From contig JAIYEG010000002.1 of assembly GCA_027487075.1 (NCBI GenBank), forward strand, positions 79,202 to 143,201: 64,000 nucleotides of DNA. The letters run 5' to 3'. The notes beneath the pieces were generated by a model. It ran no database searches. It was not told where the DNA came from and was given only the letters and a program-made list of their open reading frames with translations. Positions 1 through 64,000 of the stretch are shown here, piece by piece. Position numbers and translations under genes: made by a program. Source of the stretch: a bacterium (GTDB lineage Bacteria; Patescibacteriota; Minisyncoccia; Phycocordibacterales; CALRBL01). How positions within the stretch are numbered: the first letter of the stretch is position 1; the number at the start of each line of letters is the position of its first letter.

Positions 1-952
1 TAGTTGCTGTCCACGATCCTCCATAACGCCCCACACGACCCGTTCCATTGGCGTACGCGGTATTTGTTCCTATGGTGTAGTTTGCACTCGCGCTTGTTGC
101 GCCGTTTTGGATGATAAGCCAATACGTAGTACCAGGAATAAGCGAAATGCTTGTAGGAAATACTACCTCGATCCAACCATAACTCGTAGTGACGAGGCTT
201 GCATTCAGTGTTGCTGAGGTGATTGCTGTATTGTTAGGAGATCCTGCGTTGTTAGCGGCGATAATCACTGTGGCATTTGCAGGTGCTCCTGTTTTTCTCA
301 TATAGAACTGCACTTTGTTGATAGGTGCATCAGAAGTGACCCGAAAGCTTTGAGCAAAATCTTGGGTTGCTGCGGCATTGCGGAAGGTTGTTGATGTGGG
401 AGGGGGGAGCGGAGTTTCATTTGTCTGGTCTGCTGTAAGAGCGGCGCTGTCTGCTGCAACGGCTGATCCAGTGATAGTGGCACTAATTGCATTAATGCTG
501 CTATTCGAGTAAATGTTGCCATTGATTGTTGATCCTCCATTGATACTCATCCCATCAGTTCCTGCCTGAAGTCCGTAGTTGAAGTCGATACCAGAACCAG
601 TGCTGATCGCCATCTGCATTGATCGATCATATCCATCCTTTGTCCCAGTAATACTTATACTCCTATTATTTCCATTAGTAGTTGTGGTAATTGTTGAGGT
701 GCCGGAGGTAAGTGCGAGGGTAACTGAGGAAGGAAGCGTTCTTCCTGTTTTGATACGATAAAACGCCTCAGCCGATGCACTCTGTGTCGCGAGGTATGCT
801 TGTTTGGAGCTAAGAAGTCCTTTGGCAGTAGCACGATATGAAAAGAGTGGTGAAAGTGCACCAAAGAGGAGTGCAAGAATGATAGCAATAAAAATGAGCG
901 TATTGAGTAGTACCACATATCCTCCTTCGTGTGATTGCTTAAAGTCTTTCAT
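1..952 (-). CDS. Large pilus-associated (PilX/minor-pilin-like) protein; C-terminus runs off the window edge
   Basis: Open frame verified by hand from the ATG at 952 (complement) to position 1; it is absent from the ORF track because there is no stop in the window. N-terminus MKDFKQSHEGGYVVLLNTLIFIAIILALLFGA has a single hydrophobic helix, followed by a long Ser/Thr/Asn/Gly-rich region. It is the last gene of the pilin operon, 5 nt after the upstream gene's stop. Confidence 0.5.
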   Translation of the reverse strand, partial: MKDFKQSHEGGYVVLLNTLIFIAIILALLFGALSPLFSYRATAKGLLSSKQAYLATQSASAEAFYRIKTGRTLPSSVTLALTSGTSTITTTTNGNNRSISITGTKDGYDRSMQMAISTGSGIDFNYGLQAGTDGMSINGGSTINGNIYSNSSINAISATITGSAVAADSAALTADQTNETPLPPPTSTTFRNAAATQDFAQSFRVTSDAPINKVQFYMRKTGAPANATVIIAANNAGSPNNTAITSATLNASLVTTSYGWIEVVFPTSISLIPGTTYWLIIQNGATSASANYTIGTNTAYANGTGRVGRYGGSWTAT

Positions 953-957
953 AGATC

Positions 958-1485
958 TCATCGATAACTATTTTTAAGAATACCAAGCGAACTATAAGTG
1001 GTGGTAGTGGTGCCACTGCGTGTCTGATACTCAGCCTGAATTTCCGCTCGGACCGCAGATGAAAGTGCGGTGTTGAGCTGATTGAAGCGAAGGCGGGTAA
1101 TCCTGAGTGATGCGGGAGTGAGGAATTGTGTGGTGCCGGCATTGGTCTGGAGGGTGATACGATTGTTTGAAAGTGAATAGACCGATGTTTTTGTGATGCC
1201 GTTTGCATCAAGTCCGGTAATACTAAGTGTTCCTGTATCGACATTGAATGTGCTCTGACCAGCGTTTATGGTTTCTCCTCCACGGATGTCTGAGATGATG
1301 CGACTCAGGGCGAGCGTAGTTTGTGTATCTACACGTGGATATGCCACTACTTCTTGGTACCACGTATATGTATTTATGAGAGTGGTAACAATCACCCCAA
1401 GCAATAGTACGACTCCTCCAATATAAAAAAGTGTTTCGACGAGGGTAAAGCCTTTATGTGGGTGATTGTTAATTTGAGTAGACAT
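958..1485 (-). CDS. Type IV prepilin-like protein
   Basis: N-terminus MSTQINNHPHKGFTLVETLFYIGGVVLLLGVIV shows the classic class III signal (G|FTLVE) followed by a hydrophobic helix. Overlaps the neighbouring genes. Confidence 0.8.
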   Translation of the reverse strand: MSTQINNHPHKGFTLVETLFYIGGVVLLLGVIVTTLINTYTWYQEVVAYPRVDTQTTLALSRIISDIRGGETINAGQSTFNVDTGTLSITGLDANGITKTSVYSLSNNRITLQTNAGTTQFLTPASLRITRLRFNQLNTALSSAVRAEIQAEYQTRSGTTTTTYSSLGILKNSYR

Positions 1486-1966
1486 TGTGCAAAATTAGAT
1501 CACTTGAGGCGAGGGGGGTGTTGGTGGCACTGGTGGTGACGATTTGAATAGTGGCTCTTCGAGAATTTGTATCATTACTTCCACCTGAGGTTACGATATT
1601 CGAGCTCCCATCACGTGATACGGCGCTCATCATAAATTTAATGGCGTACTGATCTCGAAATGCTATTGGGGTGGTAGTGGTAGCATAATTAGAGCCATTC
1701 CACGTGAGGTAGTATGCTGTGCCGTTTATAAGGGGGGCTATGTTTGAGGTCCATGATCTATCCCGAATCAGCTGGAGTGCTTCGCCAGCTTCTTCGGTGA
1801 GGAGGGCGGTACGCACAGTGATGGCACTTGCCGCAGCGAGTTTGATGTATTGATTCCATGCTGCTGACGCTGCGGTGATAACCACCGTAATAATAGACGC
1901 AGCGATAAGTATTTCTACCAGTCCAAAGCCTTTATCGTGTTTTGAAAAGAGTGTGCTCATGGTCAT
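1469..1966 (-). CDS. Type IV prepilin-like protein
   Basis: N-terminus ...HDKGFGLVEILIAASIITVVI is a prepilin peptidase motif plus a TM helix. Its ATGA overlaps the upstream gene. Confidence 0.8.
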   Translation of the reverse strand: MTMSTLFSKHDKGFGLVEILIAASIITVVITAASAAWNQYIKLAAASAITVRTALLTEEAGEALQLIRDRSWTSNIAPLINGTAYYLTWNGSNYATTTTPIAFRDQYAIKFMMSAVSRDGSSNIVTSGGSNDTNSRRATIQIVTTSATNTPLASSDLILHNVYSN

Positions 1967-2409
1967 GATGAGGTAATGGCTCCTAAATCAGTGATGGTAA
2001 TTGTTTTTGAAAGACCAGATGAAGTGTCGATAAGAATGGCCGTACCTGTGGCACTCGGTGTACCGTAGATACGTGAGAAGAGCACTGAGGTGGTGCTTGA
2101 AGCGAGGTTGCCAGAGAGTCTAAACCCTTGAAGAGAAGTGATGACCGTTCTTGAATCAGCAGCATTGTACGAGGTGCCTGCAAAATATGCATAGCTTGAG
2201 GTAGAAAATCGCACACCAGCAGGGTCACCATCCTTTCCAGAAATCGCATCCGCCTTTGCTCGTTCGATGGTGGCGACAAGTCTGTCACTTGCTGTATTTA
2301 GACGAGAAGTATTTCGTGCGTGGTAGAAGCCAATACTACTAATACCGCCAATGACAAGCATGATAGCGATAACGACAAGTATTTCACCGAGTGTAAATGC
2401 GCGGTTCAC
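1963..2409 (-). CDS. Type IV pilin / pseudopilin-like protein
   Basis: N-terminus MNRAFTLGEILVVIAIMLVIGGI has an AFTLGE motif with a conserved Glu+5 and a hydrophobic helix. First gene of the minus-strand pilin operon. Confidence 0.75.
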   Translation of the reverse strand: MNRAFTLGEILVVIAIMLVIGGISSIGFYHARNTSRLNTASDRLVATIERAKADAISGKDGDPAGVRFSTSSYAYFAGTSYNAADSRTVITSLQGFRLSGNLASSTTSVLFSRIYGTPSATGTAILIDTSSGLSKTITITDLGAITSS

Positions 2410-2792
2410 AAAAATATTGTACCACTCATATCAAAAAGTGGCTGTATTGACAAAACTTATTAAGTCTGCTAATTTGCATTTAGACCTCGTGCAATGGACT
2501 TACGCACTTGAGGCGTGATGTTACATGCTGTCTCCACTACGTTACTGCCCACAACGTACGAGCGTGTCCTAGACGCTCCAGCTCGCATCACTGCTCCTGG
2601 TGTAGGTCCCGCGACCCATGCCTGCACTAGGAGCCCACTTTCAAGAACGTGTGTACGTATTGTCACAGCCCGCTTTCGAGCGTCCGCTGAAGGCATCGAT
2701 CTGAGGTATGTTCGTGTGAATTCAAGGACGAGAGCTCAATCTCCTTGCTCGCGCCGCAACCCCAAAATATTCCGAACAGCTCATCGATCGGC

Positions 2793-2825
2793 GCGCCTCC
2801 CTGGTTAGGGAGGCGCTTTTTGTAT
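2793..2825 (+). terminator. Intrinsic terminator (GCGCCTCCC-tggtta-GGGAGGCGC + T5)
   Basis: Perfect 9-bp GC stem followed by tttttgtattttt. It closes an unassigned GC-rich transcription unit upstream of rnpB. Confidence 0.55.
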
Positions 2826-2844
2826 TTTTGTGGTATTGTGTGGC

Positions 2845-3190
2845 TCTGCGCCAGACAATCGCTCTCGCTTGCGAGGGAGGAAAGTCCGAACACAGCCAGC
2901 TTCGGCTGGAGCACGTAGCGGGTAACGCCCGTCTTGTCATATTCAAAAAGGGGCAAAGAGGTGCGAGCAGTGACGCTTGAAGCGAAAGCAGAGAGCATCC
3001 ATAGCAATGTGGATGAATCCATGTGGTAACACACGGAGTGAAACGGCAAAATCCTTACGTCTGTGCAAGGCCGTGTCCCACGAAGTAATTCGTGGTGAAG
3101 TGCCGCTCGAGGGTGTCAGCGATGACACTCCCAGATAAATGATTGTCACCACAGCAATGTGGCACAGAATTCGGCTTATCGGCGCAGGAC
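2845..3190 (+). ncRNA. rnpB: RNase P RNA (bacterial type A-like)
   Basis: Conserved blocks in native order: gggaggaaagtccg (CR-I GGAGGAAAGTCCGGGC), ggtaacgcc, ggagtgaaacgg, acagaattcggcttatcgg (ACAGAANCCGGCTTA). P1 pairs ctgcgcc (2846-2852) with ggcgcag (3181-3187). An extended -10 tgGTATTGT sits just upstream. The ORFs called across this region are spurious. Confidence 0.85.
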
Positions 3191-3197
3191 ATACATG

Positions 3198-3226
3198 AAA
3201 AACACCGCTTAACCGCGGTGTTTTTC
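3198..3226. terminator. Bidirectional intrinsic terminator after rnpB
   Basis: aaaaACACCGC-ttaacc-GCGGTGTttttt: a 7-bp stem flanked by an A-run and a T-run. Confidence 0.6.
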
Positions 3227-3676
3227 TGTTGCTTGACAAAAATTTAATCCGTCGTATCCTGAAAACAAGTGCGCTCTTTAAGAACTAGGTTTGCTGGTAC
3301 ACTGAAGTGCGCATTAGATGCAAAAGGTGGTAATTGATTGGCCTCTGCACCTGCAAGTCATGATATCCCAAGGGTGAATTCGGAATTCACAGGCAGCTTC
3401 CTTCATCAGTCGGAAGCTGATTCCACTATCCGTCATCACTTTCTGGCGCTGGTCACAGCCAAAACGAAAGGATGAAATGCCGAGTTTAACGTCAGTTACG
3501 GCAGCTCAGGGGAAGACCTGAGTACTTTTCAAGAACATGCGGAGCGTCCCGCCTTCAGTGATCACCATCACTGGAGATTATTGTTGCAAAATGCACACCG
3601 CGACAACGCCGCCGGCAGCGCCACCAACAGGTGGGCACAGAAATACGGCGCACAACATGATCGCGCGCACTGACCA

Positions 3677-3717
3677 TCAGCCGTCGTTCCCTCGGGAGCG
3701 GCGGCTGAATTTTTTTA
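3677..3717 (+). terminator. Intrinsic terminator / possible attenuator 40 nt upstream of leuS
   Basis: TCAGCCG...(inner stem gttcc-ctcg-ggagc)...CGGCTGA followed by atttttttt. It closes a roughly 470-nt GC-rich noncoding stretch. Confidence 0.6.
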
Positions 3718-3754
3718 TATAACAACCATTTCATGCTATGATTTTTTAACTTAT

Positions 3755-6622
3755 ATGACACGTCAATACGACCCGAAAGACATTGAACCCAAGTGGCAAA
3801 AAGCGTGGGAAAAGCAGGGAATTTACGCCACCAAGGAAACCGCGGACAAGCCGAAATACTATGTACTCGACATGTTTCCGTATCCGTCTGGCGAAGGGCT
3901 TCATGTGGGGCATCCCAAGGGCTACATTGCCACCGATGTGATCTCGCGTATGAAGCGTATGCAAGGCTTCAATGTACTCCACCCGATGGGGTTTGATGCA
4001 TTCGGTCTTCCAGCCGAGCAATATGCAATCAAGATGAAGACAAACCCTGCGGTAGCAGTGGAGAAAAACGTCGCACGCTACAAGAAGCAGCTTGAAATTC
4101 TTGGTTTTGATTACGATTGGTCACGTGAAGTGAATACCACCGATCCTAAATACTATAAATGGACGCAATGGATCTTTTTAAAATTGCTTGAAAAAGGTTT
4201 AGCAGAAGAACGCTATGAACCGATCAACTGGTGTCCTGTTGATAAGACCGGGCTTGCGAATGAAGATATTGAAGATGGAAAGTGTGAGCGCTGTGGTGCA
4301 GTGGTTGAAAAGCGCCTCATGAAGCAGTGGGTGCTTAAGATTACGCAGTATGCCGATCGCCTGCTCAGTGACCTCGATGCGAAAAAAGAAGACGGCACAC
4401 CACTTCTCGATTGGCCAGAGTCAATCAAGGAAAGCCAGCGAAACTGGATTGGAAGAAGTGAGGGGGCTGAGATTGATTTTAAGTTGATCGAAGCGGGATC
4501 TAAAAATGAAATCGCATGTGCGACGGTGTTCACAACACGAGCAGACACGCTTTTTGGTGTGACGTATGTGGTACTTGCTCCTGAACACTCTCTTGTTGCT
4601 GAACTTCTTGAAAAATCTTCGAATAAAAAAGAGATTGAGGCTTACATTAGTATGACAAAGGCTAAGACTGAAATTGATCGTACTGATACAACAAAAGAAA
4701 AGACTGGAGTAGAGCTTAAGGGTGTTCGAGCTATCAACCCAGCAAATAATGAAGAAGTTCCGGTGTGGATTGCTGATTACGTACTTGCAGATTATGGAAC
4801 AGGAGCAGTAATGGCGGTACCAGCGCACGATGAGCGTGATTTTGTATTTGCAAAGAAGTTTGCATTACCTATTAAGCATGTAGTGGCTCCATATCATATA
4901 CAAGGGGGTAAACATGTGCCACGTGAAGGCATTGAAACTCTTACACGCAGAACTGTCACAGTTATTCTTGAAAACAAGAAAAATGAAGTACTTATTATTG
5001 CTGAACCGGATACCACAACTCTTCTTGGTGGAGGAATCGAAGAAGGGGAGATGCCTACAGAAACTGCACTGCGCGAAATCAAAGAAGAAACAGGATATGC
5101 TGATGTTGAGGTAAAAGAAACCATTCTTGATAACTTCTTTGCAAAAGGATACCGATATACAAAAGGTAAAAATACTTTCACAAATGACTATATCATTCAT
5201 GCTGTATTAAAAAGTGATACACAAGAGAAAAGCGAGATTGATGAAGGTCGTCACCACATAAAATGGGTACCGAAAGAAAATGTACTTAATGAAATACCTC
5301 ACACACATAGTCACTATGAAATCTTCAAGTTATTTTTAAAACCTCATCATACCGGTGATGGATTACTTGTTAATTCATGTTCATTTGATGGAAAAAATTC
5401 ATCAGACGAAGTAAGAAAGGAAATTACCAAACACGTCGGGGGCCGATGGGTGACCAAGTACAAACTCCGCGACTGGGTGTTCTCACGTCAGCGTTATTGG
5501 GGTGAGCCAATTCCTGTGGTGCATGATGAAAATGGTTTGGTGATTCCCCTCAAAGAAGAGGATCTTCCGCTTGAACTTCCAATGGTAGAGCACTATGAGC
5601 CGACTGATACGGGAGAATCTCCGCTCGCTAACATTCCTGAATGGGCAGAGTTTGAAGTCGATGGCTACAAATTTAAACGAGAGACTAATACCATGCCGCA
5701 ATGGGCGGGTTCTTCGTGGTATTACCTCCGCTATATGGATCCGCATAATGACACGACGCTCGTCGACTCTGAAAAAGAAAAATACTGGAACTCAGTAGAC
5801 CTTTATGTGGGCGGTGCAGAGCATGCAACGCGCCACCTTATCTACGCACGCTTCTGGCACAAGTTCTTGTATGACATCGGTGTGGTATCAACCCTCGAAC
5901 CATTCACCAAACTTGCAAACCAAGGGCTTATCACTGCATCAGATGGTCGCAAAATGTCGAAGCGCTGGGGTAATGTGGTGAATCCTGATGAGATGGTAGA
6001 CACCTTCGGCGCTGATTCGATGCGCCTCTACGAGATGTTCATGGGTCCATTTGACCAAGCTATCGCGTGGAATACGAATGGGGTAGTGGGAACACGTCGC
6101 TTCATCGAAAAAGTATGGAAGCTCTCATCAAAAGTGACTCACGATGCACCGTCACATCCCGCGCTGCATCGCACCATCAAAAAAGTTTCTGAGGATATTG
6201 CCGGCATGAAGTTCAACACCGCGATTTCGTCTATGATGATCTTCGTGAATGATCTTGAGAAGGCTGCCTCGGTCTCATGTGCCGATATGGAAGCATTGCT
6301 CAAACTTCTCGCGCCATTTGCTCCTCATGTTGCGGAAGAGCTCTGGGAAGTGCTTGGCAATGAAGGAAGTATTCACCTTTCATCGTGGCCGACCTTCGAT
6401 ACTTCGAAGCTCGAGGAAGATGAGGTCACTATCGCTGTGCAAATCAACGGAAAGACACGCGAAACCATGCGTGTTGCCCGCAATCTTGACGAACAGGTGG
6501 TTGTAGACATGGCAAAGGGAAGTGAGGGGCTCAAAAAATGGATCAAAGAAGGTCAGATCAAGCGGGTGATCTGGGTCAAAAACCGCCTCCTCAACCTCAT
6601 AATTGACTTATCAGCAGAATAA
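3755..6622 (+). CDS. leuS: Leucyl-tRNA synthetase carrying an in-frame Nudix hydrolase domain insertion
   Basis: HIGH-region PYPSGEGLHVGHPKGY, zinc knuckle CERCGAVVE, editing domain (TTRADTLFGVTYVVLAPEH ... AVPAHDERDFVFAKKF), KLRDWVFSRQRYWGEPIP and KMSKRWGNVV. It is 955 aa versus roughly 860 typical. An extra segment of about 150 aa between the editing domain and the LRDW motif carries a canonical Nudix box GGGIEEGEMPTETALREIKEETGY. Confidence 0.95.
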   Translation: MTRQYDPKDIEPKWQKAWEKQGIYATKETADKPKYYVLDMFPYPSGEGLHVGHPKGYIATDVISRMKRMQGFNVLHPMGFDAFGLPAEQYAIKMKTNPAVAVEKNVARYKKQLEILGFDYDWSREVNTTDPKYYKWTQWIFLKLLEKGLAEERYEPINWCPVDKTGLANEDIEDGKCERCGAVVEKRLMKQWVLKITQYADRLLSDLDAKKEDGTPLLDWPESIKESQRNWIGRSEGAEIDFKLIEAGSKNEIACATVFTTRADTLFGVTYVVLAPEHSLVAELLEKSSNKKEIEAYISMTKAKTEIDRTDTTKEKTGVELKGVRAINPANNEEVPVWIADYVLADYGTGAVMAVPAHDERDFVFAKKFALPIKHVVAPYHIQGGKHVPREGIETLTRRTVTVILENKKNEVLIIAEPDTTTLLGGGIEEGEMPTETALREIKEETGYADVEVKETILDNFFAKGYRYTKGKNTFTNDYIIHAVLKSDTQEKSEIDEGRHHIKWVPKENVLNEIPHTHSHYEIFKLFLKPHHTGDGLLVNSCSFDGKNSSDEVRKEITKHVGGRWVTKYKLRDWVFSRQRYWGEPIPVVHDENGLVIPLKEEDLPLELPMVEHYEPTDTGESPLANIPEWAEFEVDGYKFKRETNTMPQWAGSSWYYLRYMDPHNDTTLVDSEKEKYWNSVDLYVGGAEHATRHLIYARFWHKFLYDIGVVSTLEPFTKLANQGLITASDGRKMSKRWGNVVNPDEMVDTFGADSMRLYEMFMGPFDQAIAWNTNGVVGTRRFIEKVWKLSSKVTHDAPSHPALHRTIKKVSEDIAGMKFNTAISSMMIFVNDLEKAASVSCADMEALLKLLAPFAPHVAEELWEVLGNEGSIHLSSWPTFDTSKLEEDEVTIAVQINGKTRETMRVARNLDEQVVVDMAKGSEGLKKWIKEGQIKRVIWVKNRLLNLIIDLSAE

Positions 6623-6637
6623 TGATAAAAAAAAGTC

Positions 6638-7666
6638 ATGGCACTCATTACTTTTAAACCAAAGCAGGTCAGCAAGCGTCTTATTGGATCGCTCCAGTCA
6701 CGTGCCAAGGAAGTTATCATCAATCGGTATGGTCTTGGCGCAGACAGCAAGCGTATGACTCTCGAGGCTATCGGAGACATGTATCACATCACTCGTGAAC
6801 GTGTGCGTCAGATCGAAAATGCCGCCCTTTCTAATATTCGAAAGTCAGAAGAGTTTAAAAAAGAAAAAGAAGTATTTGCTGAACTTGAAGCAGTCCTCAA
6901 GAAGGCCGGAGGCATTGTTGCTGAAGAAGATTTTCTTAATCACCTCACCAAAGACAAGAGTACTCAGAATCACCTCAACTTTTTGCTTGTAATCGGCGAC
7001 TCTTTCCGCAAGGAACGTGAAGACGATGAATTCAAGCACCGATGGTATGTCGATCCTGAACTTTCAAAGAAGGTTCATGAGTCGCTCCGCAAGCTCTACA
7101 GCAGCCTTTCAGATGACACGCTCGTATCTGAATCAGAACTCATCACGCAATTCCTTGAATATCTTAAGGATGTTTCAGATGAATACCGCCAAGAAGAAGT
7201 GATCAAGCGATGGCTCTCAATCTCAAAGAACATTTCGAAGAATCCGCTCGGTGAATGGGGTCTTGCGTCATCATCAAACGTACGTGCAAAAGGTATTCGT
7301 GACTATGCATTCCTCGCAATGCGAAAACATGGTTCTCCTATTCACTTCCGTGATATTGCAAAACTCATTAGCGAACTTTTCAACAAGAAGGCTCACCCAG
7401 CAACCACTCACAACGAGCTCATCAAAGATAATCGTTTTGTGCTTGTAGGACGCGGTCTCTACGCACTTTCTGAATGGGGATATCTCTCAGGTGTGGTAAA
7501 AGATGTGATCAAGAAAATCCTCGAAAAGAATGGTCCTCTTACTCGTGAACAAATCATCGATAAAGTGATGAAAGAGCGCTACGTAAAAGAAAACACTATT
7601 CTCGTCAATCTCCAGAATCCGAAATTCTTCAAGAAATCGAAGGACGGAAAATACTCTGCTGTATAA
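6638..7666 (+). CDS. Sigma-70 region 4-type HTH protein with an N-terminal HTH and no sigma region 2
   Basis: N-terminus ...RMTLEAIGDMYHITRERVRQIENAALSNIRK matches sigma-70 region 4.2. The roughly 260 aa that follow have no motif I recognise. Confidence 0.55.
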   Translation: MALITFKPKQVSKRLIGSLQSRAKEVIINRYGLGADSKRMTLEAIGDMYHITRERVRQIENAALSNIRKSEEFKKEKEVFAELEAVLKKAGGIVAEEDFLNHLTKDKSTQNHLNFLLVIGDSFRKEREDDEFKHRWYVDPELSKKVHESLRKLYSSLSDDTLVSESELITQFLEYLKDVSDEYRQEEVIKRWLSISKNISKNPLGEWGLASSSNVRAKGIRDYAFLAMRKHGSPIHFRDIAKLISELFNKKAHPATTHNELIKDNRFVLVGRGLYALSEWGYLSGVVKDVIKKILEKNGPLTREQIIDKVMKERYVKENTILVNLQNPKFFKKSKDGKYSAV

Positions 7667-7695
7667 CTCTGTAAAGTTTGTGATATAATCTTCGC

Positions 7696-8907
7696 ATGAC
7701 CGAAACGTTAGGTGAAGTATTCGGAGACCTTCTCGTTCAAACGCTCTATGCGTTGTACGTGCTTCTCATTGTGTTTGTACCGATCATCCTCGGCTACATC
7801 TTTTTTAATGTGTGGGTGAAGTATGCACGGGCAAAATTCATATCTGAGCAGTCACACATTCTTCTTGAGTTCAAGCTTCCCAAAGAAATCACTAAATCTC
7901 CCGTTGCAATGGAGATTTTTATCAATGCACTGAGCCAAACTGGGGGCGAAGGAAATTGGTTTGATAGATATGTAAAGGGTGGTATGCGACCGTGGTTCTC
8001 ACTCGAACTCATCTCTCTTGAAGGACAGGTGAAGTTTTTGGTGTGGACACGTAAAGGCTTCAAGAAAAATATTGAGACCCAGCTTTACAGTCAGTATCCC
8101 GATGTTGAGGTGACCGAAGTTCCTGACTATACCGAAAGTATTTCATATGATCCATCAACAAATGAGGTGTGGGGCTGTCAGTTTGTTAAAACAAAAGAAA
8201 GTTTTTATCCAATCAAGACCTACGTTGACTACGGACTCGACAAGGATCCGAAAGAAGAGGTGAAGATAGACCCTATTACTCCCGTGATTGAGCTTCTGGG
8301 CTCACTAGGAACTGGCGAGCAGATGTGGATCCAGATCCTCATTCGTGCACACAAGGATGAATTCGCAAAGCCGGGAACATGGTTTGAAAAAACCGACTGG
8401 AAATATTTTGCGAAGGAGGAAGTAAAGAAAAAATTGAAGCGAGACAAGGGAGAGGGAGAGTCACAGGATCGTCTCACTAAAGGAGAGCAGAAGGCGGTAG
8501 AGGCGATCGAGAAGAGTATTGCAAAGATTCCATTCGATTGTGGTATTCGAGCAGTCTATATTGCTGATAAAGATACATTCAATAAGGCAAATGTCGGAGG
8601 ACTTACCGGATCATTCAAGCAATTTAGTGCACCAGATCTTAATGGCTTCAAGCCAGACAAGACCACATCGTTTGATTTCCCATGGCAAGATATTTTTGGC
8701 ACTAAACTCAAAGAAAAGAAGGAGAAAATCGTAAAATCATACAAAGCACGTGCATTCTTCAAGCCTTTATATCAAGGAAAACATTTCATTATGAATGCCG
8801 AAGAGTTGGTGACAATTTATCATTTCCCAGGACGAGTGTCTCGCACACCGACCTTTACTCGTATTGGATCACGCAAGGGCGATGCTCCATCAAATCTTCC
8901 TATCTAG
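7696..8907 (+). CDS. Membrane-anchored hypothetical protein
   Basis: N-terminal TM segment LLVQTLYALYVLLIVFVPIILGYIFF. No P-loop. It has a start-stop junction with mltG. Confidence 0.5.
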   Translation: MTETLGEVFGDLLVQTLYALYVLLIVFVPIILGYIFFNVWVKYARAKFISEQSHILLEFKLPKEITKSPVAMEIFINALSQTGGEGNWFDRYVKGGMRPWFSLELISLEGQVKFLVWTRKGFKKNIETQLYSQYPDVEVTEVPDYTESISYDPSTNEVWGCQFVKTKESFYPIKTYVDYGLDKDPKEEVKIDPITPVIELLGSLGTGEQMWIQILIRAHKDEFAKPGTWFEKTDWKYFAKEEVKKKLKRDKGEGESQDRLTKGEQKAVEAIEKSIAKIPFDCGIRAVYIADKDTFNKANVGGLTGSFKQFSAPDLNGFKPDKTTSFDFPWQDIFGTKLKEKKEKIVKSYKARAFFKPLYQGKHFIMNAEELVTIYHFPGRVSRTPTFTRIGSRKGDAPSNLPI

Positions 8908-8908
8908 T

Positions 8909-9781
8909 ATGTTACGACGTATCTTTCTTTCAACCGTATGTGCAGTGATGATCGTGGGTGGTGCTTTTACCGTGCGCATGTTGTATCCCGCTGACTTCAC
9001 CGAAAAGCATGTATTCTTAGCACCTGGCACGTTCCCACGCGACATTTCAAACGCGCTTCAAGACTCCGGTGTCGTGCGTTCTGGCTTTATACTCCATGTC
9101 ATTTTGTACGTCACTCGTACTGGTGACAACTTGGTACCAGGAGATTATTTGTTTGAAAAACCTCAAAATGTTTTTACCATAGCACGTCGTATTACTTCTG
9201 GAACATTTGGTGTGGAACAACGAAAGCTGGTGGTACCGGAAGGATCAACAAATCAACAAATTGCAGATATTGCTGCGGAAGCTTTTCCTGATTTTGATAA
9301 AACATTATTTATGAAGCAAGCGTCAGGTAAGCAAGGATATCTTTTTCCTGACACATACTTCCTTCTTTCAACATCAACAGAAGAAGTAATTGAAAAAATG
9401 ACTGATCGTTTTAATTTTCAAGTACGCATGCTCCAAGCTGAAGCACTCAATGAAGGTAGAAATTGGAACGATGTAGTAATACTCGCATCCATCTTGGAAG
9501 AGGAGGCAGATACCCTCGAAGATTTTAAATTAGTTTCTGGTATCTTACAAAAGCGACAAAGCATCGGCATGCCACTTCAAGTTGATGTTGCGAGAGAGAC
9601 ATACGAGCGTCTTGGTTTGCCTGACCAACCACTTTCAAACCCTGGTCTTGCCACCCTTGATGCGGTACTTCATCCTACGCCCAGCAACTTTCTTTATTAC
9701 TTGACGGGTAAGGACGGTCTCATGCATTATGCGGTCACCTATGAAGAACACAAGCAGAACATCGATCGATACCTCCGCTAA
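8909..9781 (+). CDS. mltG: Endolytic murein transglycosylase MltG (YceG family)
   Basis: N-terminal TM, then ...ETYERLGLPDQPLSNPGLATLDAVLHPTPSNFLYYL, which is YceG-like. The ORF-track start at 8864 overlaps the upstream gene. The ATG at 8909 directly follows the upstream TAG. Confidence 0.8.
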   Translation: MLRRIFLSTVCAVMIVGGAFTVRMLYPADFTEKHVFLAPGTFPRDISNALQDSGVVRSGFILHVILYVTRTGDNLVPGDYLFEKPQNVFTIARRITSGTFGVEQRKLVVPEGSTNQQIADIAAEAFPDFDKTLFMKQASGKQGYLFPDTYFLLSTSTEEVIEKMTDRFNFQVRMLQAEALNEGRNWNDVVILASILEEEADTLEDFKLVSGILQKRQSIGMPLQVDVARETYERLGLPDQPLSNPGLATLDAVLHPTPSNFLYYLTGKDGLMHYAVTYEEHKQNIDRYLR

Positions 9782-10820
9782 CACTTCAAAAAAGAAGGTG
9801 TTTGTCGGTATGTCTGGAGGTGTGGACTCCTCAGTGTCTGCAGCTCTTCTCAAAGAACAGGGATACGATGTGACGGGTGTGTTCATAAAGGTGTGGCAGC
9901 CAGACTTCATGCCCTGCAGTTGGAAAGATGAGCGTCGTGATGCGATGCGCGTTGCGGCGCACCTCAACATCCCCATCATCACGCTCGATCTCGAGAAAGC
10001 GTACAAGCAAGAAGTGGTGGACTATATGATCGACGAGTACAAGAGAGGACGCACACCCAATCCTGACGTCATGTGCAACCGCTACGTGAAGTTCGGTGGC
10101 TTTTTCGACTGGGCTATGGCACAAGGCGCTGACTTCGTCGCTACAGGTCACTACGCCCGCACGAAGGACGGCATGCTTTTGAAAGGTGAAGATGACAACA
10201 AGGATCAATCATATTTTTTGTGGACGCTCACGAAAGAAAAGCTTAAGAAAACATTATTTCCCGTTGGAGACATTGAGAAACCACAGGTACGCAAGCTTGC
10301 GAAGAAGTTCGAGCTTCCCAACGCTGAGAAGAAGGATAGTCAGGGATTATGTTTCGTGGGTAAGATCGATATGAAAGAATTTCTCGAGCATTTCATCGAA
10401 GAGAAGTCTGGCGATGTTATCAGTATCAACGGAGAAGTCATCGGTCATCACAATGGCGCGCTTTTTTTCACTATCGGCGAGCGTCACGGCTTCACGGTCA
10501 CCAAAAAGAGTCCTGATGACCGAGCATATTTTGTCGTTGCAAAGAATATCGACGCAAACACCCTCACGGTGTCACAAGACAAGCTTGAGCTTCAGGACAC
10601 AACATCAGACATCATCCTCAAAGATACCAACTGGATCAGCAGCACACCAGATGCACAAAAAGTATATAAAGCCCGCGTGCGATATCGAGGAGAACTTCAT
10701 GAGGTACAAATTGATGGCAACAAACTCAGTTTCATATCTTCAACTGACACAATCACCCCAGGACAGAGTGTTGTGGTGTATGACGGGGAGGTGTGTGTTG
10801 GGGGTGCTGTTATCGCCTAA
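9741..10820 (+). CDS. mnmA: tRNA 2-thiouridine synthase MnmA
   Basis: KKVFVGMSGGVDSSVSAALLKEQGYDVTGVF is a PP-loop motif. Start is uncertain: ATGs at 9729 and 9741 both overlap the mltG 3' end. Confidence 0.85.
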   Translation: MKNTSRTSIDTSANTSKKKVFVGMSGGVDSSVSAALLKEQGYDVTGVFIKVWQPDFMPCSWKDERRDAMRVAAHLNIPIITLDLEKAYKQEVVDYMIDEYKRGRTPNPDVMCNRYVKFGGFFDWAMAQGADFVATGHYARTKDGMLLKGEDDNKDQSYFLWTLTKEKLKKTLFPVGDIEKPQVRKLAKKFELPNAEKKDSQGLCFVGKIDMKEFLEHFIEEKSGDVISINGEVIGHHNGALFFTIGERHGFTVTKKSPDDRAYFVVAKNIDANTLTVSQDKLELQDTTSDIILKDTNWISSTPDAQKVYKARVRYRGELHEVQIDGNKLSFISSTDTITPGQSVVVYDGEVCVGGAVIA

Positions 10821-10897
10821 TAGACAACAGAAAGAAAGAGTGCTAATTTTCAAACGTTAACTTTTCATTCAACCTTAACTAAAGAAGGGATAAGACA

Positions 10898-11266
10898 GTG
10901 ATAAAGATTGTTCGTTTTGAATTAACGATTCGTTTCTGTACCAGTAAAGGTAGCTGGTTCCGCAGTGCCCAGTTTGCTACGCTTACCGGTGTGTATGAGT
11001 GGAAGCTGGAAGATGACGTGCCAAATGGGGTACAATTTATCATCGAGGCGGGGGCGCTTGGTACTGAGCGAGAGCTTCAGTTTGTCTACGACCCGAACAG
11101 GGCGGGAGTGCTCGTTGCGACGATTCAACGTGCCTTCGAAGCCTCGCGTCTTCCAGACGATTATCATCTCAATACTAAAAATCGTGTTGCGAGTTTTCTT
11201 ACCCAGGAGGTGCTGACAAGGCTGAGACAGCATGGGCAAAACTACAACTTCATCGAAGTAAGGTAG
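10898..11266 (+). CDS. Hypothetical protein
   Basis: 122-aa ORF with no recognisable motif. Followed by a hairpin-plus-T5 terminator around 11290-11322. Confidence 0.4.
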   Translation: MIKIVRFELTIRFCTSKGSWFRSAQFATLTGVYEWKLEDDVPNGVQFIIEAGALGTERELQFVYDPNRAGVLVATIQRAFEASRLPDDYHLNTKNRVASFLTQEVLTRLRQHGQNYNFIEVR

Positions 11267-11341
11267 TCCCGCACTGCATTGGCAATAAGCGCTCCCCGAC
11301 CTCGTGTCAGGGAGTGCTTTTTCGTATGTTATAATCCCTTC

Positions 11342-12184
11342 ATGGCATGGAATCCCACCTTCAAGAAAAAGCTGTTTGAGCCTGAAGTAAACGGCGATGG
11401 AACACCGTTCAAGCTTTCTCGTTCGAAGATCGATCTCTTCATCGAATGTCCTCGCTGCTTTTATCTTGATCGCCGTCTCGGCGTCTCACGTCCACAAGGC
11501 TTCCCATTCAATTTAAATAGCGCCGTCGACCACCTTCTCAAAAAGGAATTTGATGCGCATCGCGTAGCAAAGTCTGCACATCCGCTCATGACTACCTACG
11601 GCGTGGATGCAATTCCGTTTGCTCACCGTGATATGGATGTCTGGCGAGAAAACTTTGTCGGCGTGCAATCGCTTCATGAAAAAACCAACCTACTCATCTT
11701 CGGTGCAGTCGATGATGTCTGGATCAATCCAAAAGGCGAGCTCATCGTCGTCGACTACAAGGCGACAAGCAAAGATAGTGAAGTGAACCTCGATGCCGAG
11801 TGGCAAGACGGCTATAAGCGACAAATGGAAGTGTATCAGTGGCTTCTCAGGCAGAATAAATTTCCTGTTGCTGAGACGGGATATTTCGTCTATGCGAATG
11901 GTAAGCGAGATCGTGCTGCATTCGATGCGAAGCTTGAGTTTGATATTAAGCTCATTCCTTATACGGGCAACACTGATTGGATAGAAAAGACCCTCGGACT
12001 TATCAAGCAATGCCTCATGGATGATCGCATCCCGAGCGCTACTGAGACCTGCGAATACTGCTCATATCGAAACAAGGCAGGCAAGGCCATTATTGAAACC
12101 GCAGGGAAGCTCAAGGAAAAGGTAGAGCAGGAGCCTGTAAAGATAGCTAAAGCTAAGACAAAGAAAAGCAAAAAAGATGAGTAA
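11342..12184 (+). CDS. PD-(D/E)XK nuclease, Cas4/RecB-like, with a 4-Cys cluster
   Basis: N-terminal CPRCFY, IVVDYKATS (D-x-K), QMEVYQWLL (QxxxY) and C-terminal CEYCSY. A TATAAT sits roughly 10 nt upstream. The ORF-track start at 11279 is probably over-extended. Confidence 0.7.
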   Translation: MAWNPTFKKKLFEPEVNGDGTPFKLSRSKIDLFIECPRCFYLDRRLGVSRPQGFPFNLNSAVDHLLKKEFDAHRVAKSAHPLMTTYGVDAIPFAHRDMDVWRENFVGVQSLHEKTNLLIFGAVDDVWINPKGELIVVDYKATSKDSEVNLDAEWQDGYKRQMEVYQWLLRQNKFPVAETGYFVYANGKRDRAAFDAKLEFDIKLIPYTGNTDWIEKTLGLIKQCLMDDRIPSATETCEYCSYRNKAGKAIIETAGKLKEKVEQEPVKIAKAKTKKSKKDE

Positions 12185-12767
12185 GGTTGATGAATTGCAA
12201 AAGATTGAACAGGATATTCTCGATCTCACGCAATCACCTTTGTATACACACCGCACAGAAAATAAATATTTTCCTGTCATAGGAGAGGGAAGTGTTGATG
12301 CGCGCATCATGATCATCGGTGAAGCACCTGGAAAGAATGAAGCGCTTACGGGCAAGCCGTTTTGCGGAGCATCAGGAAAAATCCTTGATAAGCTTCTCGC
12401 ATCAATCGGCCTTGAGCGTCAAAGCGTGTACATCACGAATATCGTCAAGGATCGTCCGCCTGAAAATCGCGATCCGACCCCGGAAGAAATTGCGCTCTAT
12501 ACGCCGTTTCTCGATCGACAGATTGACCTCATGCAGCCGAAAGTGATCGTAACGCTCGGTCGTTTTTCTATGACGTATATCATGCAGAAGTTTGATCCAG
12601 CATGGAATGAACATATTTCTGGTGTACACGGACAGGAGATTGGCGTGCAGGCTTCGTATGGTGAGATAACGGTTTTGCCGCTGTATCATCCTGCAGCAAC
12701 GATCTATAACCAGAAGCTTAAAGAGACGTTTTTCGAAGATGGTCAAAAATTGAAGAACTATATGTAG
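12177..12767 (+). CDS. Uracil-DNA glycosylase superfamily (family 4/5-like)
   Basis: GEGSVDARIMIIGEAPGKNEALTGKPFCGASGKILD (motif A GEAPG) and ...LPLYHPAATIYN (motif B HPA). Confidence 0.8.
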   Translation: MSKVDELQKIEQDILDLTQSPLYTHRTENKYFPVIGEGSVDARIMIIGEAPGKNEALTGKPFCGASGKILDKLLASIGLERQSVYITNIVKDRPPENRDPTPEEIALYTPFLDRQIDLMQPKVIVTLGRFSMTYIMQKFDPAWNEHISGVHGQEIGVQASYGEITVLPLYHPAATIYNQKLKETFFEDGQKLKNYM

Positions 12768-12777
12768 TTAATAAATG

Positions 12778-12807
12778 AAAGCGGCGGCCATGACTGGCCG
12801 CCGCTTA
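12778..12807. terminator. Bidirectional terminator between convergent genes
   Basis: AGCGGCGGCCA-tgac-TGGCCGCCGCT: an 11-bp perfect stem. Confidence 0.65.
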
Positions 12808-12817
12808 TCCAAATGTG

Positions 12818-13720
12818 TTAGAGATGGATACCGATTATTTTTGCCCACTCACCTTGAAGATATCCGAGCGCGGCGAGCAAAACAGCTTGCTGTCCGATGT
12901 GATCAACGTTGTGCGAGCTAAAATCATACCCCCGACCTGGTACCCCAATGCTGTGCCACTCATTGGGATTTAATCCTGACGCGTCACCTGGACAGGTAAT
13001 AATCAGACCGCCTCTATTGTCACAGACGCTGCAACGGTGCAGATCGAGCCCTACATACGACTCTTTTCCAGTTCTCATCATGTGCACCCAAAGTTCGAAC
13101 ATCATTTTGGAAACGTCGCTTTTTATCATTCCGCGCATAATGCTTGGAAGCATGTTTGCAAAGCCTGGAGAAAAAGACCCGTTTAAGCTAGCACCTCCTG
13201 ACTGCTTCTCCATACATGTTTGAAGGGTGAGAGGCTGATTAAATGACGGTTGAATTTCATTGTTTTCAGGCTCAAATGCGAGCAAGTCAAAGAACAATGC
13301 CAGGCTTGCTCCAAGCGCGTCAGCTTCCTGCCAGCGCAGTTCATAAGTGACACCTCCATCGCAGCTAAAGCAATTCATACCATCATTTTCTCCGGTGCCA
13401 CTGCACGTAGAACAAGTTCCGGTGATATGAGTTACTTTGGGAAAAGGCGCTTCAAAAATTTGAAAGTCCTCGCTCTCTGCAACATACTTGATGACTCCTC
13501 CGAACCCGAAACCACTTTGAAAGGAACGAGAAAAGGAAATGTCATCAGGTATTGAAAGTGAAGATCGAAACCTTCTGACAAAATCAGGCCCCAGGCCCAG
13601 ATCTGCCTCTGCACTCCGAATCACATCTTTTCGGACATGAAAACGTAAGATTTTTTGAACTGGGTCGTAGACAAACGCGTACCAGGCCGGAATCGGCCCT
13701 TCAGTGATAATTCGATTCAT
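12818..13720 (-). CDS. Cys-rich hypothetical protein (zinc-ribbon-like CxxC pairs)
   Basis: CSTCSGTG...CFSCDGG and CSVCDNRGG...CPGD. No family recognised. Confidence 0.5.
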   Translation of the reverse strand: MNRIITEGPIPAWYAFVYDPVQKILRFHVRKDVIRSAEADLGLGPDFVRRFRSSLSIPDDISFSRSFQSGFGFGGVIKYVAESEDFQIFEAPFPKVTHITGTCSTCSGTGENDGMNCFSCDGGVTYELRWQEADALGASLALFFDLLAFEPENNEIQPSFNQPLTLQTCMEKQSGGASLNGSFSPGFANMLPSIMRGMIKSDVSKMMFELWVHMMRTGKESYVGLDLHRCSVCDNRGGLIITCPGDASGLNPNEWHSIGVPGRGYDFSSHNVDHIGQQAVLLAALGYLQGEWAKIIGIHL

Positions 13721-13790
13721 TTTTTAGGTTCTCCGGTTAAGGCTTACGTAGAGGCTACTATAAAGTAGTGTTATTGTGCAATAACACCCA

Positions 13791-15572
13791 TTGTCATATA
13801 CTCGGCTTATGAAAACCAAGATCAAAACTGAGTGGGATCTCAAAAGCCTTTTTTATGAATCTCATGATGATCCTAAGATTGAAAAGGATCTTAAGAAATG
13901 CGAGAAACTTACTGATGACTTTTCAAAAAAGTATAAAGGTGTGAATTTTACAAAGAATGAAGATTCGCTTTTTGCCGCTCTGACTGACTACGAAGAATTG
14001 ATGGGTGATTCTTCAGGAGCGCGAGCGATTCGCTATTTCCAGTACGCACACGATAAGAATGCTGAGGATAAAAAGGCAGAAGCTGCATTACAGCAGCTGA
14101 ACGACCGTCTTACCAAGGCTTTTAATAAAATCATCTTTTTTGAGCTTGAAATCGGGAAAATTCCTAAAATTGATCAGGTACGCGTATTGGAATCAAAAAA
14201 ATTAAAACATTTTGAGTATTTCCTTTCAAAGAGTTTTCAAAGATCAAAATATAATCTTTCTGAGCCTGAAGAAAAAATCCTATCACTCAAGTCGCTTACT
14301 TCTCGAGAGCTTTGGATATCGAGCAATCAAAAATCTATTAGCAAGCAAACGATTGTCTGGAAAGGGGAAATAACACCCATCGCAAAAGCTTCTGCAATGA
14401 TATCAACTCTGCCTTTGAAGGAGCGACGTTCTCTGCATTCGCTTGTATTAAAAAAATTAGAATCAATCAGTGATTTGGCTGAAGCAGAAATAAATGCGGT
14501 ATATATCGATAAGAAAATAAACGATGAGCTTCGCGGCTTTAAGAAGCCTTATGATGCGACACTTTTGTCGCATGAGACAGACGAGAAGATGGTGACTACT
14601 CTTGTAGACACGGTTACGGATAAATTTTCTATAAGCCATCGTTTCTATAAGCTCAAAGCACGATTATTGAAGTTAGAAAAACTAAGCTACGCCGATAGGG
14701 CTGCCGGTATTGGAAAAACGACAAAAAAAGTTGAGTTTGAGGAAGGGTTAGATATTGTAAAGAAATCCTTCGGTGAAATGGATGAAGATTTTGAGAAATT
14801 GCTTGATAGTTTTATAAGAAACGGCCAGATTGATGTATATCCTAAAAAGGGTAAGCGTGGTGGCGCATATTGCTCTGGCACGACTAATCTTCCAACAATG
14901 CTGTTGCTCAACAATATTCCTGAGATGGGCTCTGTTTCTACCTTAGCTCATGAAATGGGTCACGCAATTCATTTTGAGTACTCGAAAAAACAAAGCCCGC
15001 TCTACCAAGATATCACCATAGCGGTTGCTGAAGTGGCGAGCACTTTTTTTGAAGAAGTCATTTTCAATAATTTATTGCCTACCTTATCCAAAAAAGAGCA
15101 GATTATCGCGTTGCATGACAAGATCAATGATGAGATTAGCACTATTTTCCGTCAAATTGCCTGTTTTAACTTTGAGAATGAGTTGCATCAACTTATAAGA
15201 GCAAAAGGCGCACTATCAAAAGAGGAGATAGGTAACGTTCTTAATAAGCACATGAGGTCATACCTTGGTCCAAAAGTTGGCATGACTGAAGAAGATGGAT
15301 ATTTCTTTGTCATGTGGGGTCATATTCGTAACTTTTTTTACGTGTACTCTTATTCATATGGAAATCTCGTCAGCAAGGCGCTCTATAGGAAGTATCAGCA
15401 AGATAATACGTACATAGAAAAGATTAAGTCATTCTTAAGTGCGGGTAATTCAAAAAGCCCTCGCGACATCTTTAATGACATCGGTATCGACACGTCAGAT
15501 CCGAAGTTCTGGGAAGAAGGACTTGCTCAGATCGAAGATGATATCAAGAGACTGGAGAAACTAACGAAATAA
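13791..15572 (+). CDS. pepF: Oligoendopeptidase F (M3B)
   Basis: Zinc motif TLAHEMGHAIHF (HEXXH). Length and layout are typical of PepF. Confidence 0.85.
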   Translation: MSYTRLMKTKIKTEWDLKSLFYESHDDPKIEKDLKKCEKLTDDFSKKYKGVNFTKNEDSLFAALTDYEELMGDSSGARAIRYFQYAHDKNAEDKKAEAALQQLNDRLTKAFNKIIFFELEIGKIPKIDQVRVLESKKLKHFEYFLSKSFQRSKYNLSEPEEKILSLKSLTSRELWISSNQKSISKQTIVWKGEITPIAKASAMISTLPLKERRSLHSLVLKKLESISDLAEAEINAVYIDKKINDELRGFKKPYDATLLSHETDEKMVTTLVDTVTDKFSISHRFYKLKARLLKLEKLSYADRAAGIGKTTKKVEFEEGLDIVKKSFGEMDEDFEKLLDSFIRNGQIDVYPKKGKRGGAYCSGTTNLPTMLLLNNIPEMGSVSTLAHEMGHAIHFEYSKKQSPLYQDITIAVAEVASTFFEEVIFNNLLPTLSKKEQIIALHDKINDEISTIFRQIACFNFENELHQLIRAKGALSKEEIGNVLNKHMRSYLGPKVGMTEEDGYFFVMWGHIRNFFYVYSYSYGNLVSKALYRKYQQDNTYIEKIKSFLSAGNSKSPRDIFNDIGIDTSDPKFWEEGLAQIEDDIKRLEKLTK

Positions 15573-15588
15573 TGCTAAAAATAGGCAC

Positions 15589-17367
15589 ATGACCTCAGCC
15601 GAAATACGCAAGCGATTCATATCATTTTTCGAGAAACGCGGGCACGCCGTGCTTCCTTCGGCATCACTCGTACCTGAAAATGACCCATCAGTACTCTTCA
15701 ATACTGCCGGAATGCAACCGCTCGTACCATACCTTCTCGGCGAAAAGCACCCGCTCGGCACACGTCTCGTGAACTTCCAGAAATGCGTGCGCACAGGCGA
15801 CATCGATGATATTGGCGACAACACACACGCTACCTTCTTCGAAATGATGGGGAACTGGTCGCTCGGCGATTACTTCAAGGAAGACGCTATCAAATGGAGC
15901 TACGAGCTCCTCACTTCAAAAGATGAAGGATTCGGCCTCGATCCACATCGCCTCTACGTGACGGTATTTGAAGGTAACGAAGATGCGCCTCGCGATGATG
16001 AGGCTGCGGCAATCTGGAAAAAATATCTTCCTGAAAACCGCATCTACTACCGACCGGCAGACAAGAATTGGTGGAGCGCGGGTGATAACGGCCCATGCGG
16101 ACCTGACACCGAAATGTTTTACGACGTTACGGGAACGCTCGGCGACATGACGCTTGAAGAGTATCTCAAAGCTGATGATGAGCAGAAAGTTGTTGAGATC
16201 TGGAACGACGTATTCATGGAATACCTCAAGAAAGACGGAAAGGTAGTAGGGAAGCTTGCCAACAAGAACGTGGATACAGGATCAGGATTCGAGCGCATCA
16301 CGATGGTGCTCCAGGGAAAGGATAATATCTTCGACACCGACCTTTTCCTGCCGATCATCAACAAGATCAAGGAATTTACCTCCGTCGATACGACCACCAA
16401 AGAATCTATCCGAGCAATGCGTATTATCGCTGACCATCTTCGCGCTACAACATTTCTTATCGGTGACGGCGTGCTTCCTGGTAATAAGGATCAGGGATAC
16501 ATCCTCCGACGTCTTCTACGACGCGCTGTTCGCTATGCGGATACACTCAACATGAAGCACGGTAGTCTGTTTTGGATTGCAGATACCATTGTGACTGAAT
16601 ACAAGGATGCATATCCGATGCTTATCACCCAGAAGGAGCATATTAAGAGTGAGATAGATAAAGAAGAGCAAAAGTTTCGCTCAACTCTTGCTAAAGGCAT
16701 GAAAGAATTCGAACGTATGGCAACGAGTAGTATTTCGGGTGATGATGCCTTTCTTTTGCTTTCAAGCTATGGATTTCCTATTGATCTCACCAAAGAATTA
16801 GCAAAGGAACGAGGTCTAACGGTAGATGAAAAAGGATTTGAAGAGGCATTCAAAAAGCACCAAGACCTCTCACGCTCAGGATCTGAACAGAAGTTCAAAG
16901 GAGGGCTTTCGGGGACTGGAGAAATGGAAACCCGCTACCACACAGCAACCCATCTTCTCAATGCCGCACTCCGCGAAGTGCTTGGAAATCACATCTCACA
17001 AAAGGGAAGCAACATCACTGCAGAGCGCATGCGCTTCGACTTCTCGCACGGCGCAAAAATGACTGATGAAGAAAAGAAGAAAGTGGAAGTTCTTGTGAAT
17101 CAGAAGATCGATGAAGCGCATCCTGTGACATTCAAAGAGATGCCGAAAGAAGAAGCAGAGCGTATCGGAGCAATCCATGCATTTGGAGACAAGTATGGTG
17201 ACATCGTAAAAGTATATTCGATCGGCAATGAGACCGATGGCTACTTCAGTCGTGAATTCTGTGGAGGTCCGCACGTGGCAAACACGAAAGAGCTCGGCCA
17301 CTTCAAGATCGTGAAGGAAGAAGCAGTCTCTCAAAGCGTGCGACGAATAAAAGCTGTGTTAGAATAG
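15589..17367 (+). CDS. alaS: Alanyl-tRNA synthetase, short form lacking the C-Ala domain
   Basis: N-terminus FISFFEKRGHAVLPSASLVPENDPSVLFNTAGM. Editing-domain HxxxH (RYHTATHLLNAALREVLGNH) and CGGPH are present. Only 592 aa. Confidence 0.9.
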   Translation: MTSAEIRKRFISFFEKRGHAVLPSASLVPENDPSVLFNTAGMQPLVPYLLGEKHPLGTRLVNFQKCVRTGDIDDIGDNTHATFFEMMGNWSLGDYFKEDAIKWSYELLTSKDEGFGLDPHRLYVTVFEGNEDAPRDDEAAAIWKKYLPENRIYYRPADKNWWSAGDNGPCGPDTEMFYDVTGTLGDMTLEEYLKADDEQKVVEIWNDVFMEYLKKDGKVVGKLANKNVDTGSGFERITMVLQGKDNIFDTDLFLPIINKIKEFTSVDTTTKESIRAMRIIADHLRATTFLIGDGVLPGNKDQGYILRRLLRRAVRYADTLNMKHGSLFWIADTIVTEYKDAYPMLITQKEHIKSEIDKEEQKFRSTLAKGMKEFERMATSSISGDDAFLLLSSYGFPIDLTKELAKERGLTVDEKGFEEAFKKHQDLSRSGSEQKFKGGLSGTGEMETRYHTATHLLNAALREVLGNHISQKGSNITAERMRFDFSHGAKMTDEEKKKVEVLVNQKIDEAHPVTFKEMPKEEAERIGAIHAFGDKYGDIVKVYSIGNETDGYFSREFCGGPHVANTKELGHFKIVKEEAVSQSVRRIKAVLE

Positions 17368-17371
17368 TGGC

Positions 17372-18337
17372 ATGGATCCACTGAAGCTCCTTATCACCGA
17401 CACTTCTTTTCTCCTTTCGCGAAAAGGCGAGATGATTGCGCATGAAATATTTGCCACAGATGACGAATGTTTTGAAAAAATTAAGAACGCACTCGCTTCA
17501 CACAAAAACACATCTCTCATCTGTTACTTTTCCGGAAGTCGCGTCAAAACTTCGGGAAAAACCATCCACTACGAACAAAAAACTCCATTCTCTGCTGACA
17601 AAGAGCTCCTTGAGACGCTGGTTTATCAGGCAAAAGATGCTTTTTTAAAGGAACATTCAGAGGAAGTATATGAATTGTGTGATTCTTCGGTGCGTAATAT
17701 CCGTCTCAATGACTATCCGGTGACTGAGTTGCAGAAAACCAAGGCACTGGATCTTAAAGTGAATATCTTTTTGGTCGCTATTGGCAAGAAGTATCTTTTC
17801 TCACTCAAACAGGCTCTCAAACCGTTTAAGGAAAATGCTGTGACCTATCGAGCATTTGCGGAATCACTCGCATCACGTGCCGAAGCCCTCACACACAAGA
17901 ATGATTTTATGGTGTGTTCAGCATATGAGCGATCAACAGATATTGCGGTACATAAGATAGGAAACTTTTTTGCACTGACCACGGTTCCGCTCGGTACTCA
18001 TCATGTACTCGAACACCTTGCAAAAGGGCTTTCACTTACCATGGAACAAGCTGAAGAGCAGCTTCTTGCGTATAATGAAGGTCATCTTGATGTCGCACTC
18101 AGCACAAAAGTCGATGAAGCTCTCCTTTCATTCCAAATTTCTTTTGATAATGAAGTAAAAAAAGCACTCACGTTTCTTTCTGCGGGAATATCTCTTCCAT
18201 CACAAGTATTTTTGCTCGCATCACCGTTTTTCAGAAAGGCATTTGATGCAGCTTTTGTCAGCGACTCATATCATGCACATGTCTTTAGTGAAAAGGGATT
18301 TGAAGTTACCAATATGAGTAGTATACTTACATCATGA
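17372..18337 (+). CDS. Hypothetical protein (possibly actin-like ATPase fold, FtsA/PilM-like)
   Basis: N-terminus LKLLITDTSFLLSRKGEMIAHEIFATDD. Weak resemblance only. Confidence 0.45.
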   Translation: MDPLKLLITDTSFLLSRKGEMIAHEIFATDDECFEKIKNALASHKNTSLICYFSGSRVKTSGKTIHYEQKTPFSADKELLETLVYQAKDAFLKEHSEEVYELCDSSVRNIRLNDYPVTELQKTKALDLKVNIFLVAIGKKYLFSLKQALKPFKENAVTYRAFAESLASRAEALTHKNDFMVCSAYERSTDIAVHKIGNFFALTTVPLGTHHVLEHLAKGLSLTMEQAEEQLLAYNEGHLDVALSTKVDEALLSFQISFDNEVKKALTFLSAGISLPSQVFLLASPFFRKAFDAAFVSDSYHAHVFSEKGFEVTNMSSILTS

Positions 18338-19650
18338 ATTCAAAGCATGCATTTGATGATATTATTCCCCCTTCAAAAGCACCGTCACAACGACGTAGTA
18401 TCCGCGATATACCCGTCAGAGAAAAAAAGCAAAACAAAATAGAAGAATTACTTGAAGAAACAGCAGAGATTCGAGCGGAGCATCACACCCCACCTCCTGC
18501 TTATACACCTCCCGTACGTATGCGTCCTATAAACACAAGAAAGAAATCAAGCAAGCTTCCTTTGATTCTTTTAGTAGTTATTGTGCTCATTGCACTCGGT
18601 GGTGCAGCCATGACCTTCGTCTTCGATGGAGCAAACGTTAAGGTTACCATCAAATCTGAGTCAATTCCTGTAGAAGTAACCGCAACCTCGACTCCTGATA
18701 GCTCATCAGCAACAGGAACACTTCCATATAAGGTGATTCCAGTTCAGAAGGAAGCATCAGCAGAAGTAACTGCTACCGGGGCACCCTCAAAAGTTGAGAA
18801 GAAAGCGAGTGGTATCATTACTATCGTCAACAAAAACACCGCCCCACAGCAGCTCATTGCCACTACACGCTTTGAAACTTCCGAAGGTCTTGTCTACCGT
18901 CTGGATGAGCCGGTGACCGTGCCCGCAAATGGAAGTATTGATGCCAAAGTTACCGCAGATCAACCTGGTGACAAGTATAATGTAGGCCTCAAGGACTTTA
19001 CTCTTCCTGGGTTCAAGGGAACACCAAAGTTCACCACCATCACCGCTCGATCAAAGACCACCATGACCGGCGGATTCTCAGGTATGCTTCCAAAAGTAGA
19101 GGAGGCTGATCTTTTGCAAGCAAATAAGACACTCGAAAAGACACTCACTGAACAAGCGATTGCAGAGGCAAAACGCCAGCTTGGTAAAGACCAGCTAATT
19201 TTTGCAAATGGAGGTGTACGCACTACGTATACTAGCAGTCTCGAGCCAGGATCAGCAGGAAAAGCAACAGTAAAGGGGAAGGTAGTAGCAGAAGCTCTGG
19301 TTTACGATATTTCAGCAATCGAAACCCTCATCGCTAACACCAAAAATGGACAGCGATATCGCTTCGATAATCTCGACAGCTTGGCTGTGAGCTTCAACAA
19401 CCGTAACCCTATCACTTCATATATTGGCGGACCCGTGCTACTCTTGAAGCTCACCGGAACACTTACCACCGGCCAATCATTCGATGAGAATGCACTTAAG
19501 GGAGCACTTTCAGGTAAAGCAAAGGGGCAAATGCCACAAATTCTTGGTATGTACCCCGAAATCACCGAAGGAAATGCTACGATCAGACCATTTTGGAGTA
19601 AGTCATTCCCAACAGATACCAATAAAATAATTATACACATCACACAATAA
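18334..19650 (+). CDS. Membrane-anchored hypothetical protein
   Basis: Basic N-terminus, then a single TM (LPLILLVVIVLIALGGAAMTFVF), then a Thr/Ser-rich ectodomain. Its stop overlaps the infA start. Confidence 0.5.
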   Translation: MNSKHAFDDIIPPSKAPSQRRSIRDIPVREKKQNKIEELLEETAEIRAEHHTPPPAYTPPVRMRPINTRKKSSKLPLILLVVIVLIALGGAAMTFVFDGANVKVTIKSESIPVEVTATSTPDSSSATGTLPYKVIPVQKEASAEVTATGAPSKVEKKASGIITIVNKNTAPQQLIATTRFETSEGLVYRLDEPVTVPANGSIDAKVTADQPGDKYNVGLKDFTLPGFKGTPKFTTITARSKTTMTGGFSGMLPKVEEADLLQANKTLEKTLTEQAIAEAKRQLGKDQLIFANGGVRTTYTSSLEPGSAGKATVKGKVVAEALVYDISAIETLIANTKNGQRYRFDNLDSLAVSFNNRNPITSYIGGPVLLLKLTGTLTTGQSFDENALKGALSGKAKGQMPQILGMYPEITEGNATIRPFWSKSFPTDTNKIIIHITQ

Positions 19651-19865
19651 TGCCCGCAGATAACACCCCTCAGAAAATTACCGGTTTTGTCACCGAAGCC
19701 CTCCCCAATACCGAATTTAAAGTCCAACTCGAAGATGGGCGTATTATTCACACGTATTTAAGTGGTAAAATGAAGATAAATCGTATCCGTGTGCTCGTGG
19801 GAGATAAGGTAGAAGTCGAACAAAACCCCTACGAAGGTAAGAGCCGTTTGACGAGAAGATTGTAG
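19650..19865 (+). CDS. infA: Translation initiation factor IF-1
   Basis: ITGFVTEALPNTEFKVQLEDGRIIHTYLSGKMKINRIRVLVGDKVEVE. Confidence 0.9.
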   Translation: MPADNTPQKITGFVTEALPNTEFKVQLEDGRIIHTYLSGKMKINRIRVLVGDKVEVEQNPYEGKSRLTRRL

Positions 19866-19895
19866 TATGATAGCTTTGTATTTACTGGCAAATTT

Positions 19896-20012
19896 ATGAA
19901 AGTAAAGGCATCCGTCAAGAAAATATGCGCAAAATGCAAGGTTGTACGCCGAAAGGGGTATGTCTACGTTACGTGCAAATCAAACCCTCGCCATAAACAG
20001 CGTCAGGGATAA
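19896..20012 (+). CDS. rpmJ: 50S ribosomal protein L36
   Basis: Hand-translated 38 aa [38 protein letters not shown]. Missing from the ORF track because it is under 60 aa. Confidence 0.85.
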
Positions 20013-20034
20013 CTTTTAATTATTTAATTTATTT

Positions 20035-20412
20035 ATGCGTATCCTAGGTATCACTATTCCAGATGAGAAGCGACTTGAGATCGGCCTTACCGCACTCTAC
20101 GGTATCGGACGCCCTCGAGCCCTTAAGATCCTTGCACAAGCTAAAGTAGACGCGGGAAAGAAGTCAAAAGACCTCACCCCTGAAGAAGAGAACACTATCC
20201 GTACTATCGTAGAAGCCTTCAAGATCGAGGCGGACCTCAAACGAGAAGTATCAGCAAACATCAAGCGCCTCAAAGATATTAAGTCATACCGTGGTAGCCG
20301 ACACGCAAAGCGCCTTCCAGCTCGCGGTCAGCGCACTAAGACCAATGCTCGAACACTCAAGGGAGTGAAGAAGACTATGGGAAGCGGACGACGCAAGGAA
20401 TCAAAGACATAA
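20035..20412 (+). CDS. rpsM: 30S ribosomal protein S13
   Basis: MRILGITIPDEKRLEIGLTALYGIGRPRA. Confidence 0.95.
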   Translation: MRILGITIPDEKRLEIGLTALYGIGRPRALKILAQAKVDAGKKSKDLTPEEENTIRTIVEAFKIEADLKREVSANIKRLKDIKSYRGSRHAKRLPARGQRTKTNARTLKGVKKTMGSGRRKESKT

Positions 20413-20430
20413 ACATAATTAATTAGCCAT

Positions 20431-20856
20431 ATGGGAAAAAAACGAATTGCAAAATCAGGAGGTGAAGAATCAAAGGCAAGCTCAGGAGCTGTAGCTTTTT
20501 CAAAGAAGCGTGTTGATAACGGCACACTTTATGTTCAGTCTACCTACAACAACACTAAGGTAGTGCTTGCTGATGCTAAGGGAAACACTCTTGCATGGTC
20601 ATCTTCTGGCTCAATTGGTTTCAAGGGTGCAAAGAAGGGTACTCCGTTTGCAGCTGCAAAGATCGGCGAAACTCTTGGAGCAAAGGCACAGACCATTGGC
20701 ATGAAGGAGGTTGATGTTGTCGTTAAAGGTGTAGGATCAGGCCGCGAATCAGCTATTCGCGGTTTCATTTCTAAAGGAATCGTTATCAACACTATCAAAG
20801 ACGTAACCCCCGTTCCTCACAACGGACCACGCCCTAAGAAACCACGACGAGTATAA
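20431..20856 (+). CDS. rpsK: 30S ribosomal protein S11
   Basis: VQSTYNNTKVVLADAKGNTLAWSSSGSIGFKGAKKGTPFAA. Confidence 0.95.
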   Translation: MGKKRIAKSGGEESKASSGAVAFSKKRVDNGTLYVQSTYNNTKVVLADAKGNTLAWSSSGSIGFKGAKKGTPFAAAKIGETLGAKAQTIGMKEVDVVVKGVGSGRESAIRGFISKGIVINTIKDVTPVPHNGPRPKKPRRV

Positions 20857-20875
20857 ATTTTAATAACATACACAT

Positions 20876-21490
20876 ATGATACGAGGACCAAAATACAAAA
20901 TAGCACGACGCCTGGGAGCTCCTGTGTTCGAAAAGACACAGACTCAGAAGTTTAAGATCTCAGAAGAGCGCAAATCAAAAGGAAAGCGCAAAGGCGGCTT
21001 CGGTACTGCTACCAACTTTGCACTCCAGCTCAACGAAAAGCAGAAGGCGCGCTTTACCTATGGTGTTTCTGAAAAGCAATTTAAGAACTACGCAATGAAA
21101 GTTATTAATGCGAACTCATCAAACCCTCAGGAAGCACTCTTCACCGCACTCGAAACTCGCCTCGACAACGTCGTAGCACGTATCGGTCTTGGTTCTACGC
21201 GCGCTTTTGCACGTCAGCTCGTATCTCACGGACACATTCTCGTAAATAATCGCAAGGTAACCGTTCCTTCATACAAGGTTGAGAAGGGCGATGTTATTGC
21301 TATCCGAGAAGGAAGCAAAACAAAGACCGTTTTCAAAGACACTTTTGAGCAGGCAAAGACCCGCGAACTTCCTTTGTGGATTGCATTCAATGCAGAAAAG
21401 AAGTCATGGACCATCCAGGGTGCGCCGAAACTCGAAGGGGAGAACTTACTGTTTGATCTGGATTTAGTGATTCAGTATTACAAGCTATAA
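20876..21490 (+). CDS. rpsD: 30S ribosomal protein S4
   Basis: MIRGPKYKIARRLG plus the S4 domain. Confidence 0.95.
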   Translation: MIRGPKYKIARRLGAPVFEKTQTQKFKISEERKSKGKRKGGFGTATNFALQLNEKQKARFTYGVSEKQFKNYAMKVINANSSNPQEALFTALETRLDNVVARIGLGSTRAFARQLVSHGHILVNNRKVTVPSYKVEKGDVIAIREGSKTKTVFKDTFEQAKTRELPLWIAFNAEKKSWTIQGAPKLEGENLLFDLDLVIQYYKL

Positions 21491-21499
21491 TTTTTATAT

Positions 21500-22468
21500 A
21501 TGTCTGACCAACACGTTTTGCTACCATCAAAGCCAAAAATCATTGAAGAAGGCGACAAGCGCGGTGTTTTCGAAATTGACGGTCTTTACCCAGGCTACGG
21601 ACACACTCTTGGAAACTCTCTTCGCCGTATCATTCTTTCATCTCTTCCTGGAGCAGCTATCACTTCTATCAAAATCAAGGGCGTAAACCACGAATTTTCA
21701 TCAATGTCAGGTCTTAAGGAGGATGTGCTTACTCTTGTGCTCAACCTCAAAAAAGTGCGTCTTGAGACAGTATCAGACGAACCTCAGACACTTACCCTCA
21801 AAGTAAAGGGTATTAAAGAAGTAACCGCAGGAGATATCACTAAGAGTGGACAGGTAACTGTTCTCAACCCTGACCTCTACCTTGCAAGTATTACTGATAA
21901 AAATGTGGAGCTCGATGTCGAAATCACCGTAGAAAAGGGTCTTGGCTACGTAAGCAAGGAAGTGCTCCAGAAAGAAAAGATGGATATCGGAGCAATCGCT
22001 CTTGATGCACGTTTCAGCCCTATCGAGCGCGTAAGCTACGAGGTAGAAAACATGCGCGTTGGAGATCGAACAGACTTCAACCGTCTTAAGATCGCTATCG
22101 AGACAGACGGCACCATCACTCCAAAGCGTGCTCTCGAGAAGTCTATCGAAATCATGATCAACCAGCTTAAGGCGATCGTTGGTTTCAAGGAAGAAAGCCG
22201 TTTCCTCATCGAAGATGAATCATCAGAAGAAGCGGGTGAAGTTTCTTCAGAAAACAAAGAAGAAATGGAGGATTTCCTCAAGACCCGCATCGAATCTCTC
22301 GATCTTTCAGCTCGTGCGATCAATGCACTTATCAATGCAAACATCCGCACTGTCGGAGGTCTTGCTCGTAAGAAAGAGAAGGATATCCTCAGCATTGAAG
22401 GACTAGGCGCAACCAGCGTAGAGGAGATCAAGAAGATGCTCCTTGCAAATGGCATCACTCTTAAGTAA
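21500..22468 (+). CDS. rpoA: DNA-directed RNA polymerase alpha subunit
   Basis: [23 protein letters not shown]. C-terminal domain present. Confidence 0.95.
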   Translation: [322 protein letters not shown]

Positions 22469-22496
22469 TATAGCAATCTGCCCGTAATCACCATAT

Positions 22497-22847
22497 ATGA
22501 GACACCACAACAAGAACCGAATACTAGGACGAGACCGTAAGGGAAGAGCTGCTCTTCTCAAGTCTTTGATGTACTCTCTTCTTGTACACGAAGGTATGGT
22601 GACTACTCTTGCTAAAGCAAAAGAAGTACGCCCACACGTCGAAAAGCTCCTCACTACTGCAAAGACCGATACCCTCGCTTCACGAAAGCTTGTCTATTCA
22701 CGCGTAGGATACAGCGAGGCTTCTAAGAAGCTCTTCACCACCATCGCTCCTCGCTATGCAGACCGCAACGGTGGATATACCCGTATCCTCAAGATGCCTC
22801 GCCGAAAGAGCGACGCAGCAGAAATGGCTCGTATCGAATTCGTATAA
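22497..22847 (+). CDS. rplQ: 50S ribosomal protein L17
   Basis: MRHHNKNRILGRDRKGRAALLKSL. Confidence 0.95.
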   Translation: MRHHNKNRILGRDRKGRAALLKSLMYSLLVHEGMVTTLAKAKEVRPHVEKLLTTAKTDTLASRKLVYSRVGYSEASKKLFTTIAPRYADRNGGYTRILKMPRRKSDAAEMARIEFV

Positions 22848-22857
22848 TTTCATTACC

Positions 22858-23205
22858 ATGACTACAAAAACTATTGATGCAACAAATAAGAAACTAGGAC
22901 GTGTCGCGAGCGAAGTGGCTTCAGTCCTTCGTGGCAAAGACACCGTCGCTTTCACCCCTCATGTTTTCGCTGATGTGAAAGTAGAAGTTACTAATGCATC
23001 AAAGATCAATGTAGATGACACCAAGAAGCGCACCAAGATGTACAAGCGCTATTCAGGATACCCAGGAGGTCAGCGAGAGCTTTCTCTCGAGAAGGTGACC
23101 GAAAAGAAGGGTATGAAAGAAGCAGTTCGTATTGCAGTTCGCGGCATGCTTCCTCCAAACAAGCTTCGCGCAAAGATGCTTCGCAATTTAACCATCACTG
23201 ATTAA
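22858..23205 (+). CDS. rplM: 50S ribosomal protein L13
   Basis: MTTKTIDATNKKLGRVASEVASVLRGK. The ORF-track start at 22756 overlaps rplQ. The ATG at 22858 is 10 nt after the rplQ stop. Confidence 0.9.
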   Translation: MTTKTIDATNKKLGRVASEVASVLRGKDTVAFTPHVFADVKVEVTNASKINVDDTKKRTKMYKRYSGYPGGQRELSLEKVTEKKGMKEAVRIAVRGMLPPNKLRAKMLRNLTITD

Positions 23206-23211
23206 TATTTT

Positions 23212-23619
23212 ATGACCACAGCTACCAAAGACCGATACGTAGAAGGAGTAGGACGACGCAAGACGTCTGTTGCACGCGCCCGCCTTACTGAAGCTTCAAA
23301 GGCTTCATTCCTCATCAACGATCGCGACATCGCAGAACACTTCAAGACCGAAGAGCTCCGCCGTGTAGCTACCGAAGCATTTGATGCTGCAGGTACCGCC
23401 ATCAAGTACAAAGTGACCGTCAAGGTGACTGGTGGAGGTGTGTCATCTCAAGCAGTTGCCGTACGCCACGCTATCTCACGTGCACTCAATGATATCGACG
23501 GGGCAATGCGCGCACCCCTCAAGAAAGCCGGATTCCTCAAGCGAGATCCTCGCGCAAAAGAGCGCCGCAAGTTCGGTCTCAAGAAAGCCCGCAAGTCTCC
23601 TCAGTGGAGCAAGCGATAG
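23212..23619 (+). CDS. rpsI: 30S ribosomal protein S9
   Basis: GRRKTSVARARL ... and a C-terminal KKARKSPQWSKR. Confidence 0.95.
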   Translation: MTTATKDRYVEGVGRRKTSVARARLTEASKASFLINDRDIAEHFKTEELRRVATEAFDAAGTAIKYKVTVKVTGGGVSSQAVAVRHAISRALNDIDGAMRAPLKKAGFLKRDPRAKERRKFGLKKARKSPQWSKR

Positions 23620-23621
23620 TC

Positions 23622-23652
23622 AAAAAAAAGTCCCCGCAAGGGGATTTTTTAA
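23622..23652 (+). terminator. Intrinsic terminator after rpsI
   Basis: aaaaaaaag-TCCCC-gcaa-GGGGA-tttttt, with a GNRA tetraloop. Confidence 0.7.
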
Positions 23653-23673
23653 TGCTAGTATAGAGGCAAGCAT

Positions 23674-23817
23674 ATGAGCACACTGACACCTACGCAAGCG
23701 CGCATCCGCCATGAAAGAGCAGTTGTTGCACAAAGGATGCAGCAAAAACCAAAGAATAAGAAAAGACGGAAAAATACTCACCGAACGTTCCGAAGTCTTC
23801 AAAATCCCGGTGAGTGA
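23674..23817 (+). CDS. Candidate small basic protein (47 aa)
   Basis: Hand-translated MSTLTPTQARIRHERAVVAQRMQQKPKNKKRRKNTHRTFRSLQNPGE. A tagtat -10-like element and a GAGG Shine-Dalgarno lie upstream, and a terminator hairpin follows directly (23833-23866). Under 60 aa, so absent from the ORF track. Confidence 0.3.
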   Translation: MSTLTPTQARIRHERAVVAQRMQQKPKNKKRRKNTHRTFRSLQNPGE

Positions 23818-23832
23818 AATACACCAACAAGC

Positions 23833-23866
23833 AAAAGGGCTCCCACTCGGGGAGCCCTTTCCTTTT
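23833..23866. terminator. Bidirectional terminator hairpin
   Basis: aaaaGGGCTCCC-actcg-GGGAGCCCtttcctttttg. Confidence 0.5.
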
Positions 23867-23869
23867 TGC

Positions 23870-24235
23870 TCAGTTAGCAAACTGCTTCATACGTGCACGC
23901 AAATTCCTTTTTCCACAGTGAACTGGGATCACTCCCTTGAGACCCCATTGCCCTTGGAAGGCAATAAACATCTCAGGTAGTGGTACCTGATCAACGAGAA
24001 AGACGATTGCGAGCGACGGATGACTACGATGGATACGAGAAAGCGCCTCTGCTTCGGCGGGTACTTGAAGAAGGTTTTCGCGACATACAAGCTCGTGGCA
24101 TACCGGAGTTTGCTCGAGCATACTTTCAGCAGTAGCAATCCGGAAACACCACTGGACATCGATATGTGAGCGGACAAGGTGATTTTGCCAGGCCCTTTGC
24201 AGCAACCGATTTGGTTCAGCAATTATGACATTCAT
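23870..24235 (-). CDS. Hypothetical protein, possibly a degenerate receiver (REC)-like domain
   Basis: MNVIIAEPNRLLQ...SLAIVFLVDQ has REC-like spacing, but the acidic pocket is not conserved. Confidence 0.3.
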   Translation of the reverse strand: MNVIIAEPNRLLQRAWQNHLVRSHIDVQWCFRIATAESMLEQTPVCHELVCRENLLQVPAEAEALSRIHRSHPSLAIVFLVDQVPLPEMFIAFQGQWGLKGVIPVHCGKRNLRARMKQFAN

Positions 24236-24331
24236 ATGAAGAGAGGTTATGGAGGGTGAAGAGAACTCAGGTTCGACTGTAAGTATACGCCTCTTTGCAT
24301 TTTAAAAACAGGTGAGTACAATAAGTGTCCT

Positions 24332-24886
24332 ATGAACGACGAACAAGATATCATTATCGAACAAGACGGCAATGAAGAGCTTCCGAAAGATGAGCGTGGT
24401 GGAGATACTGTTTCAAAGCTTCGGGAAAAACTAAGGGTAGCTATCGAAGAAAAACAGAAGTATCTTGATGGATGGCAGCGTGACAAAGCCGAGTTTGTGA
24501 ATGCTCGCAAACGCGATGAGGAAGATAAAAAGAATCTCATCAAGTTCGCAACGAGCAATCTCATCTCTGAGCTCATCCCCACACTCGACGCATTCGACAT
24601 GGCTATGGCCAACAAGGAGGCATGGGAAAAGGCAGATAAGAACTGGAGAACAGGTGTAGAATATATTTACTCACAGATATCTAACACACTACAAAACAAT
24701 GGACTTACGAAAATTGATCCAAAAGGCCAAGTCTTCGATCCCACTCATCATCACTCTGTTGCAGCTGTACCGGTTACTGAAAAAGATTTGGACGGGAAGG
24801 TCATCGAAGTAGTTGCCTACGGGTATACACTCAATGGAAAAGTGTTGCGCGAGCCGCAGGTGAAAGTTGGAGAATATAAAGCATAA
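24332..24886 (+). CDS. grpE: Nucleotide exchange factor GrpE
   Basis: YLDGWQRDKAEFVNARKRDEED ... IPTLDAFDMA ... VAYGYTLNGKVLREPQVKV. Confidence 0.9.
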   Translation: MNDEQDIIIEQDGNEELPKDERGGDTVSKLREKLRVAIEEKQKYLDGWQRDKAEFVNARKRDEEDKKNLIKFATSNLISELIPTLDAFDMAMANKEAWEKADKNWRTGVEYIYSQISNTLQNNGLTKIDPKGQVFDPTHHHSVAAVPVTEKDLDGKVIEVVAYGYTLNGKVLREPQVKVGEYKA

Positions 24887-24900
24887 GGTATACTTGGTGT

Positions 24901-25293
24901 ATGGAAGTACCTAGGTTTGAATCTCACGAAGAAGATATTTATGAGCCAGTGCTTGAACTTGGTGACTATCTTAATGAGTTACAAGCAGCTGGAATGGTGA
25001 TCGATGGCGAGTTAATTCGAGTCGGCAACAAAATGAAAACTGTTGAAGAACGCTACAAACTACTAAAGGGAAGAACCGGAGGACCATCAGATGAAGAGAT
25101 ACAAAAACTCATTAGTGCCCATCCGAAAAAAGTAGAACTCATTAATTACCTTGCACACCTCATTAATGAACATGGGGATGACACTATTCTATTTATGCAA
25201 GCTTCAAATAAACTTCACCAACTGGTAAAAGGGAAAGATACTCCGCTTTTCTATACAGAACCCGAAGCAAATCCCGATAATCTTGCGCTTTAA
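24901..25293 (+). CDS. Hypothetical protein (AT-rich insert between grpE and dnaK)
   Basis: 130-aa ORF with no motif. Visibly more AT-rich than its flanks. Confidence 0.45.
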   Translation: MEVPRFESHEEDIYEPVLELGDYLNELQAAGMVIDGELIRVGNKMKTVEERYKLLKGRTGGPSDEEIQKLISAHPKKVELINYLAHLINEHGDDTILFMQASNKLHQLVKGKDTPLFYTEPEANPDNLAL

Positions 25294-25340
25294 CAAGGCA
25301 TTCTTGACACCTCCATATTTCTGATATAATACCGCTATCT

Positions 25341-25640
25341 ATGCAGCTTACTCGACAACACGTACAAATTATAGAGAAAGTCGTACACACCGAGCAAGGC
25401 GTATTTTTGGCGCGTTTTGCCGTTGCAAACATTGGCGGCGTCCTCAAAGCCAAACTCATTTCGATGGTCTCAGTCGACGAGCCAAGTGCTATCCAAAACT
25501 CAGTTTTTCTTCTTGAAAATCCTCGCACTGCTCAGCAAGTCATCTATGTAGAACCTTCATCAGACCTTATCGTATCACCGTACTCAGAACTTTTTTTCCT
25601 TACTTCAATATCACCTCGGGCTCCCAACACTACGAAATAA
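25341..25640 (+). CDS. Hypothetical protein
   Basis: 99-aa ORF with no motif. Confidence 0.35.
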   Translation: MQLTRQHVQIIEKVVHTEQGVFLARFAVANIGGVLKAKLISMVSVDEPSAIQNSVFLLENPRTAQQVIYVEPSSDLIVSPYSELFFLTSISPRAPNTTK

Positions 25641-25769
25641 CTCTCCGAAGAACACGCATATTTTTCTGCTGAAAAATTGCTATGCTCGCTTCGTCAAGCG
25701 TGCGCAATGTTCTTCTTGAGAGTTTTTTCTCCGTTCTTTTATTCACATTAACTCTCAAATAAAACTAAC

Positions 25770-27647
25770 ATGGCAAAAATCATTGGAATTGATCTCGGAA
25801 CAACCAACTCTGCAGTCGCAGTGATGGAAGCAGGAGATCCAAAAATCTTGGAAAACACTGAAGGCGCACGCACCACTCCCTCAATCGTTGCTCAGACCAA
25901 AACGGGTGAGCGCGTAGTGGGACTCATTGCTCGTCGTCAGGCGGTAACCAACCCAAAGAACACCGTCTACGGTATCAAGCGATTCATCGGACACACCTTC
26001 GACGAAGCTGCTGTGCAGAAAGACAAGAAGACCGTTCCGTACGAAGTGTCAAAATCTTCAAACGGCGGTGTAGAAGTTAAAATGGGTGATAAAGGATATC
26101 GTCCTGAAGAAATTTCAGCGATGATCCTCACCAAGCTCAAGAACGATGCAGAGGCAAAACTCGGCGAGAAAATCACCGAAGCAATCATCACCGTACCTGC
26201 ATACTTCAACGACTCACAGCGTCAGGCAACAAAAGACGCGGGAAAGATTGCAGGTCTTGATGTGAAGCGTATCATCAACGAACCTACCGCAGCCGCACTT
26301 GCGTATGGTTTCAACAAAAAGAAAGATGAAAAGATCGTAGTATACGACTTCGGAGGAGGAACCTTCGACATCTCAGTGCTTGAAGTAGGTGATGATGTAG
26401 TGGAAGTGAAGTCAACTGATGGAGACTCACACTTGGGAGGTAAGGACATCGACCAGAAGATCTTGAATTGGATTGCAGAAGAATTCAAAAAAGAATCTGG
26501 TATCGACGTGCGCAACGATGCACTCGCTATCCAGCGACTCGACGAAGCCGCAGAAAAAGCAAAGATCGAGCTCTCAACCGCAATGGAAACTGAAATCAAT
26601 ATTCCATTCATCACCTCAGATGCATCAGGTCCTCGACACCTTCTCATCAAGATGACCCGCGCAAAGCTCGAAGAGCTCACTCGCGAATTCATCGATCGCT
26701 CAATCGAAATCACCAAGCGCGCCATGGAAGCATCTCCCTTCAAGCTTGCTGACATCAACGAAGTGATTCTTGTGGGAGGACAGACACGTATGCCTGCCAT
26801 CATTGAGGCGGTGAAGAAATTCTTCGGCAAGGAGCCAAACAAGAGCATCAACCCTGACGAAGTAGTAGCACTCGGAGCTGCAATTCAGGCAGGTATCATT
26901 CAAGGAGACGTGAAGGATATCCTTCTTCTTGATGTGATCCCGCTTTCTCTTGGTATCGAAACTATGGGAGGCGTTGCAACAAAGCTCATCGAGCGCAACA
27001 CCACCATCCCCACCTCAAAGTCACAGGTGTTCTCAACCGCTGCTGACAATCAGACATCGGTAGAGATCAACATTGTGCAAGGAGACCGTGCTATGGCATC
27101 AGACAACAAATCACTCGGACGCTTCGTGCTCGAAGGTATTCCGCCCGCACCACGAGGTATTCCTCAGGTTGAAGTATCATTCGATGTCGATGCAAACGGT
27201 ATCTTGAATGTGAAAGCAAAGGATAAGTCGACTGGAAAAGAACAGACCATTCGCATCGAAGCATCATCAGGTCTTTCAAAAGATGATATCGAGAAGATGA
27301 AGAAGGATGCTGAGATGAACGAAGAAGCTGACAAGAAAAAGAAGGAAGTGGTAGAAGCAAAGAACTTTGCTGAACAGCTTCACTACACTGCAGAGAAGTC
27401 ACTCAAAGACGGAGGTGACAAAATCCCTGCAGACGTGAAGGCAACCGTTGAAGGAAAGATGGAAGCGCTAAAGAAAGCAAAGGAAGGTGATGATCTTGAG
27501 ACCATCAAGAAAGCAACTGAAGAACTTTCAACGGAACTTCAGAAGATCGGCCAGTACATGCAGCAGGAAGCTCCAAAAGAAGAACCTAAAAAGGAAGGCG
27601 AGGGAGACATCCGTGACGCCGAAGTGAAGGAGGAACCTAAGGCATAA
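25770..27647 (+). CDS. dnaK: Chaperone DnaK (Hsp70)
   Basis: [26 protein letters not shown] and full length. Confidence 0.97.
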
Positions 27648-27655
27648 ATAGAAAA

Positions 27656-27705
27656 AGACCCCGTCTCTGCCCATCACCGTAGCGGTGGGCAGGACACGGG
27701 GTCTT
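27656..27705. terminator. Long imperfect hairpin between dnaK and a convergent small gene
   Basis: gaccccgtctctgcccatcacc-gtag-cggtgggcaggacacggggtc. A T-run (ctttttcta) lies on the minus-strand side. Confidence 0.5.
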
Positions 27706-27711
27706 TGAAAT

Positions 27712-27909
27712 TCACTGACGTTTGAAGAGTCGGTGAGCAGCGTACATGGTGATTACGATTGTCTCCCAAAAAACCACTTGCTTTACCCATTCAGGGTACT
27801 GCGAAAAGTGTTGGTAAACGTACTGATTGACCCATACAGCTCCAGCAATGACCTGAAGAAGGATGAGAACCCTCAGAACCTTTTCAACAACGGCATTAAG
27901 TCGCTTCAT
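27712..27909 (-). CDS. Small membrane protein (2 TM)
   Basis: VLRVLILLQVIAGAVWV and VVFWETIVITMYAA. Its terminator lies downstream on the minus strand. Confidence 0.4.
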   Translation of the reverse strand: MKRLNAVVEKVLRVLILLQVIAGAVWVNQYVYQHFSQYPEWVKQVVFWETIVITMYAAHRLFKRQ

Positions 27910-27982
27910 TTGAATTAATTTACTTAGTTACCGCACACCTCATTGCGCACGGTTTTAAAATAAAGTATCATAAAATATATAT

Positions 27983-28846
27983 TTGTCAATGAATAACAAA
28001 GACTACTACAACATACTCGGCGTCCAAAAGAACGCGTCTCAAGACGAGATCAAGAAGGCGTTCCGCAAGCTCGCGCACGAACATCACCCCGACAAAAAGG
28101 GTGGTGATGATGCGAAGTTCAAAGAAGTGAGCGAGGCATACAGTGTCCTCAGCGATGAGAAGAAGCGTGCGCAATACGATCAGTTCGGCTCAAACTTTGG
28201 AAATATGGGAGGTGCGGGTGGATTCAATCCGAACGACTTCGGCTTCGACTTCTCTGGATTCCAAGGCGGCTTCAATGGTCAAAATGTTGAGTTCGATCTT
28301 GGCGATATCTTTAGTACATTCTTCGGAGGAGGTCGCATGCGTCGTGGGAAGACCATCCGCGTTGATATAGACTTAAGCTTCAAAGAATCCATCTTTGGTA
28401 CCGAAAAAACCGTCCGTGCAGGTGGCAATTCAAGTGTGACCATCAAGATTCCTCCAGGGGTAGAACATGGTACCACCTTACGTGTTGCAGGCCGTGGCGA
28501 ACCTCTCGAGGGAGGGCAGCCGGGCGATCTCCATGTGCGCATTTATGTCACTCCAGACCCACGCTTCAAAAAGCAGGGAATGAATATTGTCACCGATGCA
28601 AAGATTGCGCTGTCGATGTCACTTCTTGGAGGAGAACTGCTCATTCCTACACTCGATGGCGATATGACGCTCAAGATCCCAGAACGCGTTTCAAACGGAG
28701 AAATACTTCGCATCAAAGGTAAGGGTGTACCTGATGAACGAGGACGACGAGGCGATTTGTATGTGCGTGTAGTGGTGGATGTATCAAAGAAACTTTCGAA
28801 GGATGCACGAAAGTTGGTGGAAGAGCTGAAGAAAGAGGGGTTCTAA
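27983..28846 (+). CDS. dnaJ: DnaJ-family co-chaperone (J domain plus G/F region, no zinc finger)
   Basis: DYYNILGV...HPDK J domain, a Gly/Phe-rich linker and C-terminal client-binding domains. No CxxCxGxG repeats. Confidence 0.85.
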
Positions 28847-28905
28847 TATAAAAACCGCCCCGCCACGTGTGTGGAGGGGACGGTGATTGATGTGCGTTCG
28901 GCGTC

Positions 28906-29139
28906 TTACGACTTCTTTTGCTCGCTTTTCGTCTTGATGAACAGGTTCAAGACAGTGCCAATGAATGCGAGCCACAGAATACACCCGATGAAGGGATAAA
29001 AAGGGTCGGTATGGAATCCGGTCCAGTGGTATCCTGTCTTTTGGCTAACGTAAGCCTCGATTGAGGGGAACGCATAGAAGAAGCCGAACAGTCCGTTGGT
29101 GACTGCGAAGGCGATAACTATAATCTTAAGGACGAGCAT
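28906..29139 (-). CDS. Small membrane protein (about 78 aa, 2 TM)
   Basis: The internal ATG at 29139 has GGAGAT 7 nt upstream. MLVLKIIVIAFAVTNGLFGFFYAF...FIGCILWLAFIGTVLNLFI. A T-run-backed hairpin lies downstream. The ORF-track start at 29316 is likely over-extended. Confidence 0.45.
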   Translation of the reverse strand: MLVLKIIVIAFAVTNGLFGFFYAFPSIEAYVSQKTGYHWTGFHTDPFYPFIGCILWLAFIGTVLNLFIKTKSEQKKS

Positions 29140-29354
29140 GATGTGGTGATCTCCTGGTATGTAATTTACATGCGTAGGTGCGCATGGGTTCGGTAAGACC
29201 ATAGCATATTTTAAGTAGACAGGCACCTTTTGTCCCATAGGGAGACTCGCGGAGCGCGACGGCGCGAGCGTGAAGAATTTTATACCAATAAAATATCTGT
29301 GCTCCCGAAGGGACAAAAGGTGCCTGTCCCCATTTAATTTGATATGGTGTCAGC

Positions 29355-30041
29355 ATGCCTCAGACAGATGCGTGGGAGCGAGAGTATCGCAATCCAAAAC
29401 TCGTCACCAAAAAAGCCGAGCCACAGAACGATGTAAAACGTTTTTTGAAGTGGCTCAAAAAAGAGCAGGGTGTTGCACTCGAACATTTACACGTTCTTGA
29501 TCTTGGGTGTGGTACCGGTCGCAATGCAAACTATCTTGCGGAACTAGGATGCATAGTCACCGGCTTTGAAATATCTTCAACCGCACTTCGCATTGCACAA
29601 GAGCGTGCCACTGAACTCGGAGTAAGCCCTTCCTACCATCTCCGTAGTATCGGCGCTCCATACCAACTCTCCGATGACAGTATTGATCTCGCTCTTGATG
29701 TCACCTCTTCGAATTCTCTGAACGAGCACGAGCGATCAGTATATCTCACTGAGACAGCACGTGTACTTAAAACAGGAGGATATATATTTGTGCGCGCACT
29801 GTGCAAAGAAGGGGATGCGAATGTCAAAGAATTACTAAAACGGAACCCCGGATCAGAATATGATACCTATGTGAATACTCAAATGGGGCTCACTGAACGC
29901 GTCTTTAGTCGAGAAGATTTTGTTGCAACTTATTCACCACTGTTTTCTATCGAGCATCTCGAAAAGAAAAGCGGGTATGCACACTTTAATGGTCGCATCT
30001 ATAAGCGTAACTATTGGCTCGCGTATCTAAAAAAGATATAA
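29355..30041 (+). CDS. Class I SAM-dependent methyltransferase
   Basis: VLDLGCGTGRNANYL (motif I) and post-I EISSTALRIA. Confidence 0.8.
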   Translation: MPQTDAWEREYRNPKLVTKKAEPQNDVKRFLKWLKKEQGVALEHLHVLDLGCGTGRNANYLAELGCIVTGFEISSTALRIAQERATELGVSPSYHLRSIGAPYQLSDDSIDLALDVTSSNSLNEHERSVYLTETARVLKTGGYIFVRALCKEGDANVKELLKRNPGSEYDTYVNTQMGLTERVFSREDFVATYSPLFSIEHLEKKSGYAHFNGRIYKRNYWLAYLKKI

Positions 30042-30048
30042 TCTACCT

Positions 30049-30420
30049 ATGCACATTTTGTTATCGTTGATTCTTTCGTTTTATCCCGCACTCTTCGTCT
30101 ATCAATCACTGCCACTTGCGTGGGCAAAACAACTCGACATTCTAACACTCAAGTTTCTCGCGTTTGCTCTTATTTTTGCTTGCACATATCTTGTGATGAA
30201 AAAGTTTGTCTCGCTCGGGTACCACATTCCGCGATCAGGCATCCTTCGTGGTGTGCTTCTCACGGTGTTTACCGTCGTCCTTGCTCTCATTAGTTTCTAT
30301 GTATTCCTCCCAGGCGAAACCGTCTACGCATCACCAAAAATTCTCGATAGCTATGTTCTCAAAAATCCTTACATGTTCTTGTGGCTTATTGCGCCTTTTG
30401 TGTATTTGTTTTTTGAGTAG
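30049..30420 (+). CDS. Membrane protein (about 4 TM), hypothetical
   Basis: Hydrophobic throughout. Tightly packed between the methyltransferase and the ALDH-like gene. Confidence 0.5.
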   Translation: MHILLSLILSFYPALFVYQSLPLAWAKQLDILTLKFLAFALIFACTYLVMKKFVSLGYHIPRSGILRGVLLTVFTVVLALISFYVFLPGETVYASPKILDSYVLKNPYMFLWLIAPFVYLFFE

Positions 30421-30433
30421 TAATTAAAACTAT

Positions 30434-32197
30434 ATGAATTTACAACCATACTCAGCAATAAGTTTTGATGATTGCAATAAGTTAGCGCTTACACTTGCCA
30501 ACCTTATTATTTCACAAAGAACTGAACTTGTTACTTTACTTACAACATATGAAAGTCACGAGGTGGCTGAAGACGAAATTAGCAGATCATTGGATCTTTT
30601 ACAGAATCTTCATGAAAACAAGGAATATTTCAAATTTCGCGTAGGACAAATTGCCGCATTTCTTCCACGAAACCAACCTTTATATGCGTTTAGCTGTTTT
30701 GTAATTGTGCCAGCACTTCAGGCAAGTGAGGTGCATTTTCGTATTCCACATCCCATGAAGGGATTTTTCCCACAGCTTATGAAAATGTTGCGTATTGAGG
30801 AGTTGTTCCCTCATGTAAAACCATCACCAAAGGAGCGCATGGATTTCCTCAAGGAACGAACCTCATTGTATGTTCATAAAGAAACGGGTGAGACAAAACC
30901 TATCACGGACGCAGTTATTTTTACAGGAACTCCTGCACATGCCGACCAGCTACGTCTTGTGTTCGACAAGCGAACACTTTTCATTACAAACGGTGCTGGA
31001 CACAATCCAATTGTTATCGCAGAGGGAGCAGACATAAAAGAAGCCGTTCAAGCAGCTACCACCCTTATTTTATACAACCAAGGACAAGACTGTGCGGCAC
31101 CAAACTCTATTTTGGTTCACAAAAATGTGTACGAATGCTTTTTAAAACATCTCACTAAAACTCTTAGAAACGTGAAGATTGGTCCTTATCATGACCACAC
31201 TTCACAAGTTGGCCCTATTAGCGACAGTGATGACCTCGTAAGAATCCAAGAAATATTGGTCACACATCGTGAATGGATTCATGAGAGTACAAGAGGAGTA
31301 ATTCGCACCAAAGATTCGATTGTTGAACCAACCATCATTTGTAAACCACTTTCTGAGGGAGGAAATTATGACGAATCATTCGCTCCAATCTTCTTTGTAC
31401 AGCGATATGAAGAGGACGAAGATCTTGCTCAGTATTTTGAAAACAAGCGCTACGCCCAGCACGCTATGTACGTAACACTCTACGGAGAAAGTCCTTACAC
31501 TGAAAGCCTTGTCGACAAAAAATATGATGGACGTATCCTTCATAGTGAATCAACCTTCGTTAAAAACACCCATCTTCATGCTTACGGAATCGAACGAGGA
31601 GTGCAGCCATACGGAGGTTTCGGCTACGGCGCATCAAGCATCAGTATTAGTGGAAAAGTAATTGCGATCCCTACACTTCCACAGCGTGATATTTATGAAT
31701 GGGTTGCAGAGCCATACATCAGTGATAAAAATCTCCTCAAGAATCAAACTGAAAATCTTGAAATCAGAAACAAGCATATTGATAAGCTACTCAAATTCAA
31801 AACAGAGGTTCTTGATAAAAAGGATGTTCCTCTATATGCAGGTAAAACATTTTTTGACACAGCATCTCTCAAGGATGTAAAAGATAGGCGCTTTATCAAG
31901 GTAGAAGATAGATATATTCACCATCTTAATCAAACACCACATGTTGAGTTTATTGCCACACTCACTCCGATAGATATTGCAGACATTCGAAAACTTCTTG
32001 AACTTCTCAAAGAAAAGCACCAACATCCACTTGAAACATTCACTACTAAGCTCTACGCTGTTCCTCCAAAGGAAAAACAGCTTATATTCTTCCAAACACT
32101 CTACCATCTGCTGTTTAGTAAAAACTCAGGCCCAAAACTCGGTCACTTCCTGTGGGAAATTGATAACGATAGCATCTGGCACCTTTTGGATATATAA
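30434..32197 (+). CDS. Divergent aldehyde dehydrogenase-superfamily protein with a C-terminal extension of about 170 aa
   Basis: ILYNQGQDCAAPNSILVHKNVY resembles the ALDH catalytic Cys loop (FxNxGQxCxA). FAPIFFV resembles EIFGPV. GFGYGASSISISG resembles the GG...SG motif. AT-rich. Confidence 0.5.
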   Translation: MNLQPYSAISFDDCNKLALTLANLIISQRTELVTLLTTYESHEVAEDEISRSLDLLQNLHENKEYFKFRVGQIAAFLPRNQPLYAFSCFVIVPALQASEVHFRIPHPMKGFFPQLMKMLRIEELFPHVKPSPKERMDFLKERTSLYVHKETGETKPITDAVIFTGTPAHADQLRLVFDKRTLFITNGAGHNPIVIAEGADIKEAVQAATTLILYNQGQDCAAPNSILVHKNVYECFLKHLTKTLRNVKIGPYHDHTSQVGPISDSDDLVRIQEILVTHREWIHESTRGVIRTKDSIVEPTIICKPLSEGGNYDESFAPIFFVQRYEEDEDLAQYFENKRYAQHAMYVTLYGESPYTESLVDKKYDGRILHSESTFVKNTHLHAYGIERGVQPYGGFGYGASSISISGKVIAIPTLPQRDIYEWVAEPYISDKNLLKNQTENLEIRNKHIDKLLKFKTEVLDKKDVPLYAGKTFFDTASLKDVKDRRFIKVEDRYIHHLNQTPHVEFIATLTPIDIADIRKLLELLKEKHQHPLETFTTKLYAVPPKEKQLIFFQTLYHLLFSKNSGPKLGHFLWEIDNDSIWHLLDI

Positions 32198-32208
32198 TTA
32201 CAACAATA

Positions 32209-33681
32209 ATGAGTAAACTTTTTAGACTTCTAAAAAATAGTAAAGGTCCAGTACTTCTTGGAATCACCATTGTGCTTGCAACCATTTTTGTAATTCTTTT
32301 TTCTTCTCGACTTCTCTATATACGTACGGTCGATCTTCTCACGGTGAATCTTCGAGAACGTATTCAGGCAATCTCTACAACTGCAGCAGCAACACTCAGT
32401 TATCAGGACATTGAAGCCCTACACAAAGAAGAGGATTGGTTGAAGCCTGAGTGGGCATATGTGGTTAACAAGCTCCATAGAATAAAGTATACAAATAAGG
32501 ATATTGTATTCATGTATATCTTTAGAAAAAATGCACAAGACCCAACAAAGATGGAATTTGTGGCTGATGCCGACTCAATTGATCCCTACGCAAACAGTGG
32601 TAGTGATATTTCAAAATATGTTGATGTAAATCGTGATGGAAAGGTTGAACCAGAAGGCCCAGATAAGCTCCAGTGGCCAGGACAACCGTATCCAGAGGCT
32701 GCAGATATTCCTGAAACATTCATAGCGTATGAGCGCCCCATTACCAGCAAAGACATTTACTCAGATGAATATGGTTCAGTTATTACTGGATATAGTCCTA
32801 TAAAAAATGATAACGGAGAAACCGTTGCTGTTCTTGCGGTAGACATGAAAGCTGACGACTTTCTAAAAATAACCACACAAACTCTTCAACCCTTCGTTAT
32901 TTTTATTGTATTTCTTACACTCACCATCTCTATTCTTACCATTATTCTTATGTTCTCTTGGCGAAGGTATGCTCATTTTCTTGAAGAGTCAAATAAAGAA
33001 AAGTCAGAATTTATCTCATTTGCTTCTCATCAAATTCGAACACCACTTACTTCTATCAGAGGCTTTTCATCCAACCTTCTTGAAGGAGATTATGGGAGTC
33101 TTCCACCACAAGTGCGTGAAATTATACTTAAAATACTGGTGAGATCGCAGGAAGTCGTTTCCCTCATCGGACAATACCTCGATAAGTCAAAAATGGAGCT
33201 CGGGCAGCTTGATTATGATTTTAAACCATTCGATATTACGAGTCTCACACAACAAATCGTAAACGAGTTTACTCCGGCAGCCCAGCAACAAGGAATTGAA
33301 TTGCGTTTTGATCAATCTAAAACACCAGATTGTGTCGTAAAAGGAGATCAAGGTAAAATCAAAGAACTTCTCAGCAACTTACTCGACAACTCTATTAAGT
33401 ATACGCCGAGCGGATATGTCGAGGTTACAATAGAAAAAAAGGATCAAAAAGCACTCGTATATATCAAAGACACAGGGGTAGGAATGAGCACTGATACCAT
33501 CAAGGGTCTTTTCCAAAAGTTTGGACGAGGTAAGGATGCAGCAAAGACGAATATTCTCGGAACAGGACTCGGACTCTATCTCGCACAAATATTCGCTGTT
33601 GCACATAAGGGTAAAGTTATAGCCCAGTCAGAAGGTGAGGGTAAAGGCTCAACATTCATTACCGAACTTCCTCTTGCATAG
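32209..33681 (+). CDS. Sensor histidine kinase (TM - extracytoplasmic domain - TM - HisKA - HATPase_c)
   Basis: H-box FISFASHQIRTPLTSIRGF, N-box LLDNSIKYT, G-boxes DTGVGM and GTGLGL. No response regulator is adjacent. Confidence 0.85.
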   Translation: MSKLFRLLKNSKGPVLLGITIVLATIFVILFSSRLLYIRTVDLLTVNLRERIQAISTTAAATLSYQDIEALHKEEDWLKPEWAYVVNKLHRIKYTNKDIVFMYIFRKNAQDPTKMEFVADADSIDPYANSGSDISKYVDVNRDGKVEPEGPDKLQWPGQPYPEAADIPETFIAYERPITSKDIYSDEYGSVITGYSPIKNDNGETVAVLAVDMKADDFLKITTQTLQPFVIFIVFLTLTISILTIILMFSWRRYAHFLEESNKEKSEFISFASHQIRTPLTSIRGFSSNLLEGDYGSLPPQVREIILKILVRSQEVVSLIGQYLDKSKMELGQLDYDFKPFDITSLTQQIVNEFTPAAQQQGIELRFDQSKTPDCVVKGDQGKIKELLSNLLDNSIKYTPSGYVEVTIEKKDQKALVYIKDTGVGMSTDTIKGLFQKFGRGKDAAKTNILGTGLGLYLAQIFAVAHKGKVIAQSEGEGKGSTFITELPLA

Positions 33682-33682
33682 G

Positions 33683-33716
33683 AAAAGCGGCAGTCGAGTG
33701 AACGACTGCCGCTTAA
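33683..33716. terminator. Bidirectional terminator (12-bp stem)
   Basis: AAGCGGCAGTCG-agtgaa-CGACTGCCGCTT. Confidence 0.65.
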
Positions 33717-33732
33717 GCGATGACTCTTCCCG

Positions 33733-34083
33733 TTACTTGATGTGAAGCATCACCACTGACGCAATTCCCATACACAGTCCAATCAGTTGAGTACCGGACA
33801 TATTTTGGTAATCGCGCTGGAAGATGATTCCAACCAAGACAGTGCCGATGATCAGCATCCCGTCAATCTTTCCTGAGGCAGTAGACAGTCCACCACCTTG
33901 TTGGGTCACCACGCCGAACGTGATGAACACCAAAGGAGAGACAACGAGGAGTGCGAAAAGCCAGGCATTGTACCAGCCGTGCTCATTCACATTCGACGCC
34001 CATCGTTGACCGATGAGGTTGCCGAAAATGGCAAAAGCGACCGCAGCGAGGGTTGAGATCCAGGAGACGAGAGTTGTATTCAT
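33733..34083 (-). CDS. Small 4-TM membrane protein (SMR/DMT-like)
   Basis: 116 aa, four hydrophobic helices. Family not established. Confidence 0.45.
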   Translation of the reverse strand: MNTTLVSWISTLAAVAFAIFGNLIGQRWASNVNEHGWYNAWLFALLVVSPLVFITFGVVTQQGGGLSTASGKIDGMLIIGTVLVGIIFQRDYQNMSGTQLIGLCMGIASVVMLHIK

Positions 34084-34170
34084 GAGCTATTTCAATAAAA
34101 CTATAGTACAAAATATTTGACATGTCAAACAGGTGTGGAGCTCGACGAAAAGAAATGCTAGTATAGCTTC

Positions 34171-35397
34171 ATGTTAGACACACTATTCAACCGCATTTCA
34201 GCCGACTGGCGAGGCATGCCTCCAGAAGAATTGTTGGGATATATTCGACCAAAGTGTCAGGAAATTTTGCCTTTAGAGCAACTCAAAACCCTCCTTGCAT
34301 CAGGTGCAAAACTCAAAATCAAGCTCGGCGTCGACGCCACAGGATCAGATCTCCATATTGGCCACATCGTGCCACTCATGCTCCTTCGCCAATTCCAGAA
34401 AGCAGGGCACCACATCGACTTCATCATCGGTGACTTCACCGCAACCATTGGCGATCCATCTGGCCGTGAAAGCGAACGCAAGGCACTCACCGCATCTGAA
34501 GTGAAGAAGAATGCAAAAGGCTTCACCGCACAGATCAAGCCATACCTCGACACGCGCAAAGCAAACGTGCACTTCAATTCAAAGTGGCTCTCGAAGATGA
34601 AGATGTCTGACATGATTAGCTACCTCCAACATGTGAGCATGTCATCAGCAACGCAGCGAGAAGACTTCCGCAAGCGCTTGACTGCGGGAAATTCGGTGAG
34701 TCTCGCCGAGACAATCTACGGCTTTCTCATGGGGCTTGATTCGCTCCACCTCAAGAGCAACATCGAAGTCGGCGCTATCGACCAACTCATCAACTTTCAG
34801 CAGTGCCGAGAGCTCATGTCATCACAGGGTATAACTCCTGAAACCGTACTCTGCGTAGCACTCATCGAGGGAACAGATGGTTCGGGAAGAAAGATGTCAA
34901 AGTCGGTCGGCAACACTATCAATCTGAATGCATCATTCGAAGACAAGTTCGGCAAAGTCATGAGCATTCCCGACAAGCTCATCTTGCCGTGGTATATCGC
35001 ATTCACCGACGTGCACGAGAATGAGATCGAACTCTTGAAGAAAGCTATTGAAGCAGATCCGCTCGAGATGAAGAAGCAGCTCGGCATGCTTCTCATTGCA
35101 CTTGAAACGAAGAGCCTGAAAGAAGGACAAATAGAGCGAGAGAAGTTCGAGCGAAAGTTCACGAAGAAAGAGCTGAGCGATGATGACTTTGTGGAAGTGA
35201 AAGCTGAAGCGCACCACACCCTTTTTGACGCACTCGTTCCACACTTTGAAAGCAAGAGTGAACTCCGACGACTGTTTGAACAAGGAGCAGTGAAGCATGC
35301 TGATACTGAGCATGTGCTTACGATAGATTCAACGATTCAGAACAATATGAAGGTGAGGGTGGGGAAGAGGGGGTTTTTTAGGATAATTAACTACTAA
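34171..35397 (+). CDS. tyrS: Tyrosyl-tRNA synthetase
   Basis: HIGH as DLHIGHIV, IGDFTATIGDPSGRESER, KMSKSVGN and a C-terminal S4-like domain. Confidence 0.9.
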   Translation: MLDTLFNRISADWRGMPPEELLGYIRPKCQEILPLEQLKTLLASGAKLKIKLGVDATGSDLHIGHIVPLMLLRQFQKAGHHIDFIIGDFTATIGDPSGRESERKALTASEVKKNAKGFTAQIKPYLDTRKANVHFNSKWLSKMKMSDMISYLQHVSMSSATQREDFRKRLTAGNSVSLAETIYGFLMGLDSLHLKSNIEVGAIDQLINFQQCRELMSSQGITPETVLCVALIEGTDGSGRKMSKSVGNTINLNASFEDKFGKVMSIPDKLILPWYIAFTDVHENEIELLKKAIEADPLEMKKQLGMLLIALETKSLKEGQIEREKFERKFTKKELSDDDFVEVKAEAHHTLFDALVPHFESKSELRRLFEQGAVKHADTEHVLTIDSTIQNNMKVRVGKRGFFRIINY

Positions 35398-36480
35398 ATG
35401 AAGCTTTTTTCTAAAAGAAACAAACCAATATCAAATCATGGATTTGCTTATAGACCGAATAGATTTCATGAAGTTAGCACTATTGGCAACAGATACAGAC
35501 TAGTTTCTAAAGAAACTAGGAATAGAATGGTTTCTGAAATAAAGTTCTTAACATCTAGTGATGATTTTCTAGAGTGGTTTATTTTATTTGAAAATGAAGA
35601 TAAAGGAAAAATTTTTTTTGATAAAAATAAAATTGATAAATTTTCATTATCTGAATTAGGTTACAAAATGTCTGATTTTTTCGATTTTGAAGATTTTGCA
35701 ATGTTAAAACAACGACAAAAACCTGATGATCCCGAAACAGAGTATTTAGACGATTACAAACTTTTTGATATAGCGGAAATTACAATACTATTTTCATTGG
35801 ATAATAAAAGAAGTGCAGTTATAGATAGATTCAATTCTATATTCATTGAAGAGGACACTGATTTTCAAATAATAGAACATCTTATCACCCGTAAATCTGG
35901 TGACAGTATAAAAACATTGCTAAATTTGTTAAAAGACGAAAATTTAAAAAAGAAATTAAAAATGTTTTTTGAATCGTACGATAACTACGATTTTATTAAT
36001 TCTGCTAAAACATCGGCTGATATTCTTAATATTATATTTTCGGATTATATAAAAAATGAGAAATCAAAAAAGATTTCTGAATTATGTAACAAATTAGCTG
36101 ATAAGATTGTAGTGTCAGATACCAAAGGAGATAAGAGAAAAAGATTCCTTGAGTACATGAACGATTTACTTAAGTTATCTAAAAACTTAAGTAATGATAT
36201 CTATGATGTTCGTCATACTGAAAAATCAACAATAATACTTTCTAATGAAAATATCTATAAGTTAATTTCGAATCAAAACATATCTTTAGTTGAGCTAGTA
36301 TTAACCACATTGAAAGATGACTATGTTCTTGGAGATAACTGGGAAAAAATTAAAGACGATTACATTACGAAATATAATATTAATAAATTATCAAGACAAG
36401 TAATTAAAAAGAGAGTTATTCCTACAATTTTAAAAAGCAACGTGGATGACGAGATCGATCCGGATGACATTCCATTTTAA
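35398..36480 (+). CDS. Hypothetical protein, extremely AT-rich, start-stop coupled to tyrS
   Basis: Its ATG directly abuts the tyrS TAA. 360 aa, Lys/Asp/Phe/Ile-rich, no motif recognised. Composition is sharply different from tyrS and ABC-F. Confidence 0.55.
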   Translation: MKLFSKRNKPISNHGFAYRPNRFHEVSTIGNRYRLVSKETRNRMVSEIKFLTSSDDFLEWFILFENEDKGKIFFDKNKIDKFSLSELGYKMSDFFDFEDFAMLKQRQKPDDPETEYLDDYKLFDIAEITILFSLDNKRSAVIDRFNSIFIEEDTDFQIIEHLITRKSGDSIKTLLNLLKDENLKKKLKMFFESYDNYDFINSAKTSADILNIIFSDYIKNEKSKKISELCNKLADKIVVSDTKGDKRKRFLEYMNDLLKLSKNLSNDIYDVRHTEKSTIILSNENIYKLISNQNISLVELVLTTLKDDYVLGDNWEKIKDDYITKYNINKLSRQVIKKRVIPTILKSNVDDEIDPDDIPF

Positions 36481-36523
36481 TTTTACAAGACAAAATCCCC
36501 AATTTGTGCTATAGTCTTTCTCT

Positions 36524-38017
36524 ATGTCAGGCCCCCACAACAACCGTCCTACCGTCATTCGGTTCGACAATACGAGCTTCGAATTCGGTCACAATCACCC
36601 CATCCTGAAGGAGGTCAATTTCAACGTGCGTGCGGGATCAAAGATCACTATCATGGGTCAAAACGGCGCCGGCAAAAGCACCATCTTCAAACTCATCGAG
36701 GGCATCTATCAACCCGAAGAAGGATTCATTCATATTCAGCAAGGCGCAACCATCGCTACGGCAAAGCAGGTCATACCTCGTGACGAGCTCGACCTTTCGG
36801 TCACTGCTTTTTTTGAAAAAGCCCTTGCACGCGTATCTGACAAGAAGATCTATGACATCGACCGTCGCATCGCAAAGGTGCTTGAGATCGTGAACCTCCA
36901 CATCGACCCCGCACTCTACGCAGAGCGCATCGTGCGTTCATTTTCTGGTGGTCAGCAAGCACGTCTTCTCTTGGCATCTGCCATCATCCAGGATCCTGAC
37001 ATTCTTCTGTTGGACGAGCCGACTAACAACCTCGACCATGCCGGCATCGAACATCTCAAGACCTTCATCAAGAACTACAAGAAAACTATTCTCGTTATTT
37101 CCCACGATGCAGAATTTTTGAATTCATTCACCGAAGGCGTGCTGTATCTTGATGTACACACACAGAAAGTGGAACAGTACACCGGAAACTATTACGACCT
37201 CCTCAAAGAGATCACTGCTCGTATCGAAAAGGAAAATCGCGCTAACGCACTTCGTGCAAAAGAAATCCAAGAGAACAAAGACAAGGCGAACTTCTTTGCC
37301 AACAAAGGAGGACAGATGCGCCTCGTCGCCAAGCGCATGCGCGAAAAAGCAGAAGAACTCGAAGAGGAGATGGTGGACGTGCGCAAGGAAGACAAGACAA
37401 TTCGCTCATTCAGTATTCCTTCGCAGCAGGAGTTTGTGGGACCATTGGTGACTATTGAGTCATATAGCATCATCAGCCCGAAGACCCACAAGCCCGTGAC
37501 ACGAAAGTGCGACATCAGCCTCAACAAGAAGCAGCACCTTCTTCTCAAGGGTCCGAACGGTATCGGCAAGAGCACACTCCTTGAGACGCTTGCTTCAGGC
37601 AAAGCAAAAGGTGTGACCATCACTGAAGGAGTGCGCGTCGGCTACTACCGACAGGATTTCTCAACACTCGACTTCGAGCACACCGTATACGAATCGCTGC
37701 GCGAAGCGAATGAAACGACAAGTGACGACAATTTTCGCAGCACGGCAGCAGGGTTCCTCATCGGAGGCGACATGATGAAAAAGAAAGTGGGCATGCTCTC
37801 TGAAGGACAGAAGGGGCTTGTGGCGTTTGCTCGCCTCGTACTCCAAAAGCCGGGACTTCTCATCTTGGACGAGCCGACCAACCACATCAACTTCCGCCAC
37901 ATTCCTGTGATTGCAAAAGCCCTCGATACATACGAAGGTGCCATGATCCTCGTGAGTCACGTACCAGAGTTCGTAGAGCAAATCCGCATTGATGAGACGT
38001 TGGATTTGGAGAAATAA
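36524..38017 (+). CDS. ABC-F family ATPase (tandem ABC domains, no TMD)
   Basis: Two Walker A motifs (GQNGAGKST, GPNGIGKST) and two signature/Walker B motifs (LSGGQQARL...LLLDEPTNNLD, LSEGQKGL...LILDEPTNHIN). Extended -10 tgcTATAGT upstream. Confidence 0.85.
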   Translation: MSGPHNNRPTVIRFDNTSFEFGHNHPILKEVNFNVRAGSKITIMGQNGAGKSTIFKLIEGIYQPEEGFIHIQQGATIATAKQVIPRDELDLSVTAFFEKALARVSDKKIYDIDRRIAKVLEIVNLHIDPALYAERIVRSFSGGQQARLLLASAIIQDPDILLLDEPTNNLDHAGIEHLKTFIKNYKKTILVISHDAEFLNSFTEGVLYLDVHTQKVEQYTGNYYDLLKEITARIEKENRANALRAKEIQENKDKANFFANKGGQMRLVAKRMREKAEELEEEMVDVRKEDKTIRSFSIPSQQEFVGPLVTIESYSIISPKTHKPVTRKCDISLNKKQHLLLKGPNGIGKSTLLETLASGKAKGVTITEGVRVGYYRQDFSTLDFEHTVYESLREANETTSDDNFRSTAAGFLIGGDMMKKKVGMLSEGQKGLVAFARLVLQKPGLLILDEPTNHINFRHIPVIAKALDTYEGAMILVSHVPEFVEQIRIDETLDLEK

Positions 38018-38037
38018 AATCTTTCTCAAATCGAGTC

Positions 38038-38065
38038 TTGACTTAACCCTTTTATTAACTACAAT
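38038..38065 (+). promoter_or_regulatory. Near-consensus sigma-70 promoter (TTGACT-16-TACAAT) firing into a terminator about 10 nt downstream
   Basis: ttgact taacccttttattaac tacaat at 38038-38065. No ORF follows before the terminator at 38092-38120. Confidence 0.45.
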
Positions 38066-38091
38066 GCAGGTACATTCGGCATTCGCCGCGA

Positions 38092-38120
38092 CCCCGCCCG
38101 CAAGGGCGGGGAATTTTATT
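38092..38120 (+). terminator. Intrinsic terminator (CCCCGCCC-gcaa-GGGCGGGG + aattttattt)
   Basis: Perfect 8-bp GC stem, GNRA loop and a T-run on the plus strand only. Overlaps the 3' end of the minus-strand toxin gene. Confidence 0.65.
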
Positions 38121-38505
38121 TATATAAGGAATGAAACTGTGCTTTTACTTTTTTAAAATCATTTCCATCAACTTGACCGAGGCGAGTAAAAAGTCTTCTG
38201 TAATCTATAGTTCGCACCCGGTGTAAACAAACCTTCATTTCTGTATTATCTAAAATTAATGGTACATACCATGATCCTTCTTTTATCTGAGTAGTCGTAG
38301 GCGCAACCAAGTAGAAACCACGAGCTAATTTCTTAAGAATCAAACCAGGTCTTGTATAAACAGAGCTTTTACCATTAATTTCAGAACCAATATTTTGACC
38401 AAAACTTATCCACCATATATCCCTTTCACTGACCAACGGAGGAGAAGCTTCGACTGAATGCAGTTTTACCTTTACTGCTATCCACTTTAAAAACACATCA
38501 ATCAT
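38116..38505 (-). CDS. MazF/PemK-family endoribonuclease toxin-like protein with no adjacent antitoxin gene
   Basis: ...ERDIWWISFGQNIGSEINGKSSVYTRPGLILKK...FYLVAPTTTQIKEGSWYVPLILDN...KVCLHRVRTIDYRRL matches the PemK/MazF pattern (RPxLVL, PxTS/T, IRTID.RRL). AT-rich. There is no upstream ORF on the same strand. Confidence 0.7.
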   Translation of the reverse strand: MIDVFLKWIAVKVKLHSVEASPPLVSERDIWWISFGQNIGSEINGKSSVYTRPGLILKKLARGFYLVAPTTTQIKEGSWYVPLILDNTEMKVCLHRVRTIDYRRLFTRLGQVDGNDFKKVKAQFHSLYK

Positions 38506-38541
38506 GTACTCATTTTAGAGTATGGGAGTAAAATGCTACCG

Positions 38542-38843
38542 AATATATCTTCAGTTTATCCTAAATTTGGAGAAATAATCTCCTCATGTCAGGATATACA
38601 CGGAACCTCTTACGTGTGAGAGTAACACGTCGATAATCGACCTGAGCCACAATGTCGGCCGTATCTATAACGGTCCGGTGGAAGGAAGAGTCTGCGGCCT
38701 ATCAGCTAGTTGGTGTGACGTAGTAAGTAGCGTCGAGCGAAGATGACGTCGAGTCCAGGTTCACCTGGAGGAGGGTAAATGCCTACCAAGGCTATGACGG
38801 GTAGCGAGAACAGAAGATGAACTCGCCTCACACAAGGGAATCC
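38542..38843 (+). pseudogene. Orphan 16S rRNA 5'-domain-like fragment (E. coli positions about 8-330 equivalent) with a 58-nt insertion
   Basis: 16S blocks in native order: agtttatcct, gtgagagtaacacgt, gcggcctatcagctagttggtg, then the insertion, then ggtaaatgcctaccaaggctatgacgggtagc, then degenerate. Ends in its own terminator. No remainder of the SSU gene follows. Confidence 0.7.
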
Positions 38844-38878
38844 CGGCGGCGTGTCATGTACACGCCGCCGCTTTTTAT
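38844..38878 (+). terminator. Intrinsic terminator ending the 16S-like fragment
   Basis: cGGCGGCGTGT-catgt-ACACGCCGCCg + cttttt. Its T-run overlaps the stop codon of the convergent gene. Confidence 0.6.
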
Positions 38879-40116
38879 ATATTATTTCCCGCAACAAACC
38901 CCGTCGTCCAGCAGAGCTGCAGGCTGTACCCGCCGCTTGGCCTATCAATATTCAAAATATCTCCCACGAGGTAAAGATTCGGGAAGAACCGTGACTGCAT
39001 AGTCTTGAAATCTACTTCATCGAGCTTCACGCCGCCTGAGGTCACGATGGCCTGGTCTGTTCCTAAAAGTCCTTCTACATGAAGCGGGATATTCTTGAGC
39101 GTCTGGATGAGCTTGATGCGTTGTTCACGTGTGATATTGCTGTTGGTGGTATCAAGATCAATTCCTGAAAGCGTGAGTACCGGCTCGACGAGTGTCGAAA
39201 GTATGATCGTGCCAAGCGCATTCTTCAGCTTCTTTTTATTCTCTTTTGCAAAAAGTTCCATGAGCATCGTATTGATGCGGTCATGACCTTGGTTGGGAAG
39301 GAGATCGAGCCCGATCACCACCTCGCCATATTTCAACAGCTCGCCGACATCCTGGCTCATATTGAGCACCATCGGTCCAGAAACTCCGAAATGCGTGAAG
39401 AGTACACGCCCCGTCTTTTTGCTCACCGCGCTTTCTTGCTTCACGCCATTTTGAAACAGCGTCAGTCGGACCTCCTGAAGCGTCGCTCCTTGGAGTTTCT
39501 TGGTCCACTCATCTTTGAGTGCTACGGGCACGAGCACCGCTTGAGGCTCGATGACGGTGTGGCCGATCTGCTTCAACCATTCGAAACCATCACCCGTCGA
39601 TCCTGTTTCTGGCCGAGACTTTCCGCCGGTTGCCAGTACATATGATTTTGCCTTGAGGATTTCGCCGCCTTTGAGGGTGACACCTACGATCTCTGACCCT
39701 TCCTTAACAAACCCCGTCACCTCTGCATTTGAACGCACCTCGACGCTTTGCGATCGCATATATTCCACAAGTACATCCCACACCGACTGCGCTTTGTCCG
39801 TGACAGGGAAGACGCGTTTCTCGTTTTCCACTTTGGTCTCCATGTCGCGCAGATGAAAGAACTCAAGCGACTCCTTGACGCTGTATTGTGAGAATGCCGA
39901 GAACAGATACTTGCCATCATCCTTGAATTTGGCGAGGAGTGCGCGGTCATCGAACTCGGCATTAGTCACATTACAACGTCCGCCACCAGTGATGAGGAGT
40001 TTTTTGCCGAGAGTGTCATTTTTCTCGAGCAGCAACACCGAAAGGCCGCGCTCCGCAGCGCGTCCAGCTGCCATCATGCCCGATGGCCCGCCTCCGATGA
40101 CGATTACATCGTACAT
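38875..40116 (-). CDS. NAD(P)/FAD-dependent oxidoreductase, HI0933/BaiN family
   Basis: MYDVIVIGGGPSGMMAAGRAAERG dinucleotide-binding motif. Full-length HI0933-like layout ending ...GYSLQLCWTTGFVAG. Confidence 0.85.
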   Translation of the reverse strand: MYDVIVIGGGPSGMMAAGRAAERGLSVLLLEKNDTLGKKLLITGGGRCNVTNAEFDDRALLAKFKDDGKYLFSAFSQYSVKESLEFFHLRDMETKVENEKRVFPVTDKAQSVWDVLVEYMRSQSVEVRSNAEVTGFVKEGSEIVGVTLKGGEILKAKSYVLATGGKSRPETGSTGDGFEWLKQIGHTVIEPQAVLVPVALKDEWTKKLQGATLQEVRLTLFQNGVKQESAVSKKTGRVLFTHFGVSGPMVLNMSQDVGELLKYGEVVIGLDLLPNQGHDRINTMLMELFAKENKKKLKNALGTIILSTLVEPVLTLSGIDLDTTNSNITREQRIKLIQTLKNIPLHVEGLLGTDQAIVTSGGVKLDEVDFKTMQSRFFPNLYLVGDILNIDRPSGGYSLQLCWTTGFVAGNNI

Positions 40117-40165
40117 ACGCCCATCCTAGCATAGTGCCCTCAATATCTGTTATAGTAGGGGTATT

Positions 40166-40621
40166 ATGACATCAACACACGAATTACCATCAGAATTATA
40201 CGGGGTTGAAAAGTGGAAGAAGATGGCTCTTGATAATGAGCTCATTTCTCAAGAAGAGGCGACACAGATTGAATCAACGAAGGATCTAGGAATACTCGCG
40301 AAACATCATGCAGAGTTACTCAAAAGCAAGTTGCATGAATCTCCGTTTTTTGCTATCGGCTCAGGTGAACAAATGGAACTTTCATTTGAAAGAAGTCAGT
40401 TACTTGATTTTCGCTTCAAGACAATCTTTGGATATTCTCAAGCTGAATTTTATCTGCAACTTGATACGGTTATTGAGAATCTAGGTAAAGTTACTTCAAA
40501 TGAAGAAGTGAGCGAAGAAACATCAGGGAATTATTTTCTCATTATCCTTCGCACCCTTTACGACATTGCAAAGAAAGTTGCAGAAACTCACGAACACGGA
40601 TACGAGACACCCCAAGCTTAA
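40166..40621 (+). CDS. Hypothetical protein (AT-rich), 3 nt upstream of trpS
   Basis: 151-aa ORF with no motif. Confidence 0.4.
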   Translation: MTSTHELPSELYGVEKWKKMALDNELISQEEATQIESTKDLGILAKHHAELLKSKLHESPFFAIGSGEQMELSFERSQLLDFRFKTIFGYSQAEFYLQLDTVIENLGKVTSNEEVSEETSGNYFLIILRTLYDIAKKVAETHEHGYETPQA

Positions 40622-40624
40622 CCT

Positions 40625-41569
40625 ATGCAGAAAACCCTCCTTTCAGGTGTAAAACCAACAGGACGACCACACATTGGCAACTATTTCGGTGCCATGAAGC
40701 AATTTGTGGATCTTCAACATGACTACAAAACATACGTCATGATTGCTGATTATCATGCGCTCATATCGACTCATAACAAAGAGCAGCTTCACCAAGATCT
40801 CCTCGATCTCATGATTGACTACCTTGCAATTGGTCTTGACCCTGAGAAGTGTGTCATCTTCAAACAATCTGATGTATCAGAGCACACCGAGCTTGCGTGG
40901 ATTTTCAACTGTTTGACCACTATGCCATATCTCATGCGTGCACACGCCTACAAAGATGCAGAAGCAAAAGGAAAAGAGGTGAATGTAGGACTCTTCGGAT
41001 ATCCTGTACTTATGGGGGCAGACATCCTTTTGTATGATGTCGACACCGTACCTATCGGTATCGACAACAAGCAACACCTCGAAATCGCACGAGAACTCGC
41101 ACGAAAATTCAACACCACCTTCACTGAGGTCTTCAAAGAACCTACCGAAGCGATTGTTCCTGAGGTTGCCACCGTCCCCGGCATCGACGGACAAAAAATG
41201 TCAAAGAGCTACAACAACACCATTCCGCTTTTTGCATCCGATGAAGAGATAAAGAAGCAAGTGATGGCAATTGTGACCGACTCAGGCTCAGACATTCCAA
41301 AAAATGTGTATGCCATCCACGCACTCATCAAACCAAAAGAGGAGCTCGACGCACTCTACGAAGCCAACAAAGGCAAGTACAAAGTCCTCAAGGACGCACT
41401 CATCGACGACCTCATCGCATTCATCGCACCACTTCGTGAAAAACGCAAAGCATGGGAGAATAGAATCGACGACGTAAAAGAGATACTCCGAAAAGGTGGC
41501 GAAGAAGCCAAAAAGACCGCATCAGAAAAGATGAAGAAAGTGAGGGAAGCAATCGGAGTGACGTTGTAG
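40625..41569 (+). CDS. trpS: Tryptophanyl-tRNA synthetase
   Basis: SGVKPTGRPHIGNYFGA (HIGH-like), IADYHALI and KMSKS (DGQKMSKSYNN). Confidence 0.9.
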   Translation: MQKTLLSGVKPTGRPHIGNYFGAMKQFVDLQHDYKTYVMIADYHALISTHNKEQLHQDLLDLMIDYLAIGLDPEKCVIFKQSDVSEHTELAWIFNCLTTMPYLMRAHAYKDAEAKGKEVNVGLFGYPVLMGADILLYDVDTVPIGIDNKQHLEIARELARKFNTTFTEVFKEPTEAIVPEVATVPGIDGQKMSKSYNNTIPLFASDEEIKKQVMAIVTDSGSDIPKNVYAIHALIKPKEELDALYEANKGKYKVLKDALIDDLIAFIAPLREKRKAWENRIDDVKEILRKGGEEAKKTASEKMKKVREAIGVTL

Positions 41570-41575
41570 TTACAT

Positions 41576-43366
41576 ATGCAAAAAGTAACAGACGTTCTTA
41601 TCAATGCCAAGCGGCTCAATGCAATCTTGTGGAAGAACCGCAAGAGCTTTTTGCTATTCTCTATCGTATTCTCCATCATCAGTGCCCTCATTCCGTATGC
41701 AACATCGGGAGTGAACGCACTTCTCGTCAATCATCTCACTACGACTGCGGGGGCGGGCATTTCAGATACACTTCTCGTCCTCGCTCTCACCTCAGCCATC
41801 CTTTTCTTCATCCCAGACATCGTCAGCTCAATCAATACATGGGTAGAAAAACGCATTTGGGTCGACATCGGCCAAATCATTCAACTTCAGTACCTCAAGA
41901 AAAAGGGAGAGATTGATATTCAAACCTACGAAGACCCTAAATTTCTTGATACGCTCAACAAAGCAGAAGATCGTGGTGTGTGGCCGACCACAAACTTTCT
42001 TAGCCTTCAATTCAACGCATTCGGCAATATCATTGGCCTCATCACAGGACTTGGGATTCTCTTGTTCTTCAACTGGATGATCTGTCTTCTCATCATTATT
42101 GCTATCATTCCTCAATTTATCGTGGAGATTAAGTTCAACAACGACACATGGGGAATTTGGAATGCAGATGCTGCAACCCGCCGAAGATTCAATAATCTGC
42201 GTGATCATTTCGAACAAAAGAATTGGCTCATTGAGCTCAAACTCTTCCAGAATGTACACCTATTCTACACACAAATCAAAGAGATTCTCATTTCATTTAA
42301 TGACAAACAACGAAACATCGAGCGTACCAAACTTTTCTTTGAAATTGGTTCGACCATACTAAGTGGAGCAATCATCGGTGGTGTCATCATCTGGGTAGTC
42401 CTCAATGTTGCTAAGGGGGACTCAAGTATTGGCGCTCTTTTGTTTCTCATGACTTCTATTAGCCAACTTCAAGGTTCACTCATCGCATTCCTCAGCCGTC
42501 TTGCACGTCTTCACGAATACAGCTTGTATTGTGCAGACATATTTAAGGTACTCAGTACTTCACCCGCACTTCCGCGTGCTCAGCATCCTGTCACCCTCAC
42601 GGGAGAAACTCCTGAAATCATCTTTGAGAACGTCTCATTCGCATATCCCTCAAGCCCTGAAAAGCTCACGCTCGAACACATTTCACTCACCATTCGCAAA
42701 GGAGAGAAATTTGCGCTGGTAGGAGAAAACGGTGCAGGGAAGACCACCTTCGTGAAGCTTTTGTGCCGTATCTACGATCCCACCGAGGGACGTATTCTCG
42801 TCGATGGTGTTGACCTTCGCAAAATCGACCTCGAGAGCTGGTACAAGACCTTGGGAATTTTGTTCCAAGAATATGCGCCGTATAAGTTTGCAGTGAAGGA
42901 CTCCATTGCACTTGGTCGTTCAGATGACCCCTTCGACTTTGAGCGTATTCAAAATGCTGCACTTGCCAGTGAGTCTGATAGCTTTATCCAACAGTGGCCA
43001 CAGAAGTACGATCAACAGCTTGGCACAGAGTTTGATCAAGGAATCGACCCATCAAAAGGTCAACAACAACGTCTTGCTATTGCTCGCCTCATGCACCGCA
43101 AAGCAGGAGTGCTTATTCTTGATGAGCCGACCGCTGCTATCGACGCAGAAGCAGAGAAGAAGATTTTTGACCAAATCGAACGAGAGGCGAAGAACCAGAC
43201 CGTCATTCTTATTTCTCACAAGTTTTCAACGGTAAAGAACGCAGATCGTATCTGCGTATTCAAAGGAAAGACCGTGCATGAGATGGGTTCACACGAGGAA
43301 TTGCTTCGTAAGAAAGGGACGTATGCGAGGTTGTTTAGTGAGCAAGCGGAGGCGTATACTATCTAA
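41576..43366 (+). CDS. ABC exporter, fused TMD-NBD (MsbA/type I exporter-like)
   Basis: Six-TM N-terminal domain, Walker A GENGAGKTT, signature LSKGQQQRLAIAR, Walker B LILDEPTAAID. Confidence 0.85.
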   Translation: MQKVTDVLINAKRLNAILWKNRKSFLLFSIVFSIISALIPYATSGVNALLVNHLTTTAGAGISDTLLVLALTSAILFFIPDIVSSINTWVEKRIWVDIGQIIQLQYLKKKGEIDIQTYEDPKFLDTLNKAEDRGVWPTTNFLSLQFNAFGNIIGLITGLGILLFFNWMICLLIIIAIIPQFIVEIKFNNDTWGIWNADAATRRRFNNLRDHFEQKNWLIELKLFQNVHLFYTQIKEILISFNDKQRNIERTKLFFEIGSTILSGAIIGGVIIWVVLNVAKGDSSIGALLFLMTSISQLQGSLIAFLSRLARLHEYSLYCADIFKVLSTSPALPRAQHPVTLTGETPEIIFENVSFAYPSSPEKLTLEHISLTIRKGEKFALVGENGAGKTTFVKLLCRIYDPTEGRILVDGVDLRKIDLESWYKTLGILFQEYAPYKFAVKDSIALGRSDDPFDFERIQNAALASESDSFIQQWPQKYDQQLGTEFDQGIDPSKGQQQRLAIARLMHRKAGVLILDEPTAAIDAEAEKKIFDQIEREAKNQTVILISHKFSTVKNADRICVFKGKTVHEMGSHEELLRKKGTYARLFSEQAEAYTI

Positions 43367-43367
43367 T

Positions 43368-44960
43368 ATGAAAACTGGAAAGGCTGAATCACTCGAACAA
43401 ATGAAGAAAGCCGGTTTCAATGTGCCTGATTTTTTTATTGTTGAGCAGAGGCCAACCAAAGAAACAAGTGACACATTTCTCGCCAAGTTTGACGCGCTTA
43501 AGACCAAAAGTGTTGCAGTACGATCTTCAACAAATGTTGAAGATGGGGAACATAATTCTTGGGCAGGGCAGTTCACTTCACACTTGAATGTGGCAAAAGA
43601 AAATCTTATTGAGAAAATAAATAGTTGTTTTGATTCAGTTCATACAACAAACGTTACATCATATAAAAATTCATTTGGTATAGAGAAGGAGATTAGTATG
43701 AATGTTATCGTTCAAAAAATGATTCATGCTGACTATGCAGGTGTAGCATTTTCAGTAAATCCGATAACTAAAAAATCTGATGTTTTAATTGAAGTTGTTA
43801 AAGGTACTGGTGAATCACTAGTTTCTGGCAAAGTAACCCCCCAAACATATCACATTGATAAGACAACTAAACAAATTGATATTGTTAGTAGTGATTCTTC
43901 AGATACCCTAAATTCATTTCCGATTTTACAACTATTTGAAATTATTTTAAAAATAGAATCATTTTATAACTTTCCGTGTGACATTGAATGGGCATACGAA
44001 AAAGATACTTTTTATATTCTCCAATGTCGCCCTATAACAACTATTAAGGACACTGACTTAATCGAAAGTTATATTGCAACACAAAGAATGATCTCACTCG
44101 GTACCCGAGGCCCTGATACACTTGAAGCAAAACTTAAAATAATGGGATGGTCAACAAATTTTAAGAAGGAGTTTGGGGTTGGTTACCGTACCATAGTTAT
44201 CAATTCTGAAGGTAAGCAATACGGTGATTTTGAGAGTCTTGAAAAGATTGATTTCTTTTTTGATAACAGGGATATTTCTTTTGCAAAAAAGTACATCAAG
44301 AAAATGTCAGATTTAAATAGCGACCTGAATGATAAAATATTAAGATTTCCTGATGAAGAATTTATTGAAGAACTTTCTTATCTTTTTACCTACTTTAGCG
44401 CAATTCGTTGGACAATAGAAAATGTTTACAAAAAATCTTCAGCAGAAGATAAAAAATTAATTGATGATTGGAGAAACGACGAAACTATATTTTCGTCACT
44501 GGAGTTATATGGAAAAGTTCACCCTCTTTCTGATCCAGATTCTTGGAGTGTAGTGGGAATCGATGACCAGATCACCATCTTACCAAAAGTAATTAACTGC
44601 GCCATTAAAAGTGAGGCATCCTCTTCTCATGAAATTAAGGGTCAGACAGCTTATCCCGGTATAATTTCTGGCACAGCAAGAGTTGCACTAACGGACGAAA
44701 TTAGAGATTCGATTAAAGAGGGAGATATTATTGTAGCACCGATGACAACGCTCGATTTTACCCACGCCATGTCAATTGCAGCAGGCTTTGTTACTGATGA
44801 AGGTGGAATTACCTGCCATGCGGCTATAGTTGCGAGAGAATTGAAGAAACCTTGCATCATTGGAACACGTAACGGTACTCAAATAATTAAGGATGGTGAC
44901 ATTGTTGAGCTTGATGCAACTAACGGAATTGTGAGAATACTTAATGTACCGGAAGCATAG
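43368..44960 (+). CDS. PEP-utilising phosphotransferase (PPDK_N ATP-grasp N-terminus plus PEP-utilisers swivel-His C-terminus, Rph/PEP-synthase-like architecture)
   Basis: N-terminus ...VAVRSSTNVEDGEHNSWAGQFTSHLNV...GVAFSVNPITKKSDVLIEVVKGTGESLVSGKVTP. C-terminus ...GGITCHAAIVARELKKPCIIGTRNG. An AT-rich middle domain of about 250 aa is unknown. The ATG is 2 nt after the ABC exporter stop. The ORF-track start at 43278 is over-extended. Confidence 0.7.
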   Translation: MKTGKAESLEQMKKAGFNVPDFFIVEQRPTKETSDTFLAKFDALKTKSVAVRSSTNVEDGEHNSWAGQFTSHLNVAKENLIEKINSCFDSVHTTNVTSYKNSFGIEKEISMNVIVQKMIHADYAGVAFSVNPITKKSDVLIEVVKGTGESLVSGKVTPQTYHIDKTTKQIDIVSSDSSDTLNSFPILQLFEIILKIESFYNFPCDIEWAYEKDTFYILQCRPITTIKDTDLIESYIATQRMISLGTRGPDTLEAKLKIMGWSTNFKKEFGVGYRTIVINSEGKQYGDFESLEKIDFFFDNRDISFAKKYIKKMSDLNSDLNDKILRFPDEEFIEELSYLFTYFSAIRWTIENVYKKSSAEDKKLIDDWRNDETIFSSLELYGKVHPLSDPDSWSVVGIDDQITILPKVINCAIKSEASSSHEIKGQTAYPGIISGTARVALTDEIRDSIKEGDIIVAPMTTLDFTHAMSIAAGFVTDEGGITCHAAIVARELKKPCIIGTRNGTQIIKDGDIVELDATNGIVRILNVPEA

Positions 44961-45009
44961 CATACTTGACCTCTGTAAGCAAATGTGACCTTTTTACGTC
45001 TATCGTTAT

Positions 45010-45915
45010 ATGCTTACCATAACAAAGATACCAAGAGGAAATGAGGGACACGAAGTAATTGAGTGTTTTTTGAAAACAAAAAAGGTAAGCTCTATCTTCT
45101 TTTGTTCTCCCTTTACAATTCAAACATGGCTAAATACTGAGATAAAAGAGCTTTACCTTGCGAGTTTTAGAAATGAAAAGATACTTTTGGTCTATGACAT
45201 TAAAAGAAAGAAAGATGTGCGCTTCTTGCTTGAATATCCATCCGATGAATTTATGAGAAGCGTCATCGAATACTTCGATGCAAAGTATATTGGAGTTAAT
45301 GAGCTTCATCATATTCCACCCCACATTGAAAATCCCCATGATCAATGTGACGATTATTTAGTTGATGTTGCTACTGTTGAAGGAATGTTCGATGGGATGG
45401 TACGTAGAGAATATAACAGATGTGTGAGACGACACCCAAGAATCTTTTTCAAAGAAGTTGAAAACAGCGATAGAGTCGCTATAAAATTGTTTCTTGAAAA
45501 ATGGCTTTATACCCGTACTGACGAACAGAATAAATTCTCTCGTATTTCGAATGAACTCTATTTTATTGATTCTTATCTTGATAATCCCCAAGCATATGGT
45601 GGTGTAGTTTATGATGGCGATCAGATTGTGGCACTTACTTTTTTTGTGCAATCGATGATAGAGGGTGTAGCTCTTTCAACCACCAGCAAAGTGTTAAGGG
45701 GCTATACAAAGCTAGGAACATATCTTTCCGTGGAACAGGCAAAAATGTTAAAGAAAAAAGGATTCAATAAGGTAAATATCGGGAAAATGAATAACGAATT
45801 TAAGAGAAAATTCTTGCTAAATGCCACCCCTCTCAGTATATACGCTTACGAAGCGTGGATTAAGGAGGGCTGGAAATTTACTTCGAATTTTCTTCAGAGA
45901 GGACTTATCATGTAA
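45010..45915 (+). CDS. Hypothetical protein (AT-rich)
   Basis: 301-aa ORF with no confident motif. Composition matches the neighbouring phosphotransferase gene. Confidence 0.45.
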   Translation: MLTITKIPRGNEGHEVIECFLKTKKVSSIFFCSPFTIQTWLNTEIKELYLASFRNEKILLVYDIKRKKDVRFLLEYPSDEFMRSVIEYFDAKYIGVNELHHIPPHIENPHDQCDDYLVDVATVEGMFDGMVRREYNRCVRRHPRIFFKEVENSDRVAIKLFLEKWLYTRTDEQNKFSRISNELYFIDSYLDNPQAYGGVVYDGDQIVALTFFVQSMIEGVALSTTSKVLRGYTKLGTYLSVEQAKMLKKKGFNKVNIGKMNNEFKRKFLLNATPLSIYAYEAWIKEGWKFTSNFLQRGLIM

Positions 45916-46320
45916 ATAAAACACATCACCAAAAGGGATAGTGAATACAAGCGACTATATGAACTTCAGATTGGTTTGCATGAGTAAAAAAATTGACAAA
46001 CCCTTGATACTTTCTTCGGATGTACTTGAGCCCTTTTCTTTATTATAGTGAGTATTATCATTAGCATATATTCGCCATGACCACTACAACTGAACAAGTA
46101 CTGATCAAGGAAATCCGCACCATGACATTAACAGCCTCAAGAGCGATGTGTCGGACATCCGATCTGGTATACACACACTTAATGCACAGAAAGAACAGCA
46201 TTTCACCGACATCATGTCGACTCTCCAGCATGGTGGCACCTTCTTCCAAGATCATGAGGGTCGGATCACTGTTCTCGAAGAATCTCGCCCCTAAGCCCTT
46301 TTTCTGCTATATTCAGGGCT

Positions 46321-47736
46321 ATGAACAACGATACACGTACGTACATAAAAGACCTCAGTGGCAAGGTGGGGAATGAAGTCACCATCAAGGGATGGGTGGA
46401 TATTCGTCGCGACCAAGGAAAACTTATTTTCCTCGATTTTCGTGACATGACGGGCAAGGTGCAGGGAGTGATTCTCCCTAATGCAAAAGAAGCGCACGAA
46501 GTGGGTACTCAGCTCCGCTCTGAATGGGTGGTAGAAGTGAAGGGGAAGGTAAATCCTCGTCCAGAAAAAAACGTGCAGAAGGACAAGCTCAACGGCGACA
46601 TCGAGCTCGAAATTCTTTCGATCACCATTTTGAACCAGGCAGAAACTCCAGGATTCGACATCGGAAACGATACCCGTGTCGTCAACGAAGACACTCGCCT
46701 CGAACAACGCTACCTCGATCTCCGCAGTGAACGTCTTCAAAACAACATTCGCGCTCGCCACAAAGCCATCAAGCTCGTACGTGATGTACTCGACACAGAA
46801 GGCTTCATCGAAATTGAGACCCCACTCCTCACCAAATCAACTCCTGAAGGTGCCCGCGACTTCATCGTGCCGTCACGCCTCGAACGTGGCACCTTCTACG
46901 CACTTCCTCAGTCACCGCAGCAGTACAAGCAGCTCCTCATGGCTGCTGGCATGGAAAAATATTTCCAGATCGCACGTTGCATGCGTGATGAAGACACGCG
47001 TGGAGACCGTCAGCCAGAGTTTACTCAGCTCGATATGGAGATGAGCTTCGTGCGCGAAGACGACATTATGGCGTTGAACGAAAAACTCCTCATCGAGCTC
47101 GTCACCAAGCTTTATCCTCACAAGAAAATCCAAGAAATCCCATTCCCACGCATTTCATACAAGGACGCTATGGAAAAGTACGGCAATGACCGCCCTGACA
47201 TCCGTACCAACAAAGAAGATCCGAACTTGCTCGCATTCTGCTGGGTGGTAGATTTCCCGATGTTCGAAAAGAACGACCAAGGAGGCTGGACTTTCACCCA
47301 CAATCCGTTCTCAGCAACTCAAAAAGACCACGAGGAGGCTCTCATGAATGCAAAAGCAGATGACGCCAACCTCACCCACATTAAAGCTGCACAGTACGAC
47401 ATCGTCCTCAACGGCTATGAGATCGGTGGCGGGAGCGTGCGCAATCACGACCCTGAAAAACTCCTCAAGGTATTTGAGATTATGGGATACGAGCGCTCAA
47501 ACGTTGAACAGAACTTTGGTCACATGCTCAAAGCTTTTCGTTCAGGAACACCACCACACGGGGGTATTGCATGGGGTTTTGACCGCCTCATGATGCTCCT
47601 TCAGAACGAGCCAAACATCCGCGAAGTGATCGCATTTCCTAAAACAGGGGAGGGTCGTGATCCGATGATGAAGAGTCCTGATACTGTTTCTGAGGCGCAG
47701 CTTCGAGAGCTCGGTATTGACATAAAGCAAAAATAA
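46321..47736 (+). CDS. aspS: Aspartyl-tRNA synthetase (bacterial type, no GAD insertion domain)
   Basis: OB-fold N-terminus, motif 2 FQIARCMRDEDTRGDRQPEFTQLDMEMSF, motif 3 GGIAWGFDRLMMLL. 471 aa. Confidence 0.9.
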   Translation: MNNDTRTYIKDLSGKVGNEVTIKGWVDIRRDQGKLIFLDFRDMTGKVQGVILPNAKEAHEVGTQLRSEWVVEVKGKVNPRPEKNVQKDKLNGDIELEILSITILNQAETPGFDIGNDTRVVNEDTRLEQRYLDLRSERLQNNIRARHKAIKLVRDVLDTEGFIEIETPLLTKSTPEGARDFIVPSRLERGTFYALPQSPQQYKQLLMAAGMEKYFQIARCMRDEDTRGDRQPEFTQLDMEMSFVREDDIMALNEKLLIELVTKLYPHKKIQEIPFPRISYKDAMEKYGNDRPDIRTNKEDPNLLAFCWVVDFPMFEKNDQGGWTFTHNPFSATQKDHEEALMNAKADDANLTHIKAAQYDIVLNGYEIGGGSVRNHDPEKLLKVFEIMGYERSNVEQNFGHMLKAFRSGTPPHGGIAWGFDRLMMLLQNEPNIREVIAFPKTGEGRDPMMKSPDTVSEAQLRELGIDIKQK

Positions 47737-47751
47737 CTTAATACTTATTCC

Positions 47752-48009
47752 ATGCCAACAAAATCAAATTCAGCATTTATGAAGCCTATGACCATCAGCG
47801 CCGATTTGGCTGCTGTTGTGGGAAAGGGTCCAATGCCTCGTTCAGAAGTTACTAAAAACATTTGGGCTTACATCAAGAAGAATGGTCTTCAGGATGCAAA
47901 GAACAAGCGAAACATCAACGCAGACGAGAACCTCAAGAAGGTCTTCGGTGGAAAGGCTACTGTAAGCATGTTCGAAATGACCAAGCTTCTTTCAAAGCAC
48001 CTTTCATAA
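47752..48009 (+). CDS. SWIB/MDM2 domain protein
   Basis: MTISADLAAVVGKGPMPRSEVTKNIWAYIKKNGLQDAKNKRNINADENLKKVFG. Confidence 0.75.
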   Translation: MPTKSNSAFMKPMTISADLAAVVGKGPMPRSEVTKNIWAYIKKNGLQDAKNKRNINADENLKKVFGGKATVSMFEMTKLLSKHLS

Positions 48010-48095
48010 AGATTTTACTTACCTGTATACAGCAAAGCCGCTTGCCGTAAGGTGAGCGGTTTTGTGTGATGCATGTTCTGCGATATACTTCACCC

Positions 48096-48491
48096 ATGTC
48101 GTGCATCTTCTGTAACATTATTTCCGGTTCGATTCCCGCATACAAAGTGTACGAGGATACCGACACACTTGCATTTCTTGATATTCATCCGATCAACCCT
48201 GGTCATGTACTCGTTATTCCGAAAGTTCATGTTCCCGAATTCCAAGACCTCGATGATGAAATCTATACCAAGACAATGAACACGGTGAAGAAGATGGCAC
48301 AGAACCTCACAAAACTTGAACCAAAACGTATAGGGCTCAAAGTAGAGGGATGGGATGTGTCACACGCACATATCCACGTGGTACCACTTCTTGATCCACA
48401 CGATATCACTTCAAAGCGAGCAGTAGAGGGAACACTCCTCAATCCAACAAAAGAAGAACTTGAGGCTATATTACTGAAACTAACCACATAA
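48096..48491 (+). CDS. HIT-family hydrolase
   Basis: CIFCNI... and the histidine triad HAHIHVVP. The start is taken at the internal ATG (MSCIFCNI). Confidence 0.8.
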   Translation: MSCIFCNIISGSIPAYKVYEDTDTLAFLDIHPINPGHVLVIPKVHVPEFQDLDDEIYTKTMNTVKKMAQNLTKLEPKRIGLKVEGWDVSHAHIHVVPLLDPHDITSKRAVEGTLLNPTKEELEAILLKLTT

Positions 48492-48500
48492 CTATTTACC

Positions 48501-48752
48501 ATGGAACAATTGAGAATGAATGACGGCTTCGAAAACAGTAGTGAGAAAGAGCCAAAACGGTCTTTTATCGTGATTGATTTTGAAAATGAGGATGACCCTA
48601 AAGTTGTTTTTGGTGGGGAAGCAACATCTGAAGATGAAGCAAAAGAAATTATCGAACGCGAAAAGGGAATCGTCATTGATTTTGAAAAGAATCCAAACAT
48701 CGAAATTGCCTTTCAAACAGGAGATGACAATGAATGGCAAAAGGCCGCATAA
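48501..48752 (+). CDS. Small acidic hypothetical protein
   Basis: 83-aa ORF, Glu/Asp-rich, no motif. Confidence 0.35.
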   Translation: MEQLRMNDGFENSSEKEPKRSFIVIDFENEDDPKVVFGGEATSEDEAKEIIEREKGIVIDFEKNPNIEIAFQTGDDNEWQKAA

Positions 48753-48762
48753 CACCTAACCA

Positions 48763-49500
48763 ATGCCCGCATTCTCAATCAAAACCGAAGTATTCGAAGG
48801 ACCACTCGACGTCCTCCTTTCGCTTGTCGAAAAGCGTAAGCTCTTCATCAATGACATTTCGCTTGCAAAAGTGACTGACGACTACATTGCGTACATTCAA
48901 CATCTTCCCGAACTCCACATGCGTCACACAGCAGACTTCGTGGTGATTGCATCAACACTACTCCTCATCAAATCAAAATCTCTTCTTCCTGAACTCACCT
49001 TCACCGAAGAAGAGCAACAAAGCGTCGAAGAACTCGAGGATCGCCTCAAACAGTATCAACGTATCAAAGAACTTTCAGTACATCTTAAAAAGCGTTTTGG
49101 TAAGCACATCCTCTTTGCAGCAAAAGATCCAAAGCCTGAGGTCATCTTCTCACCCTCACCAGACATTACTCTCGGAAACATAGTCACCGCAATCAAAAAC
49201 GTACTTGCTGCACTTCCGAAAAAGGAAAAACTTCCCGAAGTCACCGTACGCAAGATACGTACCCTCGAGGAAACCATCAACGATCTTGCGAGTCGTGTGC
49301 AATCCGCACTTAAAATGAGCTTCCGCGAATTCTCAAAGCATGGGAGCGGCTTGAGTAAAGAGGAAAAGGTGAATGTTATCGTGAGCTTTCTTGCAATGCT
49401 CGAACTTGTGAAGCAGGGCATCGTGGAGGTCAATCAACACGAACTCTTTGACGACATTGCTATTGAGACACATAATGTAGGAACACCGACATATCTATGA
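48763..49500 (+). CDS. scpA: Segregation and condensation protein A
   Basis: FEGPLDVLLSLVEKRKLFINDISLAKVTDDYIAYI. Confidence 0.85.
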   Translation: MPAFSIKTEVFEGPLDVLLSLVEKRKLFINDISLAKVTDDYIAYIQHLPELHMRHTADFVVIASTLLLIKSKSLLPELTFTEEEQQSVEELEDRLKQYQRIKELSVHLKKRFGKHILFAAKDPKPEVIFSPSPDITLGNIVTAIKNVLAALPKKEKLPEVTVRKIRTLEETINDLASRVQSALKMSFREFSKHGSGLSKEEKVNVIVSFLAMLELVKQGIVEVNQHELFDDIAIETHNVGTPTYL

Positions 49501-50051
49501 CTACGCTTTCACTTACCGCAAAAATCGAGGCTCTTCTGTTCTACAAAAATGAGAGTGTCACCATAGCGTGGCTCGCGAAAGCTCTTGGGGAAGACAAAGA
49601 AGCGATAACCACAGCACTTCGTGAGCTTGAAGCAGCTCGCGCCAACACCGGCATCGTCCTCCAGCGAAACGGGGAAGAAATTGCACTCAAAACTTCGCCA
49701 GAAGCAGCATCACTCATCGAGGCATGTGCAAAAGATGAAATTGCCAAAGAACTCACCCCATCAGCTCTCGAAACACTTTCTATCATCATGTATCGCGGAC
49801 CCTTGCCGAAAAAAGAGATCGATTACATAAGAGGGGTTAACTCCGGTTTTATTTTGCGCAATCTTCTCATTCGAGGACTCATCGAAAAACAGGACGGTGC
49901 AGGAGGAAGTGTGCTATACAAGCCAACCATGGATCTCATGTCACTTCTCGGCTTGCAATCAATCGAAGATCTTGAAGAGTACACCAAGGTTCGTGAAGAA
50001 CTTGAGCAGTTTAATAAGCAAGACACCCATGTGGAAGCAGACCGTACATAA
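49497..50051 (+). CDS. scpB: Segregation and condensation protein B
   Basis: IEALLFYKNESVTIAWLAKALG...ALRELEAARANTGIVLQRNGEEIAL. Overlaps scpA by 4 nt. Confidence 0.85.
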   Translation: MTTLSLTAKIEALLFYKNESVTIAWLAKALGEDKEAITTALRELEAARANTGIVLQRNGEEIALKTSPEAASLIEACAKDEIAKELTPSALETLSIIMYRGPLPKKEIDYIRGVNSGFILRNLLIRGLIEKQDGAGGSVLYKPTMDLMSLLGLQSIEDLEEYTKVREELEQFNKQDTHVEADRT

Positions 50052-50967
50052 CAATTTTGCATACATATCTGTATGTGCAGTGCTCGCTCTTAGTACAGGC
50101 TTTATGTATATCGAGAATGCACGCTATCTTGATGCACGTACAAAAGAACAAGCATCAGCTACCGCCCTACAAAGCATGGGTCCACTTCTCAATAAAAAAC
50201 TTTTCAAAAATCTTTCCTTGGAAGCACAAGCAGTGTATGTCTACGACATCACCACAGACAGAGTGCTCTATCAAAAGAATGCTGACACTCAACTTCCGCT
50301 CGCCTCAATTACTAAAGTCATGACCGCACTTATTGCTTCAGAGCTTGCCACCGCACAAACTACATCAATCACAATTTCGCCTACTGCTATCGCATCTGAC
50401 GGAGATACGGGGCTCATCGCAGGAGAAGCATGGAATATGTCAGACCTTATTTCATTTACTCTCATCAATTCATCAAACGATGGGGCAACAGCAATTGCTG
50501 AAACGTTTCCGCGCTTTGTCGATACCATGAACACAAGAGCGAAAGATCTAGGTCTCTCATCGTTAGTATTTAATAACCCCACAGGTCTTGATATCGAAGT
50601 GGCAAGTACGAGTATAAGCGCAGGGGGATATGGATCAGCTAAGGATGTAGCTCAACTGATGGTACACATTGTCAAACACAGGCCGACCCTCCTTGAATCT
50701 ACCACTGCTACATCATCTACATTTAGGTCTACAAGCGCTTCACACACCGCCTACAATACCAATCCAATGATTGAATCATTACCAAACCTCGTAGCATCAA
50801 AAACAGGCTACACCATACTCGCTGATGGCAATCTTGCCGTTGTATTCAATCGAGGACCACAACAACCCGTCGTTGCGGTAGTCCTTGGATCTAGCTTTGA
50901 TGGTCGTTTTAGCGATATTCTTAGCCTTGCTTCGACCACCCTCAGAGCGTATAATGGTCAGCAATGA
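50029..50967 (+). CDS. D-alanyl-D-alanine carboxypeptidase (S11, PBP5/DacA-like)
   Basis: SxxK as LPLASITKVMTA, SxN as INSSND, KTG as SKTGYT. Signal-anchor AYISVCAVLALSTGF. Start taken at the internal ATG at 50029. Confidence 0.8.
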   Translation: MWKQTVHNNFAYISVCAVLALSTGFMYIENARYLDARTKEQASATALQSMGPLLNKKLFKNLSLEAQAVYVYDITTDRVLYQKNADTQLPLASITKVMTALIASELATAQTTSITISPTAIASDGDTGLIAGEAWNMSDLISFTLINSSNDGATAIAETFPRFVDTMNTRAKDLGLSSLVFNNPTGLDIEVASTSISAGGYGSAKDVAQLMVHIVKHRPTLLESTTATSSTFRSTSASHTAYNTNPMIESLPNLVASKTGYTILADGNLAVVFNRGPQQPVVAVVLGSSFDGRFSDILSLASTTLRAYNGQQ

Positions 50968-52037
50968 CCCCTCTTACCCTTAGCGTTATAAAGGTATTTG
51001 CTCCAGCTGTGGTTTCATTCTTTGTCGGTCTTGCGATTACTCCTGCGCTGAGCAAGCTTTTCTTTAAACATCGACTGTGGAAACAATCTTCTCGTACCAT
51101 CGAAAGCACGACAGCAGCAGAAGATCAGATGTCTGAAGAATTCAAAAAGATTCACAATGAAAAAGGCGAACTCTCCACTCCACGTATTGGAGGTATTATC
51201 ATTTGGCTGTCAGTGGTTATCACCATCATGATTGGATACCTCAACTCATTCTTTTTTGACAACGACATTACCACCAAACTCGACTTTCTTAGTAAAAATC
51301 AGACACTCCTTCCTTTGTTCGCACTGTTATTTGCATCCCTTATCGGCCTCGTCGATGATCTACTACAAATAAAAGGAGGTCACGGCTTTAGTGACGGCAT
51401 CTCACGAAAATATCGCATTCTCGTCGTACTCTGTATTGCCATCGTAGGAGCATGGTGGTTTTCAGTAAAGCTTGGTGTATCAAGTATTTATGTGCCATTT
51501 ATTGGTGATTGGAATATTGGTCTGTGGTTTATTCCGTTCTTTATTATCACCATGCTTGGCGTCTTTTCTGGTTCTGTCATCGATGGTATTGATGGACTTG
51601 CTGGTGGTGTCATGATTTCGGCATTCGGTTCATATATGGTGATCGCTTTTTTCAACCAGCAGATCGACCTTGCCGCATTTTCTGCAGTGATTGTTGGAGG
51701 TATTTTAGCGTTCTTATGGTTCAATATCCCACCTGCACGCTTTTACATGGGTGAGACGGGTATGCTCGGCCTTACCGTTACTCTCGCTTTGATAGCATTC
51801 CTCGCAGAACAGCCACTACTTCTTCCAATCATCGCTTTTCCTCTTTTTGTAACCTCACTTTCTTCGTCGATCCAAATGTTTTCTAAAAAATACTTCAAGA
51901 AAAAAGTATTCCGTGTTGCTCCACTCCATCACCACTTCGAAGCGCTGGGCTGGCCTTCATACAAAGTCACGATGCGTTTTTGGATTGTCTCTATTATCTT
52001 TGGTTTTATTGGCATTCTTATCGCTCTTATCGGATAA
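50964..52037 (+). CDS. mraY: Phospho-N-acetylmuramoyl-pentapeptide transferase
   Basis: GLVDDLLQIKGG, PLHHHFEALGW and about 10 TM helices. Confidence 0.9.
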   Translation: MTPLTLSVIKVFAPAVVSFFVGLAITPALSKLFFKHRLWKQSSRTIESTTAAEDQMSEEFKKIHNEKGELSTPRIGGIIIWLSVVITIMIGYLNSFFFDNDITTKLDFLSKNQTLLPLFALLFASLIGLVDDLLQIKGGHGFSDGISRKYRILVVLCIAIVGAWWFSVKLGVSSIYVPFIGDWNIGLWFIPFFIITMLGVFSGSVIDGIDGLAGGVMISAFGSYMVIAFFNQQIDLAAFSAVIVGGILAFLWFNIPPARFYMGETGMLGLTVTLALIAFLAEQPLLLPIIAFPLFVTSLSSSIQMFSKKYFKKKVFRVAPLHHHFEALGWPSYKVTMRFWIVSIIFGFIGILIALIG

Positions 52038-52040
52038 CCT

Positions 52041-53156
52041 ATGAGTACACCCGCCCCAAAGAAAAAGGTGGATAAGCCATTTCTTCTCATTGTTATTTTG
52101 ATTGTTATTGCAGGGGTGCTCATCTTTACCTCGGCTTCACTCGGACTACTTGCACGAACTGAAGAACTGTTCAAATCGGTGATGTTTAATCAAATTGGAC
52201 TTGGGTTAGTCGGTGGACTCATTGCCATGCTTGTCATTGCATCTATCAATGTTAAGCATTTCAAACGCGCTGCGTTCCCGTTTTTTATCTTTTCGATCAT
52301 TTTACTCTTGCTGGTATTTGTTCCTCATATCGGGTTTGCTCATGGTGGAGCAAAGCGCTGGATACACGTAGGAAGTCTGTTCTCTATGCAGCCCTCTGAG
52401 ATATACAAAATTGCATTTGTTCTCTTTTTTGCACTATGGCTTTCTAAGCTCAAAGACCGAATTAAAACATTTCGCTACGGCACTACCGCATTTTGTGGGT
52501 TTACCGCTATTTCAGCACTCCTCATTCTGAGTCAACCAGACACTGCCACTTTTGGCGTGGTTACCTTTGCAGGGCTTGGTATGTACCTTGTTGCAGGAGC
52601 TCGCTGGAGGGATATTATTATTTTTATTGGGGCAGGGATCATCGGGCTTGCATTACTCGCTTTTACTCGACCGTATGTAATGCAACGTATTGAAACATTC
52701 CTCAATCCCGCACACGATGCAACAGGCTCAGGATATCAAATCCAACAATCAATGATCGCTATCGGGTCAGGGCAGGTATTTGGCAAAGGGTTTGGTCAAA
52801 GTGTACAAAAATTCAACTTTCTTCCCGAACCAATAGGAGACTCGATTTATGCAGTAGCCAGCGAGGAGTTCGGGCTCGTCGGTGCAACTATTATTATCAT
52901 CCTATATGTTGTGCTTGCACTACGTGGTTTCAAAATAGCCTCAAGAGTTCCCGACATGTTTGGTAGACTTGTCGTTGTAGGAATTGTTATACTTATCGCG
53001 TCTGGATCGTTTATAAATATTGCATCGATGCTCGGACTGATGCCTATTTCTGGAATTCCACTCATGTTCATCAGTCACGGAGGTACCGCGCTCTTTATTT
53101 CACTTGCAGGGGTTGGCATCATTCTCAGTATTTCAAAACATCAAACAACCACATGA
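52041..53156 (+). CDS. ftsW: SEDS-family peptidoglycan glycosyltransferase FtsW/RodA
   Basis: Polytopic membrane protein. C-terminus LGLMPISGIPLMFISHGGTALFISLAGVGIIL. Confidence 0.85.
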   Translation: MSTPAPKKKVDKPFLLIVILIVIAGVLIFTSASLGLLARTEELFKSVMFNQIGLGLVGGLIAMLVIASINVKHFKRAAFPFFIFSIILLLLVFVPHIGFAHGGAKRWIHVGSLFSMQPSEIYKIAFVLFFALWLSKLKDRIKTFRYGTTAFCGFTAISALLILSQPDTATFGVVTFAGLGMYLVAGARWRDIIIFIGAGIIGLALLAFTRPYVMQRIETFLNPAHDATGSGYQIQQSMIAIGSGQVFGKGFGQSVQKFNFLPEPIGDSIYAVASEEFGLVGATIIIILYVVLALRGFKIASRVPDMFGRLVVVGIVILIASGSFINIASMLGLMPISGIPLMFISHGGTALFISLAGVGIILSISKHQTTT

Positions 53157-54289
53157 AAATCGTATTTACCGGAGGGGGAACAGGAGGACATTTTTATCCG
53201 CTTATTGCGGTTGCTGAGGAGCTCGATCAGCTCGCTGCCGAGACGGGCATGCTTCCACCCGAATTTCACTTCTTTGCTCCAGAGCCATACAGCGAGAGCA
53301 CGCTTTTTGAACATCGCATTGCATTCACACAGATTCCTTCAGGAAAACTCCGACGCAATGCAGGACTTCTCGCTCCATCAAATATAGCAGGACTCCTCAA
53401 GGCTCTTAAAGGTGGCTTCATTGCGCTCTACAAGCTCTTCAGACTCTATCCCGATGTGGTATTTGCCAAAGGAGCATACGGAAGCTTTCCGACCATCTTT
53501 GCAGCACGTCTTCTCTTTATCCCCGTGGTGATCCACGAATCAGATTCAAAACCAGGTCGCGTGAACGCCTGGGGAGGGAAGTTCGCTCGCTATATCGCGG
53601 TCTCGTATCCTGATGCGGCAAAATATTTCCCTGCACACAAAGTCGCATGGGTAGGGCAGCCACTACGTCGTGAGATCATCGAACCAGCAAAAGACGGCAC
53701 TCGCGAAGCATTTGATCTTGAAGAGGGAATTCCTACCATTCTTGTGCTCGGTGGCTCACAAGGTGCCGTCATTATCAATGATGCACTCCTCGACACGCTT
53801 TCATTCCTTTTAAATGACTATCAGATCATTCACCAAACAGGTGCGGGCAATTTTGACTCCGTCAAAAATCAATCAGAGGTGACTCTTGAAAAACACCCAC
53901 ACAAACATCGCTATAAGCCATATCCCTATCTTTCAGAAGACATGATGAAAAAAGCGGCAGGAGTTGCATCACTCGTGATATCGCGTGCAGGCTCTACTAT
54001 CTTTGAAATCGCTGTGTGGGGACTTCCAAGCATCATTATCCCAATCCCTGAGCGCATCAGCCATGACCAACGCACCAATGCCTACAACTACATGAGAGCA
54101 GGGGCATGTTCGGTCATCGAAGAGCAGAACCTACGCCCTGAAATTATCCAAGCCGAAATCCATCGCATCCTCAATCATCCCGATGTTGTGGAAGAGATGA
54201 AAAAGAATGCGGGCGCATTTGCACGGCGCGATGCTGCACGCGTGATCGCTCAGGCACTTATCACCATTGCAGACGAACATAAAAAATAA
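53153..54289 (+). CDS. murG: UDP-GlcNAc:lipid I GlcNAc transferase MurG
   Basis: MKIVFTGGGTGGHFYPLIAVAEEL. The ATGA overlaps ftsW. Confidence 0.9.
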   Translation: MKIVFTGGGTGGHFYPLIAVAEELDQLAAETGMLPPEFHFFAPEPYSESTLFEHRIAFTQIPSGKLRRNAGLLAPSNIAGLLKALKGGFIALYKLFRLYPDVVFAKGAYGSFPTIFAARLLFIPVVIHESDSKPGRVNAWGGKFARYIAVSYPDAAKYFPAHKVAWVGQPLRREIIEPAKDGTREAFDLEEGIPTILVLGGSQGAVIINDALLDTLSFLLNDYQIIHQTGAGNFDSVKNQSEVTLEKHPHKHRYKPYPYLSEDMMKKAAGVASLVISRAGSTIFEIAVWGLPSIIIPIPERISHDQRTNAYNYMRAGACSVIEEQNLRPEIIQAEIHRILNHPDVVEEMKKNAGAFARRDAARVIAQALITIADEHKK

Positions 54290-54304
54290 TATCACCTCTA
54301 CAAC

Positions 54305-54526
54305 ATGAAAGCTTTTGGCGCACACATACAACCCACCCAGCAAGTCATCGATATCCAGGAAGAGAAGCAGATCGAGAAGGAAGCGCAGGGACTCGTCGAG
54401 CTTCATGACTTCATTAAAGCGCACCCTGATGCGCCCGTAAAAGAGATAGCGAAGTTTATGCCGCCGGTAGATTCTCGTGCGGTGAACAAAGCAATTCAAC
54501 TCATTGCACTGCGGGATAAAAAATAA
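54305..54526 (+). CDS. Small hypothetical protein
   Basis: 73-aa ORF after murG. Confidence 0.35.
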   Translation: MKAFGAHIQPTQQVIDIQEEKQIEKEAQGLVELHDFIKAHPDAPVKEIAKFMPPVDSRAVNKAIQLIALRDKK

Positions 54527-54582
54527 CCTCCCCAGTTCCACGATGGGAAAAGGGGAGGGGTAGAGTTTGTCGAGCGCTTGTT

Positions 54583-55437
54583 TTACGTCACAACAAACTC
54601 CTGCTCGAGTTCAGGCTCAGGCAATTTCGCCAGACCAGCGCGCTGTGCCGCATCAGCATGATGATTGAGCGATTTGTCGGTTTCGCCCAGCGCGTGCGGT
54701 AAACCACGCGCAAGGGATTCGATGGCGAGGAGCATGTGCGAGACAGGCACTTCCGTCTCTGTCACCACCTGATCCGGCGTTGGTGCCGGAAACACGACCA
54801 TCATTTTCGGATCACCCTGACCGGGTAAAGCGGGAAGATAGTGGTTGCATCCACAACCGTGAAGGGGAATAGTCCCCGTATGACGGTTGATGACACTCAG
54901 GATGTGAAGATACAGCGACGTTGCGGGAGGCAACCCATGCCACACAGCGTCAATCGTCTCCCAGGGCAGCCCCTCGGGAAGATGAGGGGCGAGCTCAGGA
55001 AGACGTTCGGCCTGGTGGAGATTTGGCCTCGTCACCATGAACATGTAGCCGCCGTAGAGAGCCCACGGCAAGCGCATGCCATAAAGATCGAAGAGCTCAA
55101 GCATCGCCACTCGCATCCCGTCACGAATGCGAATTGCGACGGTGCCCGCAGTAGACGATGCGCGAAACTCATCGATCTTGAGCTCGAATGCTTTACGATC
55201 GGTCGGCATGTAGCCCTCACACAGGCGCAAGGCTGAATTCAGACACCGAACCTTGATCTTTTTTGAAACCGCAGGGTCATCCGCATACTGACTCGCCGAT
55301 ACATGATCGACGAATGCCGCGAACTTCGAAGCGATGTCGGGGCTGCCGGCATCATTCAACCTCGACACCGCAGTGCCAAGGGCATTTTTTGCATTACACA
55401 AAGTGCACATAGATACATAAGGAACACCCATTCTCAC
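54583..55437 (-). CDS. GC-rich hypothetical protein with a CxC motif (possible metal-binding partner of the upstream ATPase)
   Basis: 284 aa, HGCGCNHY, Pro/Leu/Gly-rich. Visibly more GC-rich than its neighbours. A hairpin plus T-run terminator lies downstream on the minus strand (54530-54561). Confidence 0.5.
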   Translation of the reverse strand: MRMGVPYVSMCTLCNAKNALGTAVSRLNDAGSPDIASKFAAFVDHVSASQYADDPAVSKKIKVRCLNSALRLCEGYMPTDRKAFELKIDEFRASSTAGTVAIRIRDGMRVAMLELFDLYGMRLPWALYGGYMFMVTRPNLHQAERLPELAPHLPEGLPWETIDAVWHGLPPATSLYLHILSVINRHTGTIPLHGCGCNHYLPALPGQGDPKMMVVFPAPTPDQVVTETEVPVSHMLLAIESLARGLPHALGETDKSLNHHADAAQRAGLAKLPEPELEQEFVVT

Positions 55438-55503
55438 TGGCCATGAGAACAGTTCGTTTGTTTCAAGTTGAGCGGCCAGTTATAAATTCGGAGTAACCCG
55501 AGC

Positions 55504-56325
55504 CTAAGACTGAACGCCCAAATCGTGCTTGCGCTTCCATTCTTCTAAACGATGAATCGTTGAAGTGTGTGGTATATGCTTTTGGATATGAGAAAGCACG
55601 GCATCACACATGCTCTTATTCTTCTCCATAACATTTTCATATTCATATGTTGCAAAAGCGGGATCAAATAAGAATGCACCTATAGGATCGACAGACATGT
55701 TAACATTCGTGATATCTACACACTTATTCAGAACAACAAAAAAAGGAATTCCATATGCATCAGCAATACGCTTTGTACTTTCCATTACTGCAATACTGTT
55801 TTTTGTTTGCTCTACAACACAGATGATCGCATCGACACCTAGATACAACCCATAATTCAACATGTCAGTGCCTGCAACTGAATCGATAATCACCATTTCA
55901 TCTGAACGAAGGTGTAAGTAAGGGAGGTAAAATTTTATTGACTTTGCATATGCATGACTGCAGCGTCCGCTATACATAGTTTCTTCATCATGATCTCCAA
56001 GTACCATAAGTTGCAAATTGTCTGAAACCTTTTTAGCGTAGGTGTTCATAAAAGTATCATCGAATGTAAATGACTCTTTTTTATGAAGTGCAAGAATATC
56101 AAATGCATTTTGAGACAGATCAATACCAAAGTGGTGGTATATATCTTTTTCCGCACCCTTAAGAAAAGGGGATGAAGGCTCGATTCCAAGATTGTGCGCA
56201 AGGTCCATATTGTAATCCGCATCAATAGCCAACGTAGGTAGACCCGAACGCGCAGCATGACACGCAAAAAGCCATGAAATCGATGACTTACCGCTCCCAC
56301 CTTTTCCTACAATTGCAATTCTCAT
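55504..56325 (-). CDS. CooC/MinD-superfamily P-loop ATPase
   Basis: Deviant Walker A IAIVGKGGSGKSS, and LAIDADYNMDLAHNLGIEP resembles the CooC IDADPDANL. The ORF-track start is a TTG at 56334. The in-frame ATG at 56325 is preferred. Confidence 0.75.
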   Translation of the reverse strand: MRIAIVGKGGSGKSSISWLFACHAARSGLPTLAIDADYNMDLAHNLGIEPSSPFLKGAEKDIYHHFGIDLSQNAFDILALHKKESFTFDDTFMNTYAKKVSDNLQLMVLGDHDEETMYSGRCSHAYAKSIKFYLPYLHLRSDEMVIIDSVAGTDMLNYGLYLGVDAIICVVEQTKNSIAVMESTKRIADAYGIPFFVVLNKCVDITNVNMSVDPIGAFLFDPAFATYEYENVMEKNKSMCDAVLSHIQKHIPHTSTIHRLEEWKRKHDLGVQS

Positions 56326-56329
56326 ATAA

Positions 56330-56390
56330 TGCAAATTATTTGCAATAAGTATTGTAACATATAAGTTATTTAATGCAAACTATTCGCATT
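56330..56390 (-). promoter_or_regulatory. Promoter with two copies of a palindromic operator (ATGCAAAyTATTyGCA)
   Basis: TGCAAATTATTTGCA (56330-56344, perfect palindrome abutting the start codon) and AATGCAAACTATTCGCATT (56372-56390). On the minus strand TTGCAT-16-TACAAT is -35/-10-like, with operator 2 over the -35 and operator 1 in the 5'UTR. Confidence 0.5.
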
Positions 56391-56404
56391 AGTTTATAAA
56401 AAGG

Positions 56405-56448
56405 AATCCCCTCGAATCTTTGCCTTACAGCTAGGATTCGAGGGGATT
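56405..56448 (-). terminator. Strong intrinsic terminator (14-16-bp stem) for the upstream minus-strand gene
   Basis: AATCCCCTCGAATC...GATTCGAGGGGATT with a 12-nt loop. The minus strand continues ccttttta. Confidence 0.65.
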
Positions 56449-56467
56449 GCGGAGGGAAGCAGGGAAG

Positions 56468-56809
56468 CTAGACCGACTCAGAAAGACCGAGCACCTGGTC
56501 AAAAACATCCTGGCTGAATTCCGCTCCAGCGCGCTTTTGAACGAGGGAGCGGATCTCACTGACGATACCGGCGGAATCAAGGACTCCGGCAGTCTTTTTC
56601 TTGAGCAGGTTCTGAAGATCGATCGGCTCAAGCCAATGCATCACCATGAGGGTGAGGCAGGCATGCAGTAGAGCGTATTGCTTTTCTGCACCGAACAAAC
56701 GGAGAAGGATTCCTGCGAGAGTATTCGCGGATGGTTGTTGCGGCTCCACCTTAGAAGGTGTAGCCGTAGAGCTTGCAGGACTGCTAAAAAATCTGCGCAG
56801 TATTTGCAT
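56468..56809 (-). CDS. Hypothetical protein (113 aa)
   Basis: The ORF ends 20 nt before the strong terminator. No motif. Confidence 0.35.
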   Translation of the reverse strand: MQILRRFFSSPASSTATPSKVEPQQPSANTLAGILLRLFGAEKQYALLHACLTLMVMHWLEPIDLQNLLKKKTAGVLDSAGIVSEIRSLVQKRAGAEFSQDVFDQVLGLSESV

Positions 56810-56943
56810 GCGGGTGAGTCTTTCTAAGTTTATGGTGGGAGGAACACTTCACAATCGCGTGAAGTTTCAAGGGTAAATGATACTCTATTTTAGACAAATA
56901 GTCAATCCCCACTGTGGAAAACACCCATGATATACTAGCTACT

Positions 56944-58302
56944 ATGCACACCCCTATTGTCACCAGATTTGCTCCTAGCCCCACCGGAATGCTCCATTCA
57001 GGCAACTATCGCACCGCTGTTTTTGCCTTCCTGTTTGCCAAGCACCACGGCGGCAAAATGGTCCTCCGTATCGAAGATACCGACACCGCCCGCAGCTCAA
57101 AAACCTACGAAAATAACATCCTGGAAAGCCTCCAGTGGCTCGGTATTACCCACGACGAGTTCTACCGCCAAAGCGAGCGAGGCGAGATCTACCAAAGTTA
57201 CCTCCAAAAGCTCATCGACAGCGGTCATGCATATATCTCAAACAGCGAGCTTGGTGCCGACATGGAAGGTCGTCGCGCCTCGGTGATCCGTTTCAAGAAT
57301 CCAAATAAGAAAGTGGCCTTTGATGATGTCATTCGTGGTCACATCGAATTCGACACCACAGAGCTTGGTGACTTTGTAATTGCAAAAAGCTTGACCGAGC
57401 CCATCTTTCACTTTGCAGTGGTGGTGGACGACTATCTCATGGGTATCAGCCACGTCATCCGCGGTGAAGATCATATCTCAAACACTCCTCGTCAAATTCT
57501 CATCCAAGAAGCACTTGGTGCGCCAACACCCATCTATGCACATCTTCCGCTCATTCTTTCTCCCGATCGTACCAAGCTTTCGAAGCGCAAAGGTGCAAAA
57601 GCTCTCACCGAATACCGTGACAAAGGCTACCTCAAAGAAGCAGTGCTTAACTATCTCGCTTTCCTCGGGTGGAATCCAGGTGACGATCGCGAACTTCTTT
57701 CTGAAAGTGAGCTCATCAACCTTTTCAGCTTCGAGCGCGTGCAAAAGAGCGGTGCTATTTTCGATGAAGTAAAACTCGCATGGATGAACAAGGAGTACAT
57801 CAAACGACTTCCTGAAGAAGCATGGAAAAAAGAAGTGCTCGAGCGACTTCCCGAAGACATTCTTGAACACCCACATTTTGAAGCACGCAAAGCAAAAGTA
57901 CTTCCCCTCATTATCGAGCGTATTTCAACATTTGGAGAAGTAGAAGAGATGGCAAAAAGTGGCGAGCTCAACTTTTACTTTAATGCACCAAAACTCTCGA
58001 TCGCCAACATCATGCCTCCAGAAAAAATGCGCAAGGGCAGGGAAGTGAGCGAGGACATAGTAAAGGGAATTCTCACCCATGTCGTCAGTCTTCTCGAATC
58101 AATTCCTGAACATGAATTTACCAAAGAACGAGTTAAAGAAATCGTCTTCCCGTACGCAGATCAAGAGGGAAGAGGGATGGTCTTGTGGCCTATGCGTTAT
58201 GCACTCTCGGGCAGGGACAAATCACCTGACCCCTTCGAACTTTGTGATATCCTAGGTAAAGTAGAAAGTATTAAAAGATTACACGCATGCGTCGCACACT
58301 GA
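56944..58302 (+). CDS. gltX: Glutamyl-tRNA synthetase
   Basis: VTRFAPSPTGMLHSGNYRTAVFAFLFAK, KMSKS variant KLSKRKG. The ORF-track start is a GTG at 56914. The ATG at 56944 (MHTPIVTRF) is preferred. Confidence 0.9.
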   Translation: MHTPIVTRFAPSPTGMLHSGNYRTAVFAFLFAKHHGGKMVLRIEDTDTARSSKTYENNILESLQWLGITHDEFYRQSERGEIYQSYLQKLIDSGHAYISNSELGADMEGRRASVIRFKNPNKKVAFDDVIRGHIEFDTTELGDFVIAKSLTEPIFHFAVVVDDYLMGISHVIRGEDHISNTPRQILIQEALGAPTPIYAHLPLILSPDRTKLSKRKGAKALTEYRDKGYLKEAVLNYLAFLGWNPGDDRELLSESELINLFSFERVQKSGAIFDEVKLAWMNKEYIKRLPEEAWKKEVLERLPEDILEHPHFEARKAKVLPLIIERISTFGEVEEMAKSGELNFYFNAPKLSIANIMPPEKMRKGREVSEDIVKGILTHVVSLLESIPEHEFTKERVKEIVFPYADQEGRGMVLWPMRYALSGRDKSPDPFELCDILGKVESIKRLHACVAH

Positions 58303-59558
58303 TCATCATAAGCTTCATCGGCATCACCTGGCTCTCTGCCACTGCGGTACGTGCAGAGGATGCAGAGCAACTCCGTGCTCAAATCGAGCTTCGCAACAAA
58401 AATATCAAGGCGCTTGAAGAAGAGATTGCAAAATACCAGGCTGAAGCCGATAAAACTTCTGCCGCAGCACTGACTCTCGCTAATACCATCAAAACGCTCC
58501 AAGCAACAGGTAAAAAACTCGACACCGATATCAAGCTTACCCAAGAAAAAATTAAGGCAACAAATCTTAATATCCAAAAACTCTCAAACGATATCGGCGA
58601 CAAAGAACAGCGTATCAAAAAGAGTCGTGAATCAATCGGTGCCAACATTCGCCTTATCAATGAAAGTGATTTTTCATCACCCATTCACAACTTCCTTAGC
58701 AAGAAAAACATCTCGACAACGTGGGATGCGATCACGCGCATAGTAACGTTGCAAACACAACTTCGAGATCACATTCACAACCTTGATGGTACCAGGACGG
58801 CCCTCGAAGAAGACAAGCAAAAAACGATCGAAAAAAAGGATCAGCTCAGTGACTTTTCAAAGGAACTCACAGACCAAAAAAAAGTAGTCGCCGCAAACAC
58901 CGCTGAGAGAAATAATATCCTTAAAGAAACCAAAAATCAGGAAGCAGCATTTCAGGCACTCGTAAAAGATAAGCAGGCAGCAAAAGCAGCACTCGAAAAA
59001 GAGATTTTTGACTACGAGTCCAAGCTCAAATATATTCTCGATCCTTCGAGTATTCCCGTAGCTGGTTCAGCTCCATTCTCGTGGCCCCTAAAGGATGTAT
59101 TCATCACTCAACAATTTGGTAGAACGTCAGCATCAGGGCGTTTATATGCATCTGGTTCTCACAACGGAACCGATTTTCGAGCGCTCATAGGTACTGCTAT
59201 TTATGCAATGGCTGACGGTGTGGTGGCAGGCACAGGCAACACCGATCTTTCATGTCCTCGTGCATCATTTGGAAAGTGGATTTTGATGAAGCATGACAAC
59301 GGTCTTGCCGCGACCTTCGGACACCTTTCAGTGATATCGGTCCAGGACGGTCAGAAAGTAAAGCGTGGTGACATTATTGGATACTCAGGTAATACCGGCT
59401 ACTCAACTGGTCCACACCTCCATATCAGCGTGTATCCAAACGACGCCGTATCTCCACAGAGTCGTCCAAGCGCAAGTTGTGTAGGAAAGACGCTCTATAT
59501 GCCAATTTCTGCCGTGACCGCATACCTCGATCCGATGCTTTATTTCCCGAAATTATAA
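58287..59558 (+). CDS. M23 metallopeptidase with an N-terminal coiled coil (EnvC-like)
   Basis: Signal peptide, long coiled coil, HNGTDF (HxxxD) and GYSGNTGYSTGPHLHISV (HxH). Confidence 0.85.
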   Translation: MRRTLIIISFIGITWLSATAVRAEDAEQLRAQIELRNKNIKALEEEIAKYQAEADKTSAAALTLANTIKTLQATGKKLDTDIKLTQEKIKATNLNIQKLSNDIGDKEQRIKKSRESIGANIRLINESDFSSPIHNFLSKKNISTTWDAITRIVTLQTQLRDHIHNLDGTRTALEEDKQKTIEKKDQLSDFSKELTDQKKVVAANTAERNNILKETKNQEAAFQALVKDKQAAKAALEKEIFDYESKLKYILDPSSIPVAGSAPFSWPLKDVFITQQFGRTSASGRLYASGSHNGTDFRALIGTAIYAMADGVVAGTGNTDLSCPRASFGKWILMKHDNGLAATFGHLSVISVQDGQKVKRGDIIGYSGNTGYSTGPHLHISVYPNDAVSPQSRPSASCVGKTLYMPISAVTAYLDPMLYFPKL

Positions 59559-59574
59559 AGGTATACTATTTCTT

Positions 59575-61446
59575 ATGTGCGGAATTGCAGGCATTATCGG
59601 AAATCCTCGTTCAAAAAAAGAAACCATCAAGAAGATGGTGGACGCTATCACTCATAGAGGCCCAGACGATGACGGCTACTTTAGCGATCCGTTTGTGACG
59701 TTCGGCATGCGCCGACTTTCTATCATCGACCTTGGCGGAGGCAAGCAGCCTATCGAAAATGAAACGGGGAGCCTTGTCGTTGTCTTCAATGGCGAGATCT
59801 ACAACTATCAGGAACTCTACGACGAGCTCATCGGCAAAGGTCACACCTTTCGCACCAAGAGTGATACCGAGGTGCTCCTCCACCTCTACGAAGAAGAAGG
59901 TGAAGCTATGCTCACCAAACTTCGCGGAATGTTTGCTTTTTCTATTTATGACAAGACCACTAAAGAACTTTTCATCGCGCGCGATTACTTCGGTATCAAG
60001 CCACTTTACTACCTCGTCAAAGATGACAAGATCGTCGCTTACGGGTCAGAGATCAAAAGTTTGCTCCACTATCCAGGCTTCAAGCGAGAGGTAAACAACG
60101 ACGCGGTCTACAACTATCTTTCATATCAATACAACCCGCTCGAAGAAACCTTTTTCAAAGGTATTTGGAAACTTCCCCCTGCAAGCTATCTCAAAATAAA
60201 AATGGACGGCACCAAGCAAAACGTGAGTCAGAATACCTACTGGTCATATAAGTTCGCGCTTCCTGAGACAGACGAGAAAAAACTCAAAGCTGAAGTACTT
60301 TCAGGACTTGAGGATTCGGTGAAAGCACACATGGTAAGCGACGTGCCTGTCGGCTCATTCTTGAGCGGTGGCATCGACAGCGCATCAATCGTGGCACTGA
60401 TGAGCAAGAACACGCAGCAAAAAGTGTCGACCTTCACTATTGGCTTTGACAAAGTCAGCGAGCTCAAGGAAGCAAAGCAGATGGCAGACTTTATCGGCAC
60501 CGATCACCACGAAATCCTTCTCAAATCAGACGAGTATCTTGCCGCGCTTCCGAATATCGTATGGCATTTTGATGAGCCAGTTGCTGATCCTTCGGCCGTT
60601 GCACTTTATTTCCTTGCAAAAGAAGCCCGCAAGCATGTAAAAGTGGTACTTTCAGGTGAAGGCGCAGACGAGCTCTTCGGCGGATACAACATTTACCGCG
60701 AACCATTCGCGCTCCGCAAGCTCAACATCATTCCCAAGGCTCTTCGCGATCTCTTGCTTCGACCTCTCGCATTTTCAGGACTCAAGTTCTTCGGCAAGAA
60801 CTATCTGCGCCGCCATTTTATGAAAATCGAAGATCGCTACATCGGCAACGCCCACATCTTCAAATCAGGAGAGCTTGGACATTTGTGGGTCCACAAAGAT
60901 GGAGAGAGCAGGGAGGATCGCCTTTCACTTGAGCCATGGTATCGCAAGATGAAGGGTCTTACTGACTCACAAAAAATGCAGTCAATCGACATTGCATTTT
61001 GGCTTCCTGGTGACATTCTTCAAAAGGCAGACAAGATGACGATGGCACACTCCCTCGAACTTCGCGTGCCTTTTCTTGATAAGAAGATTGCGGAGATTTC
61101 TGAGAAAGTTCCTGAAAGTTTGAAATACAAAGGAGGGAAGACCAAATACATTTTGCGTGAAGCACTCAAGGGTGTACTTCCTAAGGCAACCGCTGGCCGC
61201 AAGAAGCTTGGCTTCCCTACAGCGCTCCGCCACTGGCTTCGTGAAAAACCTGAGGCTTTCTCTACGGTCATCATAGAAAATGAGTACATCAAAGAGCACT
61301 TCAAGCTCGGCTTCATCAAGCATCTCTTCAAAGAACACGCATCTGGCAAAGCCGACAACTCTCGTAAGATTTATATTCTTTACATCTTGGCGCTTTGGTA
61401 TACTGTGTTTATTGAAGACAAGCCGTCTGTGTCACCTACAGCATAA
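59575..61446 (+). CDS. asnB: Asparagine synthetase (glutamine-hydrolysing)
   Basis: MCGIAGIIG (N-terminal nucleophile Cys2) and SGGIDSASIV PP-loop. Confidence 0.9.
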   Translation: MCGIAGIIGNPRSKKETIKKMVDAITHRGPDDDGYFSDPFVTFGMRRLSIIDLGGGKQPIENETGSLVVVFNGEIYNYQELYDELIGKGHTFRTKSDTEVLLHLYEEEGEAMLTKLRGMFAFSIYDKTTKELFIARDYFGIKPLYYLVKDDKIVAYGSEIKSLLHYPGFKREVNNDAVYNYLSYQYNPLEETFFKGIWKLPPASYLKIKMDGTKQNVSQNTYWSYKFALPETDEKKLKAEVLSGLEDSVKAHMVSDVPVGSFLSGGIDSASIVALMSKNTQQKVSTFTIGFDKVSELKEAKQMADFIGTDHHEILLKSDEYLAALPNIVWHFDEPVADPSAVALYFLAKEARKHVKVVLSGEGADELFGGYNIYREPFALRKLNIIPKALRDLLLRPLAFSGLKFFGKNYLRRHFMKIEDRYIGNAHIFKSGELGHLWVHKDGESREDRLSLEPWYRKMKGLTDSQKMQSIDIAFWLPGDILQKADKMTMAHSLELRVPFLDKKIAEISEKVPESLKYKGGKTKYILREALKGVLPKATAGRKKLGFPTALRHWLREKPEAFSTVIIENEYIKEHFKLGFIKHLFKEHASGKADNSRKIYILYILALWYTVFIEDKPSVSPTA

Positions 61447-61804
61447 AGGAGTGATCCCACCTTACGTGCGATGACTGTTTTGTCCTGGAGATGAGTTTGA
61501 ATGGCGTTCGCACGAATGCCGGCTCTTTTCAGGAAACAACGTTAGTAATTAGCCTATCGATAAAGCGCAATGCAACTGAGTACCACTCAACACTGCCGCG
61601 GGTCCGATATCAGTATCGGACATCACCCCATCGTAACGACGGAGCCGTCCGTCCACTGAAAGGAGGTGATTTGATTCACTCAAAGGTAAGCGGCACACGC
61701 CCTCTCAACTGCGTGACCAAATACTGATGAGTAGACCGTGCGCAACGGACAACGGTCGTCCACGCGCTTAGGCCGGCGAGTTTAAACGGCTCGTCTCATT
61801 CCAA

Positions 61805-61850
61805 GCACCCGGATACATGTCTCATCGAGATGTGCCCGGGTGCTTTTTTA
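61805..61850 (+). terminator. Intrinsic terminator closing a roughly 400-nt structured noncoding region
   Basis: GCACCCGG...(inner imperfect hairpin)...CCGGGTGC + tttttt. Confidence 0.6.
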
Positions 61851-61882
61851 TTCTATTAACAATACCTGTAGATATGCTATAG

Positions 61883-62398
61883 TTGCTGTACATGAAATCC
61901 TGGCTTAAAAAGCTTTTTTATACTGTAAATAACACTCCTAAAAAACCAGATCAGGAGCTTTTTGATCGTGCTTACAGTAATCGCAAAGAAGAAATTATTT
62001 CTTTAAGAAAATATGATCGTGGAGAAAAACAAATTACACCATCCAACCTCAGAAAACTTGTTCAGAGCATACGCTAAACTGCAAGAACTTGAGTCTATTC
62101 CTATAGATATCCTACTGACGAAAATAAAGCTGCGGCATACTTCTGCTACATAATAAAAGATCATCCCGTAACAGACGGAAACAAAAGACTCGCTGTATAT
62201 TATTTAGAAATTTTCTGTGAAGAACACGATCTTAAAATTGACTTGCCGGTATACCCAGAAAAGATGACGCTAGATAAGCTTGCGGTATCAGTAGAAAATA
62301 CAAGTAGTAAAGATATGGACATGGATAATCTTATAAAAGCTGTTGAAATTATATTATTCAAACTAAACAAAGCACACAAGGAGGTAAGAATTTCATAG
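61883..62398 (+). pseudogene. Doc/Fic-family toxin gene interrupted by two in-frame stops
   Basis: The same frame reads MLYMKSW...KLVQSIR, then TAA (62075) and TGA (62090), then ...YFCYIIKDHPVTDGNKRLAVYYLEIF... (Fic motif HPxxDGNKR), ending in TAG at 62396. There is no start codon between the stops and the motif. Confidence 0.55.
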
Positions 62399-62689
62399 CA
62401 CCTAACAGTCTAGAACTTTCATGCTTGAAGAGTAGGGAAGAGTCCCCTGCTACTAAAGGCTAAAAAGTAAGACTTCGGTAAGTAGGCGAGTATACATCAA
62501 CGATGATTAAGAAACTATAAAAGTATGATGGATATTTTGCATTAGCAGAATTCATAAGAGCGCCAAAGGTATCAAAAAAAATACAGCTTTAGCAATACAG
62601 AATGTCGGGAGTAGCGTAGTATAGTGTGTCGCAAAAGATACATTGTGCGACATCATATATGCCGCTCCCCTAGGAGTTATCCACAGTCA

Positions 62690-62730
62690 ATAAATAAAAA
62701 ACTGGCGTGGATTTCTCCACGCCAGTTGAT
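62690..62730. terminator. Bidirectional terminator
   Basis: aaaaaaCTGGCGTGGA-tttc-TCCACGCCAGttgatt, a 10-bp stem with a T-run on the minus strand. Confidence 0.6.
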
Positions 62731-62777
62731 TAATCTGCCCTCCTTCCTATTAAAATTTAATTGAGAAATGTTGCAGC

Positions 62778-63212
62778 TTAGGCTGCCGCAGCCATTTCCT
62801 CAGCACCAGGAGGAAAGATCACATTCGTTGCGCACCCAACGATGTAGTCGAACGTGATGTTCTGATCGGTGACGTCGAGCGCCGTAAACGCCGCATGCGT
62901 CTTGAGGATCTTCAGTCCGATCAGCTTCCGCAGCAGATCGTTGACAACTGCTTTGGTGGTACGCATCCGACGGCAAACCACTGCACGCAACTCCTTCGTA
63001 TTCACCATAGTGGCAGTAATTTCCTCTACCACCTTCCTTCGAGTTCGCGTAGCATTGCGATTGAATTCTTCGCGAGAGCGCTCCTGGAAATGTGCGTTGT
63101 AGACGACCCGGAGGATTTCCTGAAGGATTTCCTGGGGGGTCCGGAAGTTGGTAGGATTCTGACGGACCGTCTTGCAACGAGCCCCACGATGACGAACTTT
63201 CTTTTTGATCAT
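62778..63212 (-). CDS. Hypothetical basic protein
   Basis: 144-aa ORF. A terminator lies downstream on the minus strand. No motif recognised. Confidence 0.4.
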   Translation of the reverse strand: MIKKKVRHRGARCKTVRQNPTNFRTPQEILQEILRVVYNAHFQERSREEFNRNATRTRRKVVEEITATMVNTKELRAVVCRRMRTTKAVVNDLLRKLIGLKILKTHAAFTALDVTDQNITFDYIVGCATNVIFPPGAEEMAAAA

Positions 63213-63303
63213 TGAATATGACTAACTGAGTTAACAAACGTTCCATGGCCCAATAGCCACTTCACGTACCAAAGAATATTTAACCACATAGTCTCTAAAC
63301 ACA

Positions 63304-63331
63304 CAAGACCCGCCGGTAAGGGCGGGTCTTG
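63304..63331. terminator. Terminator hairpin
   Basis: CAAGACCCGCC-ggtaag-GGCGGGTCTTG. Confidence 0.5.
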
Positions 63332-63350
63332 TGACGAAAACTTCTATTGA

Positions 63351-63821
63351 TTACTTAACACTCACATTCACAGCGAGAGCTTGGTCTGCCTTGGGTCCCC
63401 AACATGGTCGGGACGCACTCCATGGCTGAGCCCCCTGCTCGTCGTACAGATACTCACCGTACTCAAGGTTACCCTTAAGTGTATAAATATCGAATCCGAG
63501 CTCTTTAGAACGTTGGAGGTGATACTTCTCATTGATCTGCATTACCCCCACATCGGCAGGATTCACCTTCCCTCGAAGGAGTACCCCATCCGATACATAC
63601 TGTCGATAATGTGATTCACAGCGAGCGATTTCGGCAAGAAGTGGCTTGTCCTTAAAGAACTCGCGTGTAATCTTCTTGATGTCAGCACTGCTGGTTGCGT
63701 TAGTAATGTCAATATTCTGTTCTGTAGTTGTTACTGCGACTGTCTGAGCCTCTAGATTAACTGGGCCTTTGATGATGTCAGGGGTATTTGCTACCGAGAC
63801 GAGCATCATCGAACTAATCAA
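63351..63821 (-). CDS. Transglycosylase (SLT/lysozyme-like) domain protein, likely secreted
   Basis: ...IARCESHYRQYVSDGVLLRGKVNPADVGVMQINEKYH... resembles the SLT catalytic region (ES...GLMQI). N-terminal hydrophobic signal. Confidence 0.5.
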   Translation of the reverse strand: MISSMMLVSVANTPDIIKGPVNLEAQTVAVTTTEQNIDITNATSSADIKKITREFFKDKPLLAEIARCESHYRQYVSDGVLLRGKVNPADVGVMQINEKYHLQRSKELGFDIYTLKGNLEYGEYLYDEQGAQPWSASRPCWGPKADQALAVNVSVK

Positions 63822-64000
63822 TATTTGTAAAATAAGCCTTTTTTTAGCTGGTAATCCGCATATCCGTTACTCATTCGTATTATGCTGGTTGCACAGTTTT
63901 CTTAGATCACACCTTGGTCGTACTCCCCTGAATACATAATGTAGTGATGGGAAGACCAATGTGAGTTCCTTGAAAGAAAAAGCCAGATCTGATCTGGTTA

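Follow-up and report, generated by a model that had tools for sequence, protein, structure and literature searches.

An ABC exporter gene and a gene for a histidine-swivel dikinase lie a single nucleotide apart in a patescibacterial genome, and the question is whether this closeness reflects a shared function. We analysed the locus within a window of 64,000 nt (the whole stretch of DNA under study, to which all coordinates refer). The preliminary description had read the pair as a phosphorylate-and-export module. The explanation that we favour, and that we hold to be reasonably probable as a whole, is instead that a foreign dikinase resembling rifampin phosphotransferase (RPH) replaced the partner gene of the exporter, so that the adjacency is positional and not functional. 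The two genes and their junction are:

41576..43366, + strand: ABC exporter half-transporter, 596 aa (PF00005, E 2.8e-29), of native composition
43364..43370, + strand: TAA-t-ATG junction of exporter and dikinase, read directly from the sequence
43368..44960, + strand: dikinase of the His-swivel type, 530 aa, three domains ordered as in RPH (PF01326, PF00391)

Reading the junction confirmed the 1-nt spacing described earlier. The exporter TAA (43364-43366) and the dikinase ATG (43368-43370) enclose one base (...ACT ATC TAA t ATG AAA...), and GGAGG is found at 43348-43352, 15 nt 5' of the dikinase ATG. Such a gap is ordinary in the window, where genes are generally packed tightly: among 42 pairs of same-strand neighbours the median gap is 12 nt, and in 13 pairs it is no more than 1 nt. 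The dikinase is the last gene of a tightly packed same-strand run (40166-44960) that also holds an unknown gene, TrpRS and the exporter. No terminator was found between exporter and dikinase within this run, and a promoter and terminator scan gave signals at background level; the dikinase may be co-transcribed with the genes upstream.

The exporter sequence contains about six hydrophobic segments (by hydropathy) followed by an ATP-binding domain, matched by ABC_tran (PF00005), with the Walker A motif GENGAGKT and the Walker B motif VLILDE. This layout of membrane and ATP-binding domains agrees with the earlier label of 'MsbA-type exporter', but the score against the MsbA equivalog TIGR02203 (232.4 bits, cut-off 602) rules the protein out as MsbA, and its MsbA-like NCBIfam matches all fell far under their cut-offs. 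Judged by sequence, it is an exporter-type ABC protein with an MsbA-like half-transporter layout. Its signature motif is degenerate (PSKGQ), as is typical of heterodimeric ABC exporters. A metagenome scan for exporter relatives gave one useful locus, L092, which carries the closest orthologue (67% identity) on a contig ending 150 nt past the gene. No dikinase lies 3' of this orthologue within the ~150 nt to the contig end, and a second exporter gene, with a canonical LSVGQ motif, adjoins it on its upstream side. The window exporter is thus like heterodimeric exporters from tandem genes in its degenerate motif, in the LSVGQ-bearing partner of its orthologue and in a remnant of a partner-type gene 2.6 kb downstream; it differs in that the partner gene has been destroyed. 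It is probably the surviving half of a tandem exporter pair. The region downstream of the exporter contains:

43368..45920, + strand: AT-rich, probably foreign cassette of ~2.55 kb, comprising the truncated dikinase and the ORFan g301 (right edge at the remnant)
45010..45915, + strand: g301, ORFan of 301 aa, also within the AT-rich block, with no homologue but itself
45937..45987, + strand: remnant of the 3' end of a further ABC exporter gene (16 codons and stop), DSEYKRLYELQIGLHE (matched in L092)

The remnant is in frame with g301, seven codons past its stop. It shares 12 of 16 residues with the C-terminus (NGEYRRLYELQIGLHD, then stop) of the exporter gene beside the L092 orthologue, against 6-8 of 16 for the best match in 30 shuffled windows, and the DNA differences between the two genes fall mostly at third-codon positions. 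In L092 the second exporter gene is upstream of the orthologue, yet the remnant lies downstream of the exporter in the window; either the genes were arranged differently in the ancestor or the remnant derives from a paralogue.

That the remnant lies where the AT-rich block ends suggests that the dikinase arrived by replacing the second exporter gene. As had been noted, the dikinase gene is far more AT-rich than the exporter gene (35.5% vs 45.4% GC; GC3 27% vs 49%). The AT-richness is gene-wide, with a GC3 of 24-29% in all three domains, and runs on into g301 (36.1% GC), against 45-51% GC in the flanking genes. The closest dikinase homologues occur in loci of 36-39% GC, which matches the composition of the gene. 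The closest homologue is 53-57% identical among the matches listed, so the donor has not been sampled. The genomes with the closest housekeeping genes, L041 and L006, have dikinases that are 32-33% identical and lack the small middle domain described below (among the matches listed); the GTDB listing of homologues did not include the window's own genome. As part of the favoured explanation, and with the same reasonable probability, the dikinase gene would have been acquired recently from a foreign lineage of Patescibacteria with low GC, and the locus would then document horizontal transfer between patescibacterial lineages that differ in GC content.

The cassette is not flanked by direct or inverted repeats, and an Rfam scan of the window found RNase P RNA alone, away from the locus. 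A defence-island or phage origin was rejected, as there were no PADLOC matches and no close phage or IMG/VR relatives. Among 5.8 billion proteins g301 had no homologue but itself; it had no match in NCBIfam, PADLOC, PHROGs or the PDB, and one weak sub-threshold match in Pfam (LPG_synthase_C, E 0.0026). Nor is it a diverged version of the phosphatase partner seen downstream of the dikinase in the loci of relatives, to which it has no similarity.

We then consider what the cassette encodes. The dikinase divides into:

43368..44051, + strand: ATP-grasp (nucleotide-binding) domain, residues 1-228 (PF01326; alignment)
44052..44615, + strand: small middle domain (SMD), residues 229-416, presumed to bind the acceptor, no known relative
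44616..44957, + strand: linker and swivel phosphohistidine domain, residues 417-530 (PF00391)

Domain scanning found both the PPDK_N N-terminus (PF01326, residues 45-228, E 1.5e-46) and the C-terminal swivel His domain (PF00391, residues 449-520, E 8e-25) of the preliminary description. There was no Pfam match to PEP-utilizers_C (PF02896, the PEP/pyruvate TIM barrel); the chain ends 10 residues past the His domain and is followed by an unrelated ORF. The plain truncated PEP synthase with TIM-barrel residues that had been named as the alternative is rejected because the barrel domain is absent. The AF2 model (pLDDT 89) had Listeria RPH (5hv1, E 8.7e-27) as its best structural match. The earlier comparison with RPH and PEP synthase architectures therefore held for the RPH-like domain order and failed for membership of either group: the RPH equivalog NF041857 scored 169.8 bits against a cut-off of 999, and the protein lacks the rifampin-binding domain. 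TIGR01418 (224.2 vs 739.75 bits) and NF005057 (234.9 vs 598) matched in three separate stretches. NCBIfam PRK05878, which we take to be the Rv1127c/VadK-type model, matched the His-domain region alone (E 8.5e-29, below cut-off). From sequence and model, the protein is best described as a three-domain histidine-swivel enzyme of the RPH-like superfamily, with ATP-grasp, middle and C-terminal swivel His domains. There is no second dikinase copy or remnant within the window.

The catalytic positions are retained. They are among the 54 invariant columns of a 29-sequence alignment, columns that the window protein shares by construction. The motif TDEGGITCHAAIVA lies at 44793-44834 by direct translation (GGITCH484AAIVARE, 46 residues before the end), with the codon of the catalytic His484 at 44817-44819 and that of Thr482 at 44811-44813. 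In the ATP-grasp domain the alignment showed that K5, R52, D205, E207, Q219 and R221 are kept, corresponding to PPDK K22, R92, D321/E323 and Q335/R337; K5 and R52 are invariant and align with the RPH Lys22 and Arg117 equivalents. K22 and R337 of PPDK are known catalytic positions, and the PDB matches 1jde and 2dik are mutants at these sites. The swivel domain has changes at 3 of 36 conserved positions and in this does not differ from its homologues. By its sequence the ATP-grasp domain is unusually eroded. The PF01326 match begins at profile position 99 and the protein starts at the GGKGA motif; ~16 N-terminal residues are missing, as is a ~55-aa helical insert present in most homologues. Of 85 conserved positions 23 are changed, whereas homologues typically have 0-8 such changes and at most 16.

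The middle domain had been put at about 250 aa; it measures 188 aa by structure (229-416) and 220 aa between the Pfam boundaries. No relative was found among solved structures, and in fold and sequence it is unrelated to the rifampin-binding domain and to the PEP/pyruvate barrel. Its helical part resembles generic three-helix bundles, e.g. spectrin and PhoU. Conservation of the domain equals that in homologues and includes a polar cluster of R247, N279/S280, W368/R369 and W393. Sequence and model thus mark the SMD as a distinct, previously undescribed module.

To our knowledge, RPH-like dikinases form a large superfamily with few known substrates (rifamycins, phenolics and prodigiosin precursors). 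RPH-Lm (5HV1/5FBS; PMC4844700) has the same order of ATP-grasp, central acceptor domain and C-terminal swivel phosphohistidine, and likewise a GGxT(S/C)H motif in its last 50 residues; by analogy the expected chemistry is alike (ATP to AMP, Pi and a phospho-product), but the middle domain of RPH has 428 aa. PEPS and PPDK have homologous ATP-grasp and swivel-His domains (E 3.9e-50 to PEPS 8a8e); they differ in having the PF02896 barrel and a His domain that is central, not C-terminal. A genuine PEPS/PPDK of 808 aa occurs alongside a member of the dikinase family at one locus (L084). The two-component phenolic dikinases HpeHI, PpsAB and CreHI (PMC12167813) belong to the same superfamily, and close relatives of our dikinase (L085, L096) are similarly split into an ATP-grasp and a 'middle + His' protein. 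The window dikinase differs in being a single chain outside any aromatic-catabolism context, and the acceptor domain of HpeH is reported to be homologous to the RIF-binding domain (PMC12167813), whereas its own middle domain is not. The prodigiosin ligases PigC, RedH and HapC resemble the dikinase in their ATP-grasp and swivel-His domains (NF052631, E 2.2e-59) but differ in score (201, cut-off 1300), size (~880 aa) and substrate domain.

By analogy with the beta-phosphate transfer via phosphohistidine described for characterised enzymes (PMC4844700, PMC12167813), the ATP-grasp domain would bind ATP, and His484 would take the beta-phosphate while the gamma-phosphate leaves as Pi. The swivel domain would then ferry the phosphate to the 188-aa middle domain, where the R247, N279/S280, W368/R369, W393 cluster is the putative site holding the acceptor. 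Overall, this would amount to ATP + X + H2O -> AMP + Pi + X-P.

How, then, did the enzyme come to stand beside the exporter? If it formed a module with the exporter, the dikinase would phosphorylate a substrate such as a metabolite, a peptide or an antibiotic, and the exporter, coupled to it in translation, would expel the product. The 1-nt stop-start gap on the same strand would suit this arrangement, but a gap of that size is ordinary for the genome, the two genes have different compositional histories, and the dikinase stands where an exporter gene was destroyed. Of the ~90 independent dikinase homologue loci listed, one has a neighbouring exporter whose membrane domain is related, and the L092 orthologue has no dikinase in the short stretch that follows it. 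The sole such locus, L085/L086, has a two-component dikinase (56% identical in the C-terminal half) beside an exporter that is 35% identical overall, 24% in the membrane domain, and divergently transcribed; a weak functional link is possible on this account. The recurrent neighbour of the family is a histidine-phosphatase-family protein, of ~295 aa in L082 and L085, and not a transporter. We therefore regard a phosphorylate-and-export module as very unlikely; exporter and dikinase are probably not a working pair, and their adjacency looks incidental. According to the replacement that we favour, the AT-rich cassette of dikinase and ORFan would have overwritten nearly all of the second half-transporter gene 3' of the surviving exporter. 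The dikinase would have lost its N-terminus in the process, its start now falling one base past the exporter stop, and would have been placed last in its same-strand run. The locus is a clean, small illustration of a pitfall: in compact genomes gene replacement can bring a stop and a start codon together, and such 'coupling' should not be taken as a sign of functional linkage.

The replacement could also have left a decaying passenger, the barely functional or non-functional remnant of a horizontally transferred dikinase whose ATP-grasp domain is being lost. The missing N-terminal strand and helical insert and the 23 changed positions would fit, as would an ORFan neighbour and the absence from the window of the usual phosphatase partner. 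We nevertheless judge decay unlikely. Base composition gives, as a rough estimate, a chance of ~1e-17 for an intact 530-codon ORF in DNA of 35% GC; none of the invariant catalytic residues has been lost, and the middle and His domains are conserved as in homologues. The helical insert is likewise missing from two other family members (P0005 and P0036), and an identical copy was present in a second sequencing run. For an active enzyme, resistance to rifamycin or another antibiotic is the least credible role, and we consider it highly improbable: RPH is the top structural match, and an in-silico screen reported rph-like genes from CPR genomes (PMC8651080), but the rifampin-binding domain is absent (188 vs 428 aa, no fold or sequence match) and the RPH equivalog score is far below its cut-off. 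It is also improbable, although less so, that the protein is a regulatory kinase that autophosphorylates on its swivel His and uses the middle domain to dock another protein. VadK (Rv1127c of M. tuberculosis), a PPDK-derived protein that diverged from a central-metabolic role, autophosphorylates and binds metabolic enzymes, a precedent for regulatory roles outside metabolism (PMC13400623); it has no counterpart of the SMD. The likeness of the SMD helices to generic bundles would suit docking, as would a family partner from the group that includes SixA-type phosphohistidine phosphatases. Against this, the invariant Arg, Asn and Trp residues cluster in a compact alpha/beta and helical domain in a manner more like a ligand site, and characterised enzymes with the same domain order act on small molecules (PMC4844700, PMC12167813).

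The histidine-phosphatase superfamily includes phosphohistidine phosphatases such as SixA. More speculatively, and we think it rather unlikely, the family could be a new dikinase class confined to Patescibacteria, in which an SMD acceptor site of a kind not seen before and the histidine-phosphatase partner would cycle phosphate on a metabolite or protein. The cassette may then have been kept for a new activity in a cell without half of its heterodimeric exporter. A local hmmsearch with the middle-domain alignment found the SMD in 49 of 139 fetched proteins, and it is also found in separate 'middle + His' proteins and fused to another middle module of larger size. Going by these split and double-module forms, the same speculative reading would allow one ATP-grasp to serve several acceptor/His modules. 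The SMD thus occurs in ultra-small bacteria, organisms of poorly understood metabolism, within single chains, split proteins and double-module fusions, and as a compact acceptor module with a high-confidence model it offers a defined target for substrate discovery.

The exporter and the dikinase are the last two genes of a same-strand run (40166-44960) that consists of an unknown gene, TrpRS, the exporter and the dikinase, with gaps of 3, 6 and 1 nt. The features of the locus are as follows.

40625-41569, forward strand: tryptophanyl-tRNA synthetase (TrpRS), 314 aa
41576-43366, forward strand: exporter, an ABC half-transporter of 596 aa (Pfam ABC_tran)
43368-44960, forward strand: dikinase, 530 aa, with PPDK_N at residues 45-228 and PEP-utilizers at residues 449-520 (Pfam)
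45010-45915, forward strand: g301, an ORFan of 301 aa
45937-45987, forward strand: exporter-tail remnant, encoding DSEYKRLYELQIGLHE and then a stop, seven codons after the g301 stop and in the same frame
46321-47736, forward strand: aspartyl-tRNA synthetase (AspRS), 471 aa

The junction reads TAA-t-ATG, confirming the 1-nt gap between the exporter TAA and the dikinase ATG at 43368 that the preliminary description had reported. A GGAGG lies 15 nt 5' of the dikinase start. On a simple gene set for the whole window, 13/42 same-strand neighbour pairs have a gap of at most 1 nt (median 12 nt), and among relatives the L090 dikinase is 1 nt away from DnaJ and the L084 dikinase comes 18 nt after SecA. 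Tight spacing is the general build of this genome and a 1-nt gap is ordinary.

The Pfam scan upheld the described PPDK_N N-terminus and C-terminal swivel-His domain and gave no match to PEP-utilizers_C in the dikinase. By structure, the middle domain (residues 229-416) spans 188 aa and is shorter than the 250 aa or so first proposed. This domain order is that of dikinases of the rifampin phosphotransferase (RPH) type, which convert ATP and an acceptor into AMP, Pi and phospho-acceptor via a swivelling phospho-His (PMC4844700; PMC12167813). The AlphaFold2 model (pLDDT 89) matched RPH best (5hv1, E 8.7e-27), followed by pyruvate phosphate dikinase (PPDK) and the phenolic dikinase component HpeI, while PDB sequence matches, to PEP synthases and Listeria RPH, were confined to the ATP-grasp and His domains. 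The swivel motif GGITCH484AAIVARE is complete, and in the alignment the protein retains equivalents of PPDK/RPH Lys22 (K5), the VAVRSS arginine (R52), D205/E207 and Q219/R221. Of the RPH-like architecture proposed earlier, the predicted fold and probable chemistry therefore stand; membership of RPH or of PEP synthase does not. The NCBIfam score for RPH was 170 against a cut-off of 999 and the RIF-binding domain is absent, while PEP synthase scores of 224 and 235 fell below cut-offs of 740 and 598. The TIM barrel is also absent, which rejects the reading as a truncated PEP synthase. L084, a locus that contains a family member, also encodes a genuine PEP synthase/PPDK of 808 aa, with enolase as its neighbour.

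Homologues number in the thousands; among the matches listed, those with a record title or a name are chiefly of Patescibacteria and DPANN archaea, and the proteins that have a name bear the label 'PEP/pyruvate-binding domain-containing protein'. The middle-domain module occurs in five arrangements: ATP-grasp, middle and His; 'middle + His' alone, with either a stand-alone ATP-grasp protein or a complete dikinase as its neighbour (L085, L096); on either side of another, larger middle module in proteins of about 820 aa; and within a 996-aa protein that has two acceptor/His units. In L096 (1403-4435) the stand-alone gene lies directly 5' of a full 681-aa dikinase, and the 996-aa fusion (P0122) is ordered ATP-grasp, small middle, His, large middle, His, which suggests that one ATP-grasp may charge two swivel modules. 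This putative acceptor module, previously undescribed, in a rare Patescibacteria dikinase subfamily is a new finding of modest novelty.

The ATP-grasp domain is peculiar. Aligned with homologues, the dikinase lacks about 16 N-terminal residues and a helical insert of about 55 aa, and begins at the GGKGA motif, here TGKAE; an in-frame upstream extension merely overlaps the exporter 3' end, with no homology found. In a leave-one-out count the domain deviates at 23/85 conserved positions, where homologues typically show 0-8 (maximum 16), and the middle (2/20) and His (3/36) domains are normal. The ATP-grasp is thus relaxed or else specialised, and catalytic activity should not be assumed. In many homologues (P0003, P0006, P0011, P0013, P0016 and others) the long helix pair of the small-middle-domain profile (positions ~65-120) secondarily matches residues ~58-114, the very insert missing from the window protein; such matches may be noise from helix bias, or they may reflect a distant duplication.

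In the exporter, about six hydrophobic segments are present together with Walker A and B motifs. The window copy has no Pfam ABC_membrane match, and its NCBIfam matches are MsbA and relatives, every score far under cut-off. Its best orthologue (L092, 1258-3048; 67% identity) has a second exporter gene 5' and an AT-rich spacer with an unrelated ORF start 3'. The subfamily shares a degenerate signature motif in place of LSGGQ: PSKGQ in the window and L092, PSQGQ in L085 (5197-6993).

We surveyed about 96 loci holding dikinase homologues. An exporter with a related membrane domain adjoins the dikinase only in L085/L086, on the opposite strand and with 35% identity overall (24% in the membrane domain), and the phosphorylate-and-export module proposed earlier is thus unsupported. 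Other close relatives have unrelated flanks: SecA, DnaKJ, pyruvate kinase with an APH-like kinase, or hypothetical proteins. In L088 (6887-10949) the dikinase has a short pyruvate kinase (351 aa) on one side and an APH-family kinase on the other, a possible hint about metabolism.

For the exporter-dikinase pairing, a side effect of gene replacement is the best explanation. GC content is 45.4% (GC3 49%) in the exporter, 35.5% (GC3 27%) in the dikinase, 36% in g301 and 46-50% in the flanking TrpRS and AspRS genes. The dikinase is indeed far more AT-rich than the exporter, as first noted, but its third-position AT-richness is even across all three domains, and the block is a two-gene island with g301, not one domain. 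The closest homologues (50-57% identity) reside in loci with 36-39% GC and have the composition of their neighbouring DNA. L041 and L006 have the housekeeping genes nearest to the window's among the matches listed, and their dikinases are all distant (32-33% identity) and lack this middle domain. A low-GC lineage is indicated as the source of the gene, although paralogy could confound the comparison. The remnant agrees with the second L092 exporter at 12 of the 16 C-terminal residues, DNA differences fall mostly at third-codon positions, and shuffled windows reach at most 8/16. An exporter gene thus probably once ended at 45987, and the AT-rich cassette (43368 to ~45920) took the place of everything except its tail. 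The surviving exporter's degenerate signature motif fits a former heterodimer. One point does not fit: in L092 the second exporter precedes the orthologue, whereas the remnant lies downstream. Under replacement, the start codon at 43368 may, speculatively, be inherited from the displaced gene, which would account for the dikinase truncation as well as the stop-start junction. The clear footprint of inter-lineage transfer at the locus is new, its novelty modest.

Between the remnant and AspRS, 45988-46320 is non-coding (about 330 nt, unusually long for this genome) and contains TTGACA at 45993-45998; a 99-aa ORF (46077-46376) overlaps the AspRS start.

A recurrent neighbour in the wider family is a histidine-phosphatase-superfamily protein of about 295 aa, encoded beside dikinase genes or between them at eight independent loci. 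It recurs in L016, L020, L021, L031, L072, L077, L082 and L085-L087, several of which have tandem dikinase arrays. It has an RH motif, His_Phos_1 was detected in 7/8 members (best E 3.3e-8), and R25, H26, R80 and H209 (L082 numbering) are invariant; one L020 copy has an additional, fused domain (~360 aa) at its C-terminus. This pairing is also new, again with modest novelty. The partner is absent from the window, where g301 occupies its place yet is unrelated in sequence.

A second, still more AT-rich gene (35398-36480, forward strand; 360 aa, 26.5% GC, GC3 22%) repeats the cassette pattern, in which a gene of foreign appearance is set directly against a housekeeping gene: its ATG directly abuts, with a 0-nt gap, the stop of a class-I tRNA synthetase gene (34171-35397, probably TyrRS). 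It had no match in Pfam, NCBIfam, PADLOC or PHROGs. A PemK/MazF-type toxin gene (38116-38505, reverse strand; 129 aa, 35% GC) lies between ABC-F and HI0933-like flavoprotein genes. In the window, tRNA-synthetase genes number at least seven (Leu, Ala, probable Tyr, Trp, Asp, Glu/Gln-type, with asparagine synthase nearby). Of these, AspRS, TrpRS and AlaRS (15589-17367, forward strand; 592 aa) are shortened; the bacterial model aligns to AspRS as two separate segments, implying that the insertion domain is missing. In leucyl-tRNA synthetase (3755-6622, forward strand; 955 aa), residues 397-526, just past the editing domain, form a NUDIX domain (PF00293, E 8.8e-16).

Follow-up and report, generated by a model that had tools for sequence, protein, structure and literature searches.

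Among described systems, the closest to the locus presented here are a metallochaperone, a family of metal-linked nucleotide hydrolases and a regulator box. CooC1 binds Zn or Ni via Cys112 and Cys114 at its dimer interface (PMC6006190). Zur-regulated COG0523 proteins are nucleotide-hydrolysing metallochaperones, are induced by metal limitation via a Fur-family repressor and are clustered with zur and zinc transporters, and Zur-linked COG0523 clusters have been documented (PMC2770081). The box of the nickel regulator Nur has a 6-5-6 architecture, tTGCaa-N5-ttGCAA (PMC2691836). We analyzed a two-gene module carried on a 64-kb stretch of DNA, referred to here as the window, from an ultra-small bacterium of the CPR type. 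The box at this locus is nearest to that of Nur, and the canonical metal of CooC is nickel. The best explanation of the data, to which we assign a probability of roughly 0.6, is that the module is a metal-limitation operon under Fur-family repression, with the regulator encoded outside the window.

The module is located on the minus strand and comprises two genes, one (56325-55504) for a CooC-like P-loop ATPase and the other (55410/55431-54583) for a conserved His/Cys partner protein; both ORFs of the two-gene operon proposed by the sequence-only reading were thus found on that strand. The module is chromosomal and adjoins mraY-ftsW-murG, and its location differs from genome to genome. In the window, it is flanked by murG and gltX. 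An orphan ORF of 113 aa (56809-56468) lies upstream, and its intrinsic terminator was identified on the minus strand (56405..56448, inverted repeat I2); its 14-bp stem (AAUCCCCUCGAAUC/GAUUCGAGGGGAUU) is perfectly paired, and CCUUUUU comes next. The folding energy was -27.9 kcal/mol (z = -4.7), and 0/200 shuffles were as good. As had been claimed, this terminator insulates the operon from the preceding gene. A terminator-like hairpin was also present at the operon end (54527..54558, minus strand; CCUCCCC...GGGGAGG, then UUAUUUUUU; -19.7 kcal/mol, z = -2.5); it faces a convergent ORF of 73 aa. Both small ORFs were considered as the regulator and rejected. The 113-aa ORF had no domain, no homologue was found anywhere, and it has its own terminator; the 73-aa ORF showed only weak similarity to a WhiA HTH (E 0.005-0.01) and was rejected since it was absent beside the module in all other loci inspected.

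The ATPase ORF extends from 56334 to 55504, with the likely start at ATG 56325, and the 273-aa product (55504..56325, minus strand) begins with MRIAIVGKGGSGKSS. Motif, profile and alignment evidence identified it as a CooC-like SIMIBI/MinD-class P-loop ATPase. The deviant Walker A (GKGGSGKSS) and the IDADYNMDL motif, both noticed before, were present in the ORF together with a Walker B (DSVAG). The closest solved relative was CooC1 (3KJE), to which the ATPase aligned over its full length; the family profile matched CooC1 at 6e-21, with MinD as the runner-up at 1.7e-5. Cys122-Ser-His124 of the ATPase aligned with Cys112-x-Cys114 (C-Y-C) of CooC1. The strictly conserved Cys-x-Cys of CooC was not found in the family: among 120 ATPase homologues the motif was Cys-x-His instead, with C122 and H124 invariant. 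The CxC noticed earlier in the partner does not correspond to that of CooC; at the CooC position, the ATPase itself has Cys-x-His. No CODH-type Pfam families were detected among the neighbours in the 14 loci inspected, and the ATPase should not be named CooC because there is no CO dehydrogenase context. The earlier assignment to a CooC-like metallochaperone family was supported by the full-length homology to CooC1. The family is distributed over bacterial CPR and DPANN archaea. In one locus (L008), an apparent 113-aa protein was a C-terminal remnant of the ATPase.

The partner belongs to an undescribed family. Its ORF (55437-54583, minus strand) reaches back to GTG 55437 and contains the HGCGCNHY motif that the sequence-only reading had picked out. 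The NCBI start is ATG 55431 (282 aa), whereas 16/16 orthologues start at MC.., matching ATG 55410; the resulting 275-aa protein spans 54583..55410. Helices make up most of the protein, which also has one short beta-hairpin and an N-terminal CxxC. Residues R135, D161, H165, H191, C193 and C195 were invariant in 39 divergent members, and H232 was nearly so. No Pfam or NCBIfam domains were found in the partner or in 39 family members; the sequence-profile search of the PDB with the partner returned noise only, and no PDB fold match was obtained. The family is rare, with 40 cluster representatives among 1.84 billion. Orthologues of the partner (n = 17, 45-59% identity), whose presence at related CooC-like loci had been in question, adjoin the ATPase in eight lineages, and in a DPANN archaeon (L022) the gene after the ATPase encodes a distant member (2e-17). 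Several family members have no adjacent ATPase (L007, L013, L020), and many ATPase-family members have other small Cys-rich neighbours (L021, L023); the ATPase and the partner are thus not obligately coupled.

A difference in base composition between the two genes had been regarded as an odd mosaic. The difference was real, with 55.7% GC in the partner (GC3 0.60) and 39.2% in the ATPase (GC3 0.34), compared to 44.8% in the window and a gene-to-gene SD of 5%, but it was not a local oddity. Four orthologous pairs were measured and each showed this contrast, which is therefore a family trait. Recent horizontal acquisition as a local cause was rejected, as the contrast is common to genomes with GC contents of 30-58%.

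A sigma70-type promoter was predicted upstream of the ATPase gene by a consensus scan only (56351..56379, minus strand; TTTGCA-17-TACAAT with an upstream TG, 9/12 matches). An alternative reading of the -35 is TTGCAT with a 16-nt spacer. The sequence-only reading had described two palindromic copies 44 bp apart in a repressor layout, and both the copies and the layout were recovered, with the boxes sitting within a 24-nt direct repeat at a spacing of 44 nt. The distal operator box (TGCAAACTATTCGCA, 56374..56388) is one mismatch from TGCAA-N5-TTGCA and overlaps the predicted -35; the proximal operator box (TGCAAATTATTTGCA, 56330..56344) is an exact match, forms part of a 10-1-10 palindrome, begins at about the predicted +1 and ends 4 nt ahead of the ATG. 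Given the position of the proximal box, the predicted 5′ leader is about 20 nt and lacks a Shine-Dalgarno sequence. The arrangement of box, 4 nt and ATG was also seen before fur in L003 and L010, and in L021, and the position of the distal box overlapping TTGCAT at the -35 was also seen in L002 and L004.

The earlier reading had suggested using additional copies of the palindrome to define a regulon, but none beyond the two boxes were found in the 64-kb window, so the palindrome defines no regulon inside it. One explanation would be that the palindromes arose by chance in AT-rich promoter sequence and that the genes are merely adjacent. The counts in the window agree with this: the motif occurred 3 times vs 0.89 expected, which is not above chance as 9/100 shuffles reached 3, and the degenerate core occurred twice vs 3.9 expected. 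The comparison across genomes gave the opposite result. In 221 kb, comprising the window and the non-redundant loci, nine exact boxes were found vs 0.48 expected (maximum of 3 in 200 simulations), and 9/9 were located directly upstream of the module's first gene, at orthologous promoters. The recurrence of the palindrome elsewhere, by which the earlier proposal was to be judged, was thereby established. In addition, the gene pair is conserved between CPR bacteria and a DPANN archaeon, and the spacer between the genes carries a conserved RNA element. The cross-genome data already contradict the chance explanation, which we regard as barely credible; the significance of the boxes derives from their position and their cross-genome conservation and not from the window count.

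A box was found just upstream of the orthologous module in every independent locus with upstream DNA, in some cases with one mismatch. One-mismatch boxes were seen in this position in L018, L021 and L023, and twice, at a distance of 48 bp, in L016; L021 has a second box, with two mismatches, 4 nt ahead of the ATG. The box was also found upstream of partner homologues without any ATPase. Genes of the Fur family (PF01475) recurred with it: a Fur gene is the first operon gene in L003 and in the L010 group, is directly upstream of a distant partner homologue in L013/L014, and is transcribed divergently from the ATPase gene in L018, L021 and L023. In five lineages, a Fur-family gene lies within or faces the module. 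The fetched flanking sequences of L002 and L004 yielded no Fur-family gene. The nearby regulator that the earlier reading had looked for is not in the window: when the Fur of L003 was used as the tblastn query, no homologue was detected in the 64 kb. Judged from their sequence, the operator sites are Fur-family (Nur/Zur-type) boxes. Because such boxes are conserved across many genomes, a metal-starvation response, probably to zinc, is the most likely function, and we infer repression by a Fur-family protein.

The deviant Walker A, the weak model matches of the ATPase (CbiA, ParA and MinD) and the repeated palindromes upstream of its gene, a feature shared with type Ib par loci, could also suggest a partition or positioning system, in which a small ParA would be encoded beside a centromere or operator and the partner would act as an autoregulating ParB-like adaptor. 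The ParA and MinD matches, however, cover the P-loop only (residues 1-50), while CooC1 is matched over the full length. The partner is a His/Cys protein without an HTH, RHH or ParB domain. The box accompanies Fur genes and precedes partner homologues that have no ATPase, and the module is chromosomal, beside mraY-ftsW-murG, at a place that varies by genome. A ParA-like function is highly improbable.

The metal was considered from the neighbouring genes. In L006, a ZigA-type COG0523 GTPase (7e-113 vs NF038288, 4.5e-24 vs CobW) is encoded with a stop codon that overlaps the ATPase start; the start of the L006 operon is cut off by the contig end. In L003 and L016, the box region is shared by ZIP/ZupT-like transporters. 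The ZigA and ZIP links come from one or two lineages each, and neither was present in this window. These neighbours favour zinc, which is most likely the metal of the module.

A nickel module was weighed against zinc. It would combine a Nur-like Ni-sensing repressor and a CooC-type Ni-insertion ATPase with a partner that is a nickel enzyme or carrier. The TGCAA-N5-TTGCA core is identical to the published, experimentally defined Nur 6-5-6 box and not to the 7-1-7 box of Fur, Zur and PerR, and the closest solved relative, CooC1, is a nickel chaperone. On the other hand, CooC1 itself binds Zn too at that site (PMC6006190), and the Cys4 site of CooC has become Cys2His2 in 120/120 family members. 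The neighbours elsewhere are a ZigA-type chaperone and a ZupT-like ZIP and not NikABCDE, NiCoT or CbiMNQO, and no known nickel enzyme (CODH, urease or hydrogenase) was found in any inspected loci. Taken together, the data suggest that nickel is an unlikely alternative.

An iron, Fe-S or peroxide-stress module, with Fur or PerR acting over a MinD/Mrp-like ATPase and a Cys/His iron protein as the partner, is similarly unlikely. The Fur proteins associated with the module are short and divergent (111-162 aa), and the best NCBIfam matches of six of them were mixed among Fur, PerR and Zur. The weak Fur and PerR matches would fit iron; all scores, however, were far below the subfamily cut-offs and thus do not discriminate among Zur, Fur, PerR and Nur. 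Fe(II) can be carried by ZIP transporters, and the ATPase relatives Mrp/NBP35 and NifH hold Fe-S clusters at the dimer interface, yet the profile match to CooC1 was better than that to Mrp or NifH by 15 orders of magnitude, the CxxC Fe-S motif is absent, and the co-operonic COG0523 protein is ZigA-type.

The spacer between the ATPase and partner genes carries a conserved structured RNA (55418..55521, minus strand). The first element, P1, is a long hairpin, with UUGGGCG/CGCUCAA as its closing helix and its 5′ arm within the last ATPase codons. The second element, P2, spans 55452-55428; it is a terminator-like hairpin whose loop reads GGCCAG, and GUGUUCCUUAU comes after it. A conserved CUGGCC is located at 55479-55474, and across loci the conserved CUGRCC is complementary to, and covaries with, the GGYCAG loop of the second hairpin. 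In a search of Rfam 15, the spacer matched no family, either in five loci (E <= 1) or in the window (E <= 10). The intergenic hairpin and the terminator-like element probably tune the amount of partner produced relative to the ATPase.

The proposal of a metal-insertion or maturation module with a repressor site was supported by the CooC1 homology, the conserved pair, the Fur box and the Fur, ZIP and ZigA neighbours. In the metal-limitation operon that we favour, a metallated Fur dimer would occupy both TGCAA-N5-TTGCA boxes when metal is plentiful and block transcription, one box masking the -35 and the other the start site and the short leader; when metal is scarce, the operon would be expressed. 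By homology to CooC, the ATPase would form a nucleotide-induced dimer with one metal ion at the interface, in a Cys2His2 site to which each subunit contributes its invariant Cys-x-His, and ATP hydrolysis would drive the hand-over of the metal. The partner would be cytoplasmic, with a conserved His/Cys/Asp site, and is most likely a client or co-chaperone that receives or donates the metal; we likewise infer this transfer between the two proteins. The spacer RNA would probably set the partner-to-ATPase output. More specifically, and only tentatively, CPR and DPANN organisms may use a CooC-derived Cys2His2 ATPase as an allocation chaperone for zinc or another metal, together with a new His/Cys metalloprotein, a Nur-type box and a new cis-RNA.

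A literature search for earlier descriptions of a CooC-like or Zur module in CPR, or of YibE/F function, returned nothing useful. To our knowledge, the module has not been described previously. We know of no MinD-class zinc chaperone, and the COG0523 G3E GTPases are so far the only nucleotide-dependent zinc chaperones that we are aware of. If the zinc assignment is true, a MinD/CooC-class zinc chaperone would be a second, independent solution beside COG0523. The ATPase family is widespread among the ultra-small organisms of the CPR and DPANN groups, and the metal economy of these organisms is essentially unstudied. For uncultivated lineages, ATGCAA-N5-TTGCAT offers a concrete marker with which the regulon of a Fur-family regulator can be tested. 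The module also gives a first functional context for a rare, Pfam-less family with an invariant Asp/His/His/Cys/Cys signature, and the spacer element is a candidate new cis-regulatory RNA.

Compared to attenuators and riboswitch expression platforms, this candidate has the same long covarying hairpin and a second hairpin with a U-rich tract before the partner start, but it lies between two operon genes and not in a 5′ leader, and it has no Rfam match. The operators share the Nur 6-5-6 palindrome and the usual Fur-family geometry, with boxes over the -35 and the start site, and putative autoregulation where fur leads the operon (L003, L010, L013); they differ in that the regulators are short and divergent and that the proximal box replaces the Shine-Dalgarno region. 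With CooC1, which inserts nickel into CO dehydrogenase in Carboxydothermus hydrogenoformans (3KJE/3KJI), the ATPase shares the MRP/MinD-class SIMIBI fold, the full-length alignment, GKGGxGK[ST] and a two-residue metal motif in the equivalent position, which in CooC1 is a tetracoordinate Zn/Ni site across the dimer. Unlike CooC1, it has Cys-x-His and not Cys-x-Cys, has no CODH, CooT or CooJ nearby, and occurs in CPR/DPANN genomes, where a Fur-type box precedes it and its partner is an unrelated His/Cys protein. The proposed functional analogues are the Zur-regulated COG0523 proteins (ZigA, ZagA/YciC, YeiR and Zng1), a ZigA-type gene being co-operonic in L006; these are G3E GTPases with CxCC, whereas the protein described here is a MinD-class ATPase with CxH.

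The minus-strand gene pair consisted of an ATPase ORF (56334-55504) and a His/Cys partner ORF (55437-54583). Its neighbours were murG and a 73-aa ORF at one end, and an orphan 113-aa ORF and gltX at the other. ATG 56325 (MRIAIVGKGGSGKSS) is the most plausible start of the ATPase. The promoter region carried a 24-nt direct repeat with a 44-nt spacing and two palindromic box cores, TGCAAATTATTTGCA (proximal, 56330-56344) and TGCAAACTATTCGCA (distal, 56374-56388). A promoter predicted by consensus scan at 56379-56351 (TTTGCA-17-TACAAT, TG extension) places the distal box over the -35 element and would have the proximal box span about +1 to 4 nt ahead of the ATPase ATG; the predicted leader, read from the sequence, was ~20 nt long and had no Shine-Dalgarno sequence. 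The upstream ORF ended in a terminator with a perfect 14-bp stem (-27.9 kcal/mol, z = -4.7). All operon elements described in the sequence-only reading (ORFs, an insulating terminator, repeated boxes and promoter) were thereby located, including its layout of two palindromes 44 bp apart, one over the -35 and the other between start site and ATG, with the promoter being a predicted one. The 113-aa ORF just upstream (56468-56809, minus strand; 52% GC) had its own strong terminator and no domain, and its only match among 5.8 billion proteins was itself. The 73-aa ORF after murG (54305-54526, plus strand), convergent with the partner gene, weakly resembled the C-terminal HTH domain of WhiA (E 0.005-0.01) and was not seen beside the module elsewhere among the loci inspected.

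The earlier reading had called for a search for further copies of the palindrome. Within the window, its motif matched three times versus 0.89 expected (equalled in 9 of 100 shuffles), and TGCAA-N5-TTGCA with at most one mismatch occurred twice versus 3.9 expected; the count inside the window alone is no more than chance. The comparison set comprised fetched loci from other genomes (L-numbers) encoding the partner or the ATPase. An exact TGCAA-N5-TTGCA lay immediately upstream of the module's first gene in L002, L003, L004, L007, L010, L013, L020 (two copies) and the window, and boxes with one mismatch were placed likewise in L018, L016 (a pair 48 bp apart), L021 and L023; in L021 a further box, with two mismatches, preceded the ATG by 4 nt, which is how the window is laid out. 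In 221 kb of non-redundant sequence, nine exact boxes were found versus 0.48 expected (simulation maximum 3, n = 200), all at module promoters and none elsewhere. The significance of the box derives from other genomes, not from the window count.

Fur genes (PF01475) were found within or facing the module in five lineages. In L003 and in the L010 group, fur headed a fur-ATPase-partner operon with a box 4 nt ahead of its ATG, which implies autoregulation; in L013/L014 a fur gene immediately preceded a distant homologue of the partner, and in L018, L021 and L023 fur and the ATPase gene were divergent. A nearby regulator, which the earlier reading had suggested looking for, was not found: the 64-kb window contained no Fur homologue, and the regulator here must therefore act in trans. 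In L010, two inverted IS30-like transposase copies (HTH_38/rve; 48-1064 and 7962-8980; 80% identical) bracketed a 7-kb segment with fur-ATPase-partner, a hint that the module may be mobile as a whole.

The partner proved to be conserved, with 17 orthologues at 45-59% identity, and followed the ATPase in eight bacterial lineages; a distant member (2e-17) followed the ATPase in an Iainarchaeum genome. An exhaustive HMM search recovered only 40 cluster representatives among 1.84 billion, and none of 39 members matched a Pfam family. R135, D161, H165, H191, C193 and C195 were invariant across the divergent family and H232 nearly so; the D-x3-H on one helix and the H-x-C-x-C on a hairpin suggest a metal site, which may be catalytic. 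Partner members stood alone behind a box in L007, L013 and L020, and in the wider ATPase family (L021, L023) the ATPase was followed not by the partner but by small proteins rich in Cys (116 and 142 aa), so the two families look like members of one regulon, often but not always joined in one operon. The gene upstream of the partner in L008 (5547-5888) and L009 (481-822) was the C-terminal third of the ATPase only (hmmsearch 1.6e-23); promoter and box were lost, and the intergenic RNA element and partner were intact. In L021 (3341-6267) and L023 (2948-6366) the ATPase faced a divergent fur-YibE/F pair, and a YibE/F gene lay near the partner in L008 (3398-4636); this membrane protein (PF07907) may be an unrecognised metal transporter. 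Small proteins near the module in L002 (6631-6918, 95 aa) and L004 (8870-9112, 80 aa), two related genomes, were 35% identical (E 7e-9) and lay on opposite sides of it.

The GC contrast of the pair was real (partner 55.7%, ATPase 39.2%; window 44.8%, gene SD 5%), but it was not a local mosaic: all four orthologous pairs measured, from genomes of 30% to 58% GC, had a contrast of the same sign and similar size, which makes it a family property. By far the strongest compositional outlier of the window was a 360-aa ORF at 35398-36480 (plus strand; 26.5% GC, GC3 0.22), which may be foreign DNA.

The ATPase-partner spacer was conserved and folded into two hairpins, forming an RNA of about 100 nt (55418-55521, minus strand) with copies at L002:7878-7980, L003:7887-7987, L004:7884-7981, L006:1753-1851, L008:5888-5981, L010:5534-5634 and L012:864-965. 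P1 was a long covarying hairpin closed by UUGGUG/CACYAA, with both sides changed in 15 of 22 pairs and 94.6% pairing versus at most 53% with partners slid. P2 was terminator-like and had a GGCCAG loop; after it came UUCUUU, then an A-rich tract, then the start codon. The annotated partner ATG, 55431, sits within a conserved hairpin of this RNA; 16 of 16 orthologues open with MC.., corresponding to ATG 55410. CUGRCC in P1 and the GGYCAG loop covaried (A...U in L010 and L012), a hint of alternative pairing. With the window copy withheld, a covariance model still recovered it (19.5 bits); apart from the training set and the training loci read in reverse, nothing scored higher, and the P1 closing stem of the window copy had compensatory changes. 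Scores on reverse strands were far lower, in keeping with an RNA that contains G-U pairs. The spacer RNA matched nothing in Rfam; it is a candidate attenuator tuning partner expression or a candidate riboswitch-like element. Only one Rfam family was represented in the window, class A bacterial RNase P RNA (2843-3194, plus strand), whose 119 bits exceeded the gathering score; the 64 kb yielded no tRNA gene.

Neighbouring genes bear on the metal. In L006, a Saccharibacteria MAG, the stop of a COG0523 GTPase with GCICCTLR overlapped the ATPase start; it scored 7e-113 against the ZigA zinc-chaperone model and 4.5e-24 against CobW. A ZIP transporter, best matching ZupT, was divergently transcribed from the box-bearing spacer in L003, and in L016 a second fur-ZIP pair followed the partner behind two boxes. 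Since clusters under Zur control that unite COG0523, zur and zinc transporters are well documented (PMC2770081), these neighbours favour zinc. Nickel would accord with the nickel role of CooC and with the box, whose core is that of the box mapped by footprinting for Nur, a nickel regulator of the Fur family (tTGCaa-N5-ttGCAA, PMC2691836); set against the zinc-type neighbours, a nickel module stays a rival, though an unlikely one. NCBIfam does not place these short Fur proteins among Zur, Fur, PerR or Nur. A module for iron or peroxide is likewise unlikely. The proposed metal-insertion or maturation module with a dedicated regulator site was supported and can be sharpened: it is probably a Fur-box-controlled metallochaperone module for zinc, combining a CooC-derived Cys-x-His ATPase with an undescribed His/Cys protein. 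No description of it was found in the searchable literature.

The CooC-like assignment of the ATPase was upheld. Pfam gave a weak CbiA match only, and residues 1-205 aligned to CooC1 (3KJE). When 120 homologues, those with named sources coming from CPR bacteria and DPANN archaea, were combined into a profile, it matched CooC1 at 6e-21 and MinD at 1.7e-5. CooC1 binds Zn or Ni at its dimer interface via Cys112 and Cys114 (PMC6006190). Cys122-Ser-His124 of the ATPase aligned with these residues, and C122 and H124 were invariant in 120 of 120 homologues. Judged by its sequence, the ATPase would act in a CooC-like manner, yet it departs from CooC in two defining features: it lies outside a CODH context and carries Cys-x-His in place of the CxC motif.

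Follow-up and report, generated by a model that had tools for sequence, protein, structure and literature searches.

Comparative sequence analysis identifies the plus-strand segment 61447-61849 of the window (the whole stretch of DNA analysed, 64,000 nucleotides) as a member of a family of structured non-coding RNAs that had not been described before; these RNAs are about 310-425 nt long and are restricted to a narrow clade of uncultivated Paceibacteria (Patescibacteria/CPR). The conserved element begins immediately behind the asnB stop codon, carries the conserved helices P1, P2 and P7, has no conserved open reading frame and ends with an intrinsic terminator (Table 1). From its sequence and predicted structure we infer a function, and the best explanation of the whole is an RNA that would be transcribed on from asnB, be protected by boxA and Nus factors, and carry a masked SD-like seed; we give this combined explanation about an even chance of being right. 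If confirmed, it would add a multi-helix RNA family that escapes all database models, in Patescibacteria (CPR), bacteria with tiny genomes that account for a large part of bacterial diversity and about whose regulatory RNAs almost nothing is known.

Table 1. Features of the asnB-linked RNA and its surroundings in the window
Feature	Position	Strand	Description
Candidate extended -10	61396-61404	+	TGGTATACT in the asnB 3' end (W-Y-T codons)
ncRNA element	61447-61849	+	After asnB; ends with intrinsic terminator
P1 hairpin	61447-61479	+	AGGAGUGAUC pairs with GAUGACUGUU; tip variable
P2 domain	61484-61533	+	Outer helix CCUG (61484-61487) with CAGG (61530-61533)
GAUGAR box	61490-61495	+	Conserved; 5' strand of P2; last three bases predicted paired with GYU(C)
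Called ORF	61491-61727	+	78 aa; sole plus-strand ORF of at least 50 aa
boxB-like hairpin	61502-61521	+	UGGCGUUC-GCAC-GAAUGCCG; directly 5' of the boxA-like box
boxA-like core	61522-61528	+	GCUCUUU
Variable middle	61535-61621	+	Includes hairpin gtccgata-tcag-tatcggac (61602-61621); length and sequence differ in every relative
Anti-SD-like partner	61622-61629	+	AUCACCCC; predicted to pair with the SD-like box in this genome
P5 hairpin	61638-61653	+	GACGGA-GCCG-UCCGUC; just 5' of the SD-like box
SD-like box	61659-61670	+	AAAGGAGGTGAT (RNA AAAGGAGGUGAU); complementary to the bacterial 16S rRNA 3' tail
Mini-ORF	61671-61727	+	TTG, 17 codons and stop; this genome only; not regarded as functional
Variable 3' hairpins	61676-61772	+	Include gaccg...cggtc (61734-61757) and UCACUC (61676-61681), a second anti-SD-like stretch
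P7 hairpin	61775-61795	+	GGCGAG...CUCGUC; before the terminator
Intrinsic terminator	61805-61849	+	GCACCCGG...CCGGGTGC and T6 (U6); long GC-rich stem
Promoter-like site	61856-61883		TTAACA-16-TATAGT with TG; after the terminator

A structured RNA directly after asnB

The asnB gene stops with TAA at 61444-61446 on the plus strand, and the RNA begins at the next base in every member (in alignment A1, ...ATAA is followed by AGGAGT...). The AsnB protein encoded in the window is 100% identical to protein P0001. The GC content of 61447-61850 is 51-55%, compared with 44.8% for the whole window. The minimum free energy of the plus strand was -155.7 kcal/mol, whereas shuffled sequences gave -120.9 ± 5.9 kcal/mol (z = -5.9; none of 100 shuffles was as good), and the fold of the minus strand gave z = -3.3. 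Together with these z-scores, the G-U pairs of P1 and P7 and the orientation of the terminator favor the plus strand.

Syntenic homologues directly follow the asnB stop codon in eight related Paceibacteria contigs (L048, L049, L052, L053, L054, L056, L075 and L078). The family set therefore comprises nine core members (the window and these eight) and two divergent forms, 11 in all and all from related genomes; because the sequences are few and related, the shuffle tests used here overstate significance. In L055 the RNA is absent after asnB although AsnB is 82% identical, and the RNA is thus dispensable. Taken together, the folding energy, the compensatory changes described below, the conserved linkage to asnB, the absence of a conserved frame and the terminator at the end bear out an earlier reading of the sequence alone, which had proposed a structured non-coding region of about 400 nt after asnB, possibly an sRNA, and had suggested looking for it in relatives.

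A search by nhmmer with the 404-nt query found no match in 47 asnB loci of GTDB genomes, nor in the true syntenic homologues, because the family is too diverged for a sequence-only search; its members were recognized by eye and then with a covariance model. The model of the 5' module (R1) was built without the window and L075, both of which are misaligned at the box in MAFFT alignment A2. R1 recovered positions 61447-61546 of the window with 32 bits (E about 1e-4), and the next unrelated matches were one of 26.5 bits, antisense to P1 in L054, and others of no more than 17.4 bits. When metagenomes were scanned with the 5'-module pattern, 16 stretches were found, of which one was real (L067, the contig of L056) and the others were chance matches, and a scan of viral contigs gave one chance match; in these scans the RNA thus turned up neither in viruses nor away from asnB. 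No second copy of the element was found in the window by blastn, and distant searches of phages and plasmids returned no match to it.

Conserved helices, variable parts and terminator

In P1 (helix 1 of alignment A6), both sides change in 8 of the 10 pairs and 86% of the cells are paired; for example, AGACGU/ACGUCU in L053 is replaced by AGGAGU/ACUCUU in L056. P2 encloses the GAUGAG box, the boxB-like hairpin and the boxA-like box, and its helix P2a changes on both sides at columns 44/106 and 45/105. This covariation means that the TATCCT/TGTCCT sequence before P2, which was considered as a -10 element, is transcribed and is not a -10. Between GAUGAR and GYU(C), the pairs 51/94, 52/93 and 53/92 are 100% paired, and the variable positions of the two boxes, R in GAUGAR and Y in GYUCUUU, covary (AU five times, GU three times, GC once, and no mismatch). 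Over the 5' module, measured on alignment A6, which was fitted to the structure of the model, both partners have changed in 11 of 18 pairs, and 88.5% of the cells are paired; none of 500 shuffles reached this, and slid controls were at most 60% paired.

The P7 hairpin has the family consensus GGYRAGG-loop-CCUYRYY. In the structure-free MAFFT alignment A7, 94% of its cells are paired and 10 cells have changed on both sides, a score that none of 500 shuffles reached. A stem and U-run equivalent to the terminator ends every member on the plus strand, and in the window this is the strong terminator that the sequence-only reading had placed at 61805-61850 and that we locate at 61805-61849.

The rest of the RNA drifts, while two sequence boxes, GYUCUUU and AGGAGGUGA, stay fixed. 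The distance between them varies from 103 to 177 nt across the members, and where P5 lies, most members carry some other hairpin, unrelated in sequence. Every feature that the earlier reading had named was found in place. The two hairpins that it had quoted, at 61602-61621 and 61734-61757, are present, but they lie in parts that vary among the relatives; the conserved parts are instead P1, P2 with the GYUCUUU box, the SD-like box, P7 and the terminator.

The called ORF of 78 aa had no Pfam match and no homologue among 5.8 billion proteins, a search also intended to pick up ORFs wrongly annotated across homologous RNAs. This ORF is spurious, in agreement with the earlier view that the region holds no credible ORF. 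That the region is the decayed remnant of a protein-coding gene, an outcome that the same reading had set against its own proposal, is hardly credible: the 78-codon frame is there, but it has neither a Pfam match nor a homologue, the longest stop-free stretches vary among the members (34-90 codons), the indels are not multiples of three, and the compensatory changes fall in RNA helices. Neither protein homology nor a conserved frame was found.

A boxA-like box behind a variable hairpin

The sequence GYUCUUU is invariant in all nine core members, against a mean column identity of 47-62%. The 7-mer corresponds to positions 1-7 of the gamma-proteobacterial boxA consensus GYTCTTTAANA (PMC5725501), from which the consensus of the host may differ. 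At the 10 specified positions of this gamma-proteobacterial consensus, the window, L052 and L056 match 7, L053, L075 and L078 match 8, L048 and L054 match 9, and L049 matches all 10 (complete, 11/11 with the N); the box of the window, GCTCTTTTCAG, departs from the consensus beyond the 7-nt core. Mutation of C4 or T6 kills boxA in E. coli, and both are kept in all nine core members. A hairpin of 3-8 bp with unrelated sequence stands 0-2 nt 5' of the box in 9 of 9 core members, as a boxB-type hairpin would, and about 300 nt of ORF-free RNA follows the box. In rrn leaders, the order is boxB, boxA and boxC. By analogy, GYUCUUU behind the variable hairpin may represent a boxB-boxA module of the rrn type. 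NusB/S10 bind single-stranded boxA, whereas the fold predicts base pairs in the 5' half of the box here. No rRNA genes with which to compare the boxA or anti-SD sequences were found in the window or in the contigs of the relatives that were analysed. A second boxA, which is perfect (GCTCTTTAAGA), is found at 3273-3283 of the window, where it opens another structured non-coding stretch of about 450 nt.

Could GYUCUUU be something other than boxA? It might be a U-rich tail belonging to a weak intrinsic attenuator or a pause site, or be bound by some other protein, in which case the RNA would have nothing to do with Nus factors. A simple terminator scan called 61502-61521 with GCTCTTTTCA terminator-like, as the U-rich box follows the hairpin; in addition, the window matches only the 7-nt core of boxA, and GYUC, with which the box begins, has GAR of the GAUGAR box as its predicted pairing partner. 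However, terminator tails are U-rich but not invariant, whereas none of the nine members here departs from G1 or C4, and the preceding hairpins are just 3 bp in L049 and L078. The 7-mer is the boxA core, the match is 11/11 in L049, and the second, perfect boxA heads another non-coding stretch. We consider this alternative unlikely, although it deserves some weight.

Under the boxA reading, the boxB-boxA module would load NusB/S10 and other Nus factors onto RNA polymerase, and this loading would keep Rho from terminating the untranslated C/A-rich RNA ahead of the intrinsic terminator; Nus factors might also aid the long-range folding of the RNA. boxA protects other non-coding transcripts, CRISPR arrays among them, from Rho, and boxA probably protects the asnB-linked RNA from Rho as well. 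If confirmed, this reading suggests boxA/Nus antitermination outside rRNA in Patescibacteria, and the second boxA-headed stretch points the same way.

In the rrn boxB-boxA(-boxC), suhB and CRISPR leaders, as here, a variable hairpin and then GYUCUUU stand near the 5' end of a long untranslated transcript. Unlike the rrn and CRISPR leaders, which have a dedicated promoter there, the RNA described here would be a 3' extension of a protein gene. In a further contrast, most members match the 3' half of the boxA consensus poorly, and part of the box is predicted to be paired. The lambda nutL-N leader and E. coli suhB likewise combine a boxA-like element, 100-180 nt of structured RNA and a strong SD-like sequence, and use of the SD is repressed there by the Nus complex; but the SD in those systems serves a real gene, whereas here no conserved ORF is present and a terminator follows.

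An SD-like box predicted to be masked

The sequence complementary to the 16S 3' end that had been picked out in the earlier reading was located at 61659-61670. Its 11-mer AAGGAGGTGAT has one occurrence in the window with both strands counted. In the 10 scored members, AGGAGGUGA is retained with at most two changes, and in the divergent L076 the box, identified by eye, is AGGAGUGUGA. In the window, eight of the ten bases of 61662-61671 have a pairing probability of 0.83-1.0 with partners at 61622-61629, while A61664 is unpaired and 61671 has a probability of 0.08. L048, L054, L049, L075 and L052 carry a complementary GGAUCACC-like partner right after P2, and the fold predicts this pairing in L048 and L054; in L052, L056 and L075, the predicted partner is a downstream CACUUCU. 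Folding predicts a paired SD-like box throughout the family, with differing anti-SD-like partners, so that binding of 30S would require unmasking. For 48 ORFs, the upstream regions resembled an SD no more closely than random positions did (mean best match 3.10 vs 3.04), in a test that took longest-ORF starts, which are possibly wrong for some genes; rpsK and asnB are visibly without an SD.

We propose that the functional seed would be the AGGAGGUGA(U) box, an extended sequence complementary to the 3' tail of 16S rRNA, which the anti-SD-like sequence, differing in position among the members, would keep masked. Once unmasked, the seed would bind the anti-SD of 30S, acting as a ribosome-binding decoy or regulator and not directing translation. 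It is distinctly unlikely that the RNA goes as far as being a dedicated trans partner of the 16S 3' tail in a lineage that does without SD sequences in its mRNAs, whereby a product of Nus-modified (rRNA-type) polymerase would use a switchable 9-13-nt anti-SD complement to hold or sequester 30S or pre-16S; if this were true, a bacterial RNA would act directly on the anti-SD, in ribosome biogenesis or global translation control. If confirmed, a strictly conserved, masked complement of the 16S tail would stand in a genome without signs of SD use. This prompts one to ask which purpose the anti-SD serves in such organisms, and the RNA offers a concrete molecule with which to approach the question.

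In translational control, an SD is classically masked by an anti-SD-like strand, and the predicted masking of the box in the asnB-linked RNA resembles this arrangement. The box might then be a real ribosome-binding site, either for a tiny peptide of unimportant sequence or for ribosome loading that regulates the termination or decay of the RNA. Indeed, a TTG 4 nt 3' of the box opens 18 codons in the window, and short ORFs are found in L049, L053, L056 and L076. But 6 of the 11 members have no ATG/GTG/TTG 2-17 nt after the box, the ORFs elsewhere are unrelated and of 3-18 codons, and the genes of this genome show no sign of SD use, which leaves a ribosome-binding site improbable. The mini-ORF of about 18 codons that had been noted after the box is present, but as a uORF it is not conserved in the relatives.

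Known SD-sequestering riboregulators include RNA thermometers and the expression platforms of translational riboswitches. As in these, the SD is masked by an anti-SD-like strand, for which alternative partners exist upstream and downstream in the RNA described here; unlike these, no coding sequence lies downstream and no Rfam riboswitch or thermometer matched.

Relation to asnB and to the Doc/Fic sequence

Transcription of the RNA would run on from asnB or would start at a promoter buried in the asnB 3' end; either way, the RNA would be an untranslated 3' extension of the asnB mRNA. That TGGTATACT is a promoter element for an independent transcript is speculative. The promoter scan did not call it, most relatives carry TGGTATAAT at its position, and so does L055; since L055 has TGGTATAAT but not the RNA, the motif may merely reflect the codons.

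The element could be a mere cis-acting 3' UTR of asnB, that is, a stack of hairpins that stabilizes the mRNA and terminates it, with an SD/anti-SD duplex that has no function in trans. It starts exactly at the asnB stop, no separate promoter was called, variable hairpins make up most of its length, it is dispensable in L055, and the SD-like box is predicted to be paired throughout the members. A structural helix, however, should drift by covariation, yet the AGGAGGUGA strand is fixed while its partner changes in sequence and even in position. In GYUCUUU and GAUGAR, too, the sequence itself is held constant, and 300-400 nt with at least 7 helices is far beyond what termination or stabilization needs. 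We regard a purely cis-acting role as rather unlikely, though a serious contender.

3'-UTR-derived bacterial sRNAs such as CpxQ and SroC share the terminator of the upstream mRNA. The asnB-linked RNA has several features of this class: it starts at the base after the stop codon, lies on the same strand, has the sole terminator of the unit and carries a short conserved seed, AGGAGGUGA. However, it is several times longer and much more structured than typical 3'-UTR sRNAs, and its seed complements 16S rRNA and not an evident mRNA.

On the plus strand, 30-550 nt downstream of the RNA, lies a frameshifted remnant of Doc/Fic (Pfam Fic, 28.4 bits). This stretch is 32-37% GC and is absent from all relatives, in which other conserved elements directly follow the terminator of the RNA. 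The Doc/Fic piece is an unrelated decaying insert. The sequence-only reading had offered, besides an sRNA, a leader with a translated uORF that controls this toxin locus, and the same-strand position of the Doc/Fic-like sequence would suit such a leader. We find it very improbable: Doc is frameshifted and sits in a low-GC insert of this genome only, a strong terminator and then the promoter-like site separate the RNA from it, the uORF is not conserved, and nine other contigs have the same RNA with no Doc downstream.

Comparison with known RNA families

The Rfam check that had been suggested at the outset was run with Rfam 15 (4227 models, among them those for tmRNA, 6S, SRP, RNase P, T-box and riboswitches), both as a permissive search of 61000-62800 (E up to 10) and as a gathering-level search of the whole window. 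No family was found in the element, and the best match in 61447-61850 was ceN108, with 16.8 bits against a gathering score of 50. The large RNAs OLE, ROOL, GOLLD, raiA and HEARO, all of which are in Rfam, are also multi-helix, several hundred nt long, obscure in function and narrow in range; unlike them, the element matches none of their covariance models. The primary-sequence conservation at junctions is far lower in the asnB-linked RNA than in these families.

Several other identities were considered and rejected. For tmRNA, there is no T-arm or acceptor, P7 lacks the T-loop consensus, and ARAGORN found no tRNA or tmRNA in the window. A 6S-like closing helix was rejected as the pairing of the 5' and 3' ends is specific to the window and was not seen in the relatives inspected by eye. 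CUGAUGA is present as in a hammerhead, but there is no GAAA core and no Rfam match. The GAUGA sequence has no GA on the opposite strand, as a K-turn or C/D box would have, and GGA motifs are not enriched as in a CsrA sponge. The only gathering-level Rfam match in the window is RNase P, at 2843-3194.

A probable new structured RNA downstream of asnB

The source organism is a patescibacterium of the Paceibacteria/Nomurabacteria group, and its AsnB has relatives in Paceibacteria/Nomurabacteria MAGs (73-74% identity) and in metagenome assemblies (79-83% identity). The sequence-only reading had described a low-complexity ORF, two hairpins, a Shine-Dalgarno (SD)-like sequence, a mini-ORF and a terminator within the 404 bases 3' of asnB, and all of them were found in place (see table). 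On the + strand, this region (51-55% GC, against 44.8% window-wide) folds at -155.7 kcal/mol, and dinucleotide shuffles of it at -120.9 +/- 5.9 (z = -5.9); z is -3.3 for the - strand. These z-scores, together with the orientation of the terminator and the many G-U pairs, place the element (asnB RNA) on the + strand.

Features at and around asnB RNA and RNase P RNA (window coordinates)
Feature	Position	Strand	Remarks
Promoter-like TTGACA-17-TAATTT	2449-2477	+	
RNase P RNA	2843-3194		
Candidate ncRNA	3233-3716	+	between RNase P RNA and leuS (3755)
Promoter-like TTGACA-17-TATCCT	3233-3262	+	
Terminator of that candidate	about 3683-3716	+	
asnB	59575-61446		stop codon TAA
P1 hairpin	61447-61479		starts at stop codon +1
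P2	61484-61533		outer helix CCUG with CAGG
GAUGAR box	61490-61495		conserved; inside P2
Low-complexity ORF	61491-61727		78 codons
Variable hairpin	61502-61521		inside P2, between GAUGAR and GYUCUUU boxes
GYUCUUU box	61522-61528		invariant; inside P2, 3' of variable hairpin
Two hairpins of the sequence-only reading	61602-61621, 61734-61757		
P5 hairpin	61638-61653		upstream of SD-like box
SD-like box	61659-61670		AAAGGAGGTGAT (RNA, AAAGGAGGUGAU)
Mini-ORF	61671-61727		TTG start
P7	61775-61795		GGYRAGG-loop-CCUYRYY
Terminator	61805-61849		long GC-rich stem and T6
Low-GC insert (32-37% GC)	about 61851-62400	+	Doc/Fic remnant; found only in this genome
Promoter-like TTAACA-16-TATAGT	61856-61883		between RNA terminator and Doc/Fic
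Conserved hairpin ..AGGGAAGAGUCCCCU..	about 62431-62455		
First motif	in 62431-62662		hairpin AGCAGGGAAGAGUCCCCUGCU
Second motif	in 62431-62662		hairpin GUCG(C/U)A-AAAGAUACAUUG-UGCGAC; conserved 12-nt loop
Terminator	62700-62727	-	clean
Convergent ORF, 144 aa	62778-63212	-	no significant Pfam match
Convergent ORF, 156 aa	63351-63821	-	weak SLT-transglycosylase-like match, E = 0.008

The Rfam search that had been suggested matched asnB RNA to no Rfam 15 family, even at E = 10, RNase P being the sole gathering-level Rfam RNA across the window, and ARAGORN found no tRNA or tmRNA. There is no second copy within the window, and no resembling DNA was found in the phages and plasmids searched. Homology to a protein gene, which would have made the region a decayed remnant, did not appear: the 78-aa ORF had no Pfam match and no homologue among a 5.8-billion-protein collection. 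Literature searches found no such RNA described for Patescibacteria; a boxA module, a 3'-UTR sRNA and SD masking are familiar parts, and their combination and the lineage are new.

Conservation and covariation among relatives

The sequence-only search program nhmmer detected no homologue of asnB RNA, and conservation is visible only by structure-aware comparison. The gltX - M23 peptidase - asnB order is kept in contigs with AsnB 75-83% identical, and the same architecture, read by eye, lies directly 3' of the asnB stop codon in eight of these contigs (L048, L049 (= L050, L051), L052, L053, L054, L056 (= L057, L067), L075 and L078). A divergent form occurs in L076 (= L077) and L027 (AsnB 72-74% identical), in which the SD-like box and terminator are kept and the 5' part is different; P7 is kept in L076, and in L027 the hairpin before the terminator is built differently. 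The element is not present 3' of asnB in L001, L003-L005, L038 and L058, and is also missing in L055 despite an 82% identical AsnB. Separately, the Nomurabacteria contig CAWIDS010000002.1 (L001/L002) has two copies of asnB, with 73% and 72% identity to the one in the window; no asnB RNA lies downstream at L001, and L002 is cut off by the end of the contig.

From seven relatives, with the window and L075 left out, a covariance model was made for the 5' module (P1 and P2). It gave 32 bits (E about 1e-4 to 2e-4) to positions 61447-61546 of the window, and 33.9 bits to L075. The best other match, 26.5 bits, was antisense to P1 in L054, and the remaining non-family matches were at most 17.4 bits. 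A middle region varies from 103 to 177 nt depending on the member, and 3' of the SD-like box come variable hairpins, then P7 and the terminator.

Covariation supports the predicted helices P1, P2 and P7. When the 5' module was aligned by fitting to the model, which biases it toward the structure, 88.5% of cells were paired and both sides had changed in 11 of 18 pairs. With the partners slid by 1-3 columns pairing was 33-60%, and none of 500 shuffles reached the score, a significance overstated by the kinship of the sequences. A plain MAFFT alignment of P7 had 94% of cells paired, with C-G/U-A and G-C/A-U exchanges, and 0 of 500 shuffles were as good, which is again overstated for related sequences. 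Taken together, the comparisons demonstrated a conserved, + strand, ORF-free, multi-helix element from the asnB stop codon to the terminator, which is very probably a new conserved structured RNA. A pattern scan of JGI metagenomes returned an already-known contig and chance matches and nothing else, and a viral scan one chance match and no asnB RNA; judged by present data, this is a rare family that is linked to asnB in every case.

A boxA-like sequence in the 5' module

The sequence G-Y-U-C-U-U-U is the same in all members, against a mean column identity of 47-62%. It equals the first seven positions of GYTCTTTAANA, the boxA consensus derived for the site of NusB/NusE in the leaders of rRNA and suhB (PMC5725501), a gamma-proteobacterial consensus that may not be the host's. 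C4 and T6, whose mutation was used to inactivate boxA (PMC5725501), are retained. The L049 box, GTTCTTTAATA, is a perfect 11-mer of the consensus, the L048 box reads GTTCTTTGAAA, and in the window the match is limited to the 7-nt core. As in rrn operons, where the order is boxB (a hairpin), boxA and boxC (PMC10250234), a hairpin lies 5' of the box in nine of nine members, with unrelated sequences. A point against boxA, besides the short match in the window, is that the box is predicted to be paired over GYUC, its first four bases, with GAR of the GAUGAR box (R/Y pairs: AU in 5, GU in 3 and GC in 1).

A hairpin followed by a U-rich box could instead be a weak attenuator, which is the main alternative to boxA. 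The boxA reading is supported by the 3233-3716 stretch, because a perfect boxA opens it: GCTCTTTAAGA (3273-3283), which is the window's single full match to GYTCTTTAANA on the + strand, lies ~10 nt downstream of the promoter-like TTGACA-17-TATCCT and heads a structured stretch of about 430-450 nt without a credible ORF. This stretch (fold z = -5.2; no Rfam match with E below 0.3) is a candidate for a second non-coding RNA headed by boxA. For the GYUCUUU box itself, we somewhat favour its being a boxA.

The SD-like box and a proposed mode of action

The 3' tail of bacterial 16S rRNA in general is ...GAUCACCUCCUU, and the SD-like AGGAGGUGA is complementary to it. None of the ten members scored departs from AGGAGGUGA by more than two changes; the divergent box of L076, AGGAGUGUGA, was picked out by eye. 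A translated mini-ORF had been proposed to follow the box. We found that, 2-17 nt downstream, ATG, GTG and TTG are all lacking in 6 of 11 members, and that the ORFs of 3-18 codons in the other five are unrelated, so no conserved ORF is served by the box.

Partition-function folds predict the box to be paired in all members, with differing partners. In L048 and L054 the partner is a GGAUCACC-like sequence that directly follows P2, and by eye L049, L075 and L052 have this complementarity too. In the window (AUCACCCC, 61622-61629) and in L078 it is a relocated upstream anti-SD-like sequence, and a similar stretch was seen by eye in L056. In L052, L056 and L075 it is a CACUUCU-like stretch downstream of the box. 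The SD-like strand is thus frozen while the masking strand shifts position between members, as expected if the box itself is the functional element and needs masking or switchability.

Upstream of 48 ORFs of at least 150 aa, taken at longest-ORF starts with start codons uncurated, the best match to the anti-SD complement averaged 3.10, versus 3.04 at random positions, and a match of at least 5 nt occurred in 10.4% versus 10.5%. No SD is visible before asnB (59545-59574), leuS (3725-3754) or rpsK (20405-20430), and the upstream regions of genes are AT-rich. It appears that the window's genes, including ribosomal-protein genes, have no SD sequences.

BoxA-dependent Nus complexes shield long untranslated transcripts such as rRNA and CRISPR arrays from Rho (PMC7665894), and an ORF-free, C/A-rich RNA from the stop codon onward is exactly such a Rho substrate. 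We propose that transcription would read on from asnB or begin at an extended -10 candidate, TGGTATACT (61396-61404), although the latter may be just W-Y-T codons, since L055 has an equivalent and no asnB RNA. The boxB-boxA-like module would recruit Nus factors, allowing the untranslated RNA to escape Rho and reach the intrinsic terminator. The RNA would then act via the AGGAGGUGA box that it masks, in the simplest case through base-pairing to the anti-SD of the 30S subunit. Binding to 16S/30S is doubtful as a specific claim; the combination of a new structured RNA, a boxA and action via the masked box we hold to be evenly balanced. The main rival, that the helices starting at the stop codon form a purely cis-acting structured 3' UTR of asnB, seems unlikely.

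Downstream neighbourhood

The Doc/Fic sequence is genuine (Pfam Fic, 28.4 bits; cut-off, 24), carries an HPVTDGNKR motif and is split by a frameshift. A 64-aa ORF upstream of it (61883-62077) might be a former antitoxin. In most RNA-bearing relatives the conserved ..AGGGAAGAGUCCCCU.. hairpin lies within tens of bases of the RNA terminator. Since the whole low-GC insert is missing from relatives, asnB RNA is not a Doc leader; moreover, Doc is frameshifted, and a terminator and then a promoter-like site stand between the two. Thus, of the sRNA-or-leader proposal, a structured non-coding RNA conserved in relatives (eight syntenic contigs and two divergent forms) stands, and a Doc/Fic leader with a uORF does not.

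Two conserved motifs flank 130-250 nt of variable AT-rich sequence at 62431-62662, and also in L048 (8290-8440), L049 (8318-8545), L054, L056, L075 and L078. L005 has both motifs, and the second occurs alone in L001, L003, L004, L053 and L058, being more widespread across Paceibacteria than asnB RNA. Neither motif matched Rfam. On the - strand a U-run follows the first-motif hairpin in L049, L054 and L078, so this hairpin may terminate a small RNA that converges on asnB RNA. Relatives carry small - strand ORFs of similar size at the position of the two convergent ORFs.

Just upstream of RNase P RNA, the unannotated stretch 2449-2824 (+) had no Rfam match at E up to 1, and an overlapping 97-aa GTG ORF (2515-2808) had no Pfam match. 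The stretch has ~340 nt of GC-rich sequence after its promoter-like site, then a terminator (2795-2822), folds with z = -3.5, and is possibly a third RNA or a small gene.
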